NCBI GenBank assembly: GCA_963674705.1 | Contig: OY771506.1 | Coordinates: 3,584,001 to 3,648,000 of the forward strand | Direction: 5' to 3' | Origin: Phycisphaeraceae bacterium | Lineage (GTDB): Bacteria > Planctomycetota > Phycisphaerae > Phycisphaerales > Phycisphaeraceae | Length of the DNA: 64,000 nt | In this document: piece by piece, positions 1 to 64,000 of the stretch | Position numbering within the stretch: position 1 is the stretch's first letter | Layout of the letters: each line of letters begins with the position of its first letter | Program-made: the position numbers and the translations under genes | Notes under the pieces: model-generated | Told to the model about the DNA's origin: nothing | The model's database searches: none | Seen by the model: the letters and a program-made list of their open reading frames with translations, nothing else

Positions 1-66
1 AGATAGGCCCGCCTCAGTATTTGGGGTGATGCCGTTTGAATCACAGAGAGGTGGTGAGCATAAGCT

Positions 67-1491
67 ATGCGCTTATTCCTAATCAATCCATCCAACCCGT
101 TGGTGAGCTTGGCTCAACGCAGTCGTTGGCGGAAGTACCGTGTATGGAAGCCGCTGGGGCTTATGGTGATCGCAGCTCTGACGCCTGAAGCGGAATGGGA
201 TGTGACAATCATAGACGAGAATCTCGGTATGCCGGACTATGCAAATCTACCCCGGCCCGACCTTGTTGGCATCACCGCATTTACCTCGCAGGCACCTCGG
301 GCTTATCAGATCGCGGCCATATTCCATAACTTGGATGTACCCGTCATCATGGGCGGCATCCACGCATCGATGTGTACCGATGAGGCGCTCGAGTATGTGG
401 ACTCGGTTGTACAAGGTGAGGCAGAATCTATCTGGCCGTCGGTGCTCGTCGATGCCCAACACGGCATGCTGAAACGGCATTATGTTGGCGAGTCGGCCGA
501 TCTGGCATCCGTACCACCGGCTCGCCATGACCTGTTGACGCATGGCTACGCATTCGGCTCCATCCAAACCACGCGCGGCTGTCCTTTGAATTGTCACTTC
601 TGCAGTGTGTCCGCTTTCAATGGACATCGTTATCGCCATCGCCCAATAGGTGATGTGGTTGATGAGCTTGCGATGATACCAGAACGTATGGTTCTGGTAG
701 TGGATGATAACTTGATCGGTACACGCGATGAGCACATCGTGCGTGCCAAGAAGCTATTCCGTGCAATAATCGACGCCGGTATAAAGAAGAAGTGGATATG
801 CCAGGCCACTATCAACCTTGCTGACGATGAGGAATTGCTCCAATTGGCAAAACGTGCGGGCTGTATCGGTGTGTTTATCGGCTTCGAAACAACCTCAGAC
901 GAGGGGCTGGTTGAATTGGGTAAACGCTACAACATCCTCAAGGGTGGCGATCTGCGAGCCAGTGTCAAGCGCATCCACCGTTACGGCATTTCGATCGTGG
1001 GGTCCTTCATCATGGGGCTGGACAGTGACCGCGTAGGCGTCGGCCGATGTATCGCCGAGACCGCCAACCACTACGGTGTAGATTTACTCAACCCCGTATA
1101 CATGACTCCGTTGCCCGGAACGCGCCTCTGGGAGAGTATGAATAACCAGCAGCGCATCGCCGCAAACCGATTCCCGGAGGAATGGAGATATTATACTCTT
1201 AGCTTTCCTGTTGCGCGGCATCATAACTTATCATGGGAGGAACTTATAAACGAAATGAATGACTGCTGCCGAAAGTTCTACTCACCCAAGGCAATTTTGC
1301 GACGGATGGTCGCTAGCATATCACACTGGAGAAACCCGCTAACTATGTTTGTGGCAAACTTGTCTTACCGGCGGAATTGGCGTTCTGATTGCCAAGCGAT
1401 GTGCAATACTGACTTAAGCCGCGGGTTTAAATGGAATGGTAGTGCGGTCCAAACCCTTTTCGAGTGTCAAATATCTATATTGTTGGCATAA
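67..1491 (+). CDS. B12-binding domain radical SAM protein
   Basis: N-terminal cobalamin-binding-like region (PLGL...GGIHAS); CxxxCxxC motif TRGCPLNCHFC. Confidence 0.9.
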   Translation: MRLFLINPSNPLVSLAQRSRWRKYRVWKPLGLMVIAALTPEAEWDVTIIDENLGMPDYANLPRPDLVGITAFTSQAPRAYQIAAIFHNLDVPVIMGGIHASMCTDEALEYVDSVVQGEAESIWPSVLVDAQHGMLKRHYVGESADLASVPPARHDLLTHGYAFGSIQTTRGCPLNCHFCSVSAFNGHRYRHRPIGDVVDELAMIPERMVLVVDDNLIGTRDEHIVRAKKLFRAIIDAGIKKKWICQATINLADDEELLQLAKRAGCIGVFIGFETTSDEGLVELGKRYNILKGGDLRASVKRIHRYGISIVGSFIMGLDSDRVGVGRCIAETANHYGVDLLNPVYMTPLPGTRLWESMNNQQRIAANRFPEEWRYYTLSFPVARHHNLSWEELINEMNDCCRKFYSPKAILRRMVASISHWRNPLTMFVANLSYRRNWRSDCQAMCNTDLSRGFKWNGSAVQTLFECQISILLA

Positions 1492-1572
1492 CCTTTGTGA
1501 GGTCAAAGGGGAGTGACTTGCCTGGCAAACAATTCTGCGACTACTTTATATATGCTCTCTGAGACTTATTTT

Positions 1573-1803
1573 ATCCGATATCGACCCGGGATGCCTGGTT
1601 TTACTTGCTTTCCTAATTTAACGGTCTATGGTGTAGGCAGTGTTGGAGCCAACGCAATGCTAGATCGGCTCCGGTACCGGATGACTGGATAAAGGGCAGG
1701 CCGCTCAGGCGGCAGGCCCGTTAACAAGTAAGCCGATGTGGTTCACCACCTTAAGGTGCGGAACCACATCGGCTTTTTTTGTCGATTTTCCTGACCGTTC
1801 AGG
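1573..1803 (+). promoter_or_regulatory. Duplicated promoter + structured leader module, copy 1 (copy 2 at 20840-21073)
   Basis: Visible similarity to 20840-21073; TTGCTT-N16-TATGGT at 1605-1632; hairpins followed by an intrinsic terminator. Confidence 0.75.
1730..1780 (+). terminator. Intrinsic terminator in the leader upstream of the Hsp20/GroESL genes
   Basis: 15-bp perfect stem AAGCCGATGTGGTTC/GAACCACATCGGCTT followed by a T run. Confidence 0.85.
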
Positions 1804-1872
1804 TGCCCACCAAGAAACAACACTCTTAGGCGGGCGGTGTAAACCACGTTCGAACACTTTAAGGAATAGACC

Positions 1873-2430
1873 ATGACCACGCAGAGCACATCGAATATCA
1901 ATCTATTCTCAATGTCTCCGATAGCTCATGGTGCGAAGTATGCCGTCGTCAAGGCGGTCAGTGAAAACAGATGCACGTCCGATCGCGTTGAAGATCTCTG
2001 CGTCGATTTGCTCGTGAGTTGCTCCGCTGAATCGGCAGAAGCACAACGGCTGACGCGGGTGATAGAAGAACTGATCAGCGGGGCGATGTCCGGAGCCGGC
2101 TCATACAACCACACGGTGGTTTATGGCGCGGTTCGTGGGTCGATCCGGGGCGCTTGTGAGATCGGCCTCGACCCGGTATCCGCCGCGATAGTAGCAGTTG
2201 AGACCGCAGCGACCGCATGGACCGACGAAGGCAATCCCCTGTTGATCGAGGCTGCTGTAAGAGCGGCGATGTCTGCCGCGAAACAGATCGGTCCACCTGT
2301 TCAGGAGGATCTACATCAGTGGCTCAGCGAGCGCATACCACTGGCCGCCTGTTGTTTGAACCTAGCCAGCCCGGGGACTGGCTCTGAGGTAGAGCTAAAT
2401 AGCGAAAACCCCGTAATCCAAGGAGACTAG
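1873..2430 (+). CDS. Hypothetical Ala/Gly-rich protein, first gene of the chaperone cluster
   Basis: 185-aa ORF with AAGGAA RBS, 2 bp upstream of Hsp20. Confidence 0.6.
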   Translation: MTTQSTSNINLFSMSPIAHGAKYAVVKAVSENRCTSDRVEDLCVDLLVSCSAESAEAQRLTRVIEELISGAMSGAGSYNHTVVYGAVRGSIRGACEIGLDPVSAAIVAVETAATAWTDEGNPLLIEAAVRAAMSAAKQIGPPVQEDLHQWLSERIPLAACCLNLASPGTGSEVELNSENPVIQGD

Positions 2431-2432
2431 AA

Positions 2433-2873
2433 ATGCTTCCCACGTTACTGACCAAACGACCCTATTTTAACGATCCAACCGACTTCCTCCGCCATGAAAT
2501 AGGACGGTTCTTCGGGCCGGTCGTCAGTGAGGGGGGCGAGGCCCGTCCCGACCTGGTTGGCGCCTACCCCGTCGATATCCGTGAGATGGACGACGTGATC
2601 GTTGTAGAGGCCGAGGTGCCCGGCTTCGATAAGAATGAGATCCAGGTCAGCCTCGAACGCGGCATGCTTACCATCACGGGCGAGCGCAAGGCCGAGGAGT
2701 CCAAAGGCGAGAAATACCTGACCGAAAGGCGTTACCTGCGTGTTCAACGACGCTTCCAACTCCCCGCGACCGTCTATGAGTCAAAAGTGGATGCGACGTT
2801 GAAGAACGGCGTACTGACGCTCGTGCTTCAGAAGACGACCGAGGCTAAGCCCAAACTCATCGCGATCAAGTGA
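2433..2873 (+). CDS. Hsp20/alpha-crystallin small heat-shock protein
   Basis: YPVDIRE, EVPG, LTITGER and A.LKNGVLTL motifs; C-terminal IAI (IxI) motif. Confidence 0.95.
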   Translation: MLPTLLTKRPYFNDPTDFLRHEIGRFFGPVVSEGGEARPDLVGAYPVDIREMDDVIVVEAEVPGFDKNEIQVSLERGMLTITGERKAEESKGEKYLTERRYLRVQRRFQLPATVYESKVDATLKNGVLTLVLQKTTEAKPKLIAIK

Positions 2874-2944
2874 GTACATGAGGGGGACCCGCCGTGGGGC
2901 CGTGGGACGCCGCCGCCTCATGCCTTATCCACGGAGGGCGAACT

Positions 2945-3250
2945 ATGAAAACGAAACTGCGTCCACTCGGCGACCGCTTACTCATCCAACGGTTGGAGAC
3001 CGAATCGACCACCAAATCCGGCATCGTGCTACCTGACAGCGCCAAAGAGAAGCCGCAGCAAGCCAAGGTCATCAGTGTCGGATCGGGCAGGCTGTTGGAC
3101 GACGGCAAACGGGCACCCATGAGCGTTAAGAAGGGCGACACGATCATCCTCAGTAAATGGGGTGGCACGGAAATCAAACTCGACGGCGAGGACTGTGTCA
3201 TCATTAAGGAAGACGACGTTTTAGCGGTCGTTGTAGGACGGCTGTTGTGA
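2945..3250 (+). CDS. groES: Co-chaperonin GroES
   Basis: LRPLGDR...SGIVLPDSAKEKP; start moved to ATG 2945 after the GGAGG RBS. Confidence 0.97.
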   Translation: MKTKLRPLGDRLLIQRLETESTTKSGIVLPDSAKEKPQQAKVISVGSGRLLDDGKRAPMSVKKGDTIILSKWGGTEIKLDGEDCVIIKEDDVLAVVVGRLL

Positions 3251-3291
3251 TCAGGGCATCTACCCGCAATTAACAATCAAGGCGACTATCC

Positions 3292-4932
3292 ATGACCGCG
3301 AAGACCATCACATTCGACCAGGACGCCCGCGAATCGATACGCCGCGGCGTCGCCAAACTCGCTCGAGCCGTCAAGACCACCCTAGGCCCGTCGGGCAGGG
3401 TTGTGGTGCTCCAGAAGAAATGGGGGCCACCCACGATCACCAAGGACGGAGTTACTGTCGCCAGCGAGATCGAAATCGAAGACCCGATCGAGAACATCGG
3501 CGCACAGATGGTCAAGGAGGTCGCGTTAAAATCGTCCAAAGACGCCGGGGATGGTACGACGACGGCGACCATCTATGCAGAGGCGATCTTCAGCGAGGGC
3601 CTCAAGAACATAGCTGCCGGCGGACATCCGTATGAGATCCAGCGAGGGATCCATAAGGCGGTACAGGCCATCGTGGACGAGCTAAAGCGGATGTCCAAGC
3701 CTACGAAGTCTACGATCGAGATCGCGCAAGTCGGTACCTGCGCGGCTAACCAGGATGAGGAAATCGGTCGCATCATCGCTGAGGCGATGGAGAAGGTCGG
3801 CAAGGACGGTGTAATGACAGTCGAGGAAGGCAAGACCCTCCAGACCGAGGTCGAGTTCTTTGAAGGATTACAGATCGAGAAGGGGTATCTGTCACCGCAC
3901 TTCGTGACCAACCAGTCTGATATGGAGTGTGTGTTGGAAGACGCGTATGTCTTCATCCACGAGAAGAAACTTGATTCGGCAGCTAAGCTGGTGCCGCTTC
4001 TTGGTAAAATCGCCGAGTCTGGTAAGTCACTGCTCATTGTCGCTGAGGATATCACAAGTGATGTGCTTGCCACGCTTGTAGTAAACCGATTACGAGGCGT
4101 GCTTAAGTGCTGCGCCGTGAAGGCCCCCGGCTTTGGCGATCGTCGCAAGGCCATGCTTGAAGACATCGCCACAATTACCGACGGTAGGACTGTTGTGGAA
4201 GAACTTGGCCTCGACATCGAAAAGCTAACCCTGTCCGATCTTGGCCGAGCCAAAAAAATAGTGATAGATAAGGACACGACGACAATCATCGAAGGCGCAG
4301 GCAAGAAGGAGGCAATCCGGGGGCGCATCGAAGCGATCAGGCGCCAGATCACCTCGACAACAAGCGACTACGACCGCGAGAAGCTCCAAGAGCGCCTGGC
4401 TAAGCTGGCTGGTGGCGTGGCACAGATCAATGTTGGAGCGGCAACCGAATCAGCGATGAAGGAGAAGAAGGCGCGGGTCGAAGACGCGGTCCATGCCTGC
4501 CGGGCGGCGGTCGAAGAGGGCATCCTGCCTGGCGGTGGCGTCGCTCCTCTCCGAGCGCGACGGGTGCTTGATGAGGTCAAGAAGACCTGCCATGGCGACG
4601 AGCATGTAGGCGTCGATATCCTGCGACGCGCCGTCACCGCACCCATCAAGCAGATCGCCATCAACGCCGGCTACGACGGCTCCGTTGTCGCTGACGTGGT
4701 TGAGAAGTCGCTCAAACCCAACTACGGCTTCAACGCCGTGACCGAGCAGTACGGCGACATGGTAGAGATGGGCGTGTTGGTTCCGACTAAGGTCGAGCGT
4801 ATCGCTCTCCAGAACGCCGCATCTATCGCGGGCCTGCTGCTCACGACCGCGGTCGTTGTTTCTGAAATCAAGGCAACGAAGAAAAGCAAGAAGCATGCTT
4901 ACGCTGGTGAAGACGATGAAATTAGCTATTGA
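3292..4932 (+). CDS. groEL: Chaperonin GroEL (no GGM tail)
   Basis: [34 protein letters not shown] motifs. Confidence 0.98.
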
Positions 4933-4979
4933 CTCACACCCCCGGGGGTTAAAATCTTGGGATATGCACAATAGGAGGA

Positions 4980-5219
4980 TTGATGATGTCAAATGAAGCA
5001 GTATGCGCACGTGAAACGATCCATCGACGGATCGCAACCCGTGCTTACGAGTTATACGTACAGGAGGACTACCCGCTCGGAAAAACTCTGGACCATTGGC
5101 TTGCAGCGGAAGCAGAGATGCGTAAGCGCGGCGTGAGGGACGAGGCCTCATCGCCAAAGGCCTCCGCCACAATCAAGAAACCCCGCCGGTCGACCAGGCC
5201 CAGAGTTATCCCTAACTAA
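4980..5219 (+). CDS. DUF2934-type small protein
   Basis: IATRAYELY...DHWLAAE signature. Confidence 0.75.
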   Translation: MMMSNEAVCARETIHRRIATRAYELYVQEDYPLGKTLDHWLAAEAEMRKRGVRDEASSPKASATIKKPRRSTRPRVIPN

Positions 5220-5344
5220 CCCTCCCGCGAAAGGATAAAGATGTTACTCGCCACGCGCCTCAATCGTCACGTTGGCGGAGGACGATGGCGATACACCGTG
5301 GGCTTCGTGTGTAATGTAGACTGGCAACTGCTGGATGGGAATAT

Positions 5345-6586
5345 ATGAGACACAAACGAGATTCCGATAGAGTGCGCGTGTTGTTCCTCAGTGATCACTT
5401 CGGCTATGCCGGTGGCGTCATCCACGGCGCAACCCGGTACTTTTTGGCCGTTCTGCCACGCCTCCGATCTCACGGCATTGATCTAACCATCGCGTTTCTG
5501 CGTGGCGACCATCCCGCATCGGCCCAGTTGAGGGAACTCGGGCTTGAGCCGCATTTCTTTGGACGCGCCAAGTGGAGCCTCATGCCGATTCTTGACGTGT
5601 TGAGGACTATCCGACGTGACAAGATTCAGTTGATTCATGCCTCTGGCATGAAAGGGATCCTTACCGCACGGATCGCTGGAATGATCGCAAGCGTCCCGGT
5701 CATCTCACACCTTCACGATCAGATGCCATTCTCCGCCGCATTGGCCAAGCTGATCCGGTGGACCGCGGGCTGGTCCACTCATACGCTTGCGGTTTCGCGA
5801 GAGGTAGCGTTGTTTGCTGACAAAAGCCTGCGGATCGATCCCAGTCGTACCGAGGTGTTAACCAATGGTTTGGCAGCAGACGAGATCAGAAAGACACCCG
5901 TTGAAGCCGGTCTGAAGTTTCGGGAACAGGTCGGGGTTTCACCGGACATGAAGCTGATCGGTGTTGTAGGCCGGCTGATCCCGGTCAAGGGCCACGAGAT
6001 TTTGTTGCGTGCGATGCCGGCGATTTTGGAGAAAGAGCCCTCGGCCAGGCTGCTAATCATTGGTGACGGGCCCGAAAGAAGTCAATTAGAATCTCGGGTG
6101 TGCGAGTTGGGTCTCAGCGGCTACGTGTTTTTCACCGGCAATGTTACTGATGTGTACGCGGCCCTACGGGCTCTAGATGTCTGTGCAATCCCTTCTCTTA
6201 ACGAGGGTCTGCCCTATTCGTTGCTGGAGGCGCTGGCGATTGGCAAGCCGGTGGTCGCCTCAGCCGTCGGCGGGCTAGCGGAGGCCCTACGCCACTGCGA
6301 GAACGGCGTGCTGGTCAGACCCAATGACGCACAGGCGCTGGCCCAAGCCTTGCACTCTGTGCTGACCGATCCCCTGTTGGCGGAGACTATTGTTCATGGT
6401 GGAAGTGAAACCATCCGGGCGTTTGACATAACAAGCCACATCGACCGCCTAATCATAATCTATGGGGCATTGGCGGCGGGTGAATCTGTCCCGCCACGTT
6501 CCCAAGACGCGATGATACAGTCACGCCAATCGGTTACGTCTAGCATACAACCGACCCATAACTTGGGTAGGTTGCTAAGTAAGTAG
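5345..6586 (+). CDS. Glycosyltransferase family 4 (GT-B)
   Basis: VGRLIPVKG and EGLPYSLLEA (Ex7E) motifs. Confidence 0.92.
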   Translation: MRHKRDSDRVRVLFLSDHFGYAGGVIHGATRYFLAVLPRLRSHGIDLTIAFLRGDHPASAQLRELGLEPHFFGRAKWSLMPILDVLRTIRRDKIQLIHASGMKGILTARIAGMIASVPVISHLHDQMPFSAALAKLIRWTAGWSTHTLAVSREVALFADKSLRIDPSRTEVLTNGLAADEIRKTPVEAGLKFREQVGVSPDMKLIGVVGRLIPVKGHEILLRAMPAILEKEPSARLLIIGDGPERSQLESRVCELGLSGYVFFTGNVTDVYAALRALDVCAIPSLNEGLPYSLLEALAIGKPVVASAVGGLAEALRHCENGVLVRPNDAQALAQALHSVLTDPLLAETIVHGGSETIRAFDITSHIDRLIIIYGALAAGESVPPRSQDAMIQSRQSVTSSIQPTHNLGRLLSK

Positions 6587-6595
6587 AGAAAACTC

Positions 6596-7360
6596 TTGTT
6601 AATCAGCGAAGATGCGCCCGACATCGAGACCTCGAGTAAAAAATACGCAGGACGCTTCGAGGGCCCGGTCGGGAAGTGGATGCTCCACATGCAGTGGAAC
6701 GCTGTCAATTGGCTGATTTATGGGACCCCCGGCAAGAGGGTGCTAGAGATCGGCGGTGGCCACGCCCAGATCACAGGCTCCCTCCTCGATCATGGCTACA
6801 ACGTCACCGTCCTCGGCAGCAACGCCGACTGCGGACGCCTTATCGAGCCGCTCATCGAACCCGGCCACTGCGACTTCGTCGTCGGCGACTTGTTGAGTCT
6901 CCCGTTTGCTGACAGCTCGTTCGACACCGCCGTCGCGCTTCGCTTGATGGCTCACATGAAATTCTGGCAACGCTTCCTACACGAAGCAACACGCGTCGCA
7001 AGACATACCGTTATCATCGATTACCCCTCATTGTTCAGCATCAACCTGACGCAAAAGCTGCTCTTCAACGTTAAAAAGGCGATCGAGCATAATACGCGGC
7101 CTTATCAGTGTTTTACGACACAGACCATCGAAGACACTTGTCAGACCTATGGCTTCAAACACGACGGCCAGGTAAAGCAGTTCTTTATGCCCATGGTACT
7201 ACATCGCATCATGCGTATTCCCTGGCTATCCAACGTTGCGGAAAACGCATGCAGGAAGCTTGGACTCACGAAATCGCTGGGCTCACCGGCCGTCCTCAGG
7301 CTTTCATGTGTGCGCAAGTCGTCCGCCAACAACATCAGACTACAAGATACAGCAGCGTGA
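6596..7360 (+). CDS. Class I SAM-dependent methyltransferase
   Basis: VLEIGGGHA motif I; LPFADSSFD. Confidence 0.85.
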   Translation: MLISEDAPDIETSSKKYAGRFEGPVGKWMLHMQWNAVNWLIYGTPGKRVLEIGGGHAQITGSLLDHGYNVTVLGSNADCGRLIEPLIEPGHCDFVVGDLLSLPFADSSFDTAVALRLMAHMKFWQRFLHEATRVARHTVIIDYPSLFSINLTQKLLFNVKKAIEHNTRPYQCFTTQTIEDTCQTYGFKHDGQVKQFFMPMVLHRIMRIPWLSNVAENACRKLGLTKSLGSPAVLRLSCVRKSSANNIRLQDTAA

Positions 7361-7410
7361 ATCAGACACCCCGGTGTCCCGCAACATCTAGGCAAGTAGA
7401 GAGCACCGAT

Positions 7411-8880
7411 ATGCCAACAGTAGCTCTTCAGATTGAGCGACATACGGAGACGCTAAATCCGGATGACCGACGCGTCATCACTCGTTACATGAACTTTGCT
7501 GACGCAAAGCGGATCAGGTCTATCACGCGCCGGTTGGAGCGGCTTGATGCCACAACGGTCGACCTGATCTGGGCAAGCGTAATCGAGAAGTTCACCTCAC
7601 GGCACCGTGACATTGTGGGCGTGTTTGCAAGCCACTATAGAACGGTCGCCCGCTATCTCCGTGAGGCATCGTCGTTGTCCGAACATCACCGCGGATTGAT
7701 CGGAGCGTATTTTACCTGCGAATATTCCTTTGAATCGGCGGCGCTGTTCAATCCTTCGATGGTGCCACACCCAGACCAGAGCGGCCTGGCGGCCGGCGAG
7801 GTCCGCGTATTGATCAGCCTGCGAGCCACAGGTGAGGGGCACCTCTCATCCATCGTTTTCCGACGCGGTATCATTGACAATAACGGCAAGCTTAACTTCG
7901 ATCCACCACCCCGGTACGCCTACTCGGCACGACCGGAGGCCGGCACTCGTATCGATCGCAACGAGTTCTTCCGTGAGTTGATCGATGCCGATGTGTATCG
8001 GGAGTTGGCCCAGCCCATCCTGGATATATTGCCGGACCCATTTACACTGGAAGACCTGGTGGGAGCGATCGACGAACACCAGCGACAACGCAGCACGCCG
8101 CGTGCCTTTCGCCGTGTCGCCAAGGAGATGCTCTGGCATGCCCGGACCGAGTACGAGCTGCGATTCCCAGAGGACTGCCGCCCATCGGAGATCGTTATCT
8201 TCCCAGCTACGAAGAGCGAATCTCACGGGATGGAGGATCTGCGGTTGGTACGGTTTAGCGACGACGAAGGTGGAGTCCATTATTACGGCACCTACACTGC
8301 CTTCGACGGCACGCGCATCACGCCGATGCTCTTACAGACTTCCGATTTCCATAACTTCTGGGTGAGTACTTTCCGTGGCAAGTACGCCAGGAACAAGGGC
8401 ATGGCCCTATTCCCCAAACGAATCCACGGCTGGTACATGATGGTGGGCCGTCACGATGGAGAAAGCCTCTACCTGCTGCGTTCGGAGAACCTACGGGATT
8501 GGGACGATGGAGAGAAGCTCTACGAGCCCACTGAACCGTGGGAACTGACCCAGATCGGCAATTGTGGCTCACCGATTGAAACCGACGACGGCTGGCTCTT
8601 GCTCACGCATGGTGTCGGCCCGGTGCGCGAATACAGTATCGGCGCTATGCTGCTCGACCGAATGAATCCTGCAAGAATCCTGGGACGACTCCGTGAGCCA
8701 CTATTGGTTCCGACTGCGGAAGAACGTGAAGGCTACGTACCCAATGTCGTCTATTCCTGTGGGGCATTGATCCATCGGGACCGATTGATTATTCCTTATG
8801 CGACGTCAGATTCATCAACACGGTTCGCGTCAATATTGGCACCGGATCTAATCAAGCGGCTCAAGGATGAGGGACCGTGA
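7411..8880 (+). CDS. Glycoside hydrolase family 130-like protein
   Basis: ESAALFNPS, GMEDLR, NKGMALFP, EREGYVPNVVYSCG; start trimmed to ATG 7411. Confidence 0.88.
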   Translation: MPTVALQIERHTETLNPDDRRVITRYMNFADAKRIRSITRRLERLDATTVDLIWASVIEKFTSRHRDIVGVFASHYRTVARYLREASSLSEHHRGLIGAYFTCEYSFESAALFNPSMVPHPDQSGLAAGEVRVLISLRATGEGHLSSIVFRRGIIDNNGKLNFDPPPRYAYSARPEAGTRIDRNEFFRELIDADVYRELAQPILDILPDPFTLEDLVGAIDEHQRQRSTPRAFRRVAKEMLWHARTEYELRFPEDCRPSEIVIFPATKSESHGMEDLRLVRFSDDEGGVHYYGTYTAFDGTRITPMLLQTSDFHNFWVSTFRGKYARNKGMALFPKRIHGWYMMVGRHDGESLYLLRSENLRDWDDGEKLYEPTEPWELTQIGNCGSPIETDDGWLLLTHGVGPVREYSIGAMLLDRMNPARILGRLREPLLVPTAEEREGYVPNVVYSCGALIHRDRLIIPYATSDSSTRFASILAPDLIKRLKDEGP

Positions 8881-8925
8881 ACCCGAGACCCGTCGCTACA
8901 CTCCGAGCGCAGCGTGTGGACCGCT

Positions 8926-9462
8926 TTACCGGTTCAGGACCAAATTGAGTCCCAACGGGTGCCCCGCACCTAGGCCAACTACGCGTGTCACTTGCTCATC
9001 GGTTAAGGTAACGGGCAATTCTGCTCGCTTTACGATGCGACGCGATGCGTCTTGTTCTAGACGCTGCATCTGAATTCGGCGATCCTGTTGCTGCATCGCA
9101 GAACGAACAGTTGCAGGCAACTCTGCAAGCCCATCGGTCTGGCTGCCCAAGACAAAGAAAACACCATCGGGCACCTGGCACGGGTCTGGCAGTTCGTTCA
9201 AAAGAGAGCGTTCCGGCCGCTGCTCACGAGGTATGTGATCCAACCCGTCGATGAGAATGATCGTCTTTGTGCGATTGTCAGCATAGTCCGCACCCAGCAT
9301 CTCCAACTGCTTGTGGAAACGCTCCAGCAGTAACTGTCGGTCATAGCTGCCCGCGCTCTGTCCGATGGAAAAGCCCGTGTTTTCAATAGCAAACACAACA
9401 TCGTGAAGGAAAAAGACTGCCTCCCCACGTAGCGAGCGAGGGTCCGTTGCGTCTGGGTAGAT
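8926..9462 (-). pseudogene. Internal fragment of a STAND/NACHT-type NTPase
   Basis: Walker B IILIDGLDH and downstream GHPL motif; in-frame upstream YPDATDPRSLRGEAVFFLHD; no Walker A or C-terminus. Confidence 0.65.
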
Positions 9463-9593
9463 CGCGCCTCACCGTTTTCGAATCGTTCTGCGGTTATGAC
9501 TTGCCCCGTCGCCGCCGTGAGATTTCTGTCATCTCAACCGCCTAGCGAAGGTTTGCGCGATCTCCTCCGATCGCAACTCGGTCATAAATTCAG

Positions 9594-10223
9594 ATGATGG
9601 GGCAGCCCCGCCATCTGCTGGCGCCAGTGTCTCCCAACGAGGTCTGGCATCTGGACCTGGCTGAACTTCGTATCGTGTGGTTCCGCTACACGGTCGCGGC
9701 CCTACTGGACGGCTACTCAAGGAAACTCCTGGCACTCAAGGTCTACCCGGGTTCACCGAAAAGCGCTGACTTAGTTGGTCTTATGCGGGATGCGATCCAC
9801 CGATCCGGGCCACCGCGATTCCTCATCACCGATCATGGATGTCAGTTCAGGAGGCGCTTCCGTACAGAAGTGGGGGATCTGAACGTGAAAGTCGTTCGGG
9901 GTCGGGTGCGTTGTCCGGCGTTCAACGGCAAAGTCGAGCGGTTCTTTAAGACCTTACGTACATGGCAACGCCGGACCTTCCTGCCGCTGAGCCTGTCGGG
10001 TATTCAGCGGAAGCTGGATGTGTTTCTTTACTGGTACAACACCGAGAGACCACACCAGGGGATCAAAGGGCTGACGCCAAACGAGGCTTGGGCGGGTGAA
10101 ACGCTGACTGGCTCGATCGCGTTCCGGTCAGCAAGAAGCGTATCGCCTCGCATCCGTATCAGACGGCGTTCATGCCGTGGCGACCCGTGCCTACCGTCGA
10201 TCCATGTCCGTGTTGCCGCCTAG
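9594..10223 (+). mobile_element. DDE integrase-core (rve) transposase, probably N-terminally truncated
   Basis: WHLD, TDHGCQF, NGKVERFFKT and YNTERPHQG motifs. Confidence 0.8.
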
Positions 10224-10398
10224 AAAACCAATCCACGAAGATGCCGAACCTCATCGGATGCGCGGTGGCTGCGTCCTTGCCTCGCCACAGGACTTCTACG
10301 TGTGTCAAAGAGCCATCGAAAATGCCTCGATTATGCAGTCACAAACCGTCGGGCCACTACAGAGATCACAAGCCGATGGGTCGGTACATTCCTTTCAA

Positions 10399-10905
10399 TT
10401 ATCGCAAAGGTTTCGACAGCGCTTCGAAGCCGGAGATCACGTCGAAGAGCTCCTCGTCGATACCGCTCTGACGCATACGATGGAAGGTCCGGTTGAGGCC
10501 CTCCAGCAATTCGTCGATGTTCTTCTCGGCACGCTGCATCGCCGCCAAGCGGCTCGCATTCTCGCTCGCGAGCGACTCAGCGCACGCCCGGAAGAGTGAA
10601 ATAAACAGATATTCGCGGATGAGTGCCCGCAACGTCGCGGTGCCGCCACCCATAACCTCGGGCAAGATCCGAGTTGGCCAGCCGATCTTGGCTAGCCCTT
10701 GCTGCCATTCCGCGTCAAGCGGCAGTAGCCGCTGGCTGACCGGCTCGTAGACCGCCCCAGACTTTGGGCGGTTATGAAAGACGTAGATATGCACATACTC
10801 TCCTTTGGCATGCTGTACCTCGCTTTCGATCTGGATCTGTCCCACGAGCGGAGTGATGGCTTTGACGGAATTCGGCACCATGAATAGCCCCATCAGCGGC
10901 AAGCA
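10399..10905 (-). pseudogene. atpG: C-terminal half of an alternate (N-ATPase-type) F1 gamma subunit
   Basis: ESLASENASRLAAMQRAEKNI and RQSGIDEELFDVISGFEAL; N-terminal half and other atp genes absent. Confidence 0.85.
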
Positions 10906-11791
10906 CCCTGACATCGACAAGGTATTGATCATCGGACCCAGCGGGAATGTAGGCAGCCGAATGATCCCCCGTCTGCTGGACGACGGCTATGAAGTCTGTG
11001 CCCTGCAATTCAATAGCCCGGTCAAACCACGTCCCGGACTTGAAGTCGTCCAAGGCAGCACCTTGGACAAGGAGGCGTTGACCAGTGCTGTGGAAGGCGT
11101 TGACGCTGTTTGCCACTTGGTCCGTGGTGGAGCGGGCCCCGGGGCTGATTCATGCGAGAAGTGGTTCAACTGCTGTCTGCGCGGCGCAGTGATTCTCCTT
11201 GAAGCCTGCAAAGGCAAACCGCTGAAGCGGGTCATCGTTGGCAGCGCCGACAATGTTTTCGGTCACACCCAGATCCACCACCCCGGCCCGATCAACGAGC
11301 ACCACCCTAAACATGCCGCTGACGGGTACTACGGTCTGTTCAAGATCGCCGAGGAAGAAATCAGCCGTCAGTACTACCTGGAGCACGGCGTGCCGGTTGT
11401 CATCACACGATTCCCCCTGATCTGGACCGAGTCCATGGTCGCGGGGAACCTTGCGGGTTGGGTGGATCGTTCTCGGAAGGTGGTTATGCGGAAGCTTGAT
11501 CGTGATGACCGGCCGTTGGTGCGGCACGATGTTGTCATCGACGATGTCATCGACGGTGTGATGCGTGCTATCGAGCAGGATGTAGCTCTGGGCGATGACT
11601 TTATCTTCGCGGGACCATCGGCTTATTCATCTGACACGATGACGACACGGCTGGCGGACAAGCTCGGATGGGATATCGAGGACCAGCCGCTGCCTTGGCA
11701 TTCCTGGCAGCTAGACGACAGCAAGGCGAGAGGCGTTCTGAACTACCGGCCCGGACACGATGTGCTCGACTGGATTGTTGAGCACATGTAG
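10880..11791 (+). CDS. NAD-dependent epimerase/dehydratase (extended SDR); native 5' end possibly missing
   Basis: IIGPSGNVG Rossmann motif; YGLFK (YxxxK). Confidence 0.8.
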   Translation: MNSPISGKHPDIDKVLIIGPSGNVGSRMIPRLLDDGYEVCALQFNSPVKPRPGLEVVQGSTLDKEALTSAVEGVDAVCHLVRGGAGPGADSCEKWFNCCLRGAVILLEACKGKPLKRVIVGSADNVFGHTQIHHPGPINEHHPKHAADGYYGLFKIAEEEISRQYYLEHGVPVVITRFPLIWTESMVAGNLAGWVDRSRKVVMRKLDRDDRPLVRHDVVIDDVIDGVMRAIEQDVALGDDFIFAGPSAYSSDTMTTRLADKLGWDIEDQPLPWHSWQLDDSKARGVLNYRPGHDVLDWIVEHM

Positions 11792-11958
11792 GCATCAGTC
11801 TCTCCCGTTCCATCGCATAGGACACAATCGCGGCCCGAGGGACCTGACCTCGGCGATTCTTTCTTGTTAAATGGGATGTTCTCGTGGATACATAGCCGTC
11901 TAGCGGTATAATGTGGCATTGACTTGAGACGGCGGAATGCAAAATGGTGATATGAGCC

Positions 11959-12960
11959 GTGGTCGCTAGTGACACAAAAACTATCGTATCGCATCTTGAG
12001 GTGCTTGCTGGTTTACAGGATTCTGTTGCCGAGAACCTCTCTATCCTTGGCGATATCGGGAAGCTGTGGCAGCCAACCGATTTCTTGCCAGATCTAACTC
12101 GGGATGACTGGCAAGAGCAGTTGCACGGATTCCGTGAATCTGCAAAGACAGTGTCGGACGAGTTGTTGGTCGTTCTCGTCGGTGACATGGTCACCGAAGA
12201 GGCGCTGCCCAACTATGCTGTTTCACTCAACCAAATAGCATGTGATGACGAGGGCGACTCGCCCAAACCTTGGGCGAAATGGCTTCGCGGCTGGACCGCC
12301 GAGGAAAACCGCCACGGCGACTTGCTAAACGCCTATCTTCGGCTCACGGGCCGGGTCAATATGAGATCGGTTGAGGTCACCGTCCAGCACCTGATAAATA
12401 ACGGCTTTAATTCACGCTCCCGAAACGATCCTTACAGTGGACTGATCTACACATCTTTTCAGGAAAGAGCTACAAAAGTCTCTCACCGCAACGTCGGGCG
12501 GATTGTCAATTCACAAGGAGAGTCTAACCTTGCAAAGATTTGTCTTCGCATCGCTGGCGACGAGGCCCGCCACGAACTCTTCTACACCCGCATGATGGAT
12601 CGCGTGCTCGATATCGACCCACAGGGCGGCATGATCGCGATAGGTAAATTGATCCGTGGCATGATCGCCATGCCCGGAAAACAGATGTTTGATGGTAAAG
12701 ATCCGGATCTCTTTGATCATTTTTCGATCGTAGCACAGCGATCAGGCGTCTACACCGTCCACGATTATGCTGACATACTCGACCATTTGGTTACGCGCTG
12801 GGACATCGCCGGTCGCCCCGTATCCGGCAAGGCAGCGATAGCACAGGAATACCTGTGTCGCCAAGCTGAAACGTACCATAACAAGGCTGAGCAGTATGAG
12901 CACCACATCAACCAAAAGCCAAGGATACGCTTCAGTTGGATCCATGATCGTGAAGCATGA
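11959..12960 (+). CDS. Soluble acyl-ACP desaturase (diiron, FA_desaturase_2 type)
   Basis: WQPTDFLP, TEEALP, WTAEENRHG, FQERAT, DEARHE. Confidence 0.93.
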   Translation: MVASDTKTIVSHLEVLAGLQDSVAENLSILGDIGKLWQPTDFLPDLTRDDWQEQLHGFRESAKTVSDELLVVLVGDMVTEEALPNYAVSLNQIACDDEGDSPKPWAKWLRGWTAEENRHGDLLNAYLRLTGRVNMRSVEVTVQHLINNGFNSRSRNDPYSGLIYTSFQERATKVSHRNVGRIVNSQGESNLAKICLRIAGDEARHELFYTRMMDRVLDIDPQGGMIAIGKLIRGMIAMPGKQMFDGKDPDLFDHFSIVAQRSGVYTVHDYADILDHLVTRWDIAGRPVSGKAAIAQEYLCRQAETYHNKAEQYEHHINQKPRIRFSWIHDREA

Positions 12961-13304
12961 ATACACGGCGAATAAGTAGGAAGCCCTACAAACTAAGCTT
13001 CAGCAATCAAATTGTACCCAAAACCGCAAACTTCGCCCTCGGCGTTTTGGATCTGTCAGACATAGATGTTTGGGGACAAAGACGGGTTCGACAAAGTCGA
13101 ATCCAGACCATTCAAGCAGCCTCGTAAGGATTTTATAGTCATATTCCTTTATAATGCTCTACGTTCGAATCTCATCACACGCTTTGATAAAGCCCTCCTG
13201 GCTAACAGGTTGCGGAGGGCTTGTTCATTGGTTTTTGTACTCTCTTCGATGTGAAATGTCGGGGATGAAATGGAACGACATATCCAGAAAAAGAACGTCA
13301 ACAA

Positions 13305-14363
13305 TTACGCGGTCCGCCGCGCCGCACGATAGGTCACCAACTCGCCGCGCTCCGTGTCCCACAGGTTGAGGCGCAGGCACTTGAAAATGTCATGCGGCAG
13401 CAGCGTCGTCGTCCGAGGCAGTTGAAGCTCGGGCACCACCGCCATCGCCTCCGGAAGGCGATAGAACGGAATCAGCGGATTCAGGTGATGCACATGGTGA
13501 TAGCCAATGTTACCCGTGAACCAGTGCATGACCCGGCCGAGGTCCATGAAACTCGATGACTCGATCGACCCGCGGTAATACGTCCACTCTTGAGGCTCCA
13601 GCACGTGAAGCCCTTCATAGTTGTGCTGCGCGTAGAACAGATACGCGCCTATGGCGGTAGACACGCCGTACGGCAGCAGAAAACTGTAAAGCAGCACGTC
13701 GAAACCGAACAGCAGCCACAGCCCCGCCAACAGTGAGCCGTGCAGGAGGATCGCCACCGCGCCGTCCCAGTAGCGCTTCGGTCGCTTCAGCAGAGGCAGC
13801 AACGTAATGCTGAACACGAACACCGTCAGGTATGCCAGAAGCAGTGTCATCGGGTGTCGAGCCAGCCGATAATGAAAGCGTTCCCACAACGTCGCGTTCT
13901 TCCACTTCTCGACGGTCATCAGCGGAAACGAGCCGAGGTCGGACGTGAACAGCAGTTCATCACCATCCTCGGACTCAACCGGCTTGCCAACGTTGCCGTG
14001 GTGGAAGTTATGGCTGAAGCGCCAGTAGCGCGGCGGCGTCAGCATCAGCATGCCGAAGATGTGAAATATGGGCCGGGCAACACGTGAACTCCGCAATAGC
14101 GAACGGTGCATGAAGTCGTGATACAAAATGAACGCGCGCACCAACAGTAGCGACCCGATCAGCGACAGTCCCAAACGCACCGGCCACCAGACGGTCATAC
14201 CAGCCATCACCAGCGCCGCGAGCACCAGCGTCAGTGTCGAGATCACCACCCACCAGCTTCGCACAGGCGATTCTATGGCGAAACTGTGTGTTTGCTTGAG
14301 CACTTCCCTGCCCGACTTTTCACCTACGAGCTCAGCGTTGGGCATCAATTCGCCTTTATGCAT
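13305..14363 (-). CDS. Membrane fatty acid desaturase
   Basis: His boxes HDFMH, HNFHH, HHVHH; hydrophobic segments. Confidence 0.92.
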   Translation of the reverse strand: MHKGELMPNAELVGEKSGREVLKQTHSFAIESPVRSWWVVISTLTLVLAALVMAGMTVWWPVRLGLSLIGSLLLVRAFILYHDFMHRSLLRSSRVARPIFHIFGMLMLTPPRYWRFSHNFHHGNVGKPVESEDGDELLFTSDLGSFPLMTVEKWKNATLWERFHYRLARHPMTLLLAYLTVFVFSITLLPLLKRPKRYWDGAVAILLHGSLLAGLWLLFGFDVLLYSFLLPYGVSTAIGAYLFYAQHNYEGLHVLEPQEWTYYRGSIESSSFMDLGRVMHWFTGNIGYHHVHHLNPLIPFYRLPEAMAVVPELQLPRTTTLLPHDIFKCLRLNLWDTERGELVTYRAARRTA

Positions 14364-14516
14364 GCCGGTCGGTCGTTCCGGCTACTATCAAATCTCACGG
14401 CTCGCAAATGATTCTAAACATAAATCGCGGTGCGGAAAAGTACATCGTGCCGTAAAACTCGCAGCATTTAGCAAGCCCACCGCCGTCAAAACGTTGGTTG
14501 GCATGCAGCAGGCAGC

Positions 14517-14657
14517 GACTGCACCTACGTCGGCCGGATACCAGGGCTGACCTGCCTCGTGCCGAAAATCATTGAGGCGACCCTTCGTGGTGACGAGTCC
14601 GACGGGATCAGCATGGACAAGCTGCGGAAGGACCTGCCGGTGATGTGGGATGATTAG
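14517..14657 (+). pseudogene. C-terminal fragment resembling a serine recombinase or its ICE-associated partner
   Basis: Manual translation DCTYVGRIPGLTCLVPKIIEATLRGDESDGISMDKLRKDLPVMWDD*, resembling the YV.R.L.L..LAP.I.EAIL.G...LP..W tail pattern. Confidence 0.5.
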
Positions 14658-14835
14658 AGGAGGGGTTACGGGCGACAGACGGACGCGAAGTTTGATTCCA
14701 GGCGAGCCGACCTTAGGGCCTTGGGGGTCGAGGGGTTAACTGATAGACTGAATGTTTGGAAACTTGATTCTATGTGTGCCGGCGTCGGGGCCTTGGTATG
14801 TGAGGGTTTCGCATGGGTCAGCACAAGGATAGCCA

Positions 14836-16359
14836 GTGGATGAAGACAGACGACGAACTGAACCCATCGATCGATGGGAGGATGAAGGCGGCGCGTTAAC
14901 GGGCAGCGCATCCGGCCAATCGAGTACGCAGCACCACATTGAAACGCGTTCGCAGCATCAGCCCACTGATGAACGAGGCGAGGCAGACGGGGCGACGTTG
15001 AAGCGTCAGCCGGATGATAATCTCCCTGCTGAAATGGCCGACTGGGTCACGAAACCCCTTGCGAGCTTCTTCAAAGTCGAGGTCGCCGCAGCCGTCATGC
15101 TGATCATCGCAACCGCTGCGGCCTTGGTGCTGTCGAATTCAGGCTGGGCCGCGCCGTTCGCAGCGTTCTGGGAGACTCCGGTCGGCCTGAGCTTCGGTGA
15201 CTTCGAGTTCTCTCGATCGCTTCGTCACTGGATCAACGACGGGTTCCTGACACTGTTCTTCTTTGTTGTCGCCCTTGAGCTCAAGCGCGAGATTGTCCTG
15301 GGCGAATTGCGCAACATGCGCACCGCGGCACTCTCCTTCGCCGGCGCGCTTGGGGGGATTGTTGTGCCTGCGGTCGTGTATCTTCTGCTCATGATTGGTG
15401 AGCCGGGCGTGAACGGCTGGGGGACCGTGACTGCCACGTCGGCAGCGTTCGTCGTGGGCTCGCTTGCGTTGCTGGGTTCGCGCATTCCGCCGGCACTCCG
15501 ACTCTTTCTGTTGTCGATCGCGATCTTCGACGACATCGGGGCGATCCTGGTGGTGGCGATCGGTTACGGGGAAGCGGTGCAGTGGAGCACACTTGCGGCC
15601 GCCGCGCTCGGCGTGCTCGTCCTTGCGGGGGCAGCGCGCGTCGGCATCAGGAGCATCCCGGTGTACTTCGTGCTCGGCATTACAATCTGGCTCTGTTTCG
15701 ACGCATCGGGTATCCATCCAACGCTGACAGGTATCGCGATGGGTCTCATGACGCCGACGCATCGATGGGTCTCGAACATTCGCATGCGCGCCATCCTCGG
15801 TCGCGTGCTTTCTCATCCACACGGCGAACACGCCGGTGGCGATACGATCGAGCGGCGGGATCTGCGGCAAGCCAGTAGAGCAGCGAGGGAATCGTCATCT
15901 CCAGTGGAGCGCCTGGAGTTCATCCTCCATCCTTGGGTAGGCTTTGTGATTCTGCCCATCTTTGCCTTCGCCAACGCCGGTGTGGCACTCTCCGGTGCAG
16001 ACCTGAAACAACCAATCTGTATTGCGATCCTGGCGGCCTTTGTACTGGGCAAACCGGCTGGCGTGCTCAGCGCGAGTTGGCTGGCTGTGCGTATCGGACT
16101 CGCCACACGCCCGCCGGGGCTGACCTGGCCGCTCATCGCAGGCGGTGGCCTGTTGACTGGGATCGGCTTCATTATGGCGCTGTTCATCGCCGGATTGGCT
16201 TTTAACCCCGAACAGTTTGACGACGCCAAGATTGCAATTCTCTTATCGTCCGTCATCTCTGCTGTGGCCGGCATCGCGGTGCTATTCTGGTTGACATCCA
16301 GCAAACGCAATGCGCAACAAAGCCAGGAAAAACTGGAATCGGTCGGGATTCGCAGCTGA
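14836..16359 (+). CDS. nhaA: Na+/H+ antiporter NhaA
   Basis: WINDG, LELKRE, AIFDDIG, GKP, GIGF.M motifs; long hydrophilic N-terminal extension. Confidence 0.93.
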   Translation: MDEDRRRTEPIDRWEDEGGALTGSASGQSSTQHHIETRSQHQPTDERGEADGATLKRQPDDNLPAEMADWVTKPLASFFKVEVAAAVMLIIATAAALVLSNSGWAAPFAAFWETPVGLSFGDFEFSRSLRHWINDGFLTLFFFVVALELKREIVLGELRNMRTAALSFAGALGGIVVPAVVYLLLMIGEPGVNGWGTVTATSAAFVVGSLALLGSRIPPALRLFLLSIAIFDDIGAILVVAIGYGEAVQWSTLAAAALGVLVLAGAARVGIRSIPVYFVLGITIWLCFDASGIHPTLTGIAMGLMTPTHRWVSNIRMRAILGRVLSHPHGEHAGGDTIERRDLRQASRAARESSSPVERLEFILHPWVGFVILPIFAFANAGVALSGADLKQPICIAILAAFVLGKPAGVLSASWLAVRIGLATRPPGLTWPLIAGGGLLTGIGFIMALFIAGLAFNPEQFDDAKIAILLSSVISAVAGIAVLFWLTSSKRNAQQSQEKLESVGIRS

Positions 16360-16364
16360 GGCAG

Positions 16365-17069
16365 TTACGGAGCGGGGGAAGCGGGCTGATCGACGTCGAG
16401 GAAGCGGTCGTCGCCAGCGATATCCCAGACGAATCGCCAGTGTAGGAGCGCGCCGATGAGTACCGCGATGTGCCAGATCTCGTGCGCGTGGATCATGCGC
16501 GGGATCAGGATAACCCAGCCCTTATACTCCATGAACGCGCCTACGGTATAGGCGAGCCCACCGTAGAGGATCGGCAGCAGATAACGGAAGCCGTACCGGC
16601 CCAAGATCGGGATTGCGGTGAGGGCGACCGACCAGCCCAGGCCGAGGTAGAACGAGAGCCCCAGCCACTCCGGCAGCACATCGAGGAAAACGACCTTGAG
16701 CGTGATGCATGCAGCGGCGACGATCCACATAATGATAAGCGGCACCCATCGAAACCAGCCGTTAAACATAATGCCATGCACCGCGGTGAAGGTGCCCGCG
16801 ATCAGAAGGAAGATGGCACCGTGATCGAGGCGCTCCATAACGCGGTACGTCGTCCCGCCGACCTCGAACATATGATACAGCGTGCTGGAGATGAACAGGA
16901 CAATGCAGGCGGCGGAGTAGATGATGAGGAACGCCATCGATGCGCGGTGCGCATGGCCGCGCCGCAGCAGCTTCCACCCGAGGAAGATGAACAGCAGGGC
17001 CGCGAGCAGATGGCTGATCGCGTTGAAGGGCTGGTAGAAGCCGGGGAGATGGTAGAGTTCGGGTGGCAT
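16365..17069 (-). CDS. Hemolysin III / PAQR family membrane protein
   Basis: NAISH, STLYH, LDHGAIFLLIAGTFT, HEIWH. Confidence 0.92.
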   Translation of the reverse strand: MPPELYHLPGFYQPFNAISHLLAALLFIFLGWKLLRRGHAHRASMAFLIIYSAACIVLFISSTLYHMFEVGGTTYRVMERLDHGAIFLLIAGTFTAVHGIMFNGWFRWVPLIIMWIVAAACITLKVVFLDVLPEWLGLSFYLGLGWSVALTAIPILGRYGFRYLLPILYGGLAYTVGAFMEYKGWVILIPRMIHAHEIWHIAVLIGALLHWRFVWDIAGDDRFLDVDQPASPAP

Positions 17070-17146
17070 GGCGTGACGATAAATTGATAGATGCTATCCG
17101 TCGCTAATCTACTAAGGGGCGTGAACAGTTACAGGAATCTTACTAT

Positions 17147-19495
17147 TCATGTACAGGGCAGCGGGTGTTCCGCGTATCTCATCTCGGCCAGCGAAAGGTG
17201 GAATGCGAGCGACGACTCTGCGCCTTGGTTTTGATTGACGCGGTCGGGGTGCAGTCCGTCGCCACAACCGCCGGTGGTGGAGTCATAGATCGGCAGGCCG
17301 AGGTCATTGCGGCCCAGGAACCAGTCGAAGGCACGCCTTGCCTCGCGTGACCAGGCCGGGTCTTGTGTCATGCGGAAAGCTTCGAGGCACGCGGAAACCA
17401 TGGCCTGCGCCTCGACCGGCTGCTGATCGAAGTCGGCACGGGTGCCGCCACGGGTATAGAAACCGTTGCTGCCGATCGGCCTGAAATGCCCCGCCTGCGT
17501 GGTTTGAAGTGATGCAAGCCAGCGCAGTGATTTCAGCGCGACTTCACGGGCTTGGGGACTTGGCATCCACTGGCCGCTGAGTAGCAGGGCTTGGCAGATC
17601 CGCGCGTTGTCATAGGTGATGTTGGTTTCAAACCACGCCCAGTCATCCGTGGCGCATTGTTCCCATCGTGTCAACAATCGGTCCGTGAGAAAAACGCGTG
17701 CCTCTTTCACCGCAGCGACATCCGGATACTCGCGCAGATATTCATGGATGCCAAGCAATGTGAACGCCCAGCTACGCGGCGAAGAGAAACATTCTACAAC
17801 CGTAAGGCCGCACTCAAAAAGTTGAACGGACAGCCTGCGCCTGCCCTCGTTGCGTGAACGCCCCGCGCCGGTGCCCAACGCCCAGAGCGCACGCCCGTGG
17901 CTGTCCTCACTACCTACTTCCTCCAGCCAGCGCCGCCCGTGGCTCATGAAGTTGCGAAAACGTCCCGTGTCGCGATTCAAAGCGGCCGCGAGGAACGCGA
18001 GATAGCTGGTCGCCAGACCTTCGAGGTCATCGCCTTTTGGCTTGCCGCTCAGATCATCCAATAGATTGCACAGGATGAAGGCCCTGGCGTTATCGTCCGT
18101 GCAGTAGCCATGGCTGAAATCGGGCACGTTATAGATCGCGTGTTGGAAAATACCCGTCCCGTCACTCATGCGTACGATGTGATCCAGTCGCGACAGGGGC
18201 AACTCGTGAGGACGGCTGGCAAGTGTCCAGTTGGCGAAAGCCGTGCGCGGGGCGCTCTCGCGGTCAGAACACGCGTGCTGAAACGACTCGAGATATCGCT
18301 TCGCCACCGCGGGCCATAGCATGTCCCGCCCGAGCCGGTAGGCCGTCTGGCGTGTCTTTGCCATGCGCTGCGGATCATCAAGGAACTCACATACGGCCTT
18401 GGCGATGGCCCCCGGGTCGCTAAAGGGCACCAAGATGCCGCGTCCGTCCGCCAGCAATTCCTGCGCGTGCCAATACGGCGTGGAGACCACCGCCTTGCCC
18501 GCACCAAACACGTAGGCCAAGGTGCCAGAGGTGATCTGCGCCTCATTGAGGTAGGGCGTCAGATAGATATCCGTCGCGCCGATGAATTGAATCAAATCAT
18601 CAAGCGATACAAAGCCGTTAAAAAAAATAACATGCTCGCGCACGCCTCGATCCTCGGCGAGTCGTTCCAGACTCAATCGGTAGCTCTCTCCTTCGCGCGC
18701 CACCAAGTGGGGATGAGTCGCGCCTAAAACAAGGTAAACAACATTCGGATGCGTTCGCACGATTTCGGGAAGCGCCTCGATCACGTGCTGGATACCCTTG
18801 CCCGGCCCCAGCAGTCCGAAGGTCAGCAGCACCACACGGTCCTCAACCCCGAACTGCGCTTTGGAATCGCTCGGGTCGGTAAAGGGGATCTCCGGGATGC
18901 CGTGCGGGATGACATCTACCTTGGCCTGTCGCACGGCGTATGTTTCGCAGAGAATCTCCAGCCCCTTCTGAGCCATCACCACCAGGCGGTCGCTGCGCTG
19001 CCCCAATTCATCCATCACCTTGCGTTGTGCGGTGTTCGGATCGTGGAGGATGGTGTGCAGGGTCGTCACGACCGGCATCCGCACTTCTTTGAGTAGTGCC
19101 AGCAGGTGACTTCCCGCCGGCCCGCCGTAGATACCAAACTCGTGCTGGACGCAGAGCACCTCCGCGTTGTTGAAGTTCAAATAATCCGCGGCGCGACGGT
19201 AGGAGGCCAGCTCCTTCTCAACGATCTCAAACCCCACGCGTGAAGAATACGCGTACCCTTCCGGCCGGTCATTGACCACAACCGCGTAGCATTGCGCCGA
19301 CGGGGTCCACGCGCTGACAGCCTCGCAAAGATCATGCGTGAACGTCGCAATCCCGCAGAGTCGAGGTAGATAGCCGCCCAGAAACGCGATGCGCTTGGGC
19401 GTGGTGGGAGGGCTCGGTGTTATCCGTTCCATGGGACATTTCTGCCAGCACATCATTCGGGCCTGCATCGGCCCGGGGCTGACTGGGTGCGTCAT
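17147..19495 (-). CDS. GT4 glycosyltransferase with C-terminal (alpha/alpha)6-like domain
   Basis: PRLCGIATFT, QHEFGIYGG, QITSGTL; C-terminal GYCTDDNARA, EDSHGRA, FDQQPVEA, NQGAES; start may be further downstream. Confidence 0.88.
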   Translation of the reverse strand: MTHPVSPGPMQARMMCWQKCPMERITPSPPTTPKRIAFLGGYLPRLCGIATFTHDLCEAVSAWTPSAQCYAVVVNDRPEGYAYSSRVGFEIVEKELASYRRAADYLNFNNAEVLCVQHEFGIYGGPAGSHLLALLKEVRMPVVTTLHTILHDPNTAQRKVMDELGQRSDRLVVMAQKGLEILCETYAVRQAKVDVIPHGIPEIPFTDPSDSKAQFGVEDRVVLLTFGLLGPGKGIQHVIEALPEIVRTHPNVVYLVLGATHPHLVAREGESYRLSLERLAEDRGVREHVIFFNGFVSLDDLIQFIGATDIYLTPYLNEAQITSGTLAYVFGAGKAVVSTPYWHAQELLADGRGILVPFSDPGAIAKAVCEFLDDPQRMAKTRQTAYRLGRDMLWPAVAKRYLESFQHACSDRESAPRTAFANWTLASRPHELPLSRLDHIVRMSDGTGIFQHAIYNVPDFSHGYCTDDNARAFILCNLLDDLSGKPKGDDLEGLATSYLAFLAAALNRDTGRFRNFMSHGRRWLEEVGSEDSHGRALWALGTGAGRSRNEGRRRLSVQLFECGLTVVECFSSPRSWAFTLLGIHEYLREYPDVAAVKEARVFLTDRLLTRWEQCATDDWAWFETNITYDNARICQALLLSGQWMPSPQAREVALKSLRWLASLQTTQAGHFRPIGSNGFYTRGGTRADFDQQPVEAQAMVSACLEAFRMTQDPAWSREARRAFDWFLGRNDLGLPIYDSTTGGCGDGLHPDRVNQNQGAESSLAFHLSLAEMRYAEHPLPCT

Positions 19496-19652
19496 GTTGC
19501 TACGCCGGCATCACCCGCGCGGTGGCTGTGCTGATCGGCGTGAGATAACCTACCAGATAGTATATCAACTAAGCGGGATAAGCATTTTCGTAGTGGAAGA
19601 GCAACGCACTTCAAACTGTGTAGTACAGGCAGGCTCTATTTACCCCACACAT

Positions 19653-20211
19653 TGCCCCCCTCTGGTTCTTTGATCCAGTTGCTATGAGAGAATCGGTGAG
19701 TATGTAGATGCTTGCTGAGCCGTAGGGAGGGGCGCAGCCCCGACCGGAGGTTCAGGTGCGCTGGGCATGGATGAGTAACAATGGGGTGCAAGTCCCCAGC
19801 GGGGCCTGGCCCCCCAAACGGCCACGCACCTTCTCCACCGTGCGACGCCGCCGCTCGGGGTCTACAAGTTTGGGCGGGAGGCTTCCCGAAGGATCTGGAT
19901 GTCCAACGCCTGGTCCGCCACCAGCTTCTTCAGCCGCGTGTTCTCCTTCTCCATCTCCTTCATCTGCTTGGCCATCACCGGGTCCATCCCACCATACTTC
20001 GTCCGCCACCGGTAGTACGTCTGCTCGCTGATGCCCAGCTGCCTGCAGACCTCCGGCACCTTCAGTCCCTTGCCCAGCTCAATATCCGCCTGGCGGAGCT
20101 TGGCCACGATCTGCTCGGCGCTGTGTCGCTTCTTCATCGAGGAATCCTTTCCGGCCCGAGGCCGGCTGGATTCTCTCATATTCCCTGGATCAGGTTTTTA
20201 GGAGGGGGTCA
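19653..20211 (-). mobile_element. IS3-family (IS407-like) remnant bounded by related inverted ends
   Basis: Ends TGCCCCCCTC..TGATCCAG..TATGAGAGAATC and, on the reverse strand, TGACCCCCTC..TGATCCAG..TATGAGAGAATC; OrfB truncated. Confidence 0.8.
19862..20137 (-). CDS. IS3-family transposase OrfA
   Basis: MKKRHSAEQIVAKLRQA...GISEQTYYRW...ENTRLKKLVAD; C CCA AAC slippery site at the end. Confidence 0.9.
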   Translation of the reverse strand: MKKRHSAEQIVAKLRQADIELGKGLKVPEVCRQLGISEQTYYRWRTKYGGMDPVMAKQMKEMEKENTRLKKLVADQALDIQILREASRPNL

Positions 20212-20524
20212 CACTCTCGGAAGCGCAAATAAATACCCAAAGCCACACCTATATCGGTTAAGTAGGGGATTGTCCTATATCAGATTAGCTGAAAAACCGC
20301 CCCTCTGCGTCCCCGATCCATCCCGTATGCATCGAAATACACAAGCCCCGCCTAGACCCTTCGTCGGTGATCTGCTTGTCCTTCTCTACCCCGGCCCTTC
20401 CAGGATGCAAGCCGCACGGAACCGATTAGTCCCGCCGGCATATGGGTTCTCCCAATAATTGAACGAGCAGATTCCCCCTTGGTAAGCCCCCTTTGTTTTT
20501 CATAATAAATGCAAATGGAGGCCA

Positions 20525-20700
20525 ATGATGTGCCCACAGAAAGCCTGGAGCGACAAAGATGAACGGCAATCAATATAGACACATCAAGCAGAGCCAGATA
20601 CAGCGGGGCCGCAGCGAGAGCAAGGCCGAGGAGGTCGCCGGGCGGACCGTCAACAAGCACCGACGCGAAAACGGCAGAGCCGCTAGATGTCCGGCCACCA
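20525..20700 (+). pseudogene. Frameshifted small protein of the family commonly annotated 'plasmid stabilization protein' (RQY.HIK...A.RTVNK)
   Basis: PQKAWSDKDERQ in one frame continues as YRHIKQSQ...AEEVAGRTVNK in another; removing the CAATCAAT duplication restores the frame. Confidence 0.6.
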
Positions 20701-20839
20701 TATGTATATGTGCATGTTGTTGGTTTGGATCGATCGCGGGGCGGATGAGGACTGGGGACAGATGTGCTAATGGGGCTTCTCACACACGTTCTAACAAATT
20801 ACGACCGCATCTCTGCTTCTCTGCTCATGGGGGCGAATC

Positions 20840-21073
20840 TATCCGAAATCTAACGGGATTGCCCGATGTCGCTTGCGTTCCCAAATTTACCTGCTAGAGT
20901 GCAGGCGTTATCGGAGTAGAACTCAGTAACATAGCTGCTCCGGCATCGGATGACTAGGTAAGGGGCAGGTCGCAAGAGCGGCAGGCCCGTTGACAAGTAA
21001 GCCGATGTGGTTCACTACCTTAGGGTGTGGAACCACATCGGCTTTTTTTTGTTGATTTCCTTGGCCGCTCAGG
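20840..21073 (+). promoter_or_regulatory. Duplicated promoter + structured leader module, copy 2
   Basis: TTGCGT-N16-TAGAGT at 20873-20900; same core and terminator stem as 1573-1803. Confidence 0.75.
20999..21050 (+). terminator. Intrinsic terminator (copy 2)
   Basis: Same 15-bp stem as 1730-1775, followed by a T run. Confidence 0.85.
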
Positions 21074-21117
21074 GGTAGCGGGGACTGGGTTCGAACCAGC
21101 GGCCGCCGGGTATGAGC
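21074..21117 (-). pseudogene. Degenerate 3' half of an initiator tRNA-Met (possible att remnant)
   Basis: Reverse strand GCTCATACCCGGCGGCC GCTGG TTCGAAC CCAGT CCCCGCT ACC: CAT anticodon, T-arm, fMet-like acceptor strand; no 5' half. Confidence 0.65.
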
Positions 21118-21225
21118 GATTATCTAGAGGAAAGCCTAATGAAGACCCTGTCAGACTTGAATGATAAGACAATTGCAGATCTCTGAAATGTCGATTGGTT
21201 TTACCCACAGAAAAGGAAAACGACA

Positions 21226-21777
21226 ATGATTCATAAACTACTTGCGTGCCTCCTGACAACAACGCTGGCTGTTCCCGTATTCGCCCAGACCCAGCGCAAC
21301 AACACGACGGTCAACAATTGGGGACCGGAGGCGGGCGATTGGGAGTTCTCACTAGGCGGCGGGGGCACCAACGACAAGAACTTCGATAACGGCGGGTTTA
21401 ATGTGGATGCGGAACTGGGTAAGTACCTCACCGATGATTTCGCGGTCGCCGTGCGCCAGTCATGGAACTATACCGAAGTGAGCGGAGATTCCGTGTGGTC
21501 AGCCACCAGCCGCGTTGCGATTGATTACTACATCCCGCTGTTCGACGACCACCTGCGCCCCTTCATCGGGGCCAACCTCGGCTACGTTTACGGTGAAAAC
21601 GTCGATGACACTTGGGCCGCCGGTCCCGAAGCAGGTGTCAAGTGGTACGTGAAGGATGAGACCTTCATCTACGGCCGGGCCGAGTACCAGTTTCTTTTCG
21701 AGGACGGAGACGACGCGAGCGATAACTTCGACGACGGCATCTGGCTGTACACCGTCGGTATCGGCTTCAACTTCTGA
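21226..21777 (+). CDS. Small outer-membrane beta-barrel protein
   Basis: Signal peptide, alternating beta strands, RPFIG motif, C-terminal GIGFNF. Confidence 0.85.
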   Translation: MIHKLLACLLTTTLAVPVFAQTQRNNTTVNNWGPEAGDWEFSLGGGGTNDKNFDNGGFNVDAELGKYLTDDFAVAVRQSWNYTEVSGDSVWSATSRVAIDYYIPLFDDHLRPFIGANLGYVYGENVDDTWAAGPEAGVKWYVKDETFIYGRAEYQFLFEDGDDASDNFDDGIWLYTVGIGFNF

Positions 21778-22139
21778 GTAGCCCCAGCGCGGGGTAGAGC
21801 AAATGACGGTCGAAGGTCCCATGCAATGCTTAACGACCAATTAAAGGCCCAAAGATGCTCCGCCCCGCATATGTTTACATTCACATGACCGGCAACCAAG
21901 TTCGTTCCAGATCCATGAGCAAGCCCATCTGATTATTCCGGGGGCAGGTGACGAACGCCGCTTGTACTATGCTAAGGGCTTGCTATGGATTTTTTATTCC
22001 ATCCATAAATCGCGACGTGATGCGGCCACGAATGCCTGATCTGCATGTTGTGTTTTGTAACCCGCAACGGCGCAGCGTGCTACGGAAATATATTTTTAAT
22101 CCAACGTCAGTTACCCGACAAATCGGCCCACCTCCGAGA

Positions 22140-22315
22140 ATGGTCCGCGTCAGTTCGGATACACGTCGCCTGAGGTGCCTTCCAGGTAAACATTGCCACT
22201 ACAGCCGGGTCGCCGTGACCGGGACCTGCGATATAAAACATATCGATGTCATACTTCTTGAAGGCCGCGGCGCTGGGAAACGTGATGCGGCTGAGTCGGG
22301 TTGTGCCCATACGCC
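22140..22315 (-). pseudogene. Phosphoketolase fragment
   Basis: GTT...KKYDIDMFYIAGPGHG.PAVV, then after a frameshift NVYLEGT. Confidence 0.75.
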
Positions 22316-22415
22316 CCTGTTGGATTAGGCAAGAACCTGCTTCAGCGCGGCATGGTGTGACTCACGGCCTGACCCCGCCCCGGGCTCATTCGTACGCCGA
22401 TCGGGGACGGCTGCT

Positions 22416-25400
22416 ATGATGATCTATGGAGCGGGTCACCCGCTGTGGCGGTTTCGCAGCGCGAAAGGGAATAGGTGTATCACGGACAAATCATTTCCCA
22501 TTGTGGGGATTGGCGCATCAGCCGGCGGGCTGGATGCGATGACCGCACTCTTTGACGCGGGGCCTTCGCTTGCGGGCATGGCGTTCATCATCGTGCAGCA
22601 CCTGGACCCGAAGGGCGATAGCCATCTCGTTGATCTGCTCTCGCGACATACATCGCTGAAGGTACGGTCGGCGGAGGACGGGCTGACGATCAAGCCGAAC
22701 CATGTGTACGTATGCATTCCCAATCGCGACCTGGTCGTGAAGGACGGCTATCTACGACTGCTAGAAACCGATGCGGAACGCAGTCAGCGCCGGCCGATCG
22801 ATCGACTGTATGACTCGATGGCGTCGGCGTACGGCGACCACGCGATTGCGATGATTCTGTCGGGCACGGCGTCGGATGGGTCTCGCGGCATCTCAGCGAT
22901 CAAGTCCGCAGGCGGTATGGTAATGGTACAGGATCCGGAGACGGCAGAGTACGACGGCATGCCGCGTAATGCGATCAGCACCGCGCTGGTGGATCTGGTG
23001 CTGCCGATCGAGCAGATGCCGGAGGTGTTGCAACGGCTGGCGGCGCATCCGAGTGATGATAGCCTTGCGGTCGATGACAAGGAGCACGGTGGCGGGGAAT
23101 CGGATGGTATGCGCGCGTCATTGCACAGCATCCTGAGCGTGCTGCACGATCAGTTTGATTACGACTTTGCGGATTACAAGCAGCCAACGCTGCTGCGGCG
23201 CACGCAGCGGCGGATGAGCCTGCGGAACGTCGATGACATCGATGCGTATACGAAACTGGTGCGCGAGGATGAGAAGGAAGCCGCATCGCTGTATCGCGAT
23301 CTGATGATCAACGTGTCGAGTTTCTTCCGCGATCCGAAGGCGTGGGAGGAACTGGAGAAGCAGGTCATCGAACCGCTGGTGGCCCGACGCGAGAGCGGCG
23401 ATGAGATTCGGGTCTGGTCGGCAGGATGCGCGACAGGTGAGGAAGCGTACACGATCGGCATGGTGCTGCTGGAGAAGATTGAACTGTCGGGCAAGCGCAT
23501 CAGGCCGCAGATCTTCGCGACGGATGTCTCGGACAGTCTCGACGTCGCGCGGGTGGGGGTGTATCCGGAGACGATCGAAGCGCAGCTCTCGCAGGAGCGG
23601 CTGGCGAAGTTTTTCATCAAGCGCGAATCGACGTATGAAGTGAAGAAGCACCTGCGCGACCTGATTGTCTTTGCGCGGCATAACGTGATCAGCGATCCGC
23701 CGTTCTCGCGGATGGACATGATCATCTGCCGCAACCTGCTGATTTACATCGAGCCGGACACGCAGCGGAAGATTCTGGGGATGTTCAACTTCGCGCTGCG
23801 CGACGGCGGGTCGCTTTTCCTGGGCAGCGCGGAGACGATCGGCATGTGGGGGGAACTGTTCGAGCCGATCTCGGCACCCTGCCGCATCTTCCGATCGCGG
23901 CGGGTTGTTCATGCAGGACGGTTTGATTTTCCGAGGTTCTCGGTGACGGATCAGCGGCGCGGGGCGCTGGGCCAGACGAGGAGTCACCGGCCGTTGCGTG
24001 ATGAGTATCTGACGATGGCGCATCGCGCGCTGCTGGACCGGTACGCCCCGCCTTCGGTGGTGATCGACGCGGACCATCAGGTGCTGGTGTACCACGGCGA
24101 TACATCACGGTATCTGGGGCAGCCTGGCGGTGAGCCGACGCGCGATCTGCTGGCGCTTGTTTCGCCGGGCCTGAGGCCGCCGCTGCGTCATGCGATCCAC
24201 GATGCGGGCAGTGAGCGGCGATCGGCGACGACCGTGAATGCGTCCATCAAGGATGGCGAGTCACGCCGGCCGGTGAGGCTGACCGTCAGCCCGATCGGTC
24301 AGCCGCGCGATGAATCGCCGCTGTTGCTGGTGAGCTTTGAAGAGCCGGCGGAAACGGCGGATGGCGTTGCGCGTGAATCAGAGGACAGCGACAGTCGCGG
24401 CCAGACGGGCCAGACGGTCGATCAACTTGAAGAGGAATTACGCCTGACGCGGCAGGACCTGCGCGATGTCTCGGAGCAGTATGACCGGCTGGTCGAGGAG
24501 TACAGCACGTCCAACGAAGAGATGCTCTCGATCAACGAGGAACTGCAATCCGCGAACGAAGAACTGGAAACGTCGAAGGAAGAGTTGCAGTCATTGAATG
24601 AGGAACTCAACACGCTCAACAATGAACTACGCAGCAAGATTGAAGTGGTCGAGCAGACGAACAACGATTTGAACAATCTTCTGGTCAGCACCGAGGTGGC
24701 GACGCTGTTCCTCGACACATCCTACCGCATTCGCTGGTTCACCCCGGCGATCAAGGACGTGTTGCGGCTCATACCATCGGATGTTGGCCGGCCTATCAGC
24801 GATCTTGCGTCGATAGTGACGGGTTCGGACCTTGAACTGGCAGCGAAGGCGGTGCTGAAGACCCTTGTCCCGGATGAAACCGAAGTCAATAGCGAACAGG
24901 AACAGTCGTATATTCGGCGTGTACTTCCCTATCGCACGACGGACAACCGCATCGACGGTATCGTGGTGACATTCGTTGACATCACCGAGCACAAGAGGGG
25001 CGAGCGGCAGCGCGAGCGGCTGATGCATGAGTTGAGTCACCGCATCAAGAACACGCTGGCCACGGTGCAGGCGATCGTGCAAGGTGTGGGTCGACAGTGC
25101 AAGACTCTGCCGGAGTTCCTTGCCGCGTTCGAGCCGCGTCTGGCTGCGTTGGCCCGCGCGCATTCGCTCCTGACATCGCCCGGCGATGATCGCATTGAAC
25201 TAAGGCACGTACTCAAGCGGGAACTCACGCCGTATATCGATGACGATTCCGACCGCGTCATCATCGAGGGCGATGACATCGCGCTCAATCGTGAGCCAGC
25301 CATCGCGCTGGAACTGGTATTCCACGAAATGGTCACCAATGCCGTCAAGTATGGTTCCCTGTCCAACGAGACGGGGACCATCACCATTCGCTGGAATCGC

Positions 25401-25664
25401 ACGAAGAACGAGAGCGGCGAGCATGCACACATCGAGTGGGTCGAGTCGGGAGGCCCACCGATTGAATCCAAAGGCAATTCCGGCTTCGGCTCGCTGTTGA
25501 TCGAGAGCAGCATCGCCCACGATCTTGCGGGCACGATACACATGCAATTCAAGCCGGACGGGCTGCACTGCATGATATACTTTCCCCTCACGAAAGGGCA
25601 GGACAATGGCACCCACGAGAAGGTCGACAAAGTCGACACGGGCAGCGCTGCGGGAATCGAGTGA
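22416..25664 (+). CDS. CheB methylesterase-CheR methyltransferase-PAS-HWE histidine kinase fusion
   Basis: GIGASAGG, VQHL, WSAGCATGEEAY, CRNLLIY, NEEL coiled coil, ELSHRIKN, HEMVTNAVKYG, W.ESGG. Confidence 0.92.
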   Translation: MMIYGAGHPLWRFRSAKGNRCITDKSFPIVGIGASAGGLDAMTALFDAGPSLAGMAFIIVQHLDPKGDSHLVDLLSRHTSLKVRSAEDGLTIKPNHVYVCIPNRDLVVKDGYLRLLETDAERSQRRPIDRLYDSMASAYGDHAIAMILSGTASDGSRGISAIKSAGGMVMVQDPETAEYDGMPRNAISTALVDLVLPIEQMPEVLQRLAAHPSDDSLAVDDKEHGGGESDGMRASLHSILSVLHDQFDYDFADYKQPTLLRRTQRRMSLRNVDDIDAYTKLVREDEKEAASLYRDLMINVSSFFRDPKAWEELEKQVIEPLVARRESGDEIRVWSAGCATGEEAYTIGMVLLEKIELSGKRIRPQIFATDVSDSLDVARVGVYPETIEAQLSQERLAKFFIKRESTYEVKKHLRDLIVFARHNVISDPPFSRMDMIICRNLLIYIEPDTQRKILGMFNFALRDGGSLFLGSAETIGMWGELFEPISAPCRIFRSRRVVHAGRFDFPRFSVTDQRRGALGQTRSHRPLRDEYLTMAHRALLDRYAPPSVVIDADHQVLVYHGDTSRYLGQPGGEPTRDLLALVSPGLRPPLRHAIHDAGSERRSATTVNASIKDGESRRPVRLTVSPIGQPRDESPLLLVSFEEPAETADGVARESEDSDSRGQTGQTVDQLEEELRLTRQDLRDVSEQYDRLVEEYSTSNEEMLSINEELQSANEELETSKEELQSLNEELNTLNNELRSKIEVVEQTNNDLNNLLVSTEVATLFLDTSYRIRWFTPAIKDVLRLIPSDVGRPISDLASIVTGSDLELAAKAVLKTLVPDETEVNSEQEQSYIRRVLPYRTTDNRIDGIVVTFVDITEHKRGERQRERLMHELSHRIKNTLATVQAIVQGVGRQCKTLPEFLAAFEPRLAALARAHSLLTSPGDDRIELRHVLKRELTPYIDDDSDRVIIEGDDIALNREPAIALELVFHEMVTNAVKYGSLSNETGTITIRWNRTKNESGEHAHIEWVESGGPPIESKGNSGFGSLLIESSIAHDLAGTIHMQFKPDGLHCMIYFPLTKGQDNGTHEKVDKVDTGSAAGIE

Positions 25665-26487
25665 AACTGAATGCGATCGGTTGCTTGCCGGCCTGAGCAT
25701 TCTGATTGTCGAAGATATCGGCATGGTCGCCAGCGCCCTGAAAACCATGCTCGAAGAGCTTGGCTGCACCGTCGTCGGTATCGCGTCGCGTGTTGCCGAG
25801 GCGGAGAGGTTAGCGCGTCATGAACAGATCAACGGTGTGCTGCTCGATCTGAACCTCGGCGGAGAGTATTCGTTCGCCGTCACCGATATCCTGCATGAAC
25901 GAAACATCCCATTCATCATCATGTCCGGCTACGATGTGGAGCACCTGTGTCCGAAACTCGCCGATGAACCGCAGATGCCAAAGCCCTTCGACCGCGAGCC
26001 CCTGGAGGAGATGCTTCTGACGGTGTTCTGTGGTCAGAACCGTCGTAAAAAGCGCGCTGACGCCGGGTCGGCAAGTACGATCGGGCCGCACAAACCCCCG
26101 ATGAAGACGCGGGGCGAGCTCGAAAGCGCTATCTGCCTCGGCATGACACGCTTCGAGCAGGAGTACATGGGCCGCGGTCCGGCAGATGTGCAGGCACATC
26201 TCCTCAATGATTTTCTCATCATCCGCATGAAGTGCTTGATGACCGTCGCCGAGCAGCGCCTCGTGGAAAACTCGTCGCCGGAGAAGGGCCGCGATCTAGT
26301 CAAGAAACTGCGGACGCAGATGATGGAAGGTGCCCGCAAGCAGATCGACTCGATGATCCAGATCATCACCGGCGTGAGGGTACGATCACTGCATCACGAC
26401 ATCAGCACTCGCACGGGTGAGAAAGTCGTGATCTTCAGCCTCAGCGAAGAACCGACCTACCGGGAAACGAATCTGAGAGACCGCTAG
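25606..26487 (+). CDS. Receiver domain fused to a DUF2294 (MpsC-like) domain
   Basis: LIVED...LLDLNL...SGY...KP receiver; C-terminal KTRGELE...EYMGRGP...SLHHDISTRTGE. Confidence 0.8.
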   Translation: MAPTRRSTKSTRAALRESSETECDRLLAGLSILIVEDIGMVASALKTMLEELGCTVVGIASRVAEAERLARHEQINGVLLDLNLGGEYSFAVTDILHERNIPFIIMSGYDVEHLCPKLADEPQMPKPFDREPLEEMLLTVFCGQNRRKKRADAGSASTIGPHKPPMKTRGELESAICLGMTRFEQEYMGRGPADVQAHLLNDFLIIRMKCLMTVAEQRLVENSSPEKGRDLVKKLRTQMMEGARKQIDSMIQIITGVRVRSLHHDISTRTGEKVVIFSLSEEPTYRETNLRDR

Positions 26488-26599
26488 AGCATCCCCAATC
26501 CAATCGTAGCGCCTGTTGGGCACCCGTTAGGTTGCGCTCTTGAGTGTGTGGTTGTAACTTGGTTTCCGCATGAATCTCTTCGGTAATGCCGCTGCTCTT

Positions 26600-26960
26600 C
26601 AGATTATCGACAACGTCGCCATCGTCTTGGGACACGGCCGAACGCGGCACCTCGGCAAATCCGTATGCGGTGTCCGCGGTGGCCCGCAGCTACGACGGCC
26701 TTAACCGGATGACACGTGAGAGCCAGAGCATCCGCGAGGGCACCACCCGGAATGTGGATTACGCCTACGACAAGTCGGCCAACGTGCTGACGCTGACGTA
26801 CCCGGGCGGCACGGTGATCGCGACCAGCTATGACGCGCTGCACCGCGGGGATGTGGTGAAGAAGGATGCCAGCCAGATCGCCGACTACGACTACGTCGGC
26901 CCCCGGAATACGTCGTTAGTTCTGGAGGCGGGGCCAACGACGTGACGCTGAGCCTGGCCT
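26600..26960 (+). pseudogene. RHS/YD-repeat protein fragment
   Basis: SYDGLNR, YAYDKSAN, LTYPGG, SYDALHR repeats; truncated at both ends. Confidence 0.75.
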
Positions 26961-27027
26961 ACGCCGCCAGCCCACACGCGATGTCCTGGTGCATTACGCG
27001 ATGTAACGTCAAGGGTCATGCCGATGC

Positions 27028-27642
27028 TCAATCCGAGACGCCAACACAGACCGACCAACTCTCAGCCCACTCCTTACGCAGTTGAGACAACCGGGCCGGG
27101 CTGATCCTGAAACGCTTCGCGACTCGCTTCGCCATCTCACCGGCCGCAAGCGACTCGATCATCTGCCTATCTCTGGCCTTTAACGAAGCCAGCCAACGCC
27201 CGCCATCAACACGGAGTGCTACTTGTTCTGGGATGGGTGTCTCCCGGTCTGCGACCGCTTCGTGCAGCCAGCCGGAATCGTGTGTGTCATCAGCAGATTC
27301 AGCATCCAGACTCTGCACGCCACATCCATGCCGTCGACGACCCAGGTCTGACATGACGTCACGGCCGGCTTGCGAGTTGCCTACACGCCGACCTGCAACC
27401 ACGTGCTTCACAGCGTTGCGTGCGAAACCAATGGTGCCGATCAGTTTGAGTCGGCCACGCCGCTTCATGGAGAGGTATGCCTGGAAGCCGGCGGCGATCG
27501 CTTCAGCCACGGCGTCTTCACGCTGTTCAGGGCGCAGATAGGCGAAGCGTCTTCGGGCGAGGTATGAGACGCGGGGCATTACGGCTAGGAAAGGCTGGTG
27601 TTCGTCGGTTGAAGGAGAAATATTTGTTGTGATTGTGGTCAT
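27028..27642 (-). CDS. Hypothetical sigma-factor-like protein with C-terminal HTH
   Basis: Region-2-like EQREDAVAEA; region-4-like SLKARDRQMIE...VAKRFRISPARLSQLR; AAGGAG RBS before ATG 27642. Confidence 0.7.
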   Translation of the reverse strand: MTTITTNISPSTDEHQPFLAVMPRVSYLARRRFAYLRPEQREDAVAEAIAAGFQAYLSMKRRGRLKLIGTIGFARNAVKHVVAGRRVGNSQAGRDVMSDLGRRRHGCGVQSLDAESADDTHDSGWLHEAVADRETPIPEQVALRVDGGRWLASLKARDRQMIESLAAGEMAKRVAKRFRISPARLSQLRKEWAESWSVCVGVSD

Positions 27643-27909
27643 GGGGACGCTCCTTAAAGAGACCGTCCCCATGCCGGAGACGGTCGTTGAAACGACCGCC
27701 CCGGTACGTGCGGGGCGTGCACAAGATTGATGATGTGGTTTAGTCGGCGGTGACTTGCCGCCAGTGTTCAGGTGTAGGTGAATAAAAAGATTCGCCTTGG
27801 CCCACGATGGTCCAAAGCGGGGCTTGGGTTGATGGGTGAGGGCTAAAGAGTCCTCATGGGATAGTGACGAGTTCGGGCCTTTAATTCAGCAGACGCTGCA
27901 GGGGGCATT

Positions 27910-28248
27910 ATGGTCGACCAGCCGGATGCACAATCCACTCAACGCCGAGCGTGGCGCAAGCGAATCCTTGCGTTTTTATTGGTGCTGGTTTCGTTTGCGA
28001 TGATCATATTCCTGATACCCTCAACCACGCACTACTCCAACTCGGGCGATCGATGCAGCCGCTGTTATGCCAGCTACTCGCACTACACACTCGACGTTCT
28101 GGGCGTCCGGGTGATCGACCGGTACCGGACCGACTGCAAAGGCACGCCCGAATTGAGAACCGCACAGGCTCGTTGCAGCCAACCGGCTTACACTCGCCAT
28201 GTTTATCTCCGGGGCGGCATCTCATCTTTATATTCGAGAAAACCTTAA
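27910..28248 (+). CDS. Small membrane-anchored Cys-containing hypothetical protein
   Basis: Single hydrophobic segment, CxxC; 112 aa. Confidence 0.45.
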   Translation: MVDQPDAQSTQRRAWRKRILAFLLVLVSFAMIIFLIPSTTHYSNSGDRCSRCYASYSHYTLDVLGVRVIDRYRTDCKGTPELRTAQARCSQPAYTRHVYLRGGISSLYSRKP

Positions 28249-28289
28249 CGAATTACAGGCTGAGTTTCTGATCGCAAATATTCTTAAAG

Positions 28290-28448
28290 TCACAAGAACC
28301 GTGTTGCCTGCAATCTCAACCTCAGAACCAAACCAGTCGAAAGCGGCGGCGTCAGCGCGGAGGCATCGAACTCGGCCTCTGTCGTGCTGCCGGCGGTGGG
28401 GATGATGAATAGACAAGTGATAGTGCATGAGCGAGATCTAAGCATGTT
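28290..28448 (-). pseudogene. Fragment of a secreted FG-GAP repeat protein
   Basis: ADAAAFDWFGSEVEIAGNTVLV resembles an FG-GAP repeat; signal-like N-terminus lies in another frame. Confidence 0.45.
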
Positions 28449-28477
28449 TTCCGGTTCATTTATGAAGAGGCGCGACA

Positions 28478-29638
28478 TCATTCCCGCCCGATTTTCAGGA
28501 CTGACTCAGATGCACCGGGTGGCTTAGTCCAATCCATTATCTGGACTTCGTCAAAATGATATGGCTTGAGGCGAGACGGCTCGCTGGATAGCCGGGCGAG
28601 GATGGCCTTCTCGAATTCTCGAGCCTGTGTGCTGTCGAACTCAACGTAGTTCATGTCCGGATCGACGGCAACAAAGCGAGCATGCGCGTCGCCAACCTTG
28701 ACAAGCATAAAGGTGAAGGGGTTGAATCGTTCCGCGCTATCGTCCGAGCCGATACACAAAAAAAGGCCTTTTCGCAGCCGATCATAGGAAGAATGGCTTA
28801 GAGTCAACGGCGCTGACCGCCCCGGCTCTTTGCCATCTAGAACCGCGTTCGCGAATTGAGCGGCTTCGAGTATGCCTTTTCTTGATACCGTCTGAAAGGG
28901 ATCCGCTCCATCTTGCTCCAGAAGTCCACAGACTAGAAAGAGCAGGGCGACGCTCCGTCGTGTGTTCATTGCAGGCCGCTGTGTCCCACCCGGTTCATTG
29001 CTGTAGATTGACAGCTTTGAGGCCTTATGGCTAATGGCTTCAAACAGATACGCCAGCACCCTGGAATTGGTTGCCGTGTATGGACCGGACGGTGGAATGT
29101 CGAAGATCAACTCTGTGCCCTCATCCATATGGTCCAACAGACTGAGCGCAAGATCGAGGGCGTCACCAGTAGTCGATTTGCTGGCCTGAGGTGTGTGTTG
29201 TTTCCGTGGCCGGACACGTCGCGCAATGTTGAAGTCGAACAGATCTTTCCCACTATACGACAATTCTGTCGGTGCCTCTGTTTGTACGCATAATTCCTTC
29301 GCGACAAGTGGCAGCACATCACGCGGCCAACTATTTGACGCGAACCACACGCGGGCCGTATTGGGGTTGATGTTGTTTGCTTCAGCCCAGCTATTTGGGC
29401 TTCGTCCTTCGGCCTGCAGGACCGCTCTTAATACTTCCGAAAGCTTCACACGCTCCCCGGTCTCCTCATAATGCTTTTGGTATGCCACCAAAAACCGTAT
29501 TCGGTCTTGGATCCTCTCCCCCTCGGCCTCGACCTGTTCACGAGTCATGCCAAAAGCGGTTAGGTCATGGTGGTCCTGATCAACCGCCTCTCCCCGGTCT
29601 ATTGCTTCTAAGTCAGTTTTTTTCTTAGGATTAGCCAC
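28478..29638 (-). CDS. Hypothetical protein with an N-terminal XRE/Cro-like HTH
   Basis: LSEVLRAVLQAEGRSPNSWAEANNINPNTARVWF...VLPLVAKEL; divergent from the 30008 operon. Confidence 0.65.
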   Translation of the reverse strand: MANPKKKTDLEAIDRGEAVDQDHHDLTAFGMTREQVEAEGERIQDRIRFLVAYQKHYEETGERVKLSEVLRAVLQAEGRSPNSWAEANNINPNTARVWFASNSWPRDVLPLVAKELCVQTEAPTELSYSGKDLFDFNIARRVRPRKQHTPQASKSTTGDALDLALSLLDHMDEGTELIFDIPPSGPYTATNSRVLAYLFEAISHKASKLSIYSNEPGGTQRPAMNTRRSVALLFLVCGLLEQDGADPFQTVSRKGILEAAQFANAVLDGKEPGRSAPLTLSHSSYDRLRKGLFLCIGSDDSAERFNPFTFMLVKVGDAHARFVAVDPDMNYVEFDSTQAREFEKAILARLSSEPSRLKPYHFDEVQIMDWTKPPGASESVLKIGRE

Positions 29639-29734
29639 GGTTTGTCACCTGGTAATATCCACTCGGTGCACCCAACATATACATCGGCGAAACGGCCCAT
29701 AAACTCATAATTCGCTAATTTTAAGCTAATTCTC

Positions 29735-29810
29735 TTGACATAGCCAGAAACGTCCGGTAATTTAGTCACCAGATGTTTAAAGAGGTTTAAAGATGTTAAA
29801 AAGGTGATTA
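29735..29810 (+). promoter_or_regulatory. Sigma70-like promoter followed by three tandem 10-bp repeats
   Basis: TTGACA-N17-TAATTT; AGATGTTTAA AGAGGTTTAA AGATGTTAAA at 29771-29800. Confidence 0.55.
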
Positions 29811-30007
29811 GCATGTTCGTCCATGATCGCAGATTGTGCCGGGTCCATTCAATGGATGAGTACGCGCTGCCCGGTTTCTTCTGTGAGGCCGCCACTCCCA
29901 GGCCGCGACCATTGTCAACGGCCCGAATAAATACCCTTGATCGTCTGATTAACCCCCCGATTTAACGCGGGGCCATTTATTTACTTTTCACAAAAGAGCA
30001 ATTCACT

Positions 30008-30646
30008 ATGGCAAAGCAAACGAGCAAAGCAGGGATGGTAGACGGGCTGACAAAGTCAATAATGCCAGCGGTCGACGGGTACCTGAACGAGACGCCCAGC
30101 ACGGGTAAACGGGAAAAAGAGATTAAGCAGGCTCTCGAGGTGGTGGCCGAGGAATTCTCCAAATATAAGCAATTGGGCAGGCTGGCCGACGAGGCGATCG
30201 ACAAAGAATTACCGTCGCACGCGGCTTATAAGAAAGTAAGGCGCCGGGAGATTGCCGAGGCGTTAGTCGATGCGGCCAATTCGCTCAAGCTGCCGGTGCA
30301 GATCAAGTCCGCGGGCAAGACCGCTAAGAAAAAGAATGTCAGCAAGAAAGCCAAACCCGTCAAAGCTGCCAAGACTGCTAAGGCTACTAAGAAAGCCAAG
30401 CCCACCAAGAAAACAAGCGGTAATCGCAGCCGGATTACTCGCGAGCTCATGGCCCAACGCTGTGAGGCGGTGCTCAAGGTGCTGCCCCCTAAGGAAAGTG
30501 GCGACGTCATAGCGAAGGGTGACATCGCCGGACTAACCGACCTCGACGCAGAGGCGGTTCACAACGTGCTAACCAACCTCGCAAAGCAAGGTAAAGCGGA
30601 GAACAATAAAAAACGTGGCGTTAATGCCGGTTGGCGGAGGGTGTAA
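30008..30646 (+). CDS. Basic DNA-binding-like protein: helical N-terminus, Lys/Ala H1-like linker, C-terminal winged HTH
   Basis: KKAKPVKAAKTAKATKKAKPTKK linker; IAGLTDLDAEAVHNVLTNLAKQGKAE...GW. Confidence 0.75.
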   Translation: MAKQTSKAGMVDGLTKSIMPAVDGYLNETPSTGKREKEIKQALEVVAEEFSKYKQLGRLADEAIDKELPSHAAYKKVRRREIAEALVDAANSLKLPVQIKSAGKTAKKKNVSKKAKPVKAAKTAKATKKAKPTKKTSGNRSRITRELMAQRCEAVLKVLPPKESGDVIAKGDIAGLTDLDAEAVHNVLTNLAKQGKAENNKKRGVNAGWRRV

Positions 30647-30648
30647 GC

Positions 30649-31470
30649 ATGGGCGACACTACCGATATATCTTGGGCTAAGCACACGTTTAACATGATCA
30701 TCGGCTGCAATAAGATCGGACCCGGCTGTGATAACTGCTATGCCGCCGATATGGCTCATCGTCGTTCTAATTGGGATGTTTCGGTAATACGCAATGGTAA
30801 AGAGATAAAGCTCCCGGTATGGGGCACCGGTCCAAACACCGCTCGCAGGGTCCGCCCCGAATCGGCCTGGGCCGAGCCGCTCCGTTGGAACTATTACGCG
30901 AGTACGTGGCGCGAACGGCGTCGAACCTTTTGTATGAGCCTCGGTGACGTATTCGAGAATCACAAGACGGTCGAGGCCCAACTTCCGCGACTGTGGGAGA
31001 CTATCAAGGCGACCCCGTGGCTCGACTGGCTGCTCTTAACCAAGCGGTCTAAAGCGATCGCTGGCAAGCTCCCTGCCGATTGGGGCAAGGGTTACTTTAA
31101 TGTGTGGCTCGGTGTTAGCGTTGAAGACAACGACCCCAAGAGATTAAAACGAGTCGACGACCTGCGGAAGGTGCCGGCAACTATTCGCTTTATGAGCTAC
31201 GAGCCCGCCCTTGCGCCCATAGCGCATAAAGTCAACCTCAAGGATATCGACTGGCTGATCTACGGCGGCGAGTCAGGCCCTAAGCACCGGCCAGATGATC
31301 CGCAATGGGCCGAGGATGTCCGGCAGCTTTGCAAGAAGACCGGCACCACGTTCTATTACAAGCAAGGCGCCGCTTTCAAGCAGGGGGCCGACGTCTATCT
31401 CAACGGCAAGACCTACCACAACTTCCCAACGCACGCACAAAGGCGCGTGCCGATTCCGAAGGGGATTTAA
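30649..31470 (+). CDS. DUF5131 / phage Gp37-Gp68 family protein
   Basis: T.ISW..TFN..GC.KIGPGCDNCYA, LLTKR, NVWLGVSVE, S.EP.L, GGESG, KQ motifs. Confidence 0.92.
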   Translation: MGDTTDISWAKHTFNMIIGCNKIGPGCDNCYAADMAHRRSNWDVSVIRNGKEIKLPVWGTGPNTARRVRPESAWAEPLRWNYYASTWRERRRTFCMSLGDVFENHKTVEAQLPRLWETIKATPWLDWLLLTKRSKAIAGKLPADWGKGYFNVWLGVSVEDNDPKRLKRVDDLRKVPATIRFMSYEPALAPIAHKVNLKDIDWLIYGGESGPKHRPDDPQWAEDVRQLCKKTGTTFYYKQGAAFKQGADVYLNGKTYHNFPTHAQRRVPIPKGI

Positions 31471-31473
31471 GTA

Positions 31474-32586
31474 ATGGCAAAAAGAACACCCAAGCTAGCC
31501 TATGCCGGGCCAGACAACGCGGTTAAGATCACAACTTATACGAAGCTGCAACAGGTCGCCCAAGACTTTGCTCTCGGGAAACTCGGTAACGTGCTCATCG
31601 TCGGCCCGCCCGGCATGGGTAAGACCTATACTTTCAGGCTCGCGGTGCAGCAGTCGTCTAATCACAGGTACGCTTATCTGAATAACCACGCGGCACCATT
31701 CGGGCTGTACACGAAAGTATGGCAATACACCGATATGCCGCTCATCATCGACGACATCCGGGCGATCAATTCTAACCCCGCGTCGGTGGGCGTCTTAATG
31801 GCCGTGTGTGACAGCAACAAACCTAAGCTAGTGACGTGGACTACAAACAACCTGACGCCCGACACGGAGCCGCCTAGCTCGTTTGAGACTAATTCAGATG
31901 TCGCGTTAATCACGAATGCGTGGGATACACTAAATGAGCGCGTCAAAGCACTTGAGGATCGGTGCATGTGTTATCACTTTGTGCCGAGCTCGCACGAACT
32001 GCACAGGTATGTTGGCTCGTGGTTCAAGGATCAGAGCATATACGACTGGATGGCGACCCGTATCTATCAGGTTAAGAATCCGAGTATCCGGTCATACGAA
32101 AAAGCTATGCAGCTCCGCGACAGCGGGGCGGCTGACTGGCAAGACGACGCGGCGGCAATGATCGGGGTCGACCCCGAATTGGCACTAGTCATCAAATTGG
32201 AGCTCGACAAGTCATTAAAGCCCGGCCAGCGCGTTGCTCGGTTCAAACAGCAGACCAAACTTAGCCCAAAGACCTATTACCGTCGACGGATTGAGGCCCA
32301 GCGAAATACGCCCGGAGGCCATACCAAGCTCGTACCGCCTAAGTTCAAGCTGCCCAAGCCTAAGAACCTGCCTAAGCTGGTTAATGCTCAGCCGCTTTAT
32401 GAGGCCGTGCCCTCGCTGGCAGAACGGGCCGACGGGATATACGACATACTCGGTCAAGTTACTAAAAACGAGGGCGAGCGGGCCAAACTGGTTAAGATGC
32501 TCGGAACCCGGTCCAAGAAAGCCAAGGCCAAGAAAGCCGCGAAAGCCAATAAGACTAAGGGCAAGGCAGGCAAGAAGAAAAACTAG
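31474..32586 (+). CDS. AAA-type P-loop ATPase with HTH-like C-terminal segment and Lys-rich tail
   Basis: Walker A GPPGMGKT, Walker B LIIDD, sensor ITN, ALEDR; LSPKTYYRR. Confidence 0.85.
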   Translation: MAKRTPKLAYAGPDNAVKITTYTKLQQVAQDFALGKLGNVLIVGPPGMGKTYTFRLAVQQSSNHRYAYLNNHAAPFGLYTKVWQYTDMPLIIDDIRAINSNPASVGVLMAVCDSNKPKLVTWTTNNLTPDTEPPSSFETNSDVALITNAWDTLNERVKALEDRCMCYHFVPSSHELHRYVGSWFKDQSIYDWMATRIYQVKNPSIRSYEKAMQLRDSGAADWQDDAAAMIGVDPELALVIKLELDKSLKPGQRVARFKQQTKLSPKTYYRRRIEAQRNTPGGHTKLVPPKFKLPKPKNLPKLVNAQPLYEAVPSLAERADGIYDILGQVTKNEGERAKLVKMLGTRSKKAKAKKAAKANKTKGKAGKKKN

Positions 32587-32618
32587 GCGGTAGGCGTATT
32601 CAGGAATAGGCGACAATA

Positions 32619-32745
32619 TGACAAAAACCTAACAGAGTTGTCGGGGCATTGGAGCGGAATTGCATTTAAATACAGTTTATAAACTGTCAAATCTGACAGG
32701 AATATGACTGTTAAAGCTCGAAAACACGTATGATTCCTGTCAAAT
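32619..32745. repeat. Cluster of TGACA/TGTCA inverted repeats next to an AT-rich tract
   Basis: ACAGTTTATAAACTGT palindrome 32672-32687; CTGTCA-aatc-TGACAG 32684-32699; TGACAGGAAT/ATTCCTGTCA 32694-32742. Confidence 0.65.
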
Positions 32746-32803
32746 AGTAAAATCTATAATATACTGAAAATAAATAAATTATAGAAATTATAAAACTATA
32801 TAC

Positions 32804-32821
32804 TCAAGCCTCTCCCGGGCA
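32804..32821 (+). other. tRNA-Leu-like 3' end fragment (putative att, right boundary of the island)
   Basis: TCAAG-CCTCT-CCCGGGC-A fits a T-loop (1 nt short), T-stem, acceptor strand and discriminator A; sits at the accessory-to-core transition. Confidence 0.5.
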
Positions 32822-32864
32822 TTGGCACTTTCTTTAGCAGTATTCCGGACTTACCCGCTGATTC

Positions 32865-33734
32865 TTAGCGCTTGATCGAGACCGCTCCGCAGGTGCCGGG
32901 TGTCTGTGGCTGCTCGCTCCAGATTGTGACGGATGCATCGGCTACTTCGACCTCCAGCAGATAGGCCGGGCCGATGAATTCGCAGCGTTGGATGGTGGCG
33001 TCGGAATCTCCGCACGGGGTGAAACTCAACTGCTCGGGCCGCACGATTTTGCCTTGGAATGTACTTGCCAAACCGGTCGCTTCAGCCACCGCGGCGTTGG
33101 CCGGCTGCCGGTAGACCTCAGCGGCCGGGCCATGCTGTGCGATCTGTCCATCTACCAGCACGGCGGTCTGATCTGCCAGCCGCAGCGCTTCACCGGCGTG
33201 ATGAGTCGCAATTAATACCCCGGCGTTCGTGTCTTTCAGGGCATCTCGGAGCAAGCCGAACAGGTCCTGGCGAGTGGGGCCGTCCAGATGGGCCATCGGT
33301 TCATCTAATAGCAGCCAGGTTGGCTCGATGACCAGCGCCCGGGCGATTGATAGCCGCTGCCGTTCGCCGCCGGACATTTTCTCCGGCCGACGTTTCCGTA
33401 AGTTGGCCAGGTTCATCTGCTCCAGCACACGCTCACGTTGTGGGCGATCCGCGCCGACGAGTTTGAGATGCTGCTCAACTGTCAGGTGTTCCCACAGCCC
33501 CGGCTGTTGGAAGACCATGCCGAGTTTTCCACCATCGTGTTTTATTTGACCGCTGCTGGGTTCCCACAAGCCTGCCAACAGCCAAAGCAGTGTGGTCTTG
33601 CCGCAGCCGCTTGGGCCCAGCAGTGCGCAGACCTGTCCGGTTTGCACTGACAGATTGACATCTTTCAGTACCGAACCGTAGCACAGGGATTCACAGGCCA
33701 GTTCACTCACGTTCGCCTCCGGGATATCAGCCAA
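32865..33734 (-). CDS. ABC transporter ATP-binding protein (Fe3+/PotA-like)
   Basis: GPSGCGKTT, MSGGERQR, LLLDEP. Confidence 0.93.
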   Translation of the reverse strand: MADIPEANVSELACESLCYGSVLKDVNLSVQTGQVCALLGPSGCGKTTLLWLLAGLWEPSSGQIKHDGGKLGMVFQQPGLWEHLTVEQHLKLVGADRPQRERVLEQMNLANLRKRRPEKMSGGERQRLSIARALVIEPTWLLLDEPMAHLDGPTRQDLFGLLRDALKDTNAGVLIATHHAGEALRLADQTAVLVDGQIAQHGPAAEVYRQPANAAVAEATGLASTFQGKIVRPEQLSFTPCGDSDATIQRCEFIGPAYLLEVEVADASVTIWSEQPQTPGTCGAVSIKR

Positions 33735-35152
33735 GCGGTCATGATAATGAAAGGCAGCAGCAGCGTAAGCATCGCAAGTGCCGCGGCGCTGACCTGCTGA
33801 TCGGGTGCGGTATGGATCAACGTATACAAACGGACGCCGACTGTACTGGAACCGGCGGGCGCGAGCATCAGCGACGACTCAAGCTCGGTTGCGATCAGCA
33901 AACCAGAAAGCAGTAAGGCGGTAATCAGGGTGCCACGCCACCGGGGCCAATGGATTCGTAAGAGTCGTGATCCGATCGGCACATCATAGACCTGAGCAGC
34001 AATCACGGGCAGAGTCGGCCGCTGTAAACCCGCGATGTACAACATCAACACTACCAGAGGCACAAACCGCACCGCATATGCCGCGTACAATAAAACATCC
34101 GTATCCCGCACCAGCACGATCGGCCAACGCGTAGACAGATCAATCAATCCAAGTGCAAGCATGGATGGCGGCGCTGCCAGGTTGATGAGTATCCACGGTA
34201 TGACTGAACGTTTGCCTGCCTGTTTACGTTCCAGCCAGAGTAACGCCATGGGCCAGGCGATCAACGTACTGATCAACGATCCAATAGCGACCAGCCATAT
34301 CGTGTGCACCAATTCGGTTCGCATCATGCCGAAGCTTTCGACGTAGGCCGACCACGAGCCCGTCCGCCAGATGACAGCACCGAGCGGCACACCAAGCGCT
34401 ACCAGAAGCACAGCCATGCCAGGCAGTCGTGCTGCGCGTGGTGGGGTATTTTCATCTTGCTGGTGACGCGGGCGAATCAGGCCGGCAAGCAACAGCATGC
34501 CGATCACCGCCGGCGCCAGCATGGGTACTGCAAGAGCGGCCGCGCCGTTTAGATTCTGTAACGCGTTGTATTCGATCAAGACCTGTGTGCCGTAGGTATG
34601 GATCAGAAACAGGGACGGCATGATGTGGTCGGCACTACAGAGGATAAACAATACAACGAAACACGCGGACGCCGGTGTGGTCAGCGACATCACGCCCAGC
34701 CACCACCACGCATTGCGCAATTTGAAAACACGTGCGGCAGGCCCCCAGCCGACGCGGTGTGTTGCGAAGATCAACGCGGCCAGGCCCGTATACCGCAATC
34801 CGACCGCCCCGGCAGCGATCGGCCAATCAAAGACAGTAAGCCAGTCACCTAATGGCCCGGTACGACCAAGCGCGACGATCCATGCCGAACCCATCAGTGA
34901 ACTTGGCAACATCATCGGCACACATGCCACGATCGACCAGCCGACACCTATACGCCCGATGAGTAAACCAGCCAGCACGCCGATGATCGATGCAAGGCCG
35001 GCGAACCAGACCGTATCGAGCAACAGTGACCAGATGCGCGTGTCAAAGCCTTCAGATATGACATTCACCGCCGCCACCAATGCCGTGATCAACGGCAGCA
35101 GCAGGGCGATCGTCAATACCCAACCCGCGATCTGCTTCCATTCACTGGTCAA
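33707..35152 (-). CDS. ABC transporter permease (FbpB-like, duplicated domain)
   Basis: Highly hydrophobic with two permease-like halves; lies between the SBP and ATPase genes. Confidence 0.8.
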   Translation of the reverse strand: MTSEWKQIAGWVLTIALLLPLITALVAAVNVISEGFDTRIWSLLLDTVWFAGLASIIGVLAGLLIGRIGVGWSIVACVPMMLPSSLMGSAWIVALGRTGPLGDWLTVFDWPIAAGAVGLRYTGLAALIFATHRVGWGPAARVFKLRNAWWWLGVMSLTTPASACFVVLFILCSADHIMPSLFLIHTYGTQVLIEYNALQNLNGAAALAVPMLAPAVIGMLLLAGLIRPRHQQDENTPPRAARLPGMAVLLVALGVPLGAVIWRTGSWSAYVESFGMMRTELVHTIWLVAIGSLISTLIAWPMALLWLERKQAGKRSVIPWILINLAAPPSMLALGLIDLSTRWPIVLVRDTDVLLYAAYAVRFVPLVVLMLYIAGLQRPTLPVIAAQVYDVPIGSRLLRIHWPRWRGTLITALLLSGLLIATELESSLMLAPAGSSTVGVRLYTLIHTAPDQQVSAAALAMLTLLLPFIIMTAWLISRRRT

Positions 35153-36188
35153 AGCCTACCCGCTTCAACAGGTCTACCGTTGCCTGACGATCACCCGCGG
35201 CGACTTCCGGATCGAACGGCATCGCATCACGGCTGACCATCTCGTCCCAAGGCGTTTCATAAGTCGCCAGATCCTTACCAAGAGGGATCTGGGCGCTGCG
35301 TACCTCGGCTAACAGTTTTTCAACCTCGGCAGACAGCAGGAAGTCAATCAGTTTTTTGGCCTGCTCAGGATGCTTGCAGCCGGCGATCATCGCGACCGTA
35401 TTCGGTATCAGCACGACACCTTGATCCAAATCGGGCACGACCACGGCGACAGGCTTGCCATCCAGAATAGCGCCGTAGGCATCATCAGTATCAGTCAGGC
35501 CAAAGGCTCGCTCACCGTCAGCGACAAGGTCGCGCACCGGGCCGTTGCCTGCAGTAATGGCGGTGCCATTGGCCTTGATCGCATTGAGCCATTGCTCCAG
35601 CTTCTGGTCGCCCCAACTCTGGCGGAGGATGCTCATATGTGTGAACGTGGTGCCGAAGAAAGGCATCCCGATCGCTGCCTTGTCCCGCCACTTCGGATCG
35701 GCCATGTCCTGCATCGAAGAGGGTAGATCATCCGGCTTGACCAGGTTCGTGTTGTAGATATACACACGCGCCCTTGCAGCAAAACCTGTCCACAGGTATT
35801 CAGGATGTTTGAATTGATCGTCAAACCGTGCCGCTGCCGGGCTTTCGTAAGGTTGCAGTAAGTCGGTTTGTGCCAGGTGCTGTGTTTGCACCAGTTCGTT
35901 GTTCCAGAGTACATCACATTCCGGATCGTCTTTTCGAGCAATGATCTGGTTGATCAGCCCGGTCGTCTTGGCGGCCTCCGCATCGTACTTGGCTTTGACC
36001 TTGATCCCGGTTTGTTCTTCGAACAGCTTGAGTATCGGCTCGGAATATACCCTGTCCAGGGCGGTGAAAACCACCACTTCCTCGGCCGGTGCCTCGCTTT
36101 TACTGCACCCGGAAACACATGCCATGACCGTGCAGCAGAGCACAGCCAATACGCTAATAACGATTCGATTTTGCATAACGCTCCACAA
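35142..36188 (-). CDS. Extracellular solute-binding protein (Fe3+-type)
   Basis: Lipoprotein-like N-terminus; FEEQTGIKV, ARARV.IYN, LTDTDD, IPNTVA. Confidence 0.88.
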   Translation of the reverse strand: MWSVMQNRIVISVLAVLCCTVMACVSGCSKSEAPAEEVVVFTALDRVYSEPILKLFEEQTGIKVKAKYDAEAAKTTGLINQIIARKDDPECDVLWNNELVQTQHLAQTDLLQPYESPAAARFDDQFKHPEYLWTGFAARARVYIYNTNLVKPDDLPSSMQDMADPKWRDKAAIGMPFFGTTFTHMSILRQSWGDQKLEQWLNAIKANGTAITAGNGPVRDLVADGERAFGLTDTDDAYGAILDGKPVAVVVPDLDQGVVLIPNTVAMIAGCKHPEQAKKLIDFLLSAEVEKLLAEVRSAQIPLGKDLATYETPWDEMVSRDAMPFDPEVAAGDRQATVDLLKRVGFDQ

Positions 36189-37269
36189 TGGTCCTTACAT
36201 CCCGCTCGAAGCGGGTCCCGAAAATAGAAACAACCAGGTCTTCCCAGAACGCGTCCTGGTTGGCTAACAGTGTTGCGGTGCCTTGGCCTTCTTTAGCTAT
36301 AGCGGTGAAGTCGCCCAATACACTATTTCGATCCGTAGCCACGTCGATCACGTTGATTGTGCCGTTATATTTTGAGACAAACAGCCTGGCGGCTTTACCG
36401 ACATCTGAACGACCGCCCGGATGTACGGGTGCATCGCCGATCAACACGATGATATTTTTTGCCCTGTTCCGCCAGCCCATCCGCTTATCGATCGCGACAG
36501 CCAGGGCTTCATGGATCGGTTCGGGTTCATCACCACCACCGCTGGTATGCAATTCATCAATAAAAGTACGAACTTCAACAAAGTCGTTTGTTAGAGTCAG
36601 TACTTTGACGGCATCCAGCCCGTAGTCGTCGCCGTAGTCTTTGAATGCGACGACACCGAAACGGATATTACGCGGTGGTTGTCCATCCTTGGTAAGCACG
36701 CCTGTGATGACACCGATCACATCATGCATGCGTTCCTTGGCCTGCTGCATGATCCCGGCCATACTTTCCGTGGCATCGATCACGAACACGACATCCAGGC
36801 CCCGGCCTTGAATCCCGCCGATCATTTCCTGGAAGCCTGGGCTTGTGCCGTCGATCAGTGGATTGTCGCCTTGTCCGGAGTGCTGGGCAGACATCTCGGT
36901 TCTGAGTTCGGAAAGTAGTGCAAGCGCCGGGTCCGTCGCGGATGGATCGGAAAGCTCAGCAAACGATTCGGGCGTAGGTTGTGCCCCAACGGTGGATGCA
37001 AGGTCCGGCGCGGGTAGTGGGGCGGTTGTTGGGCTGGACGTGGTTTGGCTGGTATTTTGTGCGTTCGGCGCGGAACCGCCGGCGGATTCGGATGCCGGAT
37101 CATCGAGCCGACCTACCGGCTCCAGTTGCACCACCGCTTCGATTACGGGCTCCTGCACCGCAGCCAGAACAAAAAATCCGAGCAGCAACATGATCAGCCC
37201 GTGGACCACGAACGATACGATCCATGAGCCGACCTGCTGACCATGATGTGATTTGGCTGTATCACTCAT
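36154..37269 (-). CDS. Membrane-anchored vWA domain protein
   Basis: N-terminal S.VVH TM anchor; MIDAS-like DATESM; GGGDEPE; LIGDAP. Confidence 0.85.
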   Translation of the reverse strand: MSDTAKSHHGQQVGSWIVSFVVHGLIMLLLGFFVLAAVQEPVIEAVVQLEPVGRLDDPASESAGGSAPNAQNTSQTTSSPTTAPLPAPDLASTVGAQPTPESFAELSDPSATDPALALLSELRTEMSAQHSGQGDNPLIDGTSPGFQEMIGGIQGRGLDVVFVIDATESMAGIMQQAKERMHDVIGVITGVLTKDGQPPRNIRFGVVAFKDYGDDYGLDAVKVLTLTNDFVEVRTFIDELHTSGGGDEPEPIHEALAVAIDKRMGWRNRAKNIIVLIGDAPVHPGGRSDVGKAARLFVSKYNGTINVIDVATDRNSVLGDFTAIAKEGQGTATLLANQDAFWEDLVVSIFGTRFERDVRTIVERYAKSNRY

Positions 37270-37711
37270 GGCTGGGCCTCTCGGTTCGTGAATTCAATGA
37301 TAACTGCTTCATCGGGCTCGCCAGGACAGCGTCCATCCCCGACGCTACCTGCTGTACCGTCAACGTATCGTCTGCATCAATCACGACAGGCACTTTGGGC
37401 AAGTTGATCTGCTTCAGTAGCGCGGTCAACTGTTCGTAGCTGTTATTTTGTATCGCAGTATCGCCGACACGTAAGACAACCGAGCCGTCATTGCCCGGTG
37501 ACATGCGGACCAGTATCGACGCCGGCATGTCTTCGGCCGCAGCGCCTGTCGATTCAGATACATCACGATAGCCCAGGGGCAGGTCTCGCTCGCCGCCATG
37601 AAACCGCACGCTCAGCACAAAGAACGCCAGCAGGATGAACACGACATCCACCATCGCGGAGATCTGGAACAGCTCATCGGATTCTTCTTCGGCGTGGCGG
37701 TCGAACTTCAT
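37262..37711 (-). CDS. exbD: ExbD/TolR family protein
   Basis: SAMVDVVFILLAFF; IDAD. Confidence 0.88.
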   Translation of the reverse strand: MKFDRHAEEESDELFQISAMVDVVFILLAFFVLSVRFHGGERDLPLGYRDVSESTGAAAEDMPASILVRMSPGNDGSVVLRVGDTAIQNNSYEQLTALLKQINLPKVPVVIDADDTLTVQQVASGMDAVLASPMKQLSLNSRTERPSHE

Positions 37712-38154
37712 CGTCTTCGGCCCTCCGTCGCGCGGATCGTTACGATACCCAGGCCGGCCTCCCGGCAAGCATTCAACGCCTGATCCATCACGCCAAACTG
37801 CTGCCGTCCGTCTGCGCGGACAACCGCGTTGATCGCCTGGCCTGCTTCAGCGGCACGCAGTCGTTCAGTTGTAAGTACGTTCGGCAGGTCGTCAATATTT
37901 ACTGCGCGACCGTTCAACGTCACATCGCCATCAACATTGATATTGATCACCAATTCCGCCGGTTGTAGTTCCGATGTCTGGTTGTTCACCATCTCTGGCA
38001 GCAGGATCTTGTCGTCTGTTCTCGCCTGCATCGACTGCATTACCAGCAGGTAGAAGCAGATCAACAGCAGTACGATATCCACAAGCGGCGCCATGCCGAT
38101 CTGTGGCCGACCTTCATCGGCATCACTGGTTGTAAAGCTCAACGCTTTACTCAC
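37708..38154 (-). CDS. exbD: ExbD/TolR family protein
   Basis: APLVDIVLLLICFY; VRAD. Confidence 0.88.
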   Translation of the reverse strand: MSKALSFTTSDADEGRPQIGMAPLVDIVLLLICFYLLVMQSMQARTDDKILLPEMVNNQTSELQPAELVININVDGDVTLNGRAVNIDDLPNVLTTERLRAAEAGQAINAVVRADGRQQFGVMDQALNACREAGLGIVTIRATEGRRR

Positions 38155-38885
38155 TTCTGCTGCTCCATCTTCCGTGTTTCCAGCACCACGCTCATGAGCC
38201 TGAGCATCTTCTCGCCTGCCGCGGCAGCTTCATTGCCCAGGCGTGTGATCCGGTTGCGGAAAAAGGCGTAGAAGAACATCAAAGGCACCGCAACGACGAG
38301 TCCCATACATGTCGTCACCAGCGCCTGGCTGATTCCCAATGCTAATTCGTCCGGCCGGGCTGCACCTTGTGCTTCTCCCAGCAGCCTGAACGACGCGATC
38401 ATGCCCGTCACCGTTCCGAGCAATCCCAACATCGGTGCGACCGATGCGATCAATCCGATATACCCGATCCGCTCACGCAGCCGCGTTACTTCCATTACGC
38501 CTTGCTGTTCCAGGCCTTCTCGCACCGCGTCGAGACCGAGTCGACCGTCGGATAAACCCGCAGAGATAATGCGTCCCAGCATGCTGTCGTGTGTTTTGCA
38601 GATGGTTAAGACCTCTTCGAAACGACCCTTGCCGGTTAATTCGTGTACCTGGCTGACCAGATTGGCAGGGATAAGTTGCTGCTCCTTGAGGCGGAGGAAC
38701 GCATCTACGACCAATGCCAGGCCGCATAAGCTAAGCAGAATGATCGCGTAACCGACCGGCCCGCCAGCGCGCACCAGGTCAAGCAGCGACCTTTGTGCCG
38801 GCTCGGAGTCGGCGCCCTGGGCATAGAGCCCGGATGCACAAATCAATACGACCAAAGTCGCCACGATAAGGCCGGCTCGTTTCAT
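38151..38885 (-). CDS. exbB: MotA/TolQ/ExbB proton channel protein
   Basis: APMLGLLGTVTGMI; GISQALVTT..GL.VAVP. Confidence 0.92.
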   Translation of the reverse strand: MKRAGLIVATLVVLICASGLYAQGADSEPAQRSLLDLVRAGGPVGYAIILLSLCGLALVVDAFLRLKEQQLIPANLVSQVHELTGKGRFEEVLTICKTHDSMLGRIISAGLSDGRLGLDAVREGLEQQGVMEVTRLRERIGYIGLIASVAPMLGLLGTVTGMIASFRLLGEAQGAARPDELALGISQALVTTCMGLVVAVPLMFFYAFFRNRITRLGNEAAAAGEKMLRLMSVVLETRKMEQQK

Positions 38886-40822
38886 CCATTCAACTCCTTC
38901 TCAAGTGTATTCAACGCATCACTCAACCAGACTCGGCCGTTCACCGGGTATAGCGCTTTGGAAACTCGCAACACATCGCTCGCCGCATCGTTTTGACCCA
39001 ATGCGATATAGGTTCGGGTCAGTAACAGAGTCGCATGCCACCATGTGTCGCTGCCAACGGTGGAATCGCTGCGGGCTTTTCGTGCTTCGATAAGCGTTTG
39101 TTCATTACGGTTCAGTTTAAAGAGGCAACGCCCGCGTTCAAGCGCTGCTTCAGGTGAGTCAATATCCGCCAGCAGTTCCAAGGCTTCATTAACCTGCTCT
39201 AGCTCACGCAGGATGCCTGCCCGCAGGATAATCGCCCGCGGTTGCTTTAAGGATTCCAATATACGAGACGCGTCTCGTCTGGCATCCACGCGCATCATCA
39301 ATTCCGCTGCTTCAAGGGCGATCGCTTCATCATCCGGCGATTGGTTAATCGCAGCCGATGCAAGAGTCATCACCTGTGATTGCGTATCGTCACCGACGTT
39401 GTCAGCATACCGATCAGCCAAGGCAGATGCGACGAGCAACAGCGATCTTGGTGTATTGCTTTCCGGTGAGGCCAAGACCTGTCCGGTCGCCCGGTCGATC
39501 ATACCTAACGCGATCCATCGCCTGGTACGCAGCAGGTTTGCCGCGTCCTGCGTATTGTCTTGTGTGCTGAGTATGTCCCAATACTTTTCAAGCACCGCCA
39601 AGGAACCGCGAGGCTCCTCTACTTGTTCTGCCCGCATTAATGCTGCCGAGGATTTGAGTTCGGGATCATCCACCTCATCCACAACGGCGGACAGTTCGGA
39701 TACGACCTCATCTTTATCGAGTGTATTTGATAACACACGGATACGTGCAAAACGCAGGTACGGATCGCTATGGATAAGTGTTTGTTGGTCTGCAATCACA
39801 TTTACATCGGCATTCAAGCCGGAAAGATAGAACCAGCGACGCAGCGCATCACGACGCAGGTTTTCATCAGCGTCCGATTGCACGATGCTTAAGTATGTCT
39901 TGATCGCCTCATCTCGATAGATTGCTTGATCGGACGGACCGGACTGCTCAGCGACTGCTTCCAGATTGACGGCATAAGCCAGCCGCGTATCTAACGTGGG
40001 ATCGGCTTCTAACGCCTGACGCCAGAGCGCCAGTGATTGGTCGATTCTACCGGTCTGTTGAAGCAATGATGCGTGCAAAGCAGTGGAACCCGGCGGGGGG
40101 TCTTGTTCCAGTGTTTGTAATGCCGCTTCATATTTTTTCACCGCCGCCTGTTCTCGTGCCCAGATGAGTCTCTCGTCCGGGGTCAGCACACCAAGTGAGT
40201 CAAGCAGTTGTAGCCGGTCGTAAGCTGAAACACTTTTTACAACACCCTCACGCCGGGCAAAATCTGCGGCCTTTTCATTTTCGCCCATCGCGGCAAATGC
40301 TCTTGCACGCAGCCAATCGGCAACATCGCCAAGTCCGCCTGCCTCCGCCAGTGCACGCTTCGGATCAATCAGCAGATATGCTTCGGTCGCCTCCAGCTGC
40401 GACAACCTGCGTATGCCGTTGTCCGATCGACTGGAAAGCAGTGGTTCAAGCGCCGCAAGGGCTTCTTCGGGGTTACCGAGTTGTCGATACACGCGCGATT
40501 CGCCGATATAGCCCAGTTGGCCTGCCGGCAGTTGCAGGTAATCCACCCGCATCGCCCGAAATACATCAAGTGCCTGTTGTGCGTAGTCTTTCTCTGGATC
40601 GAGCAATGCCGCTTTGCGAAGCAGTTCGCCTTTCAGAAAAGCATTAGCACATTGTTCATTCGGCGTTTGTGCATTTTCCAGTTCAGCTATCACCGATGAA
40701 ACGACAGCCTGCACGTAAAGTGGATCGGCGTCACCCTCACGCTGCAACATATCCAGCTCCGCTGCGGGATTCGCAATCACGGAAGCCAGCACCAACACCA
40801 GTGTTTTGAGGCTTAATACCAT
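38882..40822 (-). CDS. Exported TPR-like helical repeat protein
   Basis: Signal peptide; A/L-rich helical repeats; overlaps neighbouring genes as in an operon. Confidence 0.7.
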   Translation of the reverse strand: MVLSLKTLVLVLASVIANPAAELDMLQREGDADPLYVQAVVSSVIAELENAQTPNEQCANAFLKGELLRKAALLDPEKDYAQQALDVFRAMRVDYLQLPAGQLGYIGESRVYRQLGNPEEALAALEPLLSSRSDNGIRRLSQLEATEAYLLIDPKRALAEAGGLGDVADWLRARAFAAMGENEKAADFARREGVVKSVSAYDRLQLLDSLGVLTPDERLIWAREQAAVKKYEAALQTLEQDPPPGSTALHASLLQQTGRIDQSLALWRQALEADPTLDTRLAYAVNLEAVAEQSGPSDQAIYRDEAIKTYLSIVQSDADENLRRDALRRWFYLSGLNADVNVIADQQTLIHSDPYLRFARIRVLSNTLDKDEVVSELSAVVDEVDDPELKSSAALMRAEQVEEPRGSLAVLEKYWDILSTQDNTQDAANLLRTRRWIALGMIDRATGQVLASPESNTPRSLLLVASALADRYADNVGDDTQSQVMTLASAAINQSPDDEAIALEAAELMMRVDARRDASRILESLKQPRAIILRAGILRELEQVNEALELLADIDSPEAALERGRCLFKLNRNEQTLIEARKARSDSTVGSDTWWHATLLLTRTYIALGQNDAASDVLRVSKALYPVNGRVWLSDALNTLEKELNG

Positions 40823-42852
40823 ATTTCGCCGAACTGAGGGATCAGGTATTCATACATAAACGGATTGCTCATCCGTTTGTAGGGTTCAAATAGCCCGTTC
40901 TTCATTGTGAAGTTGCTATCGATCAGGAATCGCGAGATTTCTGAGGGCTTGTGTTGTTCGAGCAAGCGTCCAATGATTTCAGCCATATACGCCCGTTCGT
41001 ATGGGTTATCGCTATCTTTCAGGACCGGCAAAATCTGCCCCACAACGCCCTCGGTATGGCATAAGGAAAGGGCCAGTATGACTTCCCGGTTAACGAAGTA
41101 ATGCTCGTCGTAATAACGCACAAGTATGGGGATCGCTTCGTCCGTACCAATGACACCCAGCGACAAGACTGCTGCGCGTTTGGACATCAAGTTAGTCGTC
41201 TCGTCACGTGTAGGGGGCTGGGCCATAAACGCCGGAATGTGGCTGATCAGATTGTGGTCACCCAGCATGGCTCTAGCGAGTGAAACGTATCCACCCAGTA
41301 GCTGGCTATTTTGATTCAGTGCATCATGATGATTGACAAGAGTTTTAAGATTAGCGGTTCGTCCGCTGATACCCAAGGCTATTGCGCAGGCCGTGCGAAC
41401 TTCAATTTTTTCTCGCTTGTCCAGCAATCTTTCGGTCAACAGTTCGATCGCGGAAAGATACGCCGGGGTATCAGAAATACCTTGATCAGCCATGTACGGC
41501 CTGGCATAGATCCCAAGCCCAATAGCCGCAAAACCTCGCATCGGAGATTCGAGTTTTTCCTGTGTTTTTAACCGACCATTCTCATCTCGGTCGCTGGCGA
41601 CTGCTAACAGGAGCGGAAGCCCATCTTTCGAGCCAATCTGCCCCAGACTGATCAGGGCAAAGCACTTGGGCGTGATGTTGTATTCGTCCTCACGTTCTTC
41701 AATCAGTAATTGAAGCGTGCGGATTACCTCGGGTTGATTACCCGCTTGCCCCAGGGCAATCACAGCCGAAGTCCGAAGCCGGGCCATATAGATATCTTCG
41801 ACACCCTTAACCATCTTGAGGTTGTCTAAAAAGACCACGGGACGGTCGGCGGGGTTTCTGCCTTTGGGCGCGGGCAGGTCATGGGGCTGAACATCACTGC
41901 GAATTACTTCGGATTTTTCGTCGTAAGGCGTCGGTTCATATGAGAAGAGCCTGCGATGAGCTTGAAGCCATTCGCGGTATTCACTAAGTGTAATCGGCCC
42001 GAGTTTATCATTACGCAGTGCAAGCAGGAACTGCCACACCGGCACTTCTTCTATTGCTGTATCGCCGGAAGCGATCACGGTCAGTACCCTTAAACCGATT
42101 TTTTCAGCTATGCGTCCTAACGACAATCCCGATTCTGATACAAGCCACGGGTTGTGAGATCCGGCGATCCACTTTATCGCCATATCCTCAGTGATCCCGT
42201 TTTTATGCTGTGAAAGCGCCCAATACGCCGCATAAGAAACAGACGATGAGGGATCCTTGCATAGTTCCTGTAATCGAGTGCGCAATTGATCGCTTAATGT
42301 AGGCAGGAACCCGCAAGCGATGATCGCTGATGCTTTCATACGTTCGGATTCTGGTGAGTAAGATCCCAGCAGTTCTTCGCTGCGATCACCACCGATCATA
42401 CCGATCGCCAATAAAGCATGAGATCGGACCTCTCCCATTGAATCGTTTTCTGCTGCTTCGATGAGCGCATCCAGCACTTCATCCGGGGCGGGGCTCCCGA
42501 TTCGTCCCAACGCTATCGCAGCCGATTTTCGAGCTTCAACGTTTGAGTCCTTCAGCAATTCAACAAGTGTTTTGAATGCTTCGCCGCGCAGGTTATTGCG
42601 CTGCTCCTGGCTGATGTCCTGCGTATTGAAACCTTGGTTGGCGGGATATAGATATCGCTCACGATTCGCTTCCCACCAATGGACCCAGGACCAGCGTAGT
42701 TCATATACCGGTGGTGGGTATTTGATAACGGGATCAGGCGTTGGTTCTTGTTTTGGTGGCGGCGGTGGTGGTGGGGGGGGATTCCTTCTGGGAGGCCGGT
42801 ATGGCTCACTATGTGCCAATAGCGGGCCTGCGATCAAAAGGATGGCAAACAT
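40813..42852 (-). CDS. Exported HEAT-repeat protein
   Basis: Repeated A.IALG.IG units, poly-Pro linker, W..WWEANRE motif; start uncertain. Confidence 0.8.
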   Translation of the reverse strand: MFAILLIAGPLLAHSEPYRPPRRNPPPPPPPPPKQEPTPDPVIKYPPPVYELRWSWVHWWEANRERYLYPANQGFNTQDISQEQRNNLRGEAFKTLVELLKDSNVEARKSAAIALGRIGSPAPDEVLDALIEAAENDSMGEVRSHALLAIGMIGGDRSEELLGSYSPESERMKASAIIACGFLPTLSDQLRTRLQELCKDPSSSVSYAAYWALSQHKNGITEDMAIKWIAGSHNPWLVSESGLSLGRIAEKIGLRVLTVIASGDTAIEEVPVWQFLLALRNDKLGPITLSEYREWLQAHRRLFSYEPTPYDEKSEVIRSDVQPHDLPAPKGRNPADRPVVFLDNLKMVKGVEDIYMARLRTSAVIALGQAGNQPEVIRTLQLLIEEREDEYNITPKCFALISLGQIGSKDGLPLLLAVASDRDENGRLKTQEKLESPMRGFAAIGLGIYARPYMADQGISDTPAYLSAIELLTERLLDKREKIEVRTACAIALGISGRTANLKTLVNHHDALNQNSQLLGGYVSLARAMLGDHNLISHIPAFMAQPPTRDETTNLMSKRAAVLSLGVIGTDEAIPILVRYYDEHYFVNREVILALSLCHTEGVVGQILPVLKDSDNPYERAYMAEIIGRLLEQHKPSEISRFLIDSNFTMKNGLFEPYKRMSNPFMYEYLIPQFGEIWY

Positions 42853-42923
42853 CCAGACCAGCAGCGACCTGATCGACCCCGGGATTTGTACTATTGTGTT
42901 CAATGTTGATGTAGTATAAACCG

Positions 42924-44159
42924 ATGGCCGGTCGGCACACAAGCCAAAATCGAAAAAAGTCTCACCCTATTTGGTGGATCACCCAGGGCGTGGTTGTGTT
43001 GTTGCTTGGTTCGATCATGCTCTGGCTGATCATCCCCGAAACCGATCCGGTTCACCAGGCGGCCGACTCGTCAACCGATCAAGCGGCCCTGGACCGGATA
43101 GAAGCCTGCAAGGACGCGCCGCTTGAGTACCTCGTTACGCACACATCCGACACCGACTGGCGTGTCCGGGCGGCTGCGTATGAAGCCCTTTGGGAGATAG
43201 CGCCTTTCAAGGATGTCCCCCTGAGAGATACACCACTGGAAAAACGTGAAGCGTTATTGTTGGAATGGCTGGATCAAAACGCACCGCATCTTGCTACAGA
43301 TCTTTGCGAGTTATACGTATCCCCGCAGCACCTGTGCCTTGGCAAAACATTGGTACAGCGTTGCATGACCTGCCACCTTGGTCCAGAACCTGCACCTGAA
43401 TATGAGCCCTTGCAGTGTGCTCCATGCCACGAGCAAATTCATCAGCAATGGACCGGCACGGCACACGCCAACAGCCTGACCCACCTGCGTTATATCACGA
43501 TCGATCCAACCACCCGCCAGCAGGTTCCGCTTGAATTTGAAGGCCGAATGGGATTGTCCTGTATTGCATGTCATGAGGCCACACAGCTGACCCCCCAGAC
43601 CGATTGTGTTGCGTCTTTCAAGACCCATGCTTGTGGTACGTGCCACAGCCAGGCCCAATCGCAGTGGGAAGTCTGGCGGACATCGGATCGCTACCAGCAC
43701 GCCAACTGGCCACCGGGTTCGCTGGAAAAGCTGGAAGGACCACCGCAGGGATGTACTGACTGCCACATGAAAGAGCACGAGCATCTTTGGGCCGCCCGTC
43801 GCGATCTGGCGTTCCTGCAGTCTGGGATCAAGCTGAATATCAAGCGAATACCTCGGCAACCCACTGTGATCGAACTCTACAACCTGACCGGCCACGCCTT
43901 CCCGACCGAGACGACTCGCCGCTCGCTGCAACTCTTCATCCAGACCGACGACGGCGAAGAACGCTTGCTCGCCGAATTGGCGGATCAGATACCGGGCCAG
44001 GATTTAGCCGATAATATCGAGCCCCCGCTGGCTCCCAGCGAAGTCCGTCAGTATCCGCTCGCGGACGGCGTTGGCATCGTCCGGGCTCGGCTGGTCTTCG
44101 TCCGTAACCGCTTCCAGGAAGGCGCCTACACGATCCAGATCGCGGAAACCGATCGATAG
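42924..44159 (+). CDS. Membrane-anchored pentaheme c-type cytochrome (c554-like) with one HEAT-like repeat
   Basis: CMTCH, CAPCH, CIACH, CGTCH, CTDCH; W.GTAHA; GHAFPT. Confidence 0.85.
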   Translation: MAGRHTSQNRKKSHPIWWITQGVVVLLLGSIMLWLIIPETDPVHQAADSSTDQAALDRIEACKDAPLEYLVTHTSDTDWRVRAAAYEALWEIAPFKDVPLRDTPLEKREALLLEWLDQNAPHLATDLCELYVSPQHLCLGKTLVQRCMTCHLGPEPAPEYEPLQCAPCHEQIHQQWTGTAHANSLTHLRYITIDPTTRQQVPLEFEGRMGLSCIACHEATQLTPQTDCVASFKTHACGTCHSQAQSQWEVWRTSDRYQHANWPPGSLEKLEGPPQGCTDCHMKEHEHLWAARRDLAFLQSGIKLNIKRIPRQPTVIELYNLTGHAFPTETTRRSLQLFIQTDDGEERLLAELADQIPGQDLADNIEPPLAPSEVRQYPLADGVGIVRARLVFVRNRFQEGAYTIQIAETDR

Positions 44160-44211
44160 TCAACATCTGGCCCGATTGGCTGTTCAACACGCCCCCGTTT
44201 ATGCTTTAAGC

Positions 44212-45432
44212 ATGAACGCTGCTGTGTTCCTCGATCGTGATAACACGCTGATCCACAACGACGGCGACCTGGGCGACCCGGAAAAGGTCCGCCTGATCCA
44301 GGGCGTCGCCAGTGCTGTCGCCTCGCTCAGTGGGCTGGGTTACAAGGTTATCGTCGTGACCAACCAGGGCGGTGTTGCCCGAGGCAAGTACTCCGAGCAG
44401 GATGTCGACCTGGTCCATCGGCGGATCAGCGAACTGCTCGAAGCCAGCACCAGCGGGGCGAAGGTCGACCGTTACTACTACTGTCCGTACCACCCCCAGG
44501 GCACCGTCTCGCGGTATCGCAAGGAACACCCGAACCGCAAACCCGCCCCCGGGATGCTGCTGGAAGCGGCGCAGGAGATGGGACTGGACCTGTCGCAGAG
44601 TTGGATGATCGGCGACCAGATCCGTGACATCCAGGCAGGCAAGGCGGCGGGAACCCGGACGGTCCTTCTGCGTCTCGATGCCGACCGACTCAAGCCCTTC
44701 GATCCTCGCGAATATCCTGGGGTCATTGATGAGTCTGTCGATGATGGCCAGGAAAAGGCCTCGCCCGACTTTTATGCACGCAACCTCGTTGAGGCTGTCC
44801 GTATCGTTGCCCAGCAACGTAAGCCGGAGACCAGCGAGACGATTAACCGCGCAGGACGAAGCCAACGAAAGTGGGATGCCGCCGCCGTAGCCAAGCTGCA
44901 GCAGGAAAGGCGAACCGCTCAAACCAGTGCATCGACCGACGCCGAAGATTCTGAGCCTCAAGCAGAATCACAATCGAGTTCTCCTGCAGGTGCACAACAG
45001 GCAACACAAACACAAGCCATACCCAAGCCTTTCCGACCATGGAACGTGCCGCTCGCTGAGTTGGATGATACTCAAGAAGAAACGGCTGCTGAACCCCAGG
45101 TCACGGTGAAGCAGGTTACGCCCGTTGCTAAACCCGAGGCCGCCCCTCAGCCTAAGCCCTCGCCCGCCGCTCCGCCGCCGGTGCAAGAAGACCTTACGCA
45201 AGTCGAAAAGACGCTGCGTCTGATCCTTCAGGAACTGCGAAGCCAACGCGGTATGGGTGAGGAATTTTCCTACGCCAAGATATTTGCCATCGTGCTGCAG
45301 ACGATTGCCGGCGCCTGTCTGCTTGGCGCCTTCTACCTGGGGTCTTCCGACCCCACGACGTTTTCACGTCTGATAGAGTCGGCCATATTTGCCCAACTGG
45401 CGGTTGTCACCGCCTTGCTTTGGGATCGCTAA
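44212..45432 (+). CDS. gmhB: GmhB-type HAD phosphatase with C-terminal linker and two TM helices
   Basis: FLDRDNTL, TNQGG, CPYHP, RKPAPGML, IGD...D. Confidence 0.85.
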   Translation: MNAAVFLDRDNTLIHNDGDLGDPEKVRLIQGVASAVASLSGLGYKVIVVTNQGGVARGKYSEQDVDLVHRRISELLEASTSGAKVDRYYYCPYHPQGTVSRYRKEHPNRKPAPGMLLEAAQEMGLDLSQSWMIGDQIRDIQAGKAAGTRTVLLRLDADRLKPFDPREYPGVIDESVDDGQEKASPDFYARNLVEAVRIVAQQRKPETSETINRAGRSQRKWDAAAVAKLQQERRTAQTSASTDAEDSEPQAESQSSSPAGAQQATQTQAIPKPFRPWNVPLAELDDTQEETAAEPQVTVKQVTPVAKPEAAPQPKPSPAAPPPVQEDLTQVEKTLRLILQELRSQRGMGEEFSYAKIFAIVLQTIAGACLLGAFYLGSSDPTTFSRLIESAIFAQLAVVTALLWDR

Positions 45433-45456
45433 TCAGCCGTTGCTATACTTGCCCGG

Positions 45457-46545
45457 ATGCACGTAGACGCACATGAATTGAAACCCGGTCGCCTCCTGGT
45501 CGTCATGCCGACCTGGTTGGGGGATTGCGTGATGGCGATGCCCACGCTGCGTGCTCTGCGCGAACTCTATCCCGATGCGCATATCACGGCACTGGTCGGC
45601 AAGAATGTTAAACCGATCATCGATCCCAATCCGTGGGTGAATCGGACGCTGACCGCCAGGGTCCGGCGCGGCGGTAAAACCGAGCAGAAAGAGGGTGGGC
45701 CGTTCCGACTCGCAGCGAAACTCGCCAACGGCAAATTTGATCTGGCGGTCATCCTGCCCAACAGCTTCCGCAGCGCTCTGATCACAGCTTTGGCGAAAAT
45801 CCCGCGGCGGCTTGGATACGACCGGGACGGCAGGGGGGTGCTGCTGACCGACCGCCTCATCGCCCGCCGCACGCTCGAAGGTTACGTCCCCGTCCCAACG
45901 CGAGACTATTACCTGAGCCTGGCCAACTATCTCGGCGCGATGAGCCCCGATCCACAAATGCAGCTTTTTACGCGCAAAGAAGACGATGAATCCGCGGACA
46001 AGCTGTTACGCAAGGGAGGATTCGATCCGCAATCCGGTCAACACCTTGTACTGCTCAATCCCGGCGCCAACTACGGCGACGCCAAGATGTGGTTTCCCGA
46101 ACGTTACGCAGAGGTTGCAGACAAGTGCGTTGAAAAACTCGGTGCCTTCATCGCTGTCAGCGGAGCCCCGAAAGAGCGGCCGATCCTTGACAAAGTTATC
46201 CAATCCGCGAAAAAGCCGATCCTCGATCTCCAGGATGCGGGCATGACGCTCAATCAACTCAAGAGCATCGTCCGACATGCATCGGTAATGATTACGAACG
46301 ACACCGGCCCGCGCCACATCGCCGCCGCGATGAATACCCCCGTCGTTACGATCTTCGGCCCGACCGATCCGGCTTGGACCGTTATCAGCTTCAAACACGA
46401 GCGCCAGGTTATGGAAAAAGTTTTCTGTGGACCGTGCCAGAAGAAGAAGTGCCCCTTAGACCACCGTTGCATGACACGCATCGATGCAGATCGTGTTACC
46501 GGCGAAGTGGTCGATCTGCTCAAGACCGTGGAGGCAGGTGCTTGA
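45457..46545 (+). CDS. waaF: LPS heptosyltransferase II (GT9)
   Basis: PTWLGDCVMA, LPNSFRSA, NPGANYGDAK.W, NDTGPRHIAAA, FGPT. Confidence 0.9.
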   Translation: MHVDAHELKPGRLLVVMPTWLGDCVMAMPTLRALRELYPDAHITALVGKNVKPIIDPNPWVNRTLTARVRRGGKTEQKEGGPFRLAAKLANGKFDLAVILPNSFRSALITALAKIPRRLGYDRDGRGVLLTDRLIARRTLEGYVPVPTRDYYLSLANYLGAMSPDPQMQLFTRKEDDESADKLLRKGGFDPQSGQHLVLLNPGANYGDAKMWFPERYAEVADKCVEKLGAFIAVSGAPKERPILDKVIQSAKKPILDLQDAGMTLNQLKSIVRHASVMITNDTGPRHIAAAMNTPVVTIFGPTDPAWTVISFKHERQVMEKVFCGPCQKKKCPLDHRCMTRIDADRVTGEVVDLLKTVEAGA

Positions 46546-46547
46546 AC

Positions 46548-47741
46548 ATGGCAAACACCGCAGCCATGAAGATCGCGATCATCATCGAGCGATTCGATCC
46601 GCACGCCGGCGGCCTCGAACGATCCACGGCGCAGATCGCTACCGAACTTACGAAGCGCGGCCACGATGTCACGCTCATCGCAGGCGGATGTCGAGATACA
46701 AACAGCCTGCCCGGCATCACCATTCGTGCGTTCGCCAGACGAAAGGCATCATCTGCCTTACGGCTCTATCGCTTCGTCAAATGGGCGAAAGAACAGATTG
46801 ATACTGGCCAATTCGATACCACGCTTTCGATGACTACGGCCGTGCCCGCGCGTGTGATGCAGCCCCGTGGCGGGACTGTACGGGAAACACTCGAACGTAA
46901 CATCGCCATGCGATCCACACCGGCAGCGCGACTCAACAAGCGACTGGCAGTCTTTTTCAATCCCAAGCAGCGTCTGCTGCAATCGCTCGAAAAAAACGCG
47001 TTTGAAAACCTGCAGCTTTTCAAAGTCGCCGCAGTCAGCCAATACGTGACACGCCAGCTTGAATCGCACTATAAACTTCCGAGTGACCGCGTTGAGTTGA
47101 TCCCCAATGCCGCGGTCATGCCCGAGGTCGATGCGGATACACGTCTAGCCTGGCGTCAACGGATCCGTGAAAGCTTCAAGATCCCCGACTCTGCGACGGT
47201 ATTTCTCTTTGCCGCTATCAATCCCCGGCTCAAAGGCTTCGATCCACTCATGCGGGCGCTGGCGATCCTCAAGGACCGGCGTGTCGATGCACGGGTTCTG
47301 TTGGCTGGCGAGTTCTGGCATCAGCACAATAGAGCGGCCGAGAAACTTCGCGTCAGGGACCGCGTCTGCTTCATCCGCCACACACGCAAGATCGAGGCCC
47401 TCTACGCCGCCGCCGACGTCACCGTCCACCCGACGTTTTACGACCCGGCCAGCAAGGTTGTCATCGAATCCCTGATGATGGGGGTCCCCGCCATCAGCAC
47501 CGCCTACAACGGGGCCAGCGACCTGATCGAGCCCGAGAATTCGCCGGCTCGCGGCCGAGTCATCCCGGACCCCTCCGACGCCCTTGCCCTGGCAAACGCC
47601 ATGCAATCACTGACTGCCCCCCAGGCTCTCCGAGCCTGTCAGGACGCCTGCAAGGGCCTGGAAGCCGGTTTATCCATGAAAGCCCATGTGGATCAACTGG
47701 AAGACCTGCTGCGTCGATCCCTGCCTGTGGAAGACGCATAA
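46548..47741 (+). CDS. GT4 glycosyltransferase (WaaG-like LPS core)
   Basis: GGLER, KG, HPTFYDPASKVVIESL. Confidence 0.85.
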   Translation: MANTAAMKIAIIIERFDPHAGGLERSTAQIATELTKRGHDVTLIAGGCRDTNSLPGITIRAFARRKASSALRLYRFVKWAKEQIDTGQFDTTLSMTTAVPARVMQPRGGTVRETLERNIAMRSTPAARLNKRLAVFFNPKQRLLQSLEKNAFENLQLFKVAAVSQYVTRQLESHYKLPSDRVELIPNAAVMPEVDADTRLAWRQRIRESFKIPDSATVFLFAAINPRLKGFDPLMRALAILKDRRVDARVLLAGEFWHQHNRAAEKLRVRDRVCFIRHTRKIEALYAAADVTVHPTFYDPASKVVIESLMMGVPAISTAYNGASDLIEPENSPARGRVIPDPSDALALANAMQSLTAPQALRACQDACKGLEAGLSMKAHVDQLEDLLRRSLPVEDA

Positions 47742-47906
47742 ATGGTTGTTATCGAATAAGATAAGTTGAAGGCAGGGCGGTTGTGGTGGCCATGAAAAGG
47801 CAGCGATAACCTTGACCTAATTTGCATATTTTGATGCTCTAACCCTATACTACGCGGCTCGTAACATACGGATATACCAACCAACCCCTGCCCGGAACGG
47901 ACAGAC

Positions 47907-48278
<372 letters not shown>

Positions 48279-48484
48279 GTTTGAGCCGTTATCCTTCAGC
48301 CATTAGCCGTTAGCTAAAGGCTTGATGTGCAAGCAGGCGGTTGGTTACGAGATAGTCTGATTACTCATTGTTTTCGGAAAGTAATCGCTGAGCCGTGTTG
48401 GCAAAGCGGTGAACGATGAGGGAAAGCTGGTAGCTGAAGCTATCGACTCTCACCCCTCGACGATCCGACGAAAGGAAAAGCCAC

Positions 48485-48961
48485 ATGGCAGGCAGAATCA
48501 CCAAAGCTGAAGAACAACTGAAACCCGATCCTCGCTACGGCGACAAGGTCCTCTCACGTTTCATCAACTGCGTGATGAAGGACGGCAAGAAGTCCGTCGC
48601 ACAGCGCGTTGTCTACGATGCCCTCGACGAGATCGAAAAGCGAACCAAGGGCGACCCCAAGGCGATCGACGTCTTCCACGACGCCATCAACAACGTCAAG
48701 CCGGAAGTCGAAGTCCGCTCCAAGCGTGTCGGCGGCACCAACTACCAGGTGCCCATGCAGGTCAACAAGCGTCGCCAGCAGTCGCTGACCTTCCGCTGGA
48801 TCATCGGCGCCGCCCGTGCCGAATCGGGTAAGCCCATGTACCTGCGTCTTGCCAAGGAACTCATGGACGCCTCCCGTAAGGAAGGCAAGGCCATGAACAC
48901 CCGCGACCAGGTTCACCGTATGGCCGACGCCAACAAGGCCTTTGCTCACTTCGCCTGGTAA
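48485..48961 (+). CDS. rpsG: 30S ribosomal protein S7
   Basis: GKKSVA, EVRSKRVGG.NYQVP, MADANKAFAHFAW. Confidence 0.99.
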   Translation: MAGRITKAEEQLKPDPRYGDKVLSRFINCVMKDGKKSVAQRVVYDALDEIEKRTKGDPKAIDVFHDAINNVKPEVEVRSKRVGGTNYQVPMQVNKRRQQSLTFRWIIGAARAESGKPMYLRLAKELMDASRKEGKAMNTRDQVHRMADANKAFAHFAW

Positions 48962-48990
48962 GCAACAGCCAACAATCCGAATCAACGACG

Positions 48991-49017
48991 ACGCCCCGCC
49001 AATTGGTGGGGCGTTTT
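48991..49017 (+). terminator. Terminator-like hairpin after rpsG (near-identical copy at 50673-50699)
   Basis: ACGCCCCGCC AATT GGTGGGGCGT TTT. Confidence 0.7.
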
Positions 49018-49226
49018 ACATGAGCACTTTATCCCGAGATAAGCACATGCATTCCCACGGTATCCGATTGTTTACACTTCTGTATGTCAATTGCAATTGA
49101 ATTGACTAGAATAAGTAGTGCGGTATCTGAATGATTGTGAAAGATTTTGTTGCTTTGTCTACGCGCGTTATAAAAACGCTTGGAGACCTACGCTGTTCAT
49201 ACCAATTAATCCCGTGTTTCTAATCG

Positions 49227-50642
49227 ATGAGTGTCAATCCTATGTCGCAGCAACCAAGCGATGCAATAAACCAACAGTGGAACTGGCAGCGTCAGCCGGA
49301 GGCCGATGCTCTGATCCGAGACCTGGTAGATGAATTCCTGTCTCGCAATCCCGAAGCGGCAACGCTCGCTCGTCGGATGCTGGATGAAACCGCTACGCGT
49401 TTCGTCGACTGGGTCGACTTCATCCGCATCCCCACGACTCACAAAGCTGCCGCGCAACTTACCGATACCGGTTACGAACTCAAACCTCTGCCCGGCGCAC
49501 CCACGCGTTACATCCACGATGGGGCCGTGCTCCCTGCCGTGCTGATCGAAGATGGTCCGATGCGTGTGGGTATCAAGGTCGATTGGGTGGCGGACTTTCT
49601 TGCGACATGGAACATCACGCCCGAGACGCCGATCTATGGTGAACCCTTCAGCCAATTACGCATGGCAACCGCGTTCAAAGGCGACGACGCTGAGATGCTC
49701 TGTGTCGAAAGACACGGCTACCGCGGCTTCGATCAACCAAAGTACTCGCCGCAACTGGCCGTAAATGCGCAGCGTGTCCTCGAATCGTTCCGCCGCCGCC
49801 GTCGGAATTTTGCCACGGATGATGAAGGCATCGCTCACACGCTGACATTCGTGAATAACGCGATCGCCCAACTCGCCGAACACACGGATCAAGACGCCGC
49901 ACGCAACTATGCTTGTGACCTTTTTTTTCATGCGGAGCGCGACTTCTGGCAGCGGCGCAACACCGCGGCCCGCTGGCAAAAGGCGCGGCAGGACAGCCTC
50001 GGCATCGGTTGGGCAAATCACGACCACCACACCTTCCGCTGTTCGCGCAAACTCTTCAAGCGAACGATCGAAGTCTTAGAGACGCTGGGTTTCTATTGCC
50101 GTGAACGTTTCTATGCCGGCGGCGAAGCAGGCTGGGGCGCACAGGTGCTCGAACAACCGGTCGCAGGTTTTGTCATCTTCGCCGATGTCGACATGGCCCC
50201 CGAAGAAGTCACGCACGACTTCGACCACCGAACCATCGAATCACCAACCGAACTTGGTACCGTCGGCCTGTGGACCGCGCTGCACGGAGACTCCATTCTC
50301 AAAGCAGGTATGCACCACCTTGAATGCCAGTTCGACCACGAACGCTTGACCGCAGACCTCGAAGCGTCCGGCCACAAGGTCATGGACAAATTCACCAACT
50401 TCGAGTTTCTCTGCCAGGCCTTCACCGCCGGTGAAGTCTGGCAGATTGATAGCGCTCGCATCGACGACCTGCTTAACAGAAGTCTGATTACAAAAGAACA
50501 GGCGCAGCGTTTCCGCGAACAAGGTGCTGTCGGCTCGCACCTGGAGAATCTGGAAAGAAACGATGGCTACAAGGGTTTCAATCAAACCGGCGTCAGTGAC
50601 ATTATTCGCCGCACAGATGCCCGAACCGTCGCAACCACATAA
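49227..50642 (+). CDS. Hypothetical protein, probable VOC/DUF1338-like metalloenzyme
   Basis: NHDHHTFR, GMHHLE and GSHLENLER...KGF motifs. Confidence 0.65.
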   Translation: MSVNPMSQQPSDAINQQWNWQRQPEADALIRDLVDEFLSRNPEAATLARRMLDETATRFVDWVDFIRIPTTHKAAAQLTDTGYELKPLPGAPTRYIHDGAVLPAVLIEDGPMRVGIKVDWVADFLATWNITPETPIYGEPFSQLRMATAFKGDDAEMLCVERHGYRGFDQPKYSPQLAVNAQRVLESFRRRRRNFATDDEGIAHTLTFVNNAIAQLAEHTDQDAARNYACDLFFHAERDFWQRRNTAARWQKARQDSLGIGWANHDHHTFRCSRKLFKRTIEVLETLGFYCRERFYAGGEAGWGAQVLEQPVAGFVIFADVDMAPEEVTHDFDHRTIESPTELGTVGLWTALHGDSILKAGMHHLECQFDHERLTADLEASGHKVMDKFTNFEFLCQAFTAGEVWQIDSARIDDLLNRSLITKEQAQRFREQGAVGSHLENLERNDGYKGFNQTGVSDIIRRTDARTVATT

Positions 50643-50672
50643 ACAAAACAGTTGTTTTGCCGCATAACAACA

Positions 50673-50699
50673 ATGCCCCACCAATTGGTGGGGCGTTTT
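50673..50699 (+). terminator. Terminator-like hairpin, copy of 48991-49017
   Basis: ATGCCCCACC AATT GGTGGGGCGT TTT; 25/27 identical. Confidence 0.7.
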
Positions 50700-50868
50700 G
50701 TTTACCCATATTGACATTCGTGAAGAACGCTTCTTGTTTTCCATAGGGAAAAATGGAAAAGTACTTTAATACACGCACGGAATATTATAGAATTATTGCG
50801 TGCCGTGATTCTCCCCACAGCATGCCGTGTCTCCCAGATTTTTTTTTTTATCCTTGGAGGTTGTGTTC

Positions 50869-52551
50869 ATGCTTCCGACAACACGATGGGTTCTTGCCGG
50901 CTTCTCCCACTGGCGAGCCCTAGTAACCTGCTTGGTATTTCTTACAGCTACGTTCACCAACGCAGCGATCATCAACACCGCACAGCCCTTTATCGGGGTG
51001 ACGCATTACCAGATCATCGAAGCTGAAGATGGCTCCACGCTGAACGCAGGTTTATTCAACCTGCCCCGGCCCGTCGTCATCAACATCATGGAAATCGATC
51101 CGGATGCTGAAGGCGTCAGCTTCCTGATGCAGCCGGATAACGGCATAAAGCCGGGCGAAGTCACACGCACGACCACCAGTGATTTTGTCGACAGCGTTAA
51201 CGCACAGATCGGCATCAACGGCGACTTCTATAGTGATGCCGGCTCTTCAGGCAGTGAAAACTACGCCAACCTTACACACACCAACGCTTCCAATGGCATC
51301 ATTTACTCTGCCAGCTTCGTCAACAACGAGCCTATTTTCAATATCTCTCAAAACAACAATCCAAGAATAGTCACCGCAAATGGTGCTGATTCCTATACAA
51401 ACAATCAGGGAGTCACGCTCTACAACGCGATCGGTGGTAATCAGCGAATCGTCAAAGGCGGCGTCAACACAGCGCCCAATGACAGCTATACCAACGCGCT
51501 GAATCCGCACACCGCGATCGGCATCACCTACGACGGACACGTTTTACTCATGACCGTTGATGGACGTCAGACAAATTACAGCGAAGGCATGCGCACCAGC
51601 GAAATGGCTGACCTGCTGATCAACTACTTCAACACCAGGCAAGCCATCAATATCGATGGTGGCGGCTCGACCACCATGGTCATGGATGACAGCAATGACG
51701 GTCTCGCTAACACGCGCGTCATCAACAGCCCAAGCGATGGCTCATCCACTTACGAGCCCGGTTACGAAAGGCTCGTTGCCAATAACTTCGCGGTATTCGC
51801 AACGCCTAATCCGGACTATGTTCCGTTAGCACAACCCGCCAGACCGGAGCCACCGGGGGCTCAACCATTTATTACCGACCTGGCTGTCTTCGATGACTTC
51901 GAGGCTACCAAAGGCCACTTCACCAACACGCCGAGTTTCTCCGCCAGTTCCCACAATGTAGCTGCCAGTTCAACCGCCGCGCTGGATAGCGAATTCGCTC
52001 AGGACGGACAGATGTCGCTGCGCCTGGATATCGATAATACAAACGAAACGCCTGAAAGCATGCAACTGCGTCTCGTTTCCGGTACGTCGCACCCTCTGAC
52101 AAACCTCTACGACGAAGACAAAGCCATGAGCAGCGAGGGATATGTCGGCCTGTTTCTGAGATTAGAGCCGGGTAATGATCCACTCTATATCAGCATGCTG
52201 CTGGACGATGGCATCGTCACCAATCACCGCCAGGAACGCGCGGTGTTCCAGGAAGTCATCGCGGACGGCAAGTGGCATCTCTATCAATGGGACCTGTCAG
52301 ACAGTTCGCAGTGGCAAAACTACAACGGTGGCAATGATGTGATCGATGGACCCAATGCTTTCATCGATTCGCTTTACTTCAGCTCCGCGCCTGCGACTTC
52401 AGGCGGCAGCAACTGGTCCGGCACTGTCTGGATCGACACGATCGCATACAACCCGGATGGCGATTTAAGCAGCCTGGTTCCGGAGCCATCAAGCATGATG
52501 CTGATGCTAACGGGAATAATCGGTCTTAATATCAGGCGAAAACTTTCATAA
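50869..52551 (+). CDS. Phosphodiester glycosidase (NAGPA-like) protein with PEP-CTERM sorting signal
   Basis: INGDFY, PHTAIG, VDGRQ, NIDGGGSTTM, NSPSDG; C-terminal VPEPSS + TM + RRK. Confidence 0.88.
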   Translation: MLPTTRWVLAGFSHWRALVTCLVFLTATFTNAAIINTAQPFIGVTHYQIIEAEDGSTLNAGLFNLPRPVVINIMEIDPDAEGVSFLMQPDNGIKPGEVTRTTTSDFVDSVNAQIGINGDFYSDAGSSGSENYANLTHTNASNGIIYSASFVNNEPIFNISQNNNPRIVTANGADSYTNNQGVTLYNAIGGNQRIVKGGVNTAPNDSYTNALNPHTAIGITYDGHVLLMTVDGRQTNYSEGMRTSEMADLLINYFNTRQAINIDGGGSTTMVMDDSNDGLANTRVINSPSDGSSTYEPGYERLVANNFAVFATPNPDYVPLAQPARPEPPGAQPFITDLAVFDDFEATKGHFTNTPSFSASSHNVAASSTAALDSEFAQDGQMSLRLDIDNTNETPESMQLRLVSGTSHPLTNLYDEDKAMSSEGYVGLFLRLEPGNDPLYISMLLDDGIVTNHRQERAVFQEVIADGKWHLYQWDLSDSSQWQNYNGGNDVIDGPNAFIDSLYFSSAPATSGGSNWSGTVWIDTIAYNPDGDLSSLVPEPSSMMLMLTGIIGLNIRRKLS

Positions 52552-52605
52552 ATAATGCTTGACCGCAAGCGTGGAAAAGACTAACGTACCACGCACAAAA
52601 TCCAG

Positions 52606-52724
52606 CGTCTTATCCAGAGTGGCAGAGGGAATGGGCCCGATGAAGCCACCGCAACCGTCACCGGCAAAGCCGGAAAGATTGGTGCGAACTCCCGCCCGGC
52701 CGTTTGGCTGGGGAAGATAAGAGG
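52606..52724 (+). ncRNA. SAM-I (S-box) riboswitch
   Basis: TCTTATCCAGAG..GAGGGA.TGGGCCCGATGAAGCC..GCAACC..GGTGCGAACTCC..GAAGATAAGA consensus, with P1 TCTTATC/GATAAGA. Confidence 0.95.
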
Positions 52725-52758
52725 CGGCCAGGACCTTTACCCAAACGTAAAGCCATGC

Positions 52759-52790
52759 CCCTTCTTGTCTTTGATAAGAAGGGTTTTTTT
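52759..52790 (+). terminator. Riboswitch expression-platform terminator
   Basis: CCCTTCTTGTC/GATAAGAAGGG + T7; the 5' strand can alternatively pair with the P1 3' strand. Confidence 0.88.
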
Positions 52791-52866
52791 ATGCACGCGA
52801 GCCGACGTGTCCTCACGCCGGTGTCACAGGGATACCTTCAAGCGTCCGTATTCAAGGCGAAAAACC

Positions 52867-54138
52867 ATGAGCTACGTAAAATCACTTCAGTGCAAAGAGT
52901 GTCACGCAGAGTACGGCCTGGAGCCGTTAACCGTCTGTGACCACGACTTCGGCCCGTTGGAAGTCGCCTACGATTACGAGGCCATGAAAGGCAAGGTCAC
53001 ACGCGAATCTATCGAAGCCGGGCCGCGCTCGCTTTGGCGTTACAAAGACCTGCTGCCGATCGAAGGTGAACCCAAGGCCGGCTTCAACTCTGGTTTTACA
53101 CCACTGATTAAAGCCGACCGCCTTGCCGCAGAACTCGGTGTCAAAGAAATCTACATCAAGGACGACAGTGCGAATTACCCCTCGTTTTCCTATAAGGATC
53201 GCGTCGTTTCCGTTGCATTGACCAAGGCAATCGAATTCGACTTCGATACCGTCGGCTGTGCATCAACCGGCAACCTTGCTCATAGCGTCGCTGCTCACGC
53301 CGCCGCGGCAGGTCTGCGTGCTTGTGTGATGATCCCGCACGACCTGGAAGAAGGAAAGATTGTCGCTACGCTTTCCTTCGGCCCGCGCATGTTCAAAATC
53401 AAGGGTAACTACGACGACGTCAACCGCCTCTGTTCGCAAATTGCGGATAAATACAACTGGGCGATCGTTAACGTCAACCTGCGCCCGTACTACACCGAAG
53501 GTGCGAAAACACACGGCTTTGAGATCGCAGAACAGCTTGGCTGGAAGCTGCCTAAGCACACCGTCTCGCCCGTCGCCGGCGGAACGATCCTGCCCAAGAT
53601 CTGGAAGGGCTACCAGGAATTCATCAAGCTCGGTTTGGTCGAAGACAACAGTCCGAAGATTTACGCCGCCCAGGCCGACGGCTGCAACCCGATCGTGACC
53701 GCGTTGCGTGAGCAGCAGGAACTGTTCCACCCGCAGAAACCCCACACCATCGCCAAGAGCATCGCGATCGGCAACCCGGCCGACGGGTATTACGTCCTGA
53801 AGATCATCCGTGACTGCGGTGGCTGGGGGGAATCAGCAAGCGATCGAGAAATCCTCGATGCCATCAAACTGCTCGGTCGCACCGAGGGCATCTTCACAGA
53901 ACCGGCCGGCGGTACCACGCTCGCTTGTACGATCAAACTTATTCAATCGGGTCGTATCCCTCGCGATGAATCGATCTGCGTTTGCATCACCGGCAACGGT
54001 CTGAAGACCGTTGAAGTCATGCAAGGCCAGTTCGCCACCAGCCCCGTCATCAACGCGAAGATGAACGAGTTCGATGCGCTGGTCAAGGAACTAGAAGAAA
54101 CACATCCGCATACACCGTCAAAACTTCAAAAGATTTAA
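52867..54138 (+). CDS. thrC: Threonine synthase-family PLP enzyme (candidate O-phosphohomoserine sulfhydrylase)
   Basis: N-terminal Zn ribbon, SYKDR PLP lysine, ASTGN, EGAKT, TGNGLK; directly downstream of a SAM riboswitch. Confidence 0.88.
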   Translation: MSYVKSLQCKECHAEYGLEPLTVCDHDFGPLEVAYDYEAMKGKVTRESIEAGPRSLWRYKDLLPIEGEPKAGFNSGFTPLIKADRLAAELGVKEIYIKDDSANYPSFSYKDRVVSVALTKAIEFDFDTVGCASTGNLAHSVAAHAAAAGLRACVMIPHDLEEGKIVATLSFGPRMFKIKGNYDDVNRLCSQIADKYNWAIVNVNLRPYYTEGAKTHGFEIAEQLGWKLPKHTVSPVAGGTILPKIWKGYQEFIKLGLVEDNSPKIYAAQADGCNPIVTALREQQELFHPQKPHTIAKSIAIGNPADGYYVLKIIRDCGGWGESASDREILDAIKLLGRTEGIFTEPAGGTTLACTIKLIQSGRIPRDESICVCITGNGLKTVEVMQGQFATSPVINAKMNEFDALVKELEETHPHTPSKLQKI

Positions 54139-54161
54139 GCGACTAGTAGCAACACATTCCG

Positions 54162-54289
54162 GTCCCTTCTCCCCTTGGGAGCCCCCGGATTAAGGCCAGG
54201 ATGAGGACCGGATTGATTATGTGCGAGTTAATCCTAAATGCACGCACAACTGGCCCTCACCCCGGCCCTCTCCCAAGGGGAGAGGGGGA
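54162..54289. repeat. Intergenic palindromic REP/MITE-like element
   Basis: CCCTTCTCCCCTTGGGAG...GGATGAGG inverted with CCTCACCC...CTCCCAAGGGGAGAGGG. Confidence 0.65.
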
Positions 54290-54318
54290 TAAGCAAAATT
54301 AATCCTGGAGAATTAGCA

Positions 54319-54600
54319 ATGTCTTACACAGTTACCGTTCGAATCCCAACCGCACTTCGACCGCAGGTCGGCGATCAGGAATCTCTGCAAGTCGCCGGCG
54401 AAACCGTCGGTGCTGTCCTCGGCTCTCTCAACAGTGACTACCCTGACTTCGGCAAACGCCTCTACAAGAGCGAAACCGAAATCAACCGCTTCATCAATGT
54501 TTATGTCAACGATGAAGACATCCGATTCCTCGAAAACCTCCAGACCCCGCTAAAGGCCGGCGACGAGGTCTCAATCGTCCCCGCCATCGCGGGAGGCTGA
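54319..54600 (+). CDS. MoaD/ThiS/CysO-type sulfur carrier protein
   Basis: RIPTALR, FINVYVNDEDIRFL, C-terminal PAIAGG. Confidence 0.93.
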   Translation: MSYTVTVRIPTALRPQVGDQESLQVAGETVGAVLGSLNSDYPDFGKRLYKSETEINRFINVYVNDEDIRFLENLQTPLKAGDEVSIVPAIAGG

Positions 54601-54731
54601 TGGGGATGGAACGGATATAATCTACGGATTGCGCGGATAATGCTGATCAGAACGGTTGGCTAATTTGATAATCTGCGTCATCTGCGAAATCTATTGTTCA
54701 TTCGGTACCTGTTAATTCCGCGAATTTTAAA

Positions 54732-54986
54732 ATGTCTAAGACCACTAGAAAAACCTGGCTGACCTTCGAAGGCGGCAGGCAAAACGAACCTTGCCTGTGG
54801 AAGATGGCGACCCGTTTCCCGGGTGTGATGTTTGATATCCGACAGGCCAGCGTGCAGAAGGATATCGGTATCATGGCCGTGCTGTTTGAAGGCGATGAGG
54901 ACGAGGTCCAGGCCGCGCTGGATTATCTGGTTGAACAGGGCGTGCGCGTCGATCCGGTTGAGGGAGGCAGCAACGTTGCCCCTTAA
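54732..54986 (+). CDS. Stand-alone NIL domain protein
   Basis: LTF...EP.LW.M...F...FDIRQASV...G...L.EQGVRV pattern; 84 aa. Confidence 0.75.
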   Translation: MSKTTRKTWLTFEGGRQNEPCLWKMATRFPGVMFDIRQASVQKDIGIMAVLFEGDEDEVQAALDYLVEQGVRVDPVEGGSNVAP

Positions 54987-55006
54987 GCTGTATTGGGAGT
55001 ATTAAC

Positions 55007-55441
55007 ATGCCGTTTCAAATACGCCCCTATGAAGAATCGGACATCACCGCTGTCGTCAACCTGTGGGATCAGTGTGACCTGATCGTACCTCAAAACGATC
55101 CGCATAAAGACATCATCGCGAAGACACGTTTTCAGCCGGAGTTGTTCCTCATCGCTCAACTCAACTGGCAACTGATCGGCACGGTCATGGCCGGTTACGA
55201 TGGCCACCGTGGCTGGATCAACTACCTTGCCGTCGACCCCGATTACAGACGCAAAGGTTACGGCCGCCTGCTCGTCGAGGCTGCCGAAAACCGGCTCAAG
55301 GAACTGGGCTGCCAGAAAGTGAACTTACAGATTCGAGGCACGAATAAACAACAACTCGCCTTCTACCGCGCTATCGGATACATCACCGAGGACCGCATCA
55401 GTATGGGTAAACGTATGGAATTGTTGGAAGAACAGGATTAG
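55007..55441 (+). CDS. GNAT N-acetyltransferase (YpeA-like)
   Basis: MAGYDGHRGWINYLAV, RRKGYG, KVNLQIR. Confidence 0.9.
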   Translation: MPFQIRPYEESDITAVVNLWDQCDLIVPQNDPHKDIIAKTRFQPELFLIAQLNWQLIGTVMAGYDGHRGWINYLAVDPDYRRKGYGRLLVEAAENRLKELGCQKVNLQIRGTNKQQLAFYRAIGYITEDRISMGKRMELLEEQD

Positions 55442-55543
55442 CTACAAAGGCACGCGAAAAACGCAAATCTGACTCATCTTCAATTTACGTCCATTGGCGT
55501 TTATTTACGGCTGGAAGATTTAAGATTCGATTTGGGAAAGAGA

Positions 55544-56677
55544 ATGACGCAAGAACTGGAACGCTATCACCGCCAGATGCTCCTGCCCGGTTTCGGGGAA
55601 GAGGGCCAACGCAAACTGCTTAAAGCCAAGGTCCTTATCGTCGGCTGCGGCGCGCTCGGTACGGTGATCGTCAACATGCTCGCACGCGCCGGCGTTGGGC
55701 ACCTCGTGATCGTCGACCGCGACTTCATCGAAATCACCAACCTGCAACGCCAGGTCCTCTTTGACGAAAACGATGTCAAGGAGGCGATCCCCAAGGCCGA
55801 AGCCGCCAAACGCAAGATCGCGCAGGTCAATTCGCAGATCAAAGTCGATGCGGTTGTTGACGATGTGAACCACACCAACATCGAACGTCTGGCAACACAA
55901 CTTCCCGGCGTCGGCAAAGTCGACCTCATCATGGACGGCGTCGACAACTTCGAAACGCGCTACCTCGCCAACGATGTCGCCGTCAAGCACGGCATCCCCT
56001 ACGTCTACGGCGGGGCGGTCGGTACGGTCGGTGCGTCTTATGCTGTACTACCGCATACCGAAGCGGCTGACACGCCATGGGAGCAAGCAGGCCTCGCGAC
56101 GCCTTGCCTGCGCTGCATCTTCGAGCAAGCCCCGCCGCCCGGTGTGAATCCGACCTGCGACACCGCCGGCGTCATCGGCCCCGCAGTCTCGATCGTCGCT
56201 AACTATCAGGTCGCTGAGGCGCTCAAGATCCTTACCGGCAACCTCGACAAGGTTTGCCCGACTATGCTCAACCTCGACCTCTGGTCCAACATGATCAAGC
56301 AGTTCAAGGTCGCACGCGCTTACGACGTAGGCGAATGCCTCTGCTGTAAGCAACATAAATACGAATACCTCGACGGCTTGTTCGGAAGTTCAACGACAAC
56401 TCTCTGCGGCCGCAACGCCGTCCAACTCAATATGAAGACAGGCGAGGGCGATTCATCGCCCGGCTCCAACAGTTCAAAACTCGACTTCACCGAAATCGCC
56501 AAACGCCTCGAATCCCACGGCAAAGTCACCGCCAACAAGTTCATGCTCCGTGCCGATATCACCGACAACGGCGAACCCTACGAACTGACTCTCTTCAGCG
56601 ACGGCCGGGCGATTGTAAAAGGCACTAAACACGCGAACGTGGCAAAGAGCATCTACGCCAAATACGTGGGGGCGTAA
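55544..56677 (+). CDS. ThiF/MoeB family adenylyltransferase (no rhodanese domain)
   Basis: ERYHRQ, GCGALG, DRD..TNLQRQ, DNFETR, PCLRC, TCDTAG. Confidence 0.92.
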   Translation: MTQELERYHRQMLLPGFGEEGQRKLLKAKVLIVGCGALGTVIVNMLARAGVGHLVIVDRDFIEITNLQRQVLFDENDVKEAIPKAEAAKRKIAQVNSQIKVDAVVDDVNHTNIERLATQLPGVGKVDLIMDGVDNFETRYLANDVAVKHGIPYVYGGAVGTVGASYAVLPHTEAADTPWEQAGLATPCLRCIFEQAPPPGVNPTCDTAGVIGPAVSIVANYQVAEALKILTGNLDKVCPTMLNLDLWSNMIKQFKVARAYDVGECLCCKQHKYEYLDGLFGSSTTTLCGRNAVQLNMKTGEGDSSPGSNSSKLDFTEIAKRLESHGKVTANKFMLRADITDNGEPYELTLFSDGRAIVKGTKHANVAKSIYAKYVGA

Positions 56678-56713
56678 TTTAATCAACCCAGGGGTGGGTC
56701 CAGGAGTAAACCA

Positions 56714-57205
56714 ATGGCAATCAACAGCACCGTGAAACACAACCTGCACTTTGGTGTCGGCTACCTCAAGATGTTGCTTCAAGGTATCGATGCCGACAAT
56801 CTGGCGAAGCAGCCGCAACCCGGTATGAATCATCCGCTCTGGATCGTCGGGCACCTTGCATGGACAAATGAATTCCCCGCGGGTCTGCTAGGCGTGACTT
56901 ACAAAGTCCCCGAAGGTTGGGACAAACTTTTTGGGATGAAGTCCGAGCCTACTGATGATGCCTCGAAGTATCCGGACTTGCAGACACTGCTTGCCGAACT
57001 GGATAAGGGTGTTGAAGCCATCGGCCCCGCGCTGGAAAGCATCACGGAAGAACAACTGGCTGCGCAGATGCCCAACGAAGGCTTTCGTCAAATGATGCCG
57101 ACCGTCGGCGACGGCCTGACCTTCATCCTCAACGGCCACATCACCTTCCATGCCGGCCAACTGTCCGCCTGGCGACGCGCCATAGGTATGCCACCGCTGT
57201 TCTGA
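56714..57205 (+). CDS. DinB/YfiT-like protein
   Basis: NHPLWIVGHL and H...HAGQL His triad. Confidence 0.85.
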   Translation: MAINSTVKHNLHFGVGYLKMLLQGIDADNLAKQPQPGMNHPLWIVGHLAWTNEFPAGLLGVTYKVPEGWDKLFGMKSEPTDDASKYPDLQTLLAELDKGVEAIGPALESITEEQLAAQMPNEGFRQMMPTVGDGLTFILNGHITFHAGQLSAWRRAIGMPPLF

Positions 57206-57258
57206 TACCATGGGCTTAAAGTTAGTCGATTTGCACGCTAAAACTGAGGAATTCCGAA

Positions 57259-57747
57259 ATGTCTGAAGTCATCAAAGGCCTGCTCCTTGTTTGGAACAAG
57301 AACAAAGACTACGGCCAGAAACTCGTCGCCGACCTGTCCGAGCAGCAGATGGTCGTCCAGCCCGGCCCCGGTGCGAATCACCCCGCCTGGGTGCTCAGCC
57401 ACCTGAACGCATACCATCCCGCGATCGAGTGCATCATCAAGGGTGAAGCCTTCGAAGACCCGAAAGATCATCCGTTCGGCATGAAAAGCAAACCCGAACC
57501 CGATCGGTCAATCTATGCGTCCAAAGACGAACTGATTGCCAGCTACATCAAGGGGCACGACGCGGTTGAAGTTGCACTCAGTACCGCAACCGATGATGTA
57601 TTCAACAACAAGATCAACCTTGAACGTTGGCTCAAGGTCCTGCCGACAGCGGGTGTCGCGCTACCTTACCTGATGGCGATGCACGAAAATATCCATCTCG
57701 GTCAACTCAGCGCCTGGCGCCGCGTGCAGGGGTTACCGAGCGTATGA
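57259..57747 (+). CDS. DinB/YfiT-like protein (tandem paralog)
   Basis: NHPAWVLSHL and HENIHLGQLSAWRR. Confidence 0.85.
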   Translation: MSEVIKGLLLVWNKNKDYGQKLVADLSEQQMVVQPGPGANHPAWVLSHLNAYHPAIECIIKGEAFEDPKDHPFGMKSKPEPDRSIYASKDELIASYIKGHDAVEVALSTATDDVFNNKINLERWLKVLPTAGVALPYLMAMHENIHLGQLSAWRRVQGLPSV

Positions 57748-58943
57748 GGCATTCGATGATCTACTTCGACAACGCATCAACGAGTTTCCCCAAAGCCCCG
57801 GGTGTGAACGAGGCGATGGCCAAGTTCCTCGCCGAAGACGCAGCCAATCCGGGCCGCGCCGGCCACCGCATGGCGATCGCCGCCGACCAGATGGTGGACG
57901 CTGTTAGGCTCAAACTCGCCAGGCTCTTCGAGGCCGACAACCCGCATCGCTTCGTCTTTGCGCTTAACGGAACCGATGCGCTTAACATCGCGATCAAAGG
58001 TGTACTTGCACCCGGCAGTAATGGCAGTGACACACACGTCATCACGACCGATCTCGAGCACAACTCCGTCAGTCGGCCGCTGCAGGCGATGGCCGACCGC
58101 GGCGCGATCGAGCTGACGCGCATCACCTTTGATGATGACGGCTTCGTTGACCCCGAGGACATCCGCAAGGCTATCAAACCCAGCACGCGCTTGATCGTCA
58201 TGACGCACGCATCGAATGTGCTCGGCACGATCCAGGATACCGAGGTAGTGGGGTGGATCGCACGCGAGCACGATGTGCTTTTCTGTCTGGATGCCGCGCA
58301 GACCGCGGGCGTGCTGCCGATCTCGGTTAAGCAGATGAATATCGACCTGCTTGCCATGCCGGGCCACAAGTCTCTGCTTGGTCCGACGGGTACCGGTGCG
58401 CTCTACGTTGGCGAACGTTGTCCGGTAACGTCGGTGGATGTGGCGGATACCTCACGCTTCAATCCCTGGCGGGAAGGCGGCACAGGCGGCGACAGTGCCA
58501 CGCCCACGCAGCCCGCGGAGTTCCCGCACTACCTGGAAGGCGGAACCCCCAACACCGTCGGCATCGTCGGCCTGGGAGCCGGCATCGACTACATCAATCA
58601 GAAAGGCATCAGTTCCATCCTCAAGCACGAACAGGCTATGGTGCAGACCCTGATCGATCGCTTCGATAACGACGATCGCTTCACGGTCTACGGCACGCGC
58701 GATACCACACGACGCGTCGGAACACTCTCGCTGAACATCCAGGGGTACGACGTGCCTGATGTCGGCTCGATTCTGGATGACACTTTCAATATCGCTATCC
58801 GTCCTGGCCTGCACTGTGCGCCTTATACACACCGCAGGCTTGGCACCTTCCCCGATGGCACTGTCCGCCTCAGCCCCGGTGCATTTAACACGGATGATGA
58901 TCTGAACCAACTCATCGATGCGCTCGACCAGATCGCTGGTTGA
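57744..58943 (+). CDS. Class V aminotransferase, cysteine desulfurase-like
   Basis: YFDNASTSFPK, EHNSV, DAAQ, PGHK, GTPN, RPGLHCA. Confidence 0.9.
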   Translation: MRHSMIYFDNASTSFPKAPGVNEAMAKFLAEDAANPGRAGHRMAIAADQMVDAVRLKLARLFEADNPHRFVFALNGTDALNIAIKGVLAPGSNGSDTHVITTDLEHNSVSRPLQAMADRGAIELTRITFDDDGFVDPEDIRKAIKPSTRLIVMTHASNVLGTIQDTEVVGWIAREHDVLFCLDAAQTAGVLPISVKQMNIDLLAMPGHKSLLGPTGTGALYVGERCPVTSVDVADTSRFNPWREGGTGGDSATPTQPAEFPHYLEGGTPNTVGIVGLGAGIDYINQKGISSILKHEQAMVQTLIDRFDNDDRFTVYGTRDTTRRVGTLSLNIQGYDVPDVGSILDDTFNIAIRPGLHCAPYTHRRLGTFPDGTVRLSPGAFNTDDDLNQLIDALDQIAG

Positions 58944-59005
58944 TTGGTGAGTGTTTCTTGTACCCAACGCCGGTCCTGAGCGTAGCGAAGGTCCGGGTGG
59001 TTTTC

Positions 59006-59039
59006 ATGTTCAATCTTCGATGTTCAATGTGCAATCTGA
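59006..59039. repeat. Heptamer tandem repeat (ATGTTCA-type), related to 63743-63830
   Basis: ATGTTCA ATCTTCG ATGTTCA ATGTGCA ATCTGA. Confidence 0.6.
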
Positions 59040-59070
59040 TTAACGGTTAGAGCGTTCTCGATCCAATCGT

Positions 59071-59156
59071 GGGGGCGCCACACTTTGGCCCGAAGGGTAA
59101 AGTGTGCACTGTCAACGCACACTTTGCTGCTGGGCAGTCAAAGTGCGGCACCCCCA
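59071..59156. repeat. Inverted palindromic REP-like pair
   Basis: GGGGCGCCACACTTT...AAAGTGTGC / GCACACTTT...AAAGTGCGGCACCCC. Confidence 0.55.
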
Positions 59157-59194
59157 AGCACTACGCTTGGTTATAGAGTGCACTGGCGCCCAAG

Positions 59195-59228
59195 AAAAAA
59201 CCCACGCCCGGTAAAGGGCGTGGGTTTG
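59195..59228 (-). terminator. Intrinsic terminator of the 59257-60153 gene
   Basis: AAACCCACGCCC/GGGCGTGGGTTT stem with an A run on the left. Confidence 0.8.
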
Positions 59229-59256
59229 AGACTTCTTTACGAAACGGCTTGGCCGA

Positions 59257-60153
59257 TTAGTATTCCATCTTGATCCCGAAGGTGCCGTAGACGCTGTAAT
59301 CGTCGCTGCCGGTACCGAAGGCTTCGCTGATATCCTGGGCGGTGTCGCCGAGGAAGATCACGTGGACGCCGGCGCTGGCGGTCCAGTTGCCGTAGTCGGC
59401 GGGGATCAGGTCAGCCAGCGGGGTGCTGAACACGGCGCCGATGTCAAGGTAGCCGAAGGTATCATCGTCGCCCATGCCGTTTTCATAGTAATCATCGAGG
59501 CTCAGGCCGACCTTCACGGGGATTGTCATATCAACGGTGACGCTGTCGCTGCCGCAGACATCTTTCCAGGCCGGGGCGATGCCGAGTTCAAGGTAGGTAC
59601 CCTTGTTGGTACCGGCATCCGAACCGCCATCGGTTTCAATCGCCAGGGTTGCGTACGGATTCAGCGCGAAGCCGTCCTGGCCCCACAGGCCGGTGTCGTC
59701 GTAGCTGACGGTAGCATCGACTTCTTCCGCGAAGATGTCGCCACCAGAGGGGTTGTACAGAACGATGTAGCGGAGGTCGACCGACACATCACCGGATGTT
59801 GCTGTCACGCCGGCGTAGAAGTCGGATTCGTACCAGGCGTCGCCCGGGGTGCTGTCCTGCACGCTGTTCCACAGACCAACCGAACCGGTCAGGGTGTAGT
59901 CGTCCTTTTCGATCAGGGTGGCGGTCATGTCAACCCAGGGCTGAAGGATCAGGCCTTCATTTTCCTGGCCGATACCGCGGTACCAGTATTCGGTCACCAG
60001 ATCGAAGCCGGTGGACCAGGCGACCTTACCGGTGTTAACCGGGGGGGCGTCCTGTGCCTGAGCGGTGGAGGTACCCATGAGCGTCATCGCGGAAACAGCC
60101 GCGAGCAGCGCAAAGGTGCGAGGTCGTGCAATGGGAGAGAGGGTTGGTGTCAT
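59257..60153 (-). CDS. Outer-membrane beta-barrel protein (TorF/TIGR02001-like)
   Basis: Signal peptide; EYWYRGIGQ, ESDFYAG; C-terminal aromatic residue. Confidence 0.75.
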   Translation of the reverse strand: MTPTLSPIARPRTFALLAAVSAMTLMGTSTAQAQDAPPVNTGKVAWSTGFDLVTEYWYRGIGQENEGLILQPWVDMTATLIEKDDYTLTGSVGLWNSVQDSTPGDAWYESDFYAGVTATSGDVSVDLRYIVLYNPSGGDIFAEEVDATVSYDDTGLWGQDGFALNPYATLAIETDGGSDAGTNKGTYLELGIAPAWKDVCGSDSVTVDMTIPVKVGLSLDDYYENGMGDDDTFGYLDIGAVFSTPLADLIPADYGNWTASAGVHVIFLGDTAQDISEAFGTGSDDYSVYGTFGIKMEY

Positions 60154-60239
60154 GGCAGATAGTTCCTTCTAACTGTGACTGTTTTTAACGATGCATCATT
60201 ATGCCTACCCGGGTAGGCAATGCGTTGCATATTGTACAC

Positions 60240-60254
60240 GCAACTGACGTGCCA
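60240..60254 (-). promoter_or_regulatory. Sigma54 (-24/-12) promoter
   Basis: Reverse strand TGGCAC-GTCAG-TTGC, a perfect consensus match. Confidence 0.75.
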
Positions 60255-60452
60255 TTCACATCAGCCGCAACATCATACCGATTACGGTCACCTCTTGCGT
60301 CGGCAAGTGTTTAGTGCAAACTTTTTATTTTCTTTTAGGGACAGGCCTTACCCAATCCGGTGCCCAAATACTAGGCAAGACGGGGCCCTCCGGAGTGCCT
60401 TTGCTTAAACAGTAATCGGCGCAGATGGGCGGAAAAGGTATACAAATATCCG

Positions 60453-62024
60453 TTATGCCGGTGCAATGCCCCGTTGCAAATCCTGGACACGTTGCGCCTG
60501 CGCCCGGCGGACGTTGTCCAGCGTGATTCGTGCGATCTTGAAGTTCGGATCGTCCTCCGGGCTCAGCCGGCAGTGTTCCTGGATCAGGCTGTAGAGGAAC
60601 TTGAACGCGTCCCGTGGTTGCTGCATCTGATCCAACGCGTCGATCACCGCATCACGTGTCACGTCCGGCTGGAAAAGGTCCATCAACTGAATGGGTTTGT
60701 CGCCTTCATTCTCAGACGTTCGGCAAGCTCGCAGCCGACTCGTGCAGATGTCGTACAACGTTGCGCCTGACCAGGTCAAACGATCCACGACATGCTGCTT
60801 GTCGAGACGCGCTTCTTCAAAGAATGCGGGAGACTCACGATGAACAAGATGCCTCAGTTCGATCGGTAGCAGCAGCTTGATGCCCACTCCCTTCTGCTGC
60901 AGGAATTTGTTGTCCAGCATCGGCCAGATGATCGCTCGCATGCGATCCGCTTTGCCCTGGATCACCGTCGGCTCATCCACACGATCCACCAGCACGACGA
61001 TGCCCGCATAACCAATACCGGTTAAGACTTCGATGAACTGACGTGTTAACTGGTACCGGCTGTCACTGCGATCGCTGTCTTTACTCGTCGGAATCGGCTG
61101 CCCGGCAATCTCGGATCGACCAAGTACCTGAAGCATCACGGACAGGTCCGCTGTATCACGCTTGATCGCGGGCATCTGTGTCACGAAGTCCTTGCAGTAA
61201 TACCGCCATCGGAAGTAGTCGACGATCCCTGCGACTCCCGAAAAGATTCCAAATGCAAGCAAAATACCCGCGATGATCACGTAGAAGTTGACCGGTAATC
61301 TGGCCTGTTCTTGTTCCTGGAGTAAATATGTGTACGCATACGCACCCCCCAGTGCGACAAGACCAAGAATCGCCATACACACACCGATCCACGCCCAGGG
61401 CACGGGCATCTTCCATCCCAATCCTAAGCGTCCGCGCAGCTTCTTCCAGCGGCTGACTACTGCGCCCGCTTTCGGCTGATCGTAAAGCGCTGACAACACC
61501 GCCAGATTCACGCGAGTCGATCGTGGCAGCTTTCGCAGTTTCTTTTTCAACTCACGCCAGTTGTGGGCTGGTTTCGTCCCTTGGATCGGGTCAGCAGACT
61601 GTTCACCGAGCAGCGCGTCATTCAGTTGTGTCACCGCGATCGACAGGATCGCGTCCTGGTGGTCCTCCAGCCGAAGTTCATCCAGCATCGATTCGACATT
61701 GCCGCCGCAGGCCGACAATAGCTGATCCAGCACCGGGTTCAGGTCGTCGTATGGCACGGTCAAGACCAGCTTGTCCGGATGCTCCGCGTTGTGCCTCGCG
61801 ATCTGGTTGGCGAGCATGATCCGGATCGCCGTCTTACCGCTTCCCTTTTCCCCGAACACGATGCTCGTGCCGGGCTGATCAACCTTGCCCATCACCTTGC
61901 CGAACTCAGGATGCGACAGGTCTTTTTCGATCAGACGCTCAAACACCGGGTCCAGCCGGGCCTCCTCGGCGCCGTACGGGTTCTCTGTGATCTGGTAATG
62001 TGCAAGGAATGAGTCGATATTCAT
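60453..62024 (-). CDS. P-loop NTPase with two TM helices between the Walker motifs
   Basis: GEKGSGKT; VLVDRVDE; two hydrophobic segments. Confidence 0.75.
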   Translation of the reverse strand: MNIDSFLAHYQITENPYGAEEARLDPVFERLIEKDLSHPEFGKVMGKVDQPGTSIVFGEKGSGKTAIRIMLANQIARHNAEHPDKLVLTVPYDDLNPVLDQLLSACGGNVESMLDELRLEDHQDAILSIAVTQLNDALLGEQSADPIQGTKPAHNWRELKKKLRKLPRSTRVNLAVLSALYDQPKAGAVVSRWKKLRGRLGLGWKMPVPWAWIGVCMAILGLVALGGAYAYTYLLQEQEQARLPVNFYVIIAGILLAFGIFSGVAGIVDYFRWRYYCKDFVTQMPAIKRDTADLSVMLQVLGRSEIAGQPIPTSKDSDRSDSRYQLTRQFIEVLTGIGYAGIVVLVDRVDEPTVIQGKADRMRAIIWPMLDNKFLQQKGVGIKLLLPIELRHLVHRESPAFFEEARLDKQHVVDRLTWSGATLYDICTSRLRACRTSENEGDKPIQLMDLFQPDVTRDAVIDALDQMQQPRDAFKFLYSLIQEHCRLSPEDDPNFKIARITLDNVRRAQAQRVQDLQRGIAPA

Positions 62025-62162
62025 CCGTGGTTTCCCGTCGACGGATTCAAGGGATGCGGTCCGGGGCCGACCCCTATAGACTATCGGCCAAAGACCGGCC
62101 CCCCAAATCGGGCCATGTGCAAAAGTTCCAACGGATCACGGGTAGACCGTCGTATCCGGCCG

Positions 62163-63743
62163 ATGAAACCAGTTATGACGTTTAATCAGCCCGATCTCAA
62201 TACGTTTAAGCAACTCGCCCAGACCACGCCCACCGAGGGCAGACGCCTGCTCGTGCCCATGTTCCGTCGGCTGTTCAGCGACTCTCTGACGCCCGTGCTG
62301 GCATACCGCCGCCTCGTCCGCCCGGATGATCGGCTCGCCCCCAGCTTCCTGCTCGAGTCCGTCGTCGGCGGAGACCAGATAGGCCGATACAGCTACCTCG
62401 GCGCTCAGCCGATCGCCGAAGTCATCGCCCGTGACCACGATGTCGAATATCGCGATCACCGGGACAGCTACCAAACCAAGAAGTACCGCAGCGACGACCC
62501 GCTTCTGGAGATGGACCGGGTCACCTCCACTTGGCAGCCGGTGAGTGTTCCGGGATTGCCTGAATTTTCCGGCGGCTGGGTCGGCTACGCTGGCTACGAC
62601 ACCGTGCGCTACCTGGAAGGGGAGGTTCTGCCCTCACCGCCCCCGGACGACCGCCACCTGCCCGATCTGCACATGCAACTCTACAACGATGTGGTGGCCT
62701 TCGACAATGCGCAGAAAGCCGTGCTCGTGGTCACACATGTGCTGCTGGATGAATACCCCACAGCCGAAGATGCGTATAACGCGGGCCAGACCCAACTCGA
62801 TAAGATCTGCAAACGCCTGCTCGCGCCCCACGCCGATGAGCACGGCATGGAACTGCCTGCCGGGCACGTCGATCTTTCAACGCCGCCTCGCAAGCTGCCG
62901 ACTAGCTCGCTGGGGGAGGGCGGGTATCAGAAAGCTGTCGAAGCCTGCAAGGAATACATCAAGGCAGGCGACGCCTTCCAGATCGTGCCCAGTCAACGTT
63001 TCAGCCTGAAAACCAAGGTCGATCCGTTCGATATCTATCGTTCGCTTCGCGTGGTGAACCCTTCGCCTTACATGTTCTACATGCAGATCGATGGCGGCAT
63101 GCTCGTCGGCTCCAGCCCCGAAATCCTCTGCAAGGTCGAGGATGGGCTGATCACGAACCGGCCGCTTGCCGGCACACGCCACCGCGGCAAGACCCCCGAA
63201 GAAGACCTCGCACTTGAGCAGGAACTGATCAACGATCCCAAGGACCGCGCCGAACACATCATGCTCGTCGACCTCGGCCGCAACGATGTCGGCCGCGTCG
63301 CTCAGCCCGGCACGATCGAACTGCCCGAGATATTGACCATCGAACGCTACAGCCACGTCATGCACATCTCGTCCATGGTCACCGGACGTCTGCGTGAAGG
63401 CTTGACCGCGTGGGATGCACTGCGTGTGACGTTACCCGTCGGCACGGTCAGCGGGGCCCCCAAGGTCCGGGCGATGCAGATCATCGACGAACTGGAAAAG
63501 ACCCGTCGCGGACCCTACGCCGGTGCGGTCGGTTACGCCGACTTCTGTGGCAACATGGATATGGCCATCGCCTTGCGGACCATGGTCATCATGCCCGCCC
63601 AAGCAGGGCAGTGGCACGTCCATCTGCAGGCCGGCGGTGGCATAGTCGCGGACTCCGATCCGGATGCCGAACACCAGGAAACGGTCAACAAGGCCGCCGC
63701 CCTCGCCAAGGCCGTCGATCTCGCCGAATCGGCCTTTGGGTGA
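62163..63743 (+). CDS. trpE: Anthranilate synthase component I
   Basis: FLLES, NPSPYM, GSSPE, PLAGT, AEHIMLVDLGRND, GTVSGAPK. Confidence 0.93.
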   Translation: MKPVMTFNQPDLNTFKQLAQTTPTEGRRLLVPMFRRLFSDSLTPVLAYRRLVRPDDRLAPSFLLESVVGGDQIGRYSYLGAQPIAEVIARDHDVEYRDHRDSYQTKKYRSDDPLLEMDRVTSTWQPVSVPGLPEFSGGWVGYAGYDTVRYLEGEVLPSPPPDDRHLPDLHMQLYNDVVAFDNAQKAVLVVTHVLLDEYPTAEDAYNAGQTQLDKICKRLLAPHADEHGMELPAGHVDLSTPPRKLPTSSLGEGGYQKAVEACKEYIKAGDAFQIVPSQRFSLKTKVDPFDIYRSLRVVNPSPYMFYMQIDGGMLVGSSPEILCKVEDGLITNRPLAGTRHRGKTPEEDLALEQELINDPKDRAEHIMLVDLGRNDVGRVAQPGTIELPEILTIERYSHVMHISSMVTGRLREGLTAWDALRVTLPVGTVSGAPKVRAMQIIDELEKTRRGPYAGAVGYADFCGNMDMAIALRTMVIMPAQAGQWHVHLQAGGGIVADSDPDAEHQETVNKAAALAKAVDLAESAFG

Positions 63744-63830
63744 TGTTCAATCTTCAATGTTCGATGTTCAATCTGACAAGTAAGTTACGTCAATACAAAG
63801 ATTGAACATTCCACATCGAACATTGAACAT
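63743..63830. repeat. Inverted heptamer-repeat hairpin
   Basis: (ATGTTCA)n arm 63743-63776 and (TGAACAT)n arm 63799-63830. Confidence 0.65.
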
Positions 63831-63859
63831 CCCGCATCTATCCTGCCGATAATCCCTGC

Positions 63860-64000
63860 ATGCATACTGACGTCGACACGATCCTCAAGCTCGAAGTACC
63901 GCTACTGGTGATGGTCGGCGAATGCCGCATGCCCGTTGAAGATGTCCTGTCTCTGGGCCCCGGCGCTATCCTCGAACTGGAACGACCCGCCGACAGTGAC
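63860..64000 (+). CDS. FliM/FliN (SpoA) family protein, partial at window edge
   Basis: Manual translation MHTDVDTILKLEVPLLVMVGECRMPVEDVLSLGPGAILELERPADSD. Confidence 0.75.
   Translation, partial: MHTDVDTILKLEVPLLVMVGECRMPVEDVLSLGPGAILELERPADSD

Follow-up and report, generated by a model that had tools for sequence, protein, structure and literature searches.

A conserved leader RNA overlapping a predicted intrinsic terminator in Planctomycetota, with DUF2294/MpsC proteins as proposed antiterminators

What is controlled by a non-coding block of about 230 bp that occurs twice in the window analysed here, a stretch of 64,000 nucleotides from a Phycisphaeraceae bacterium, each time upstream of different genes? 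The first-pass annotation had placed these copies, read as promoter, structured RNA and terminator, at 1573..1803 and 20840-21073. Both are found there, with 76% identity across 234 nt (blastn, E 7e-41) and leader fold z-scores of -7.3 (copy 1) and -6.6 (copy 2). The imperfect inverted repeat ATCCG...GGGAT, a possible operator 5' of the -35 box in copy 1 (1573..1592; copy 2, 20841..20859), is visible in both copies but is local to the lineage, since a loose pattern detects it in 8/149 copies, 4 of these 8 from the source genus. Predicted sigma70-type promoter boxes read TTGCTT-16-TATGGT in copy 1 (1605..1632, plus strand) and TTGCGT-16-TAGAGT in copy 2 (20873..20900, plus strand), as annotated. 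The annotated 5' hairpin folds in both (1640..1677 and 20911..20943, plus strand) but is optional across the family, the GGAG..CTCC type being present in 43/150 copies. Then follow a shared core, the predicted antiterminator (1678..1735 and 20943..21008, plus strand), and an intrinsic terminator (1730..1780, with an inner hairpin and T7, and 20999..21050, with T8, plus strand); the core and the identical 15-bp terminator stem can be read directly in both. The core of copy 1 comprises P1 (CGG/CCG), an AUG/AAG loop, P2 (ACU/AGU), an irregular helix with a purine-G mismatch, P3 (GGGC/GCCC), a purine loop and a variable P4, and in copy 2 P1 is lengthened to 7 bp (GCAUCGG/CCGAUGU). The 5' arm of the copy 1 terminator, AAGCCG, is also the 3' end of the core and, beyond what had been annotated, the 5' CGG of the core pairs with the CCG of the terminator arm. 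A simple scanner called neither the promoters nor the long terminators, whose stems hold internal loops. Directly 3' of the copy 2 terminator lies a tRNA-like fragment (21077-21120), possibly an old integration site, for which ARAGORN gave no call.

The source genome contains six copies in two islands, where two had been noted earlier, and all six lie shortly upstream of a same-strand ORF. The pattern occurs in 16 stretches, from records assigned to Phycisphaeraceae, Phycisphaerae, Gemmataceae, Pirellulales and Planctomycetia, and a metagenome scan added at least 125 further copies. Collection of homologues gave 158 distinct hits (4 more lacked the anchor), and removal of 9 rows truncated or without the 3' core and of 4 mis-anchored ones left 145 distinct aligned sequences. 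Because the search pattern and anchor fixed several columns of this alignment, part of the invariance seen there follows from the method; the pattern did not include the terminator. The Rfam check suggested by the first-pass annotation, which included RF03071, nhaA-I and nhaA-II, gave no match of either copy to any relevant family: a search with Rfam 15 to E 10 with both copies and 20 homologous loci returned nothing relevant. The RNA family is conserved and uncatalogued, with no Rfam match. Across the whole window the only match at gathering score was an unrelated SAM-I riboswitch (RF00162, 80.6 bits, 52607-52723, plus strand), 5' of a PALP-family gene that is followed by ThiS, ThiF and aminotransferase genes. 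The literature searched, supplements being covered in part, gave no description of this RNA and no RNA role for DUF2294, and material in the other supplements could change the assessment of novelty.

In the 145-row alignment the core is a single interrupted hairpin in which no junction or pseudoknot was found. Its consensus runs from P1 (GUCGG/CCGAC) through a 3x3 loop (ANG/AAR), P2 (ACU/AGU) and the pairs 18-66, 19-63 and 20-62 to an A-G mismatch, P3 (GRGC/GCYY), a purine loop and the variable P4. Pairing is kept in 96.4% of cells, with two-sided changes at 10/18 pairs (among them G19-C63, A23-U59 and P4), while 0/500 shuffles match the observed value and slid registers pair at 23-50%; the selection on RNA structure suggested earlier is borne out by this covariation. 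The terminator makes use of columns 73-80, which include the 3' strand of P1, and for this reason core hairpin and terminator are mutually exclusive. In computed folds the terminator is part of the minimum free energy structure of 143/145 copies and is favoured over the antiterminator by 11.3 and 8.2 kcal/mol in the two copies of the window (median 9.9); P1 forms in 145/145 nascent transcripts that end right after it. The 5' strand of P1 also stays complementary to the terminator arm (C6/U6-G78), with a co-change of A4-U80-A126 in 7 copies. A predicted promoter, TTG-N-TANNNT, lies within 130 nt upstream in 103/150 copies, against 8.8 expected after shuffling. Covariation, overlap and promoter enrichment together back the earlier view that this terminator requires regulated read-through. 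The leader is in its anatomy a default-OFF attenuator that needs a stabilising factor.

A sodium-sensing DUF1646 motif had been suggested as a relative, and this link is not supported. Neither RF03071 nor an nhaA model matched to E<=10; RF03071 was present in 0/31 genomes of the phylum, its control matching in L. lactis, and nhaA-I/II (Li+) and all other Rfam 15 families gave no covariance-model match. The DUF1646 riboswitch has two stems, P1 and P2, with a conserved P2 loop, and precedes Na+ transport genes, according to the available part of its description (PMC9337991). Our RNA resembles it in the ON logic, through overlap of a conserved fold with a terminator, and in a conserved AAG at the stem base, but has one interrupted hairpin with a variable apical loop instead of two tandem stems, and no Na+ transporter is found among the 39 Pfam-annotated downstream ORFs. 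The missing RF03071 match, the architecture and the downstream genes speak against an identity with the Na+-I riboswitch. NhaA is indeed encoded in the island (14836-16359), as is a fragment of ATP-synthase gamma, its C-terminal part (10402-10986, minus strand), a possible counterpart of the N-ATPase remnant noted earlier. Other gene fragments are an integrase core (9594-10223, plus strand), a transposase HTH (19865-20197, minus strand) and an N-terminal piece of phosphoketolase (22110-22361, minus strand). A second candidate relative, the Rhodopirellula-1 motif, carries no Rfam identifier in the table of its paper; it is likewise a planctomycete cis-regulatory hairpin, and some members begin with CGGAUGA (PMC2864571, in the part available). 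However, it pairs GAU/AUC and AAC/GUU, and AGUAAGCC and an overlapping terminator are absent from three member rows; DUF2294/COG5609 has 0 occurrences in the part of that supplement text compared.

The genes behind the RNA are diverse. Copy 1 is followed by a 185-aa ORF of no known family, Hsp20, GroES and GroEL (1873..4932, plus strand), and copy 2 by an outer-membrane beta-barrel gene (21226..21777, plus strand, PF13505). The first 9 codons of the 185-aa ORF match a small gene 3' of sister copies (1873-1900 compared with locus L010) and then diverge; judging by this sequence, recombination seems to have placed a regulatory cassette in front of the Hsp20-GroESL block, the leader having apparently been joined to its present genes recently. 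Of 213 candidate downstream ORFs, a scan of 93, from which MpsC ORFs and many that were short or duplicates had been excluded, gave a Pfam annotation for 39; because the ORFs were picked automatically, not all of them are first genes. Among the 39 are six sigma factors, six kinase/receiver/PAS proteins, two each of CsbD, DUF3309, DksA-type and SPFH/FloA proteins, and DUF5670, BON, ferritin, STAS, fatty-acid desaturase, AI-2E and KaiC, a set which we take to resemble a general stress regulon. Two stress islands of the source genome (C1:2008000-2022000 and 3564000-3584000; L221 and L222) have in common paralogues of radical SAM, ankyrin-like, desaturase and GroEL genes, besides genes for a mechanosensitive channel, cyclopropane synthase, SYLF lipoprotein and ferritin.

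One protein family stands out beside the RNA, DUF2294/MpsC/YbcI (PF10057), for which we found no published function. A recurrent order is mpsC-A (divergent), promoter, RNA and mpsC-B, types A and B being homologous (27%). An mpsC gene lies downstream of 22/91 copies, a divergent mpsC-A beside 28/94, and either one near 24/51 well-flanked copies. In a DNA search of 401 genomes of the phylum the RNA was patchily spread, occurring in 6, each of which belongs to the 34 genomes that encode PF10057; two candidates were scored per genome, so this is an undercount. With the RNA model, 6 of 150 genomes were positive, 5 of them with MpsC, the exception being G154. Starting conversely from the protein, 8/30 loci chosen for MpsC contain the RNA at E<1e-12, and 11 of the 30 contain no scored RNA element. 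The window itself encodes a response-regulator receiver fused to a DUF2294/MpsC domain (25606..26487, plus strand, PF00072 and PF10057), a candidate phosphorylation-controlled antiterminator whose receiver is weakly PhyR-like, under the cut-off, preceded by a CheB-CheR-PAS-HWE histidine kinase (22416..25664, plus strand) as candidate sensor. Structure models hint at a KH-II-like topology for MpsC (type II KH being alpha-beta-beta-alpha-alpha-beta) with invariant arginines. The partner proteins beside the RNA are members of this family; RNA binding is the proposal of this analysis. A planctomycete-type mpsC gene in two pieces was also seen in a 595-kb record titled uncultured phage (L233:4001-4347).

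Related leaders accompany other mpsC genes. The remaining 11 of the 30 loci carry a class II leader, GG-CAG-A...RGG...CUG...U-ANR-CC plus terminator, directly 3' of mpsC and, read by eye, after a TTGACA/TATAAT-type promoter; the descriptor was tuned on these same loci and has a background of 3/600 random source-genome windows. The class II alignment covaries (88% paired, 11 rows), and its pattern occurs in 7/401 genomes, 6 with MpsC, against 3 matches of a reversed control; no significant model score joins it to class I. Downstream are PEP carboxykinases (5 loci), SbtA, pyruvate:ferredoxin oxidoreductase, DUF4914 and argininosuccinate synthase, and in one case a transposase, while in G318 mpsC is followed by DabB/DabA behind a terminator that falls outside the descriptor. 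In a 2.63-Mb record of the Firmicute Acetoanaerobium, the only match of RNA model R1 lies about 45 nt 3' of mpsC, with P1 as UUGG/CCAA, upstream of an MFS gene of oxalate/formate or lactate type. Model R2 reaches only E 0.58 for a similar core that separates mpsC from a bicarbonate transporter gene in Anoxybacillus. More distant DUF2294 genes of Bacillus and Staphylococcus adjoin formate dehydrogenase genes and other leader-terminators.

Several further leaders were observed near such genes. Upstream of the Anoxybacillus DUF2294 gene a terminator overlaps a second leader, long and structured (L224:6830-6985, plus strand), which is unlike the core described here and has no Rfam match at gathering score. 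Another conserved leader of this kind, divergent from a DUF2294-fdhD operon, is common to Priestia megaterium, 5' of fdhF, and Bacillus badius (L232:3585-3700 and L230:3690-3800, minus strand). A long terminator hairpin overlapping a small one (L229:4335-4440, plus strand) separates a formate-dehydrogenase-like gene from a DUF2294 paralogue in Staphylococcus. A strongly structured leader (z -7.6) with terminator 5' of an mpsA-like ORF (L228:1455-1590, plus strand) is a candidate attenuator for CO2 control of mpsAB. In S. aureus, mpsA transcription drops in 5% CO2 (PMC6689103, in the part available), and the mpsA leader has a terminator in which the core of this RNA was not found.

We consider it probable that MpsC is an RNA-binding antiterminator, that this RNA is its site and that a general-stress regulon is thereby controlled. 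RNA polymerase would start near 1639 and 20907, and the core hairpin is expected to fold before the terminator does, because P1 is paired while the transcript ends right after it. Unaided, the terminator would be favoured by about 8-11 kcal/mol (computed), giving a terminated RNA of ~140 nt. An active type-A MpsC would attach to internal loops of the hairpin, clamp the P1/AUG-AAG/P2 region and block the terminator, and transcription would run on into Hsp20-GroES-GroEL, the beta-barrel gene and others. The signal likely enters via the protein, here by phosphorylation of the receiver-MpsC fusion; in lineages with related leaders ahead of carboxylase and bicarbonate transporter genes, it may be CO2/bicarbonate or formate. 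Many copies are followed by a gene for the diverged type-B MpsC, which might, speculatively, be a feedback partner.

Two known systems invite comparison. RAT sites are imperfect hairpins of about 30 nt over the 5' arm of a terminator and are OFF by default; ANTAR domains are helical, and their sites consist of two small hairpins. Our RNA shares with RAT the imperfect hairpin over a terminator arm and the default OFF state, with protein binding proposed here, but its core is about 58 nt without an Rfam match to RAT, the partner is PF10057 and not CAT/PRD, and the targets are not sugar genes. With ANTAR proteins (AmiR, NasT/NasR, EutV) it would share a receiver-fused output domain, a multi-gene regulon and antitermination, RNA binding again being proposed; the difference is that here the hairpin is single, long and interrupted and the protein domain is alpha/beta, and the receiver-MpsC protein matched no ANTAR domain in Pfam, only PF00072 and PF10057. 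By this analogy the RNA would work like the protein-dependent read-through of BglG/LicT/SacY at RAT (PMC5393181, in part) or the ANTAR-type antitermination of NasT (PMC3795266, in part) and belong to neither. The features of antiterminator logic seen here are the exclusivity of conserved hairpin and intrinsic terminator, the position between predicted promoter and genes, and a cognate protein gene that is linked and co-distributed, with G154 as one exception.

It is rather unlikely that the core is instead the aptamer of an ON riboswitch for an ion, bicarbonate/formate or a stress nucleotide, with mpsC merely a frequent target. Invariant internal-loop bases and the overlap of aptamer and terminator recall Na+ riboswitch logic (PMC9337991, in part), the targets are diverse, G154 carries the RNA without MpsC, and in the available part of PMC6689103 MpsAB of S. 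aureus is active without mpsC, and deletion of mpsC had no growth effect. However, a single hairpin without detected junction or pseudoknot would be a poor fit, a bicarbonate-activated ON switch before bicarbonate importers would have the wrong sign, and the RNA lies beside divergent mpsC-A (28/94) and just 3' of mpsC, where cis control of these genes is not possible. The protein-dependent attenuator is preferred because the standout association is with DUF2294/MpsC. It is improbable that the ~140-nt terminated transcript is itself the product, a small RNA or decoy titrating MpsC or another protein while read-through is a constitutive leak: its own promoter, strong terminator and six copies per genome would suit this, but the maintained complementarity of P1 to the terminator arm and the position of all six copies before same-strand ORFs argue against it. 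Marginally less credible still is an attenuator bound by another protein, the RNA and mpsC hitchhiking on the same mobile stress islands; the grouping of copies in two IS-rich islands and the patchy spread (6/401) fit, but the two stay within tens to hundreds of bases of each other in different Planctomycetota families and in a Firmicute with unrelated neighbour genes. A thermometer-like, heat-sensing attenuator for Hsp20-GroESL is very improbable despite the chaperone genes behind copy 1, as 0/39 annotated downstream ORFs elsewhere encode a chaperone, this leader apparently reached its genes recently, and heat would first weaken the less stable antiterminator.

Beyond the stress regulon, it is conceivable, as a tentative extension that may well fail, that DUF2294/MpsC/YbcI proteins are an unrecognised cross-phylum family of KH-like RNA-binding antiterminators with this RNA as their site. 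In the ancestral system, CO2/bicarbonate or formate would set transcription termination ahead of genes for bicarbonate uptake, CO2-fixing carboxylases and formate enzymes; some Planctomycetota would have rewired it to a receiver fusion and an HWE kinase, so that the general stress response runs through RNA. Should the protein link fail, the RNA would still be a new candidate ON switch that covaries well across 145 sequences. If MpsC does act on this RNA, a function could be assigned to an orphan family of 2727 clusters at 50% identity, present in B. subtilis and beside S. aureus mpsAB, and a new protein-RNA antitermination class would stand beside RAT and ANTAR. It would also offer a route to CO2 regulation of DabAB, SbtA and PEPCK in heterotrophs, anammox bacteria and Firmicutes, and would suggest how some Planctomycetota control their general stress regulon.
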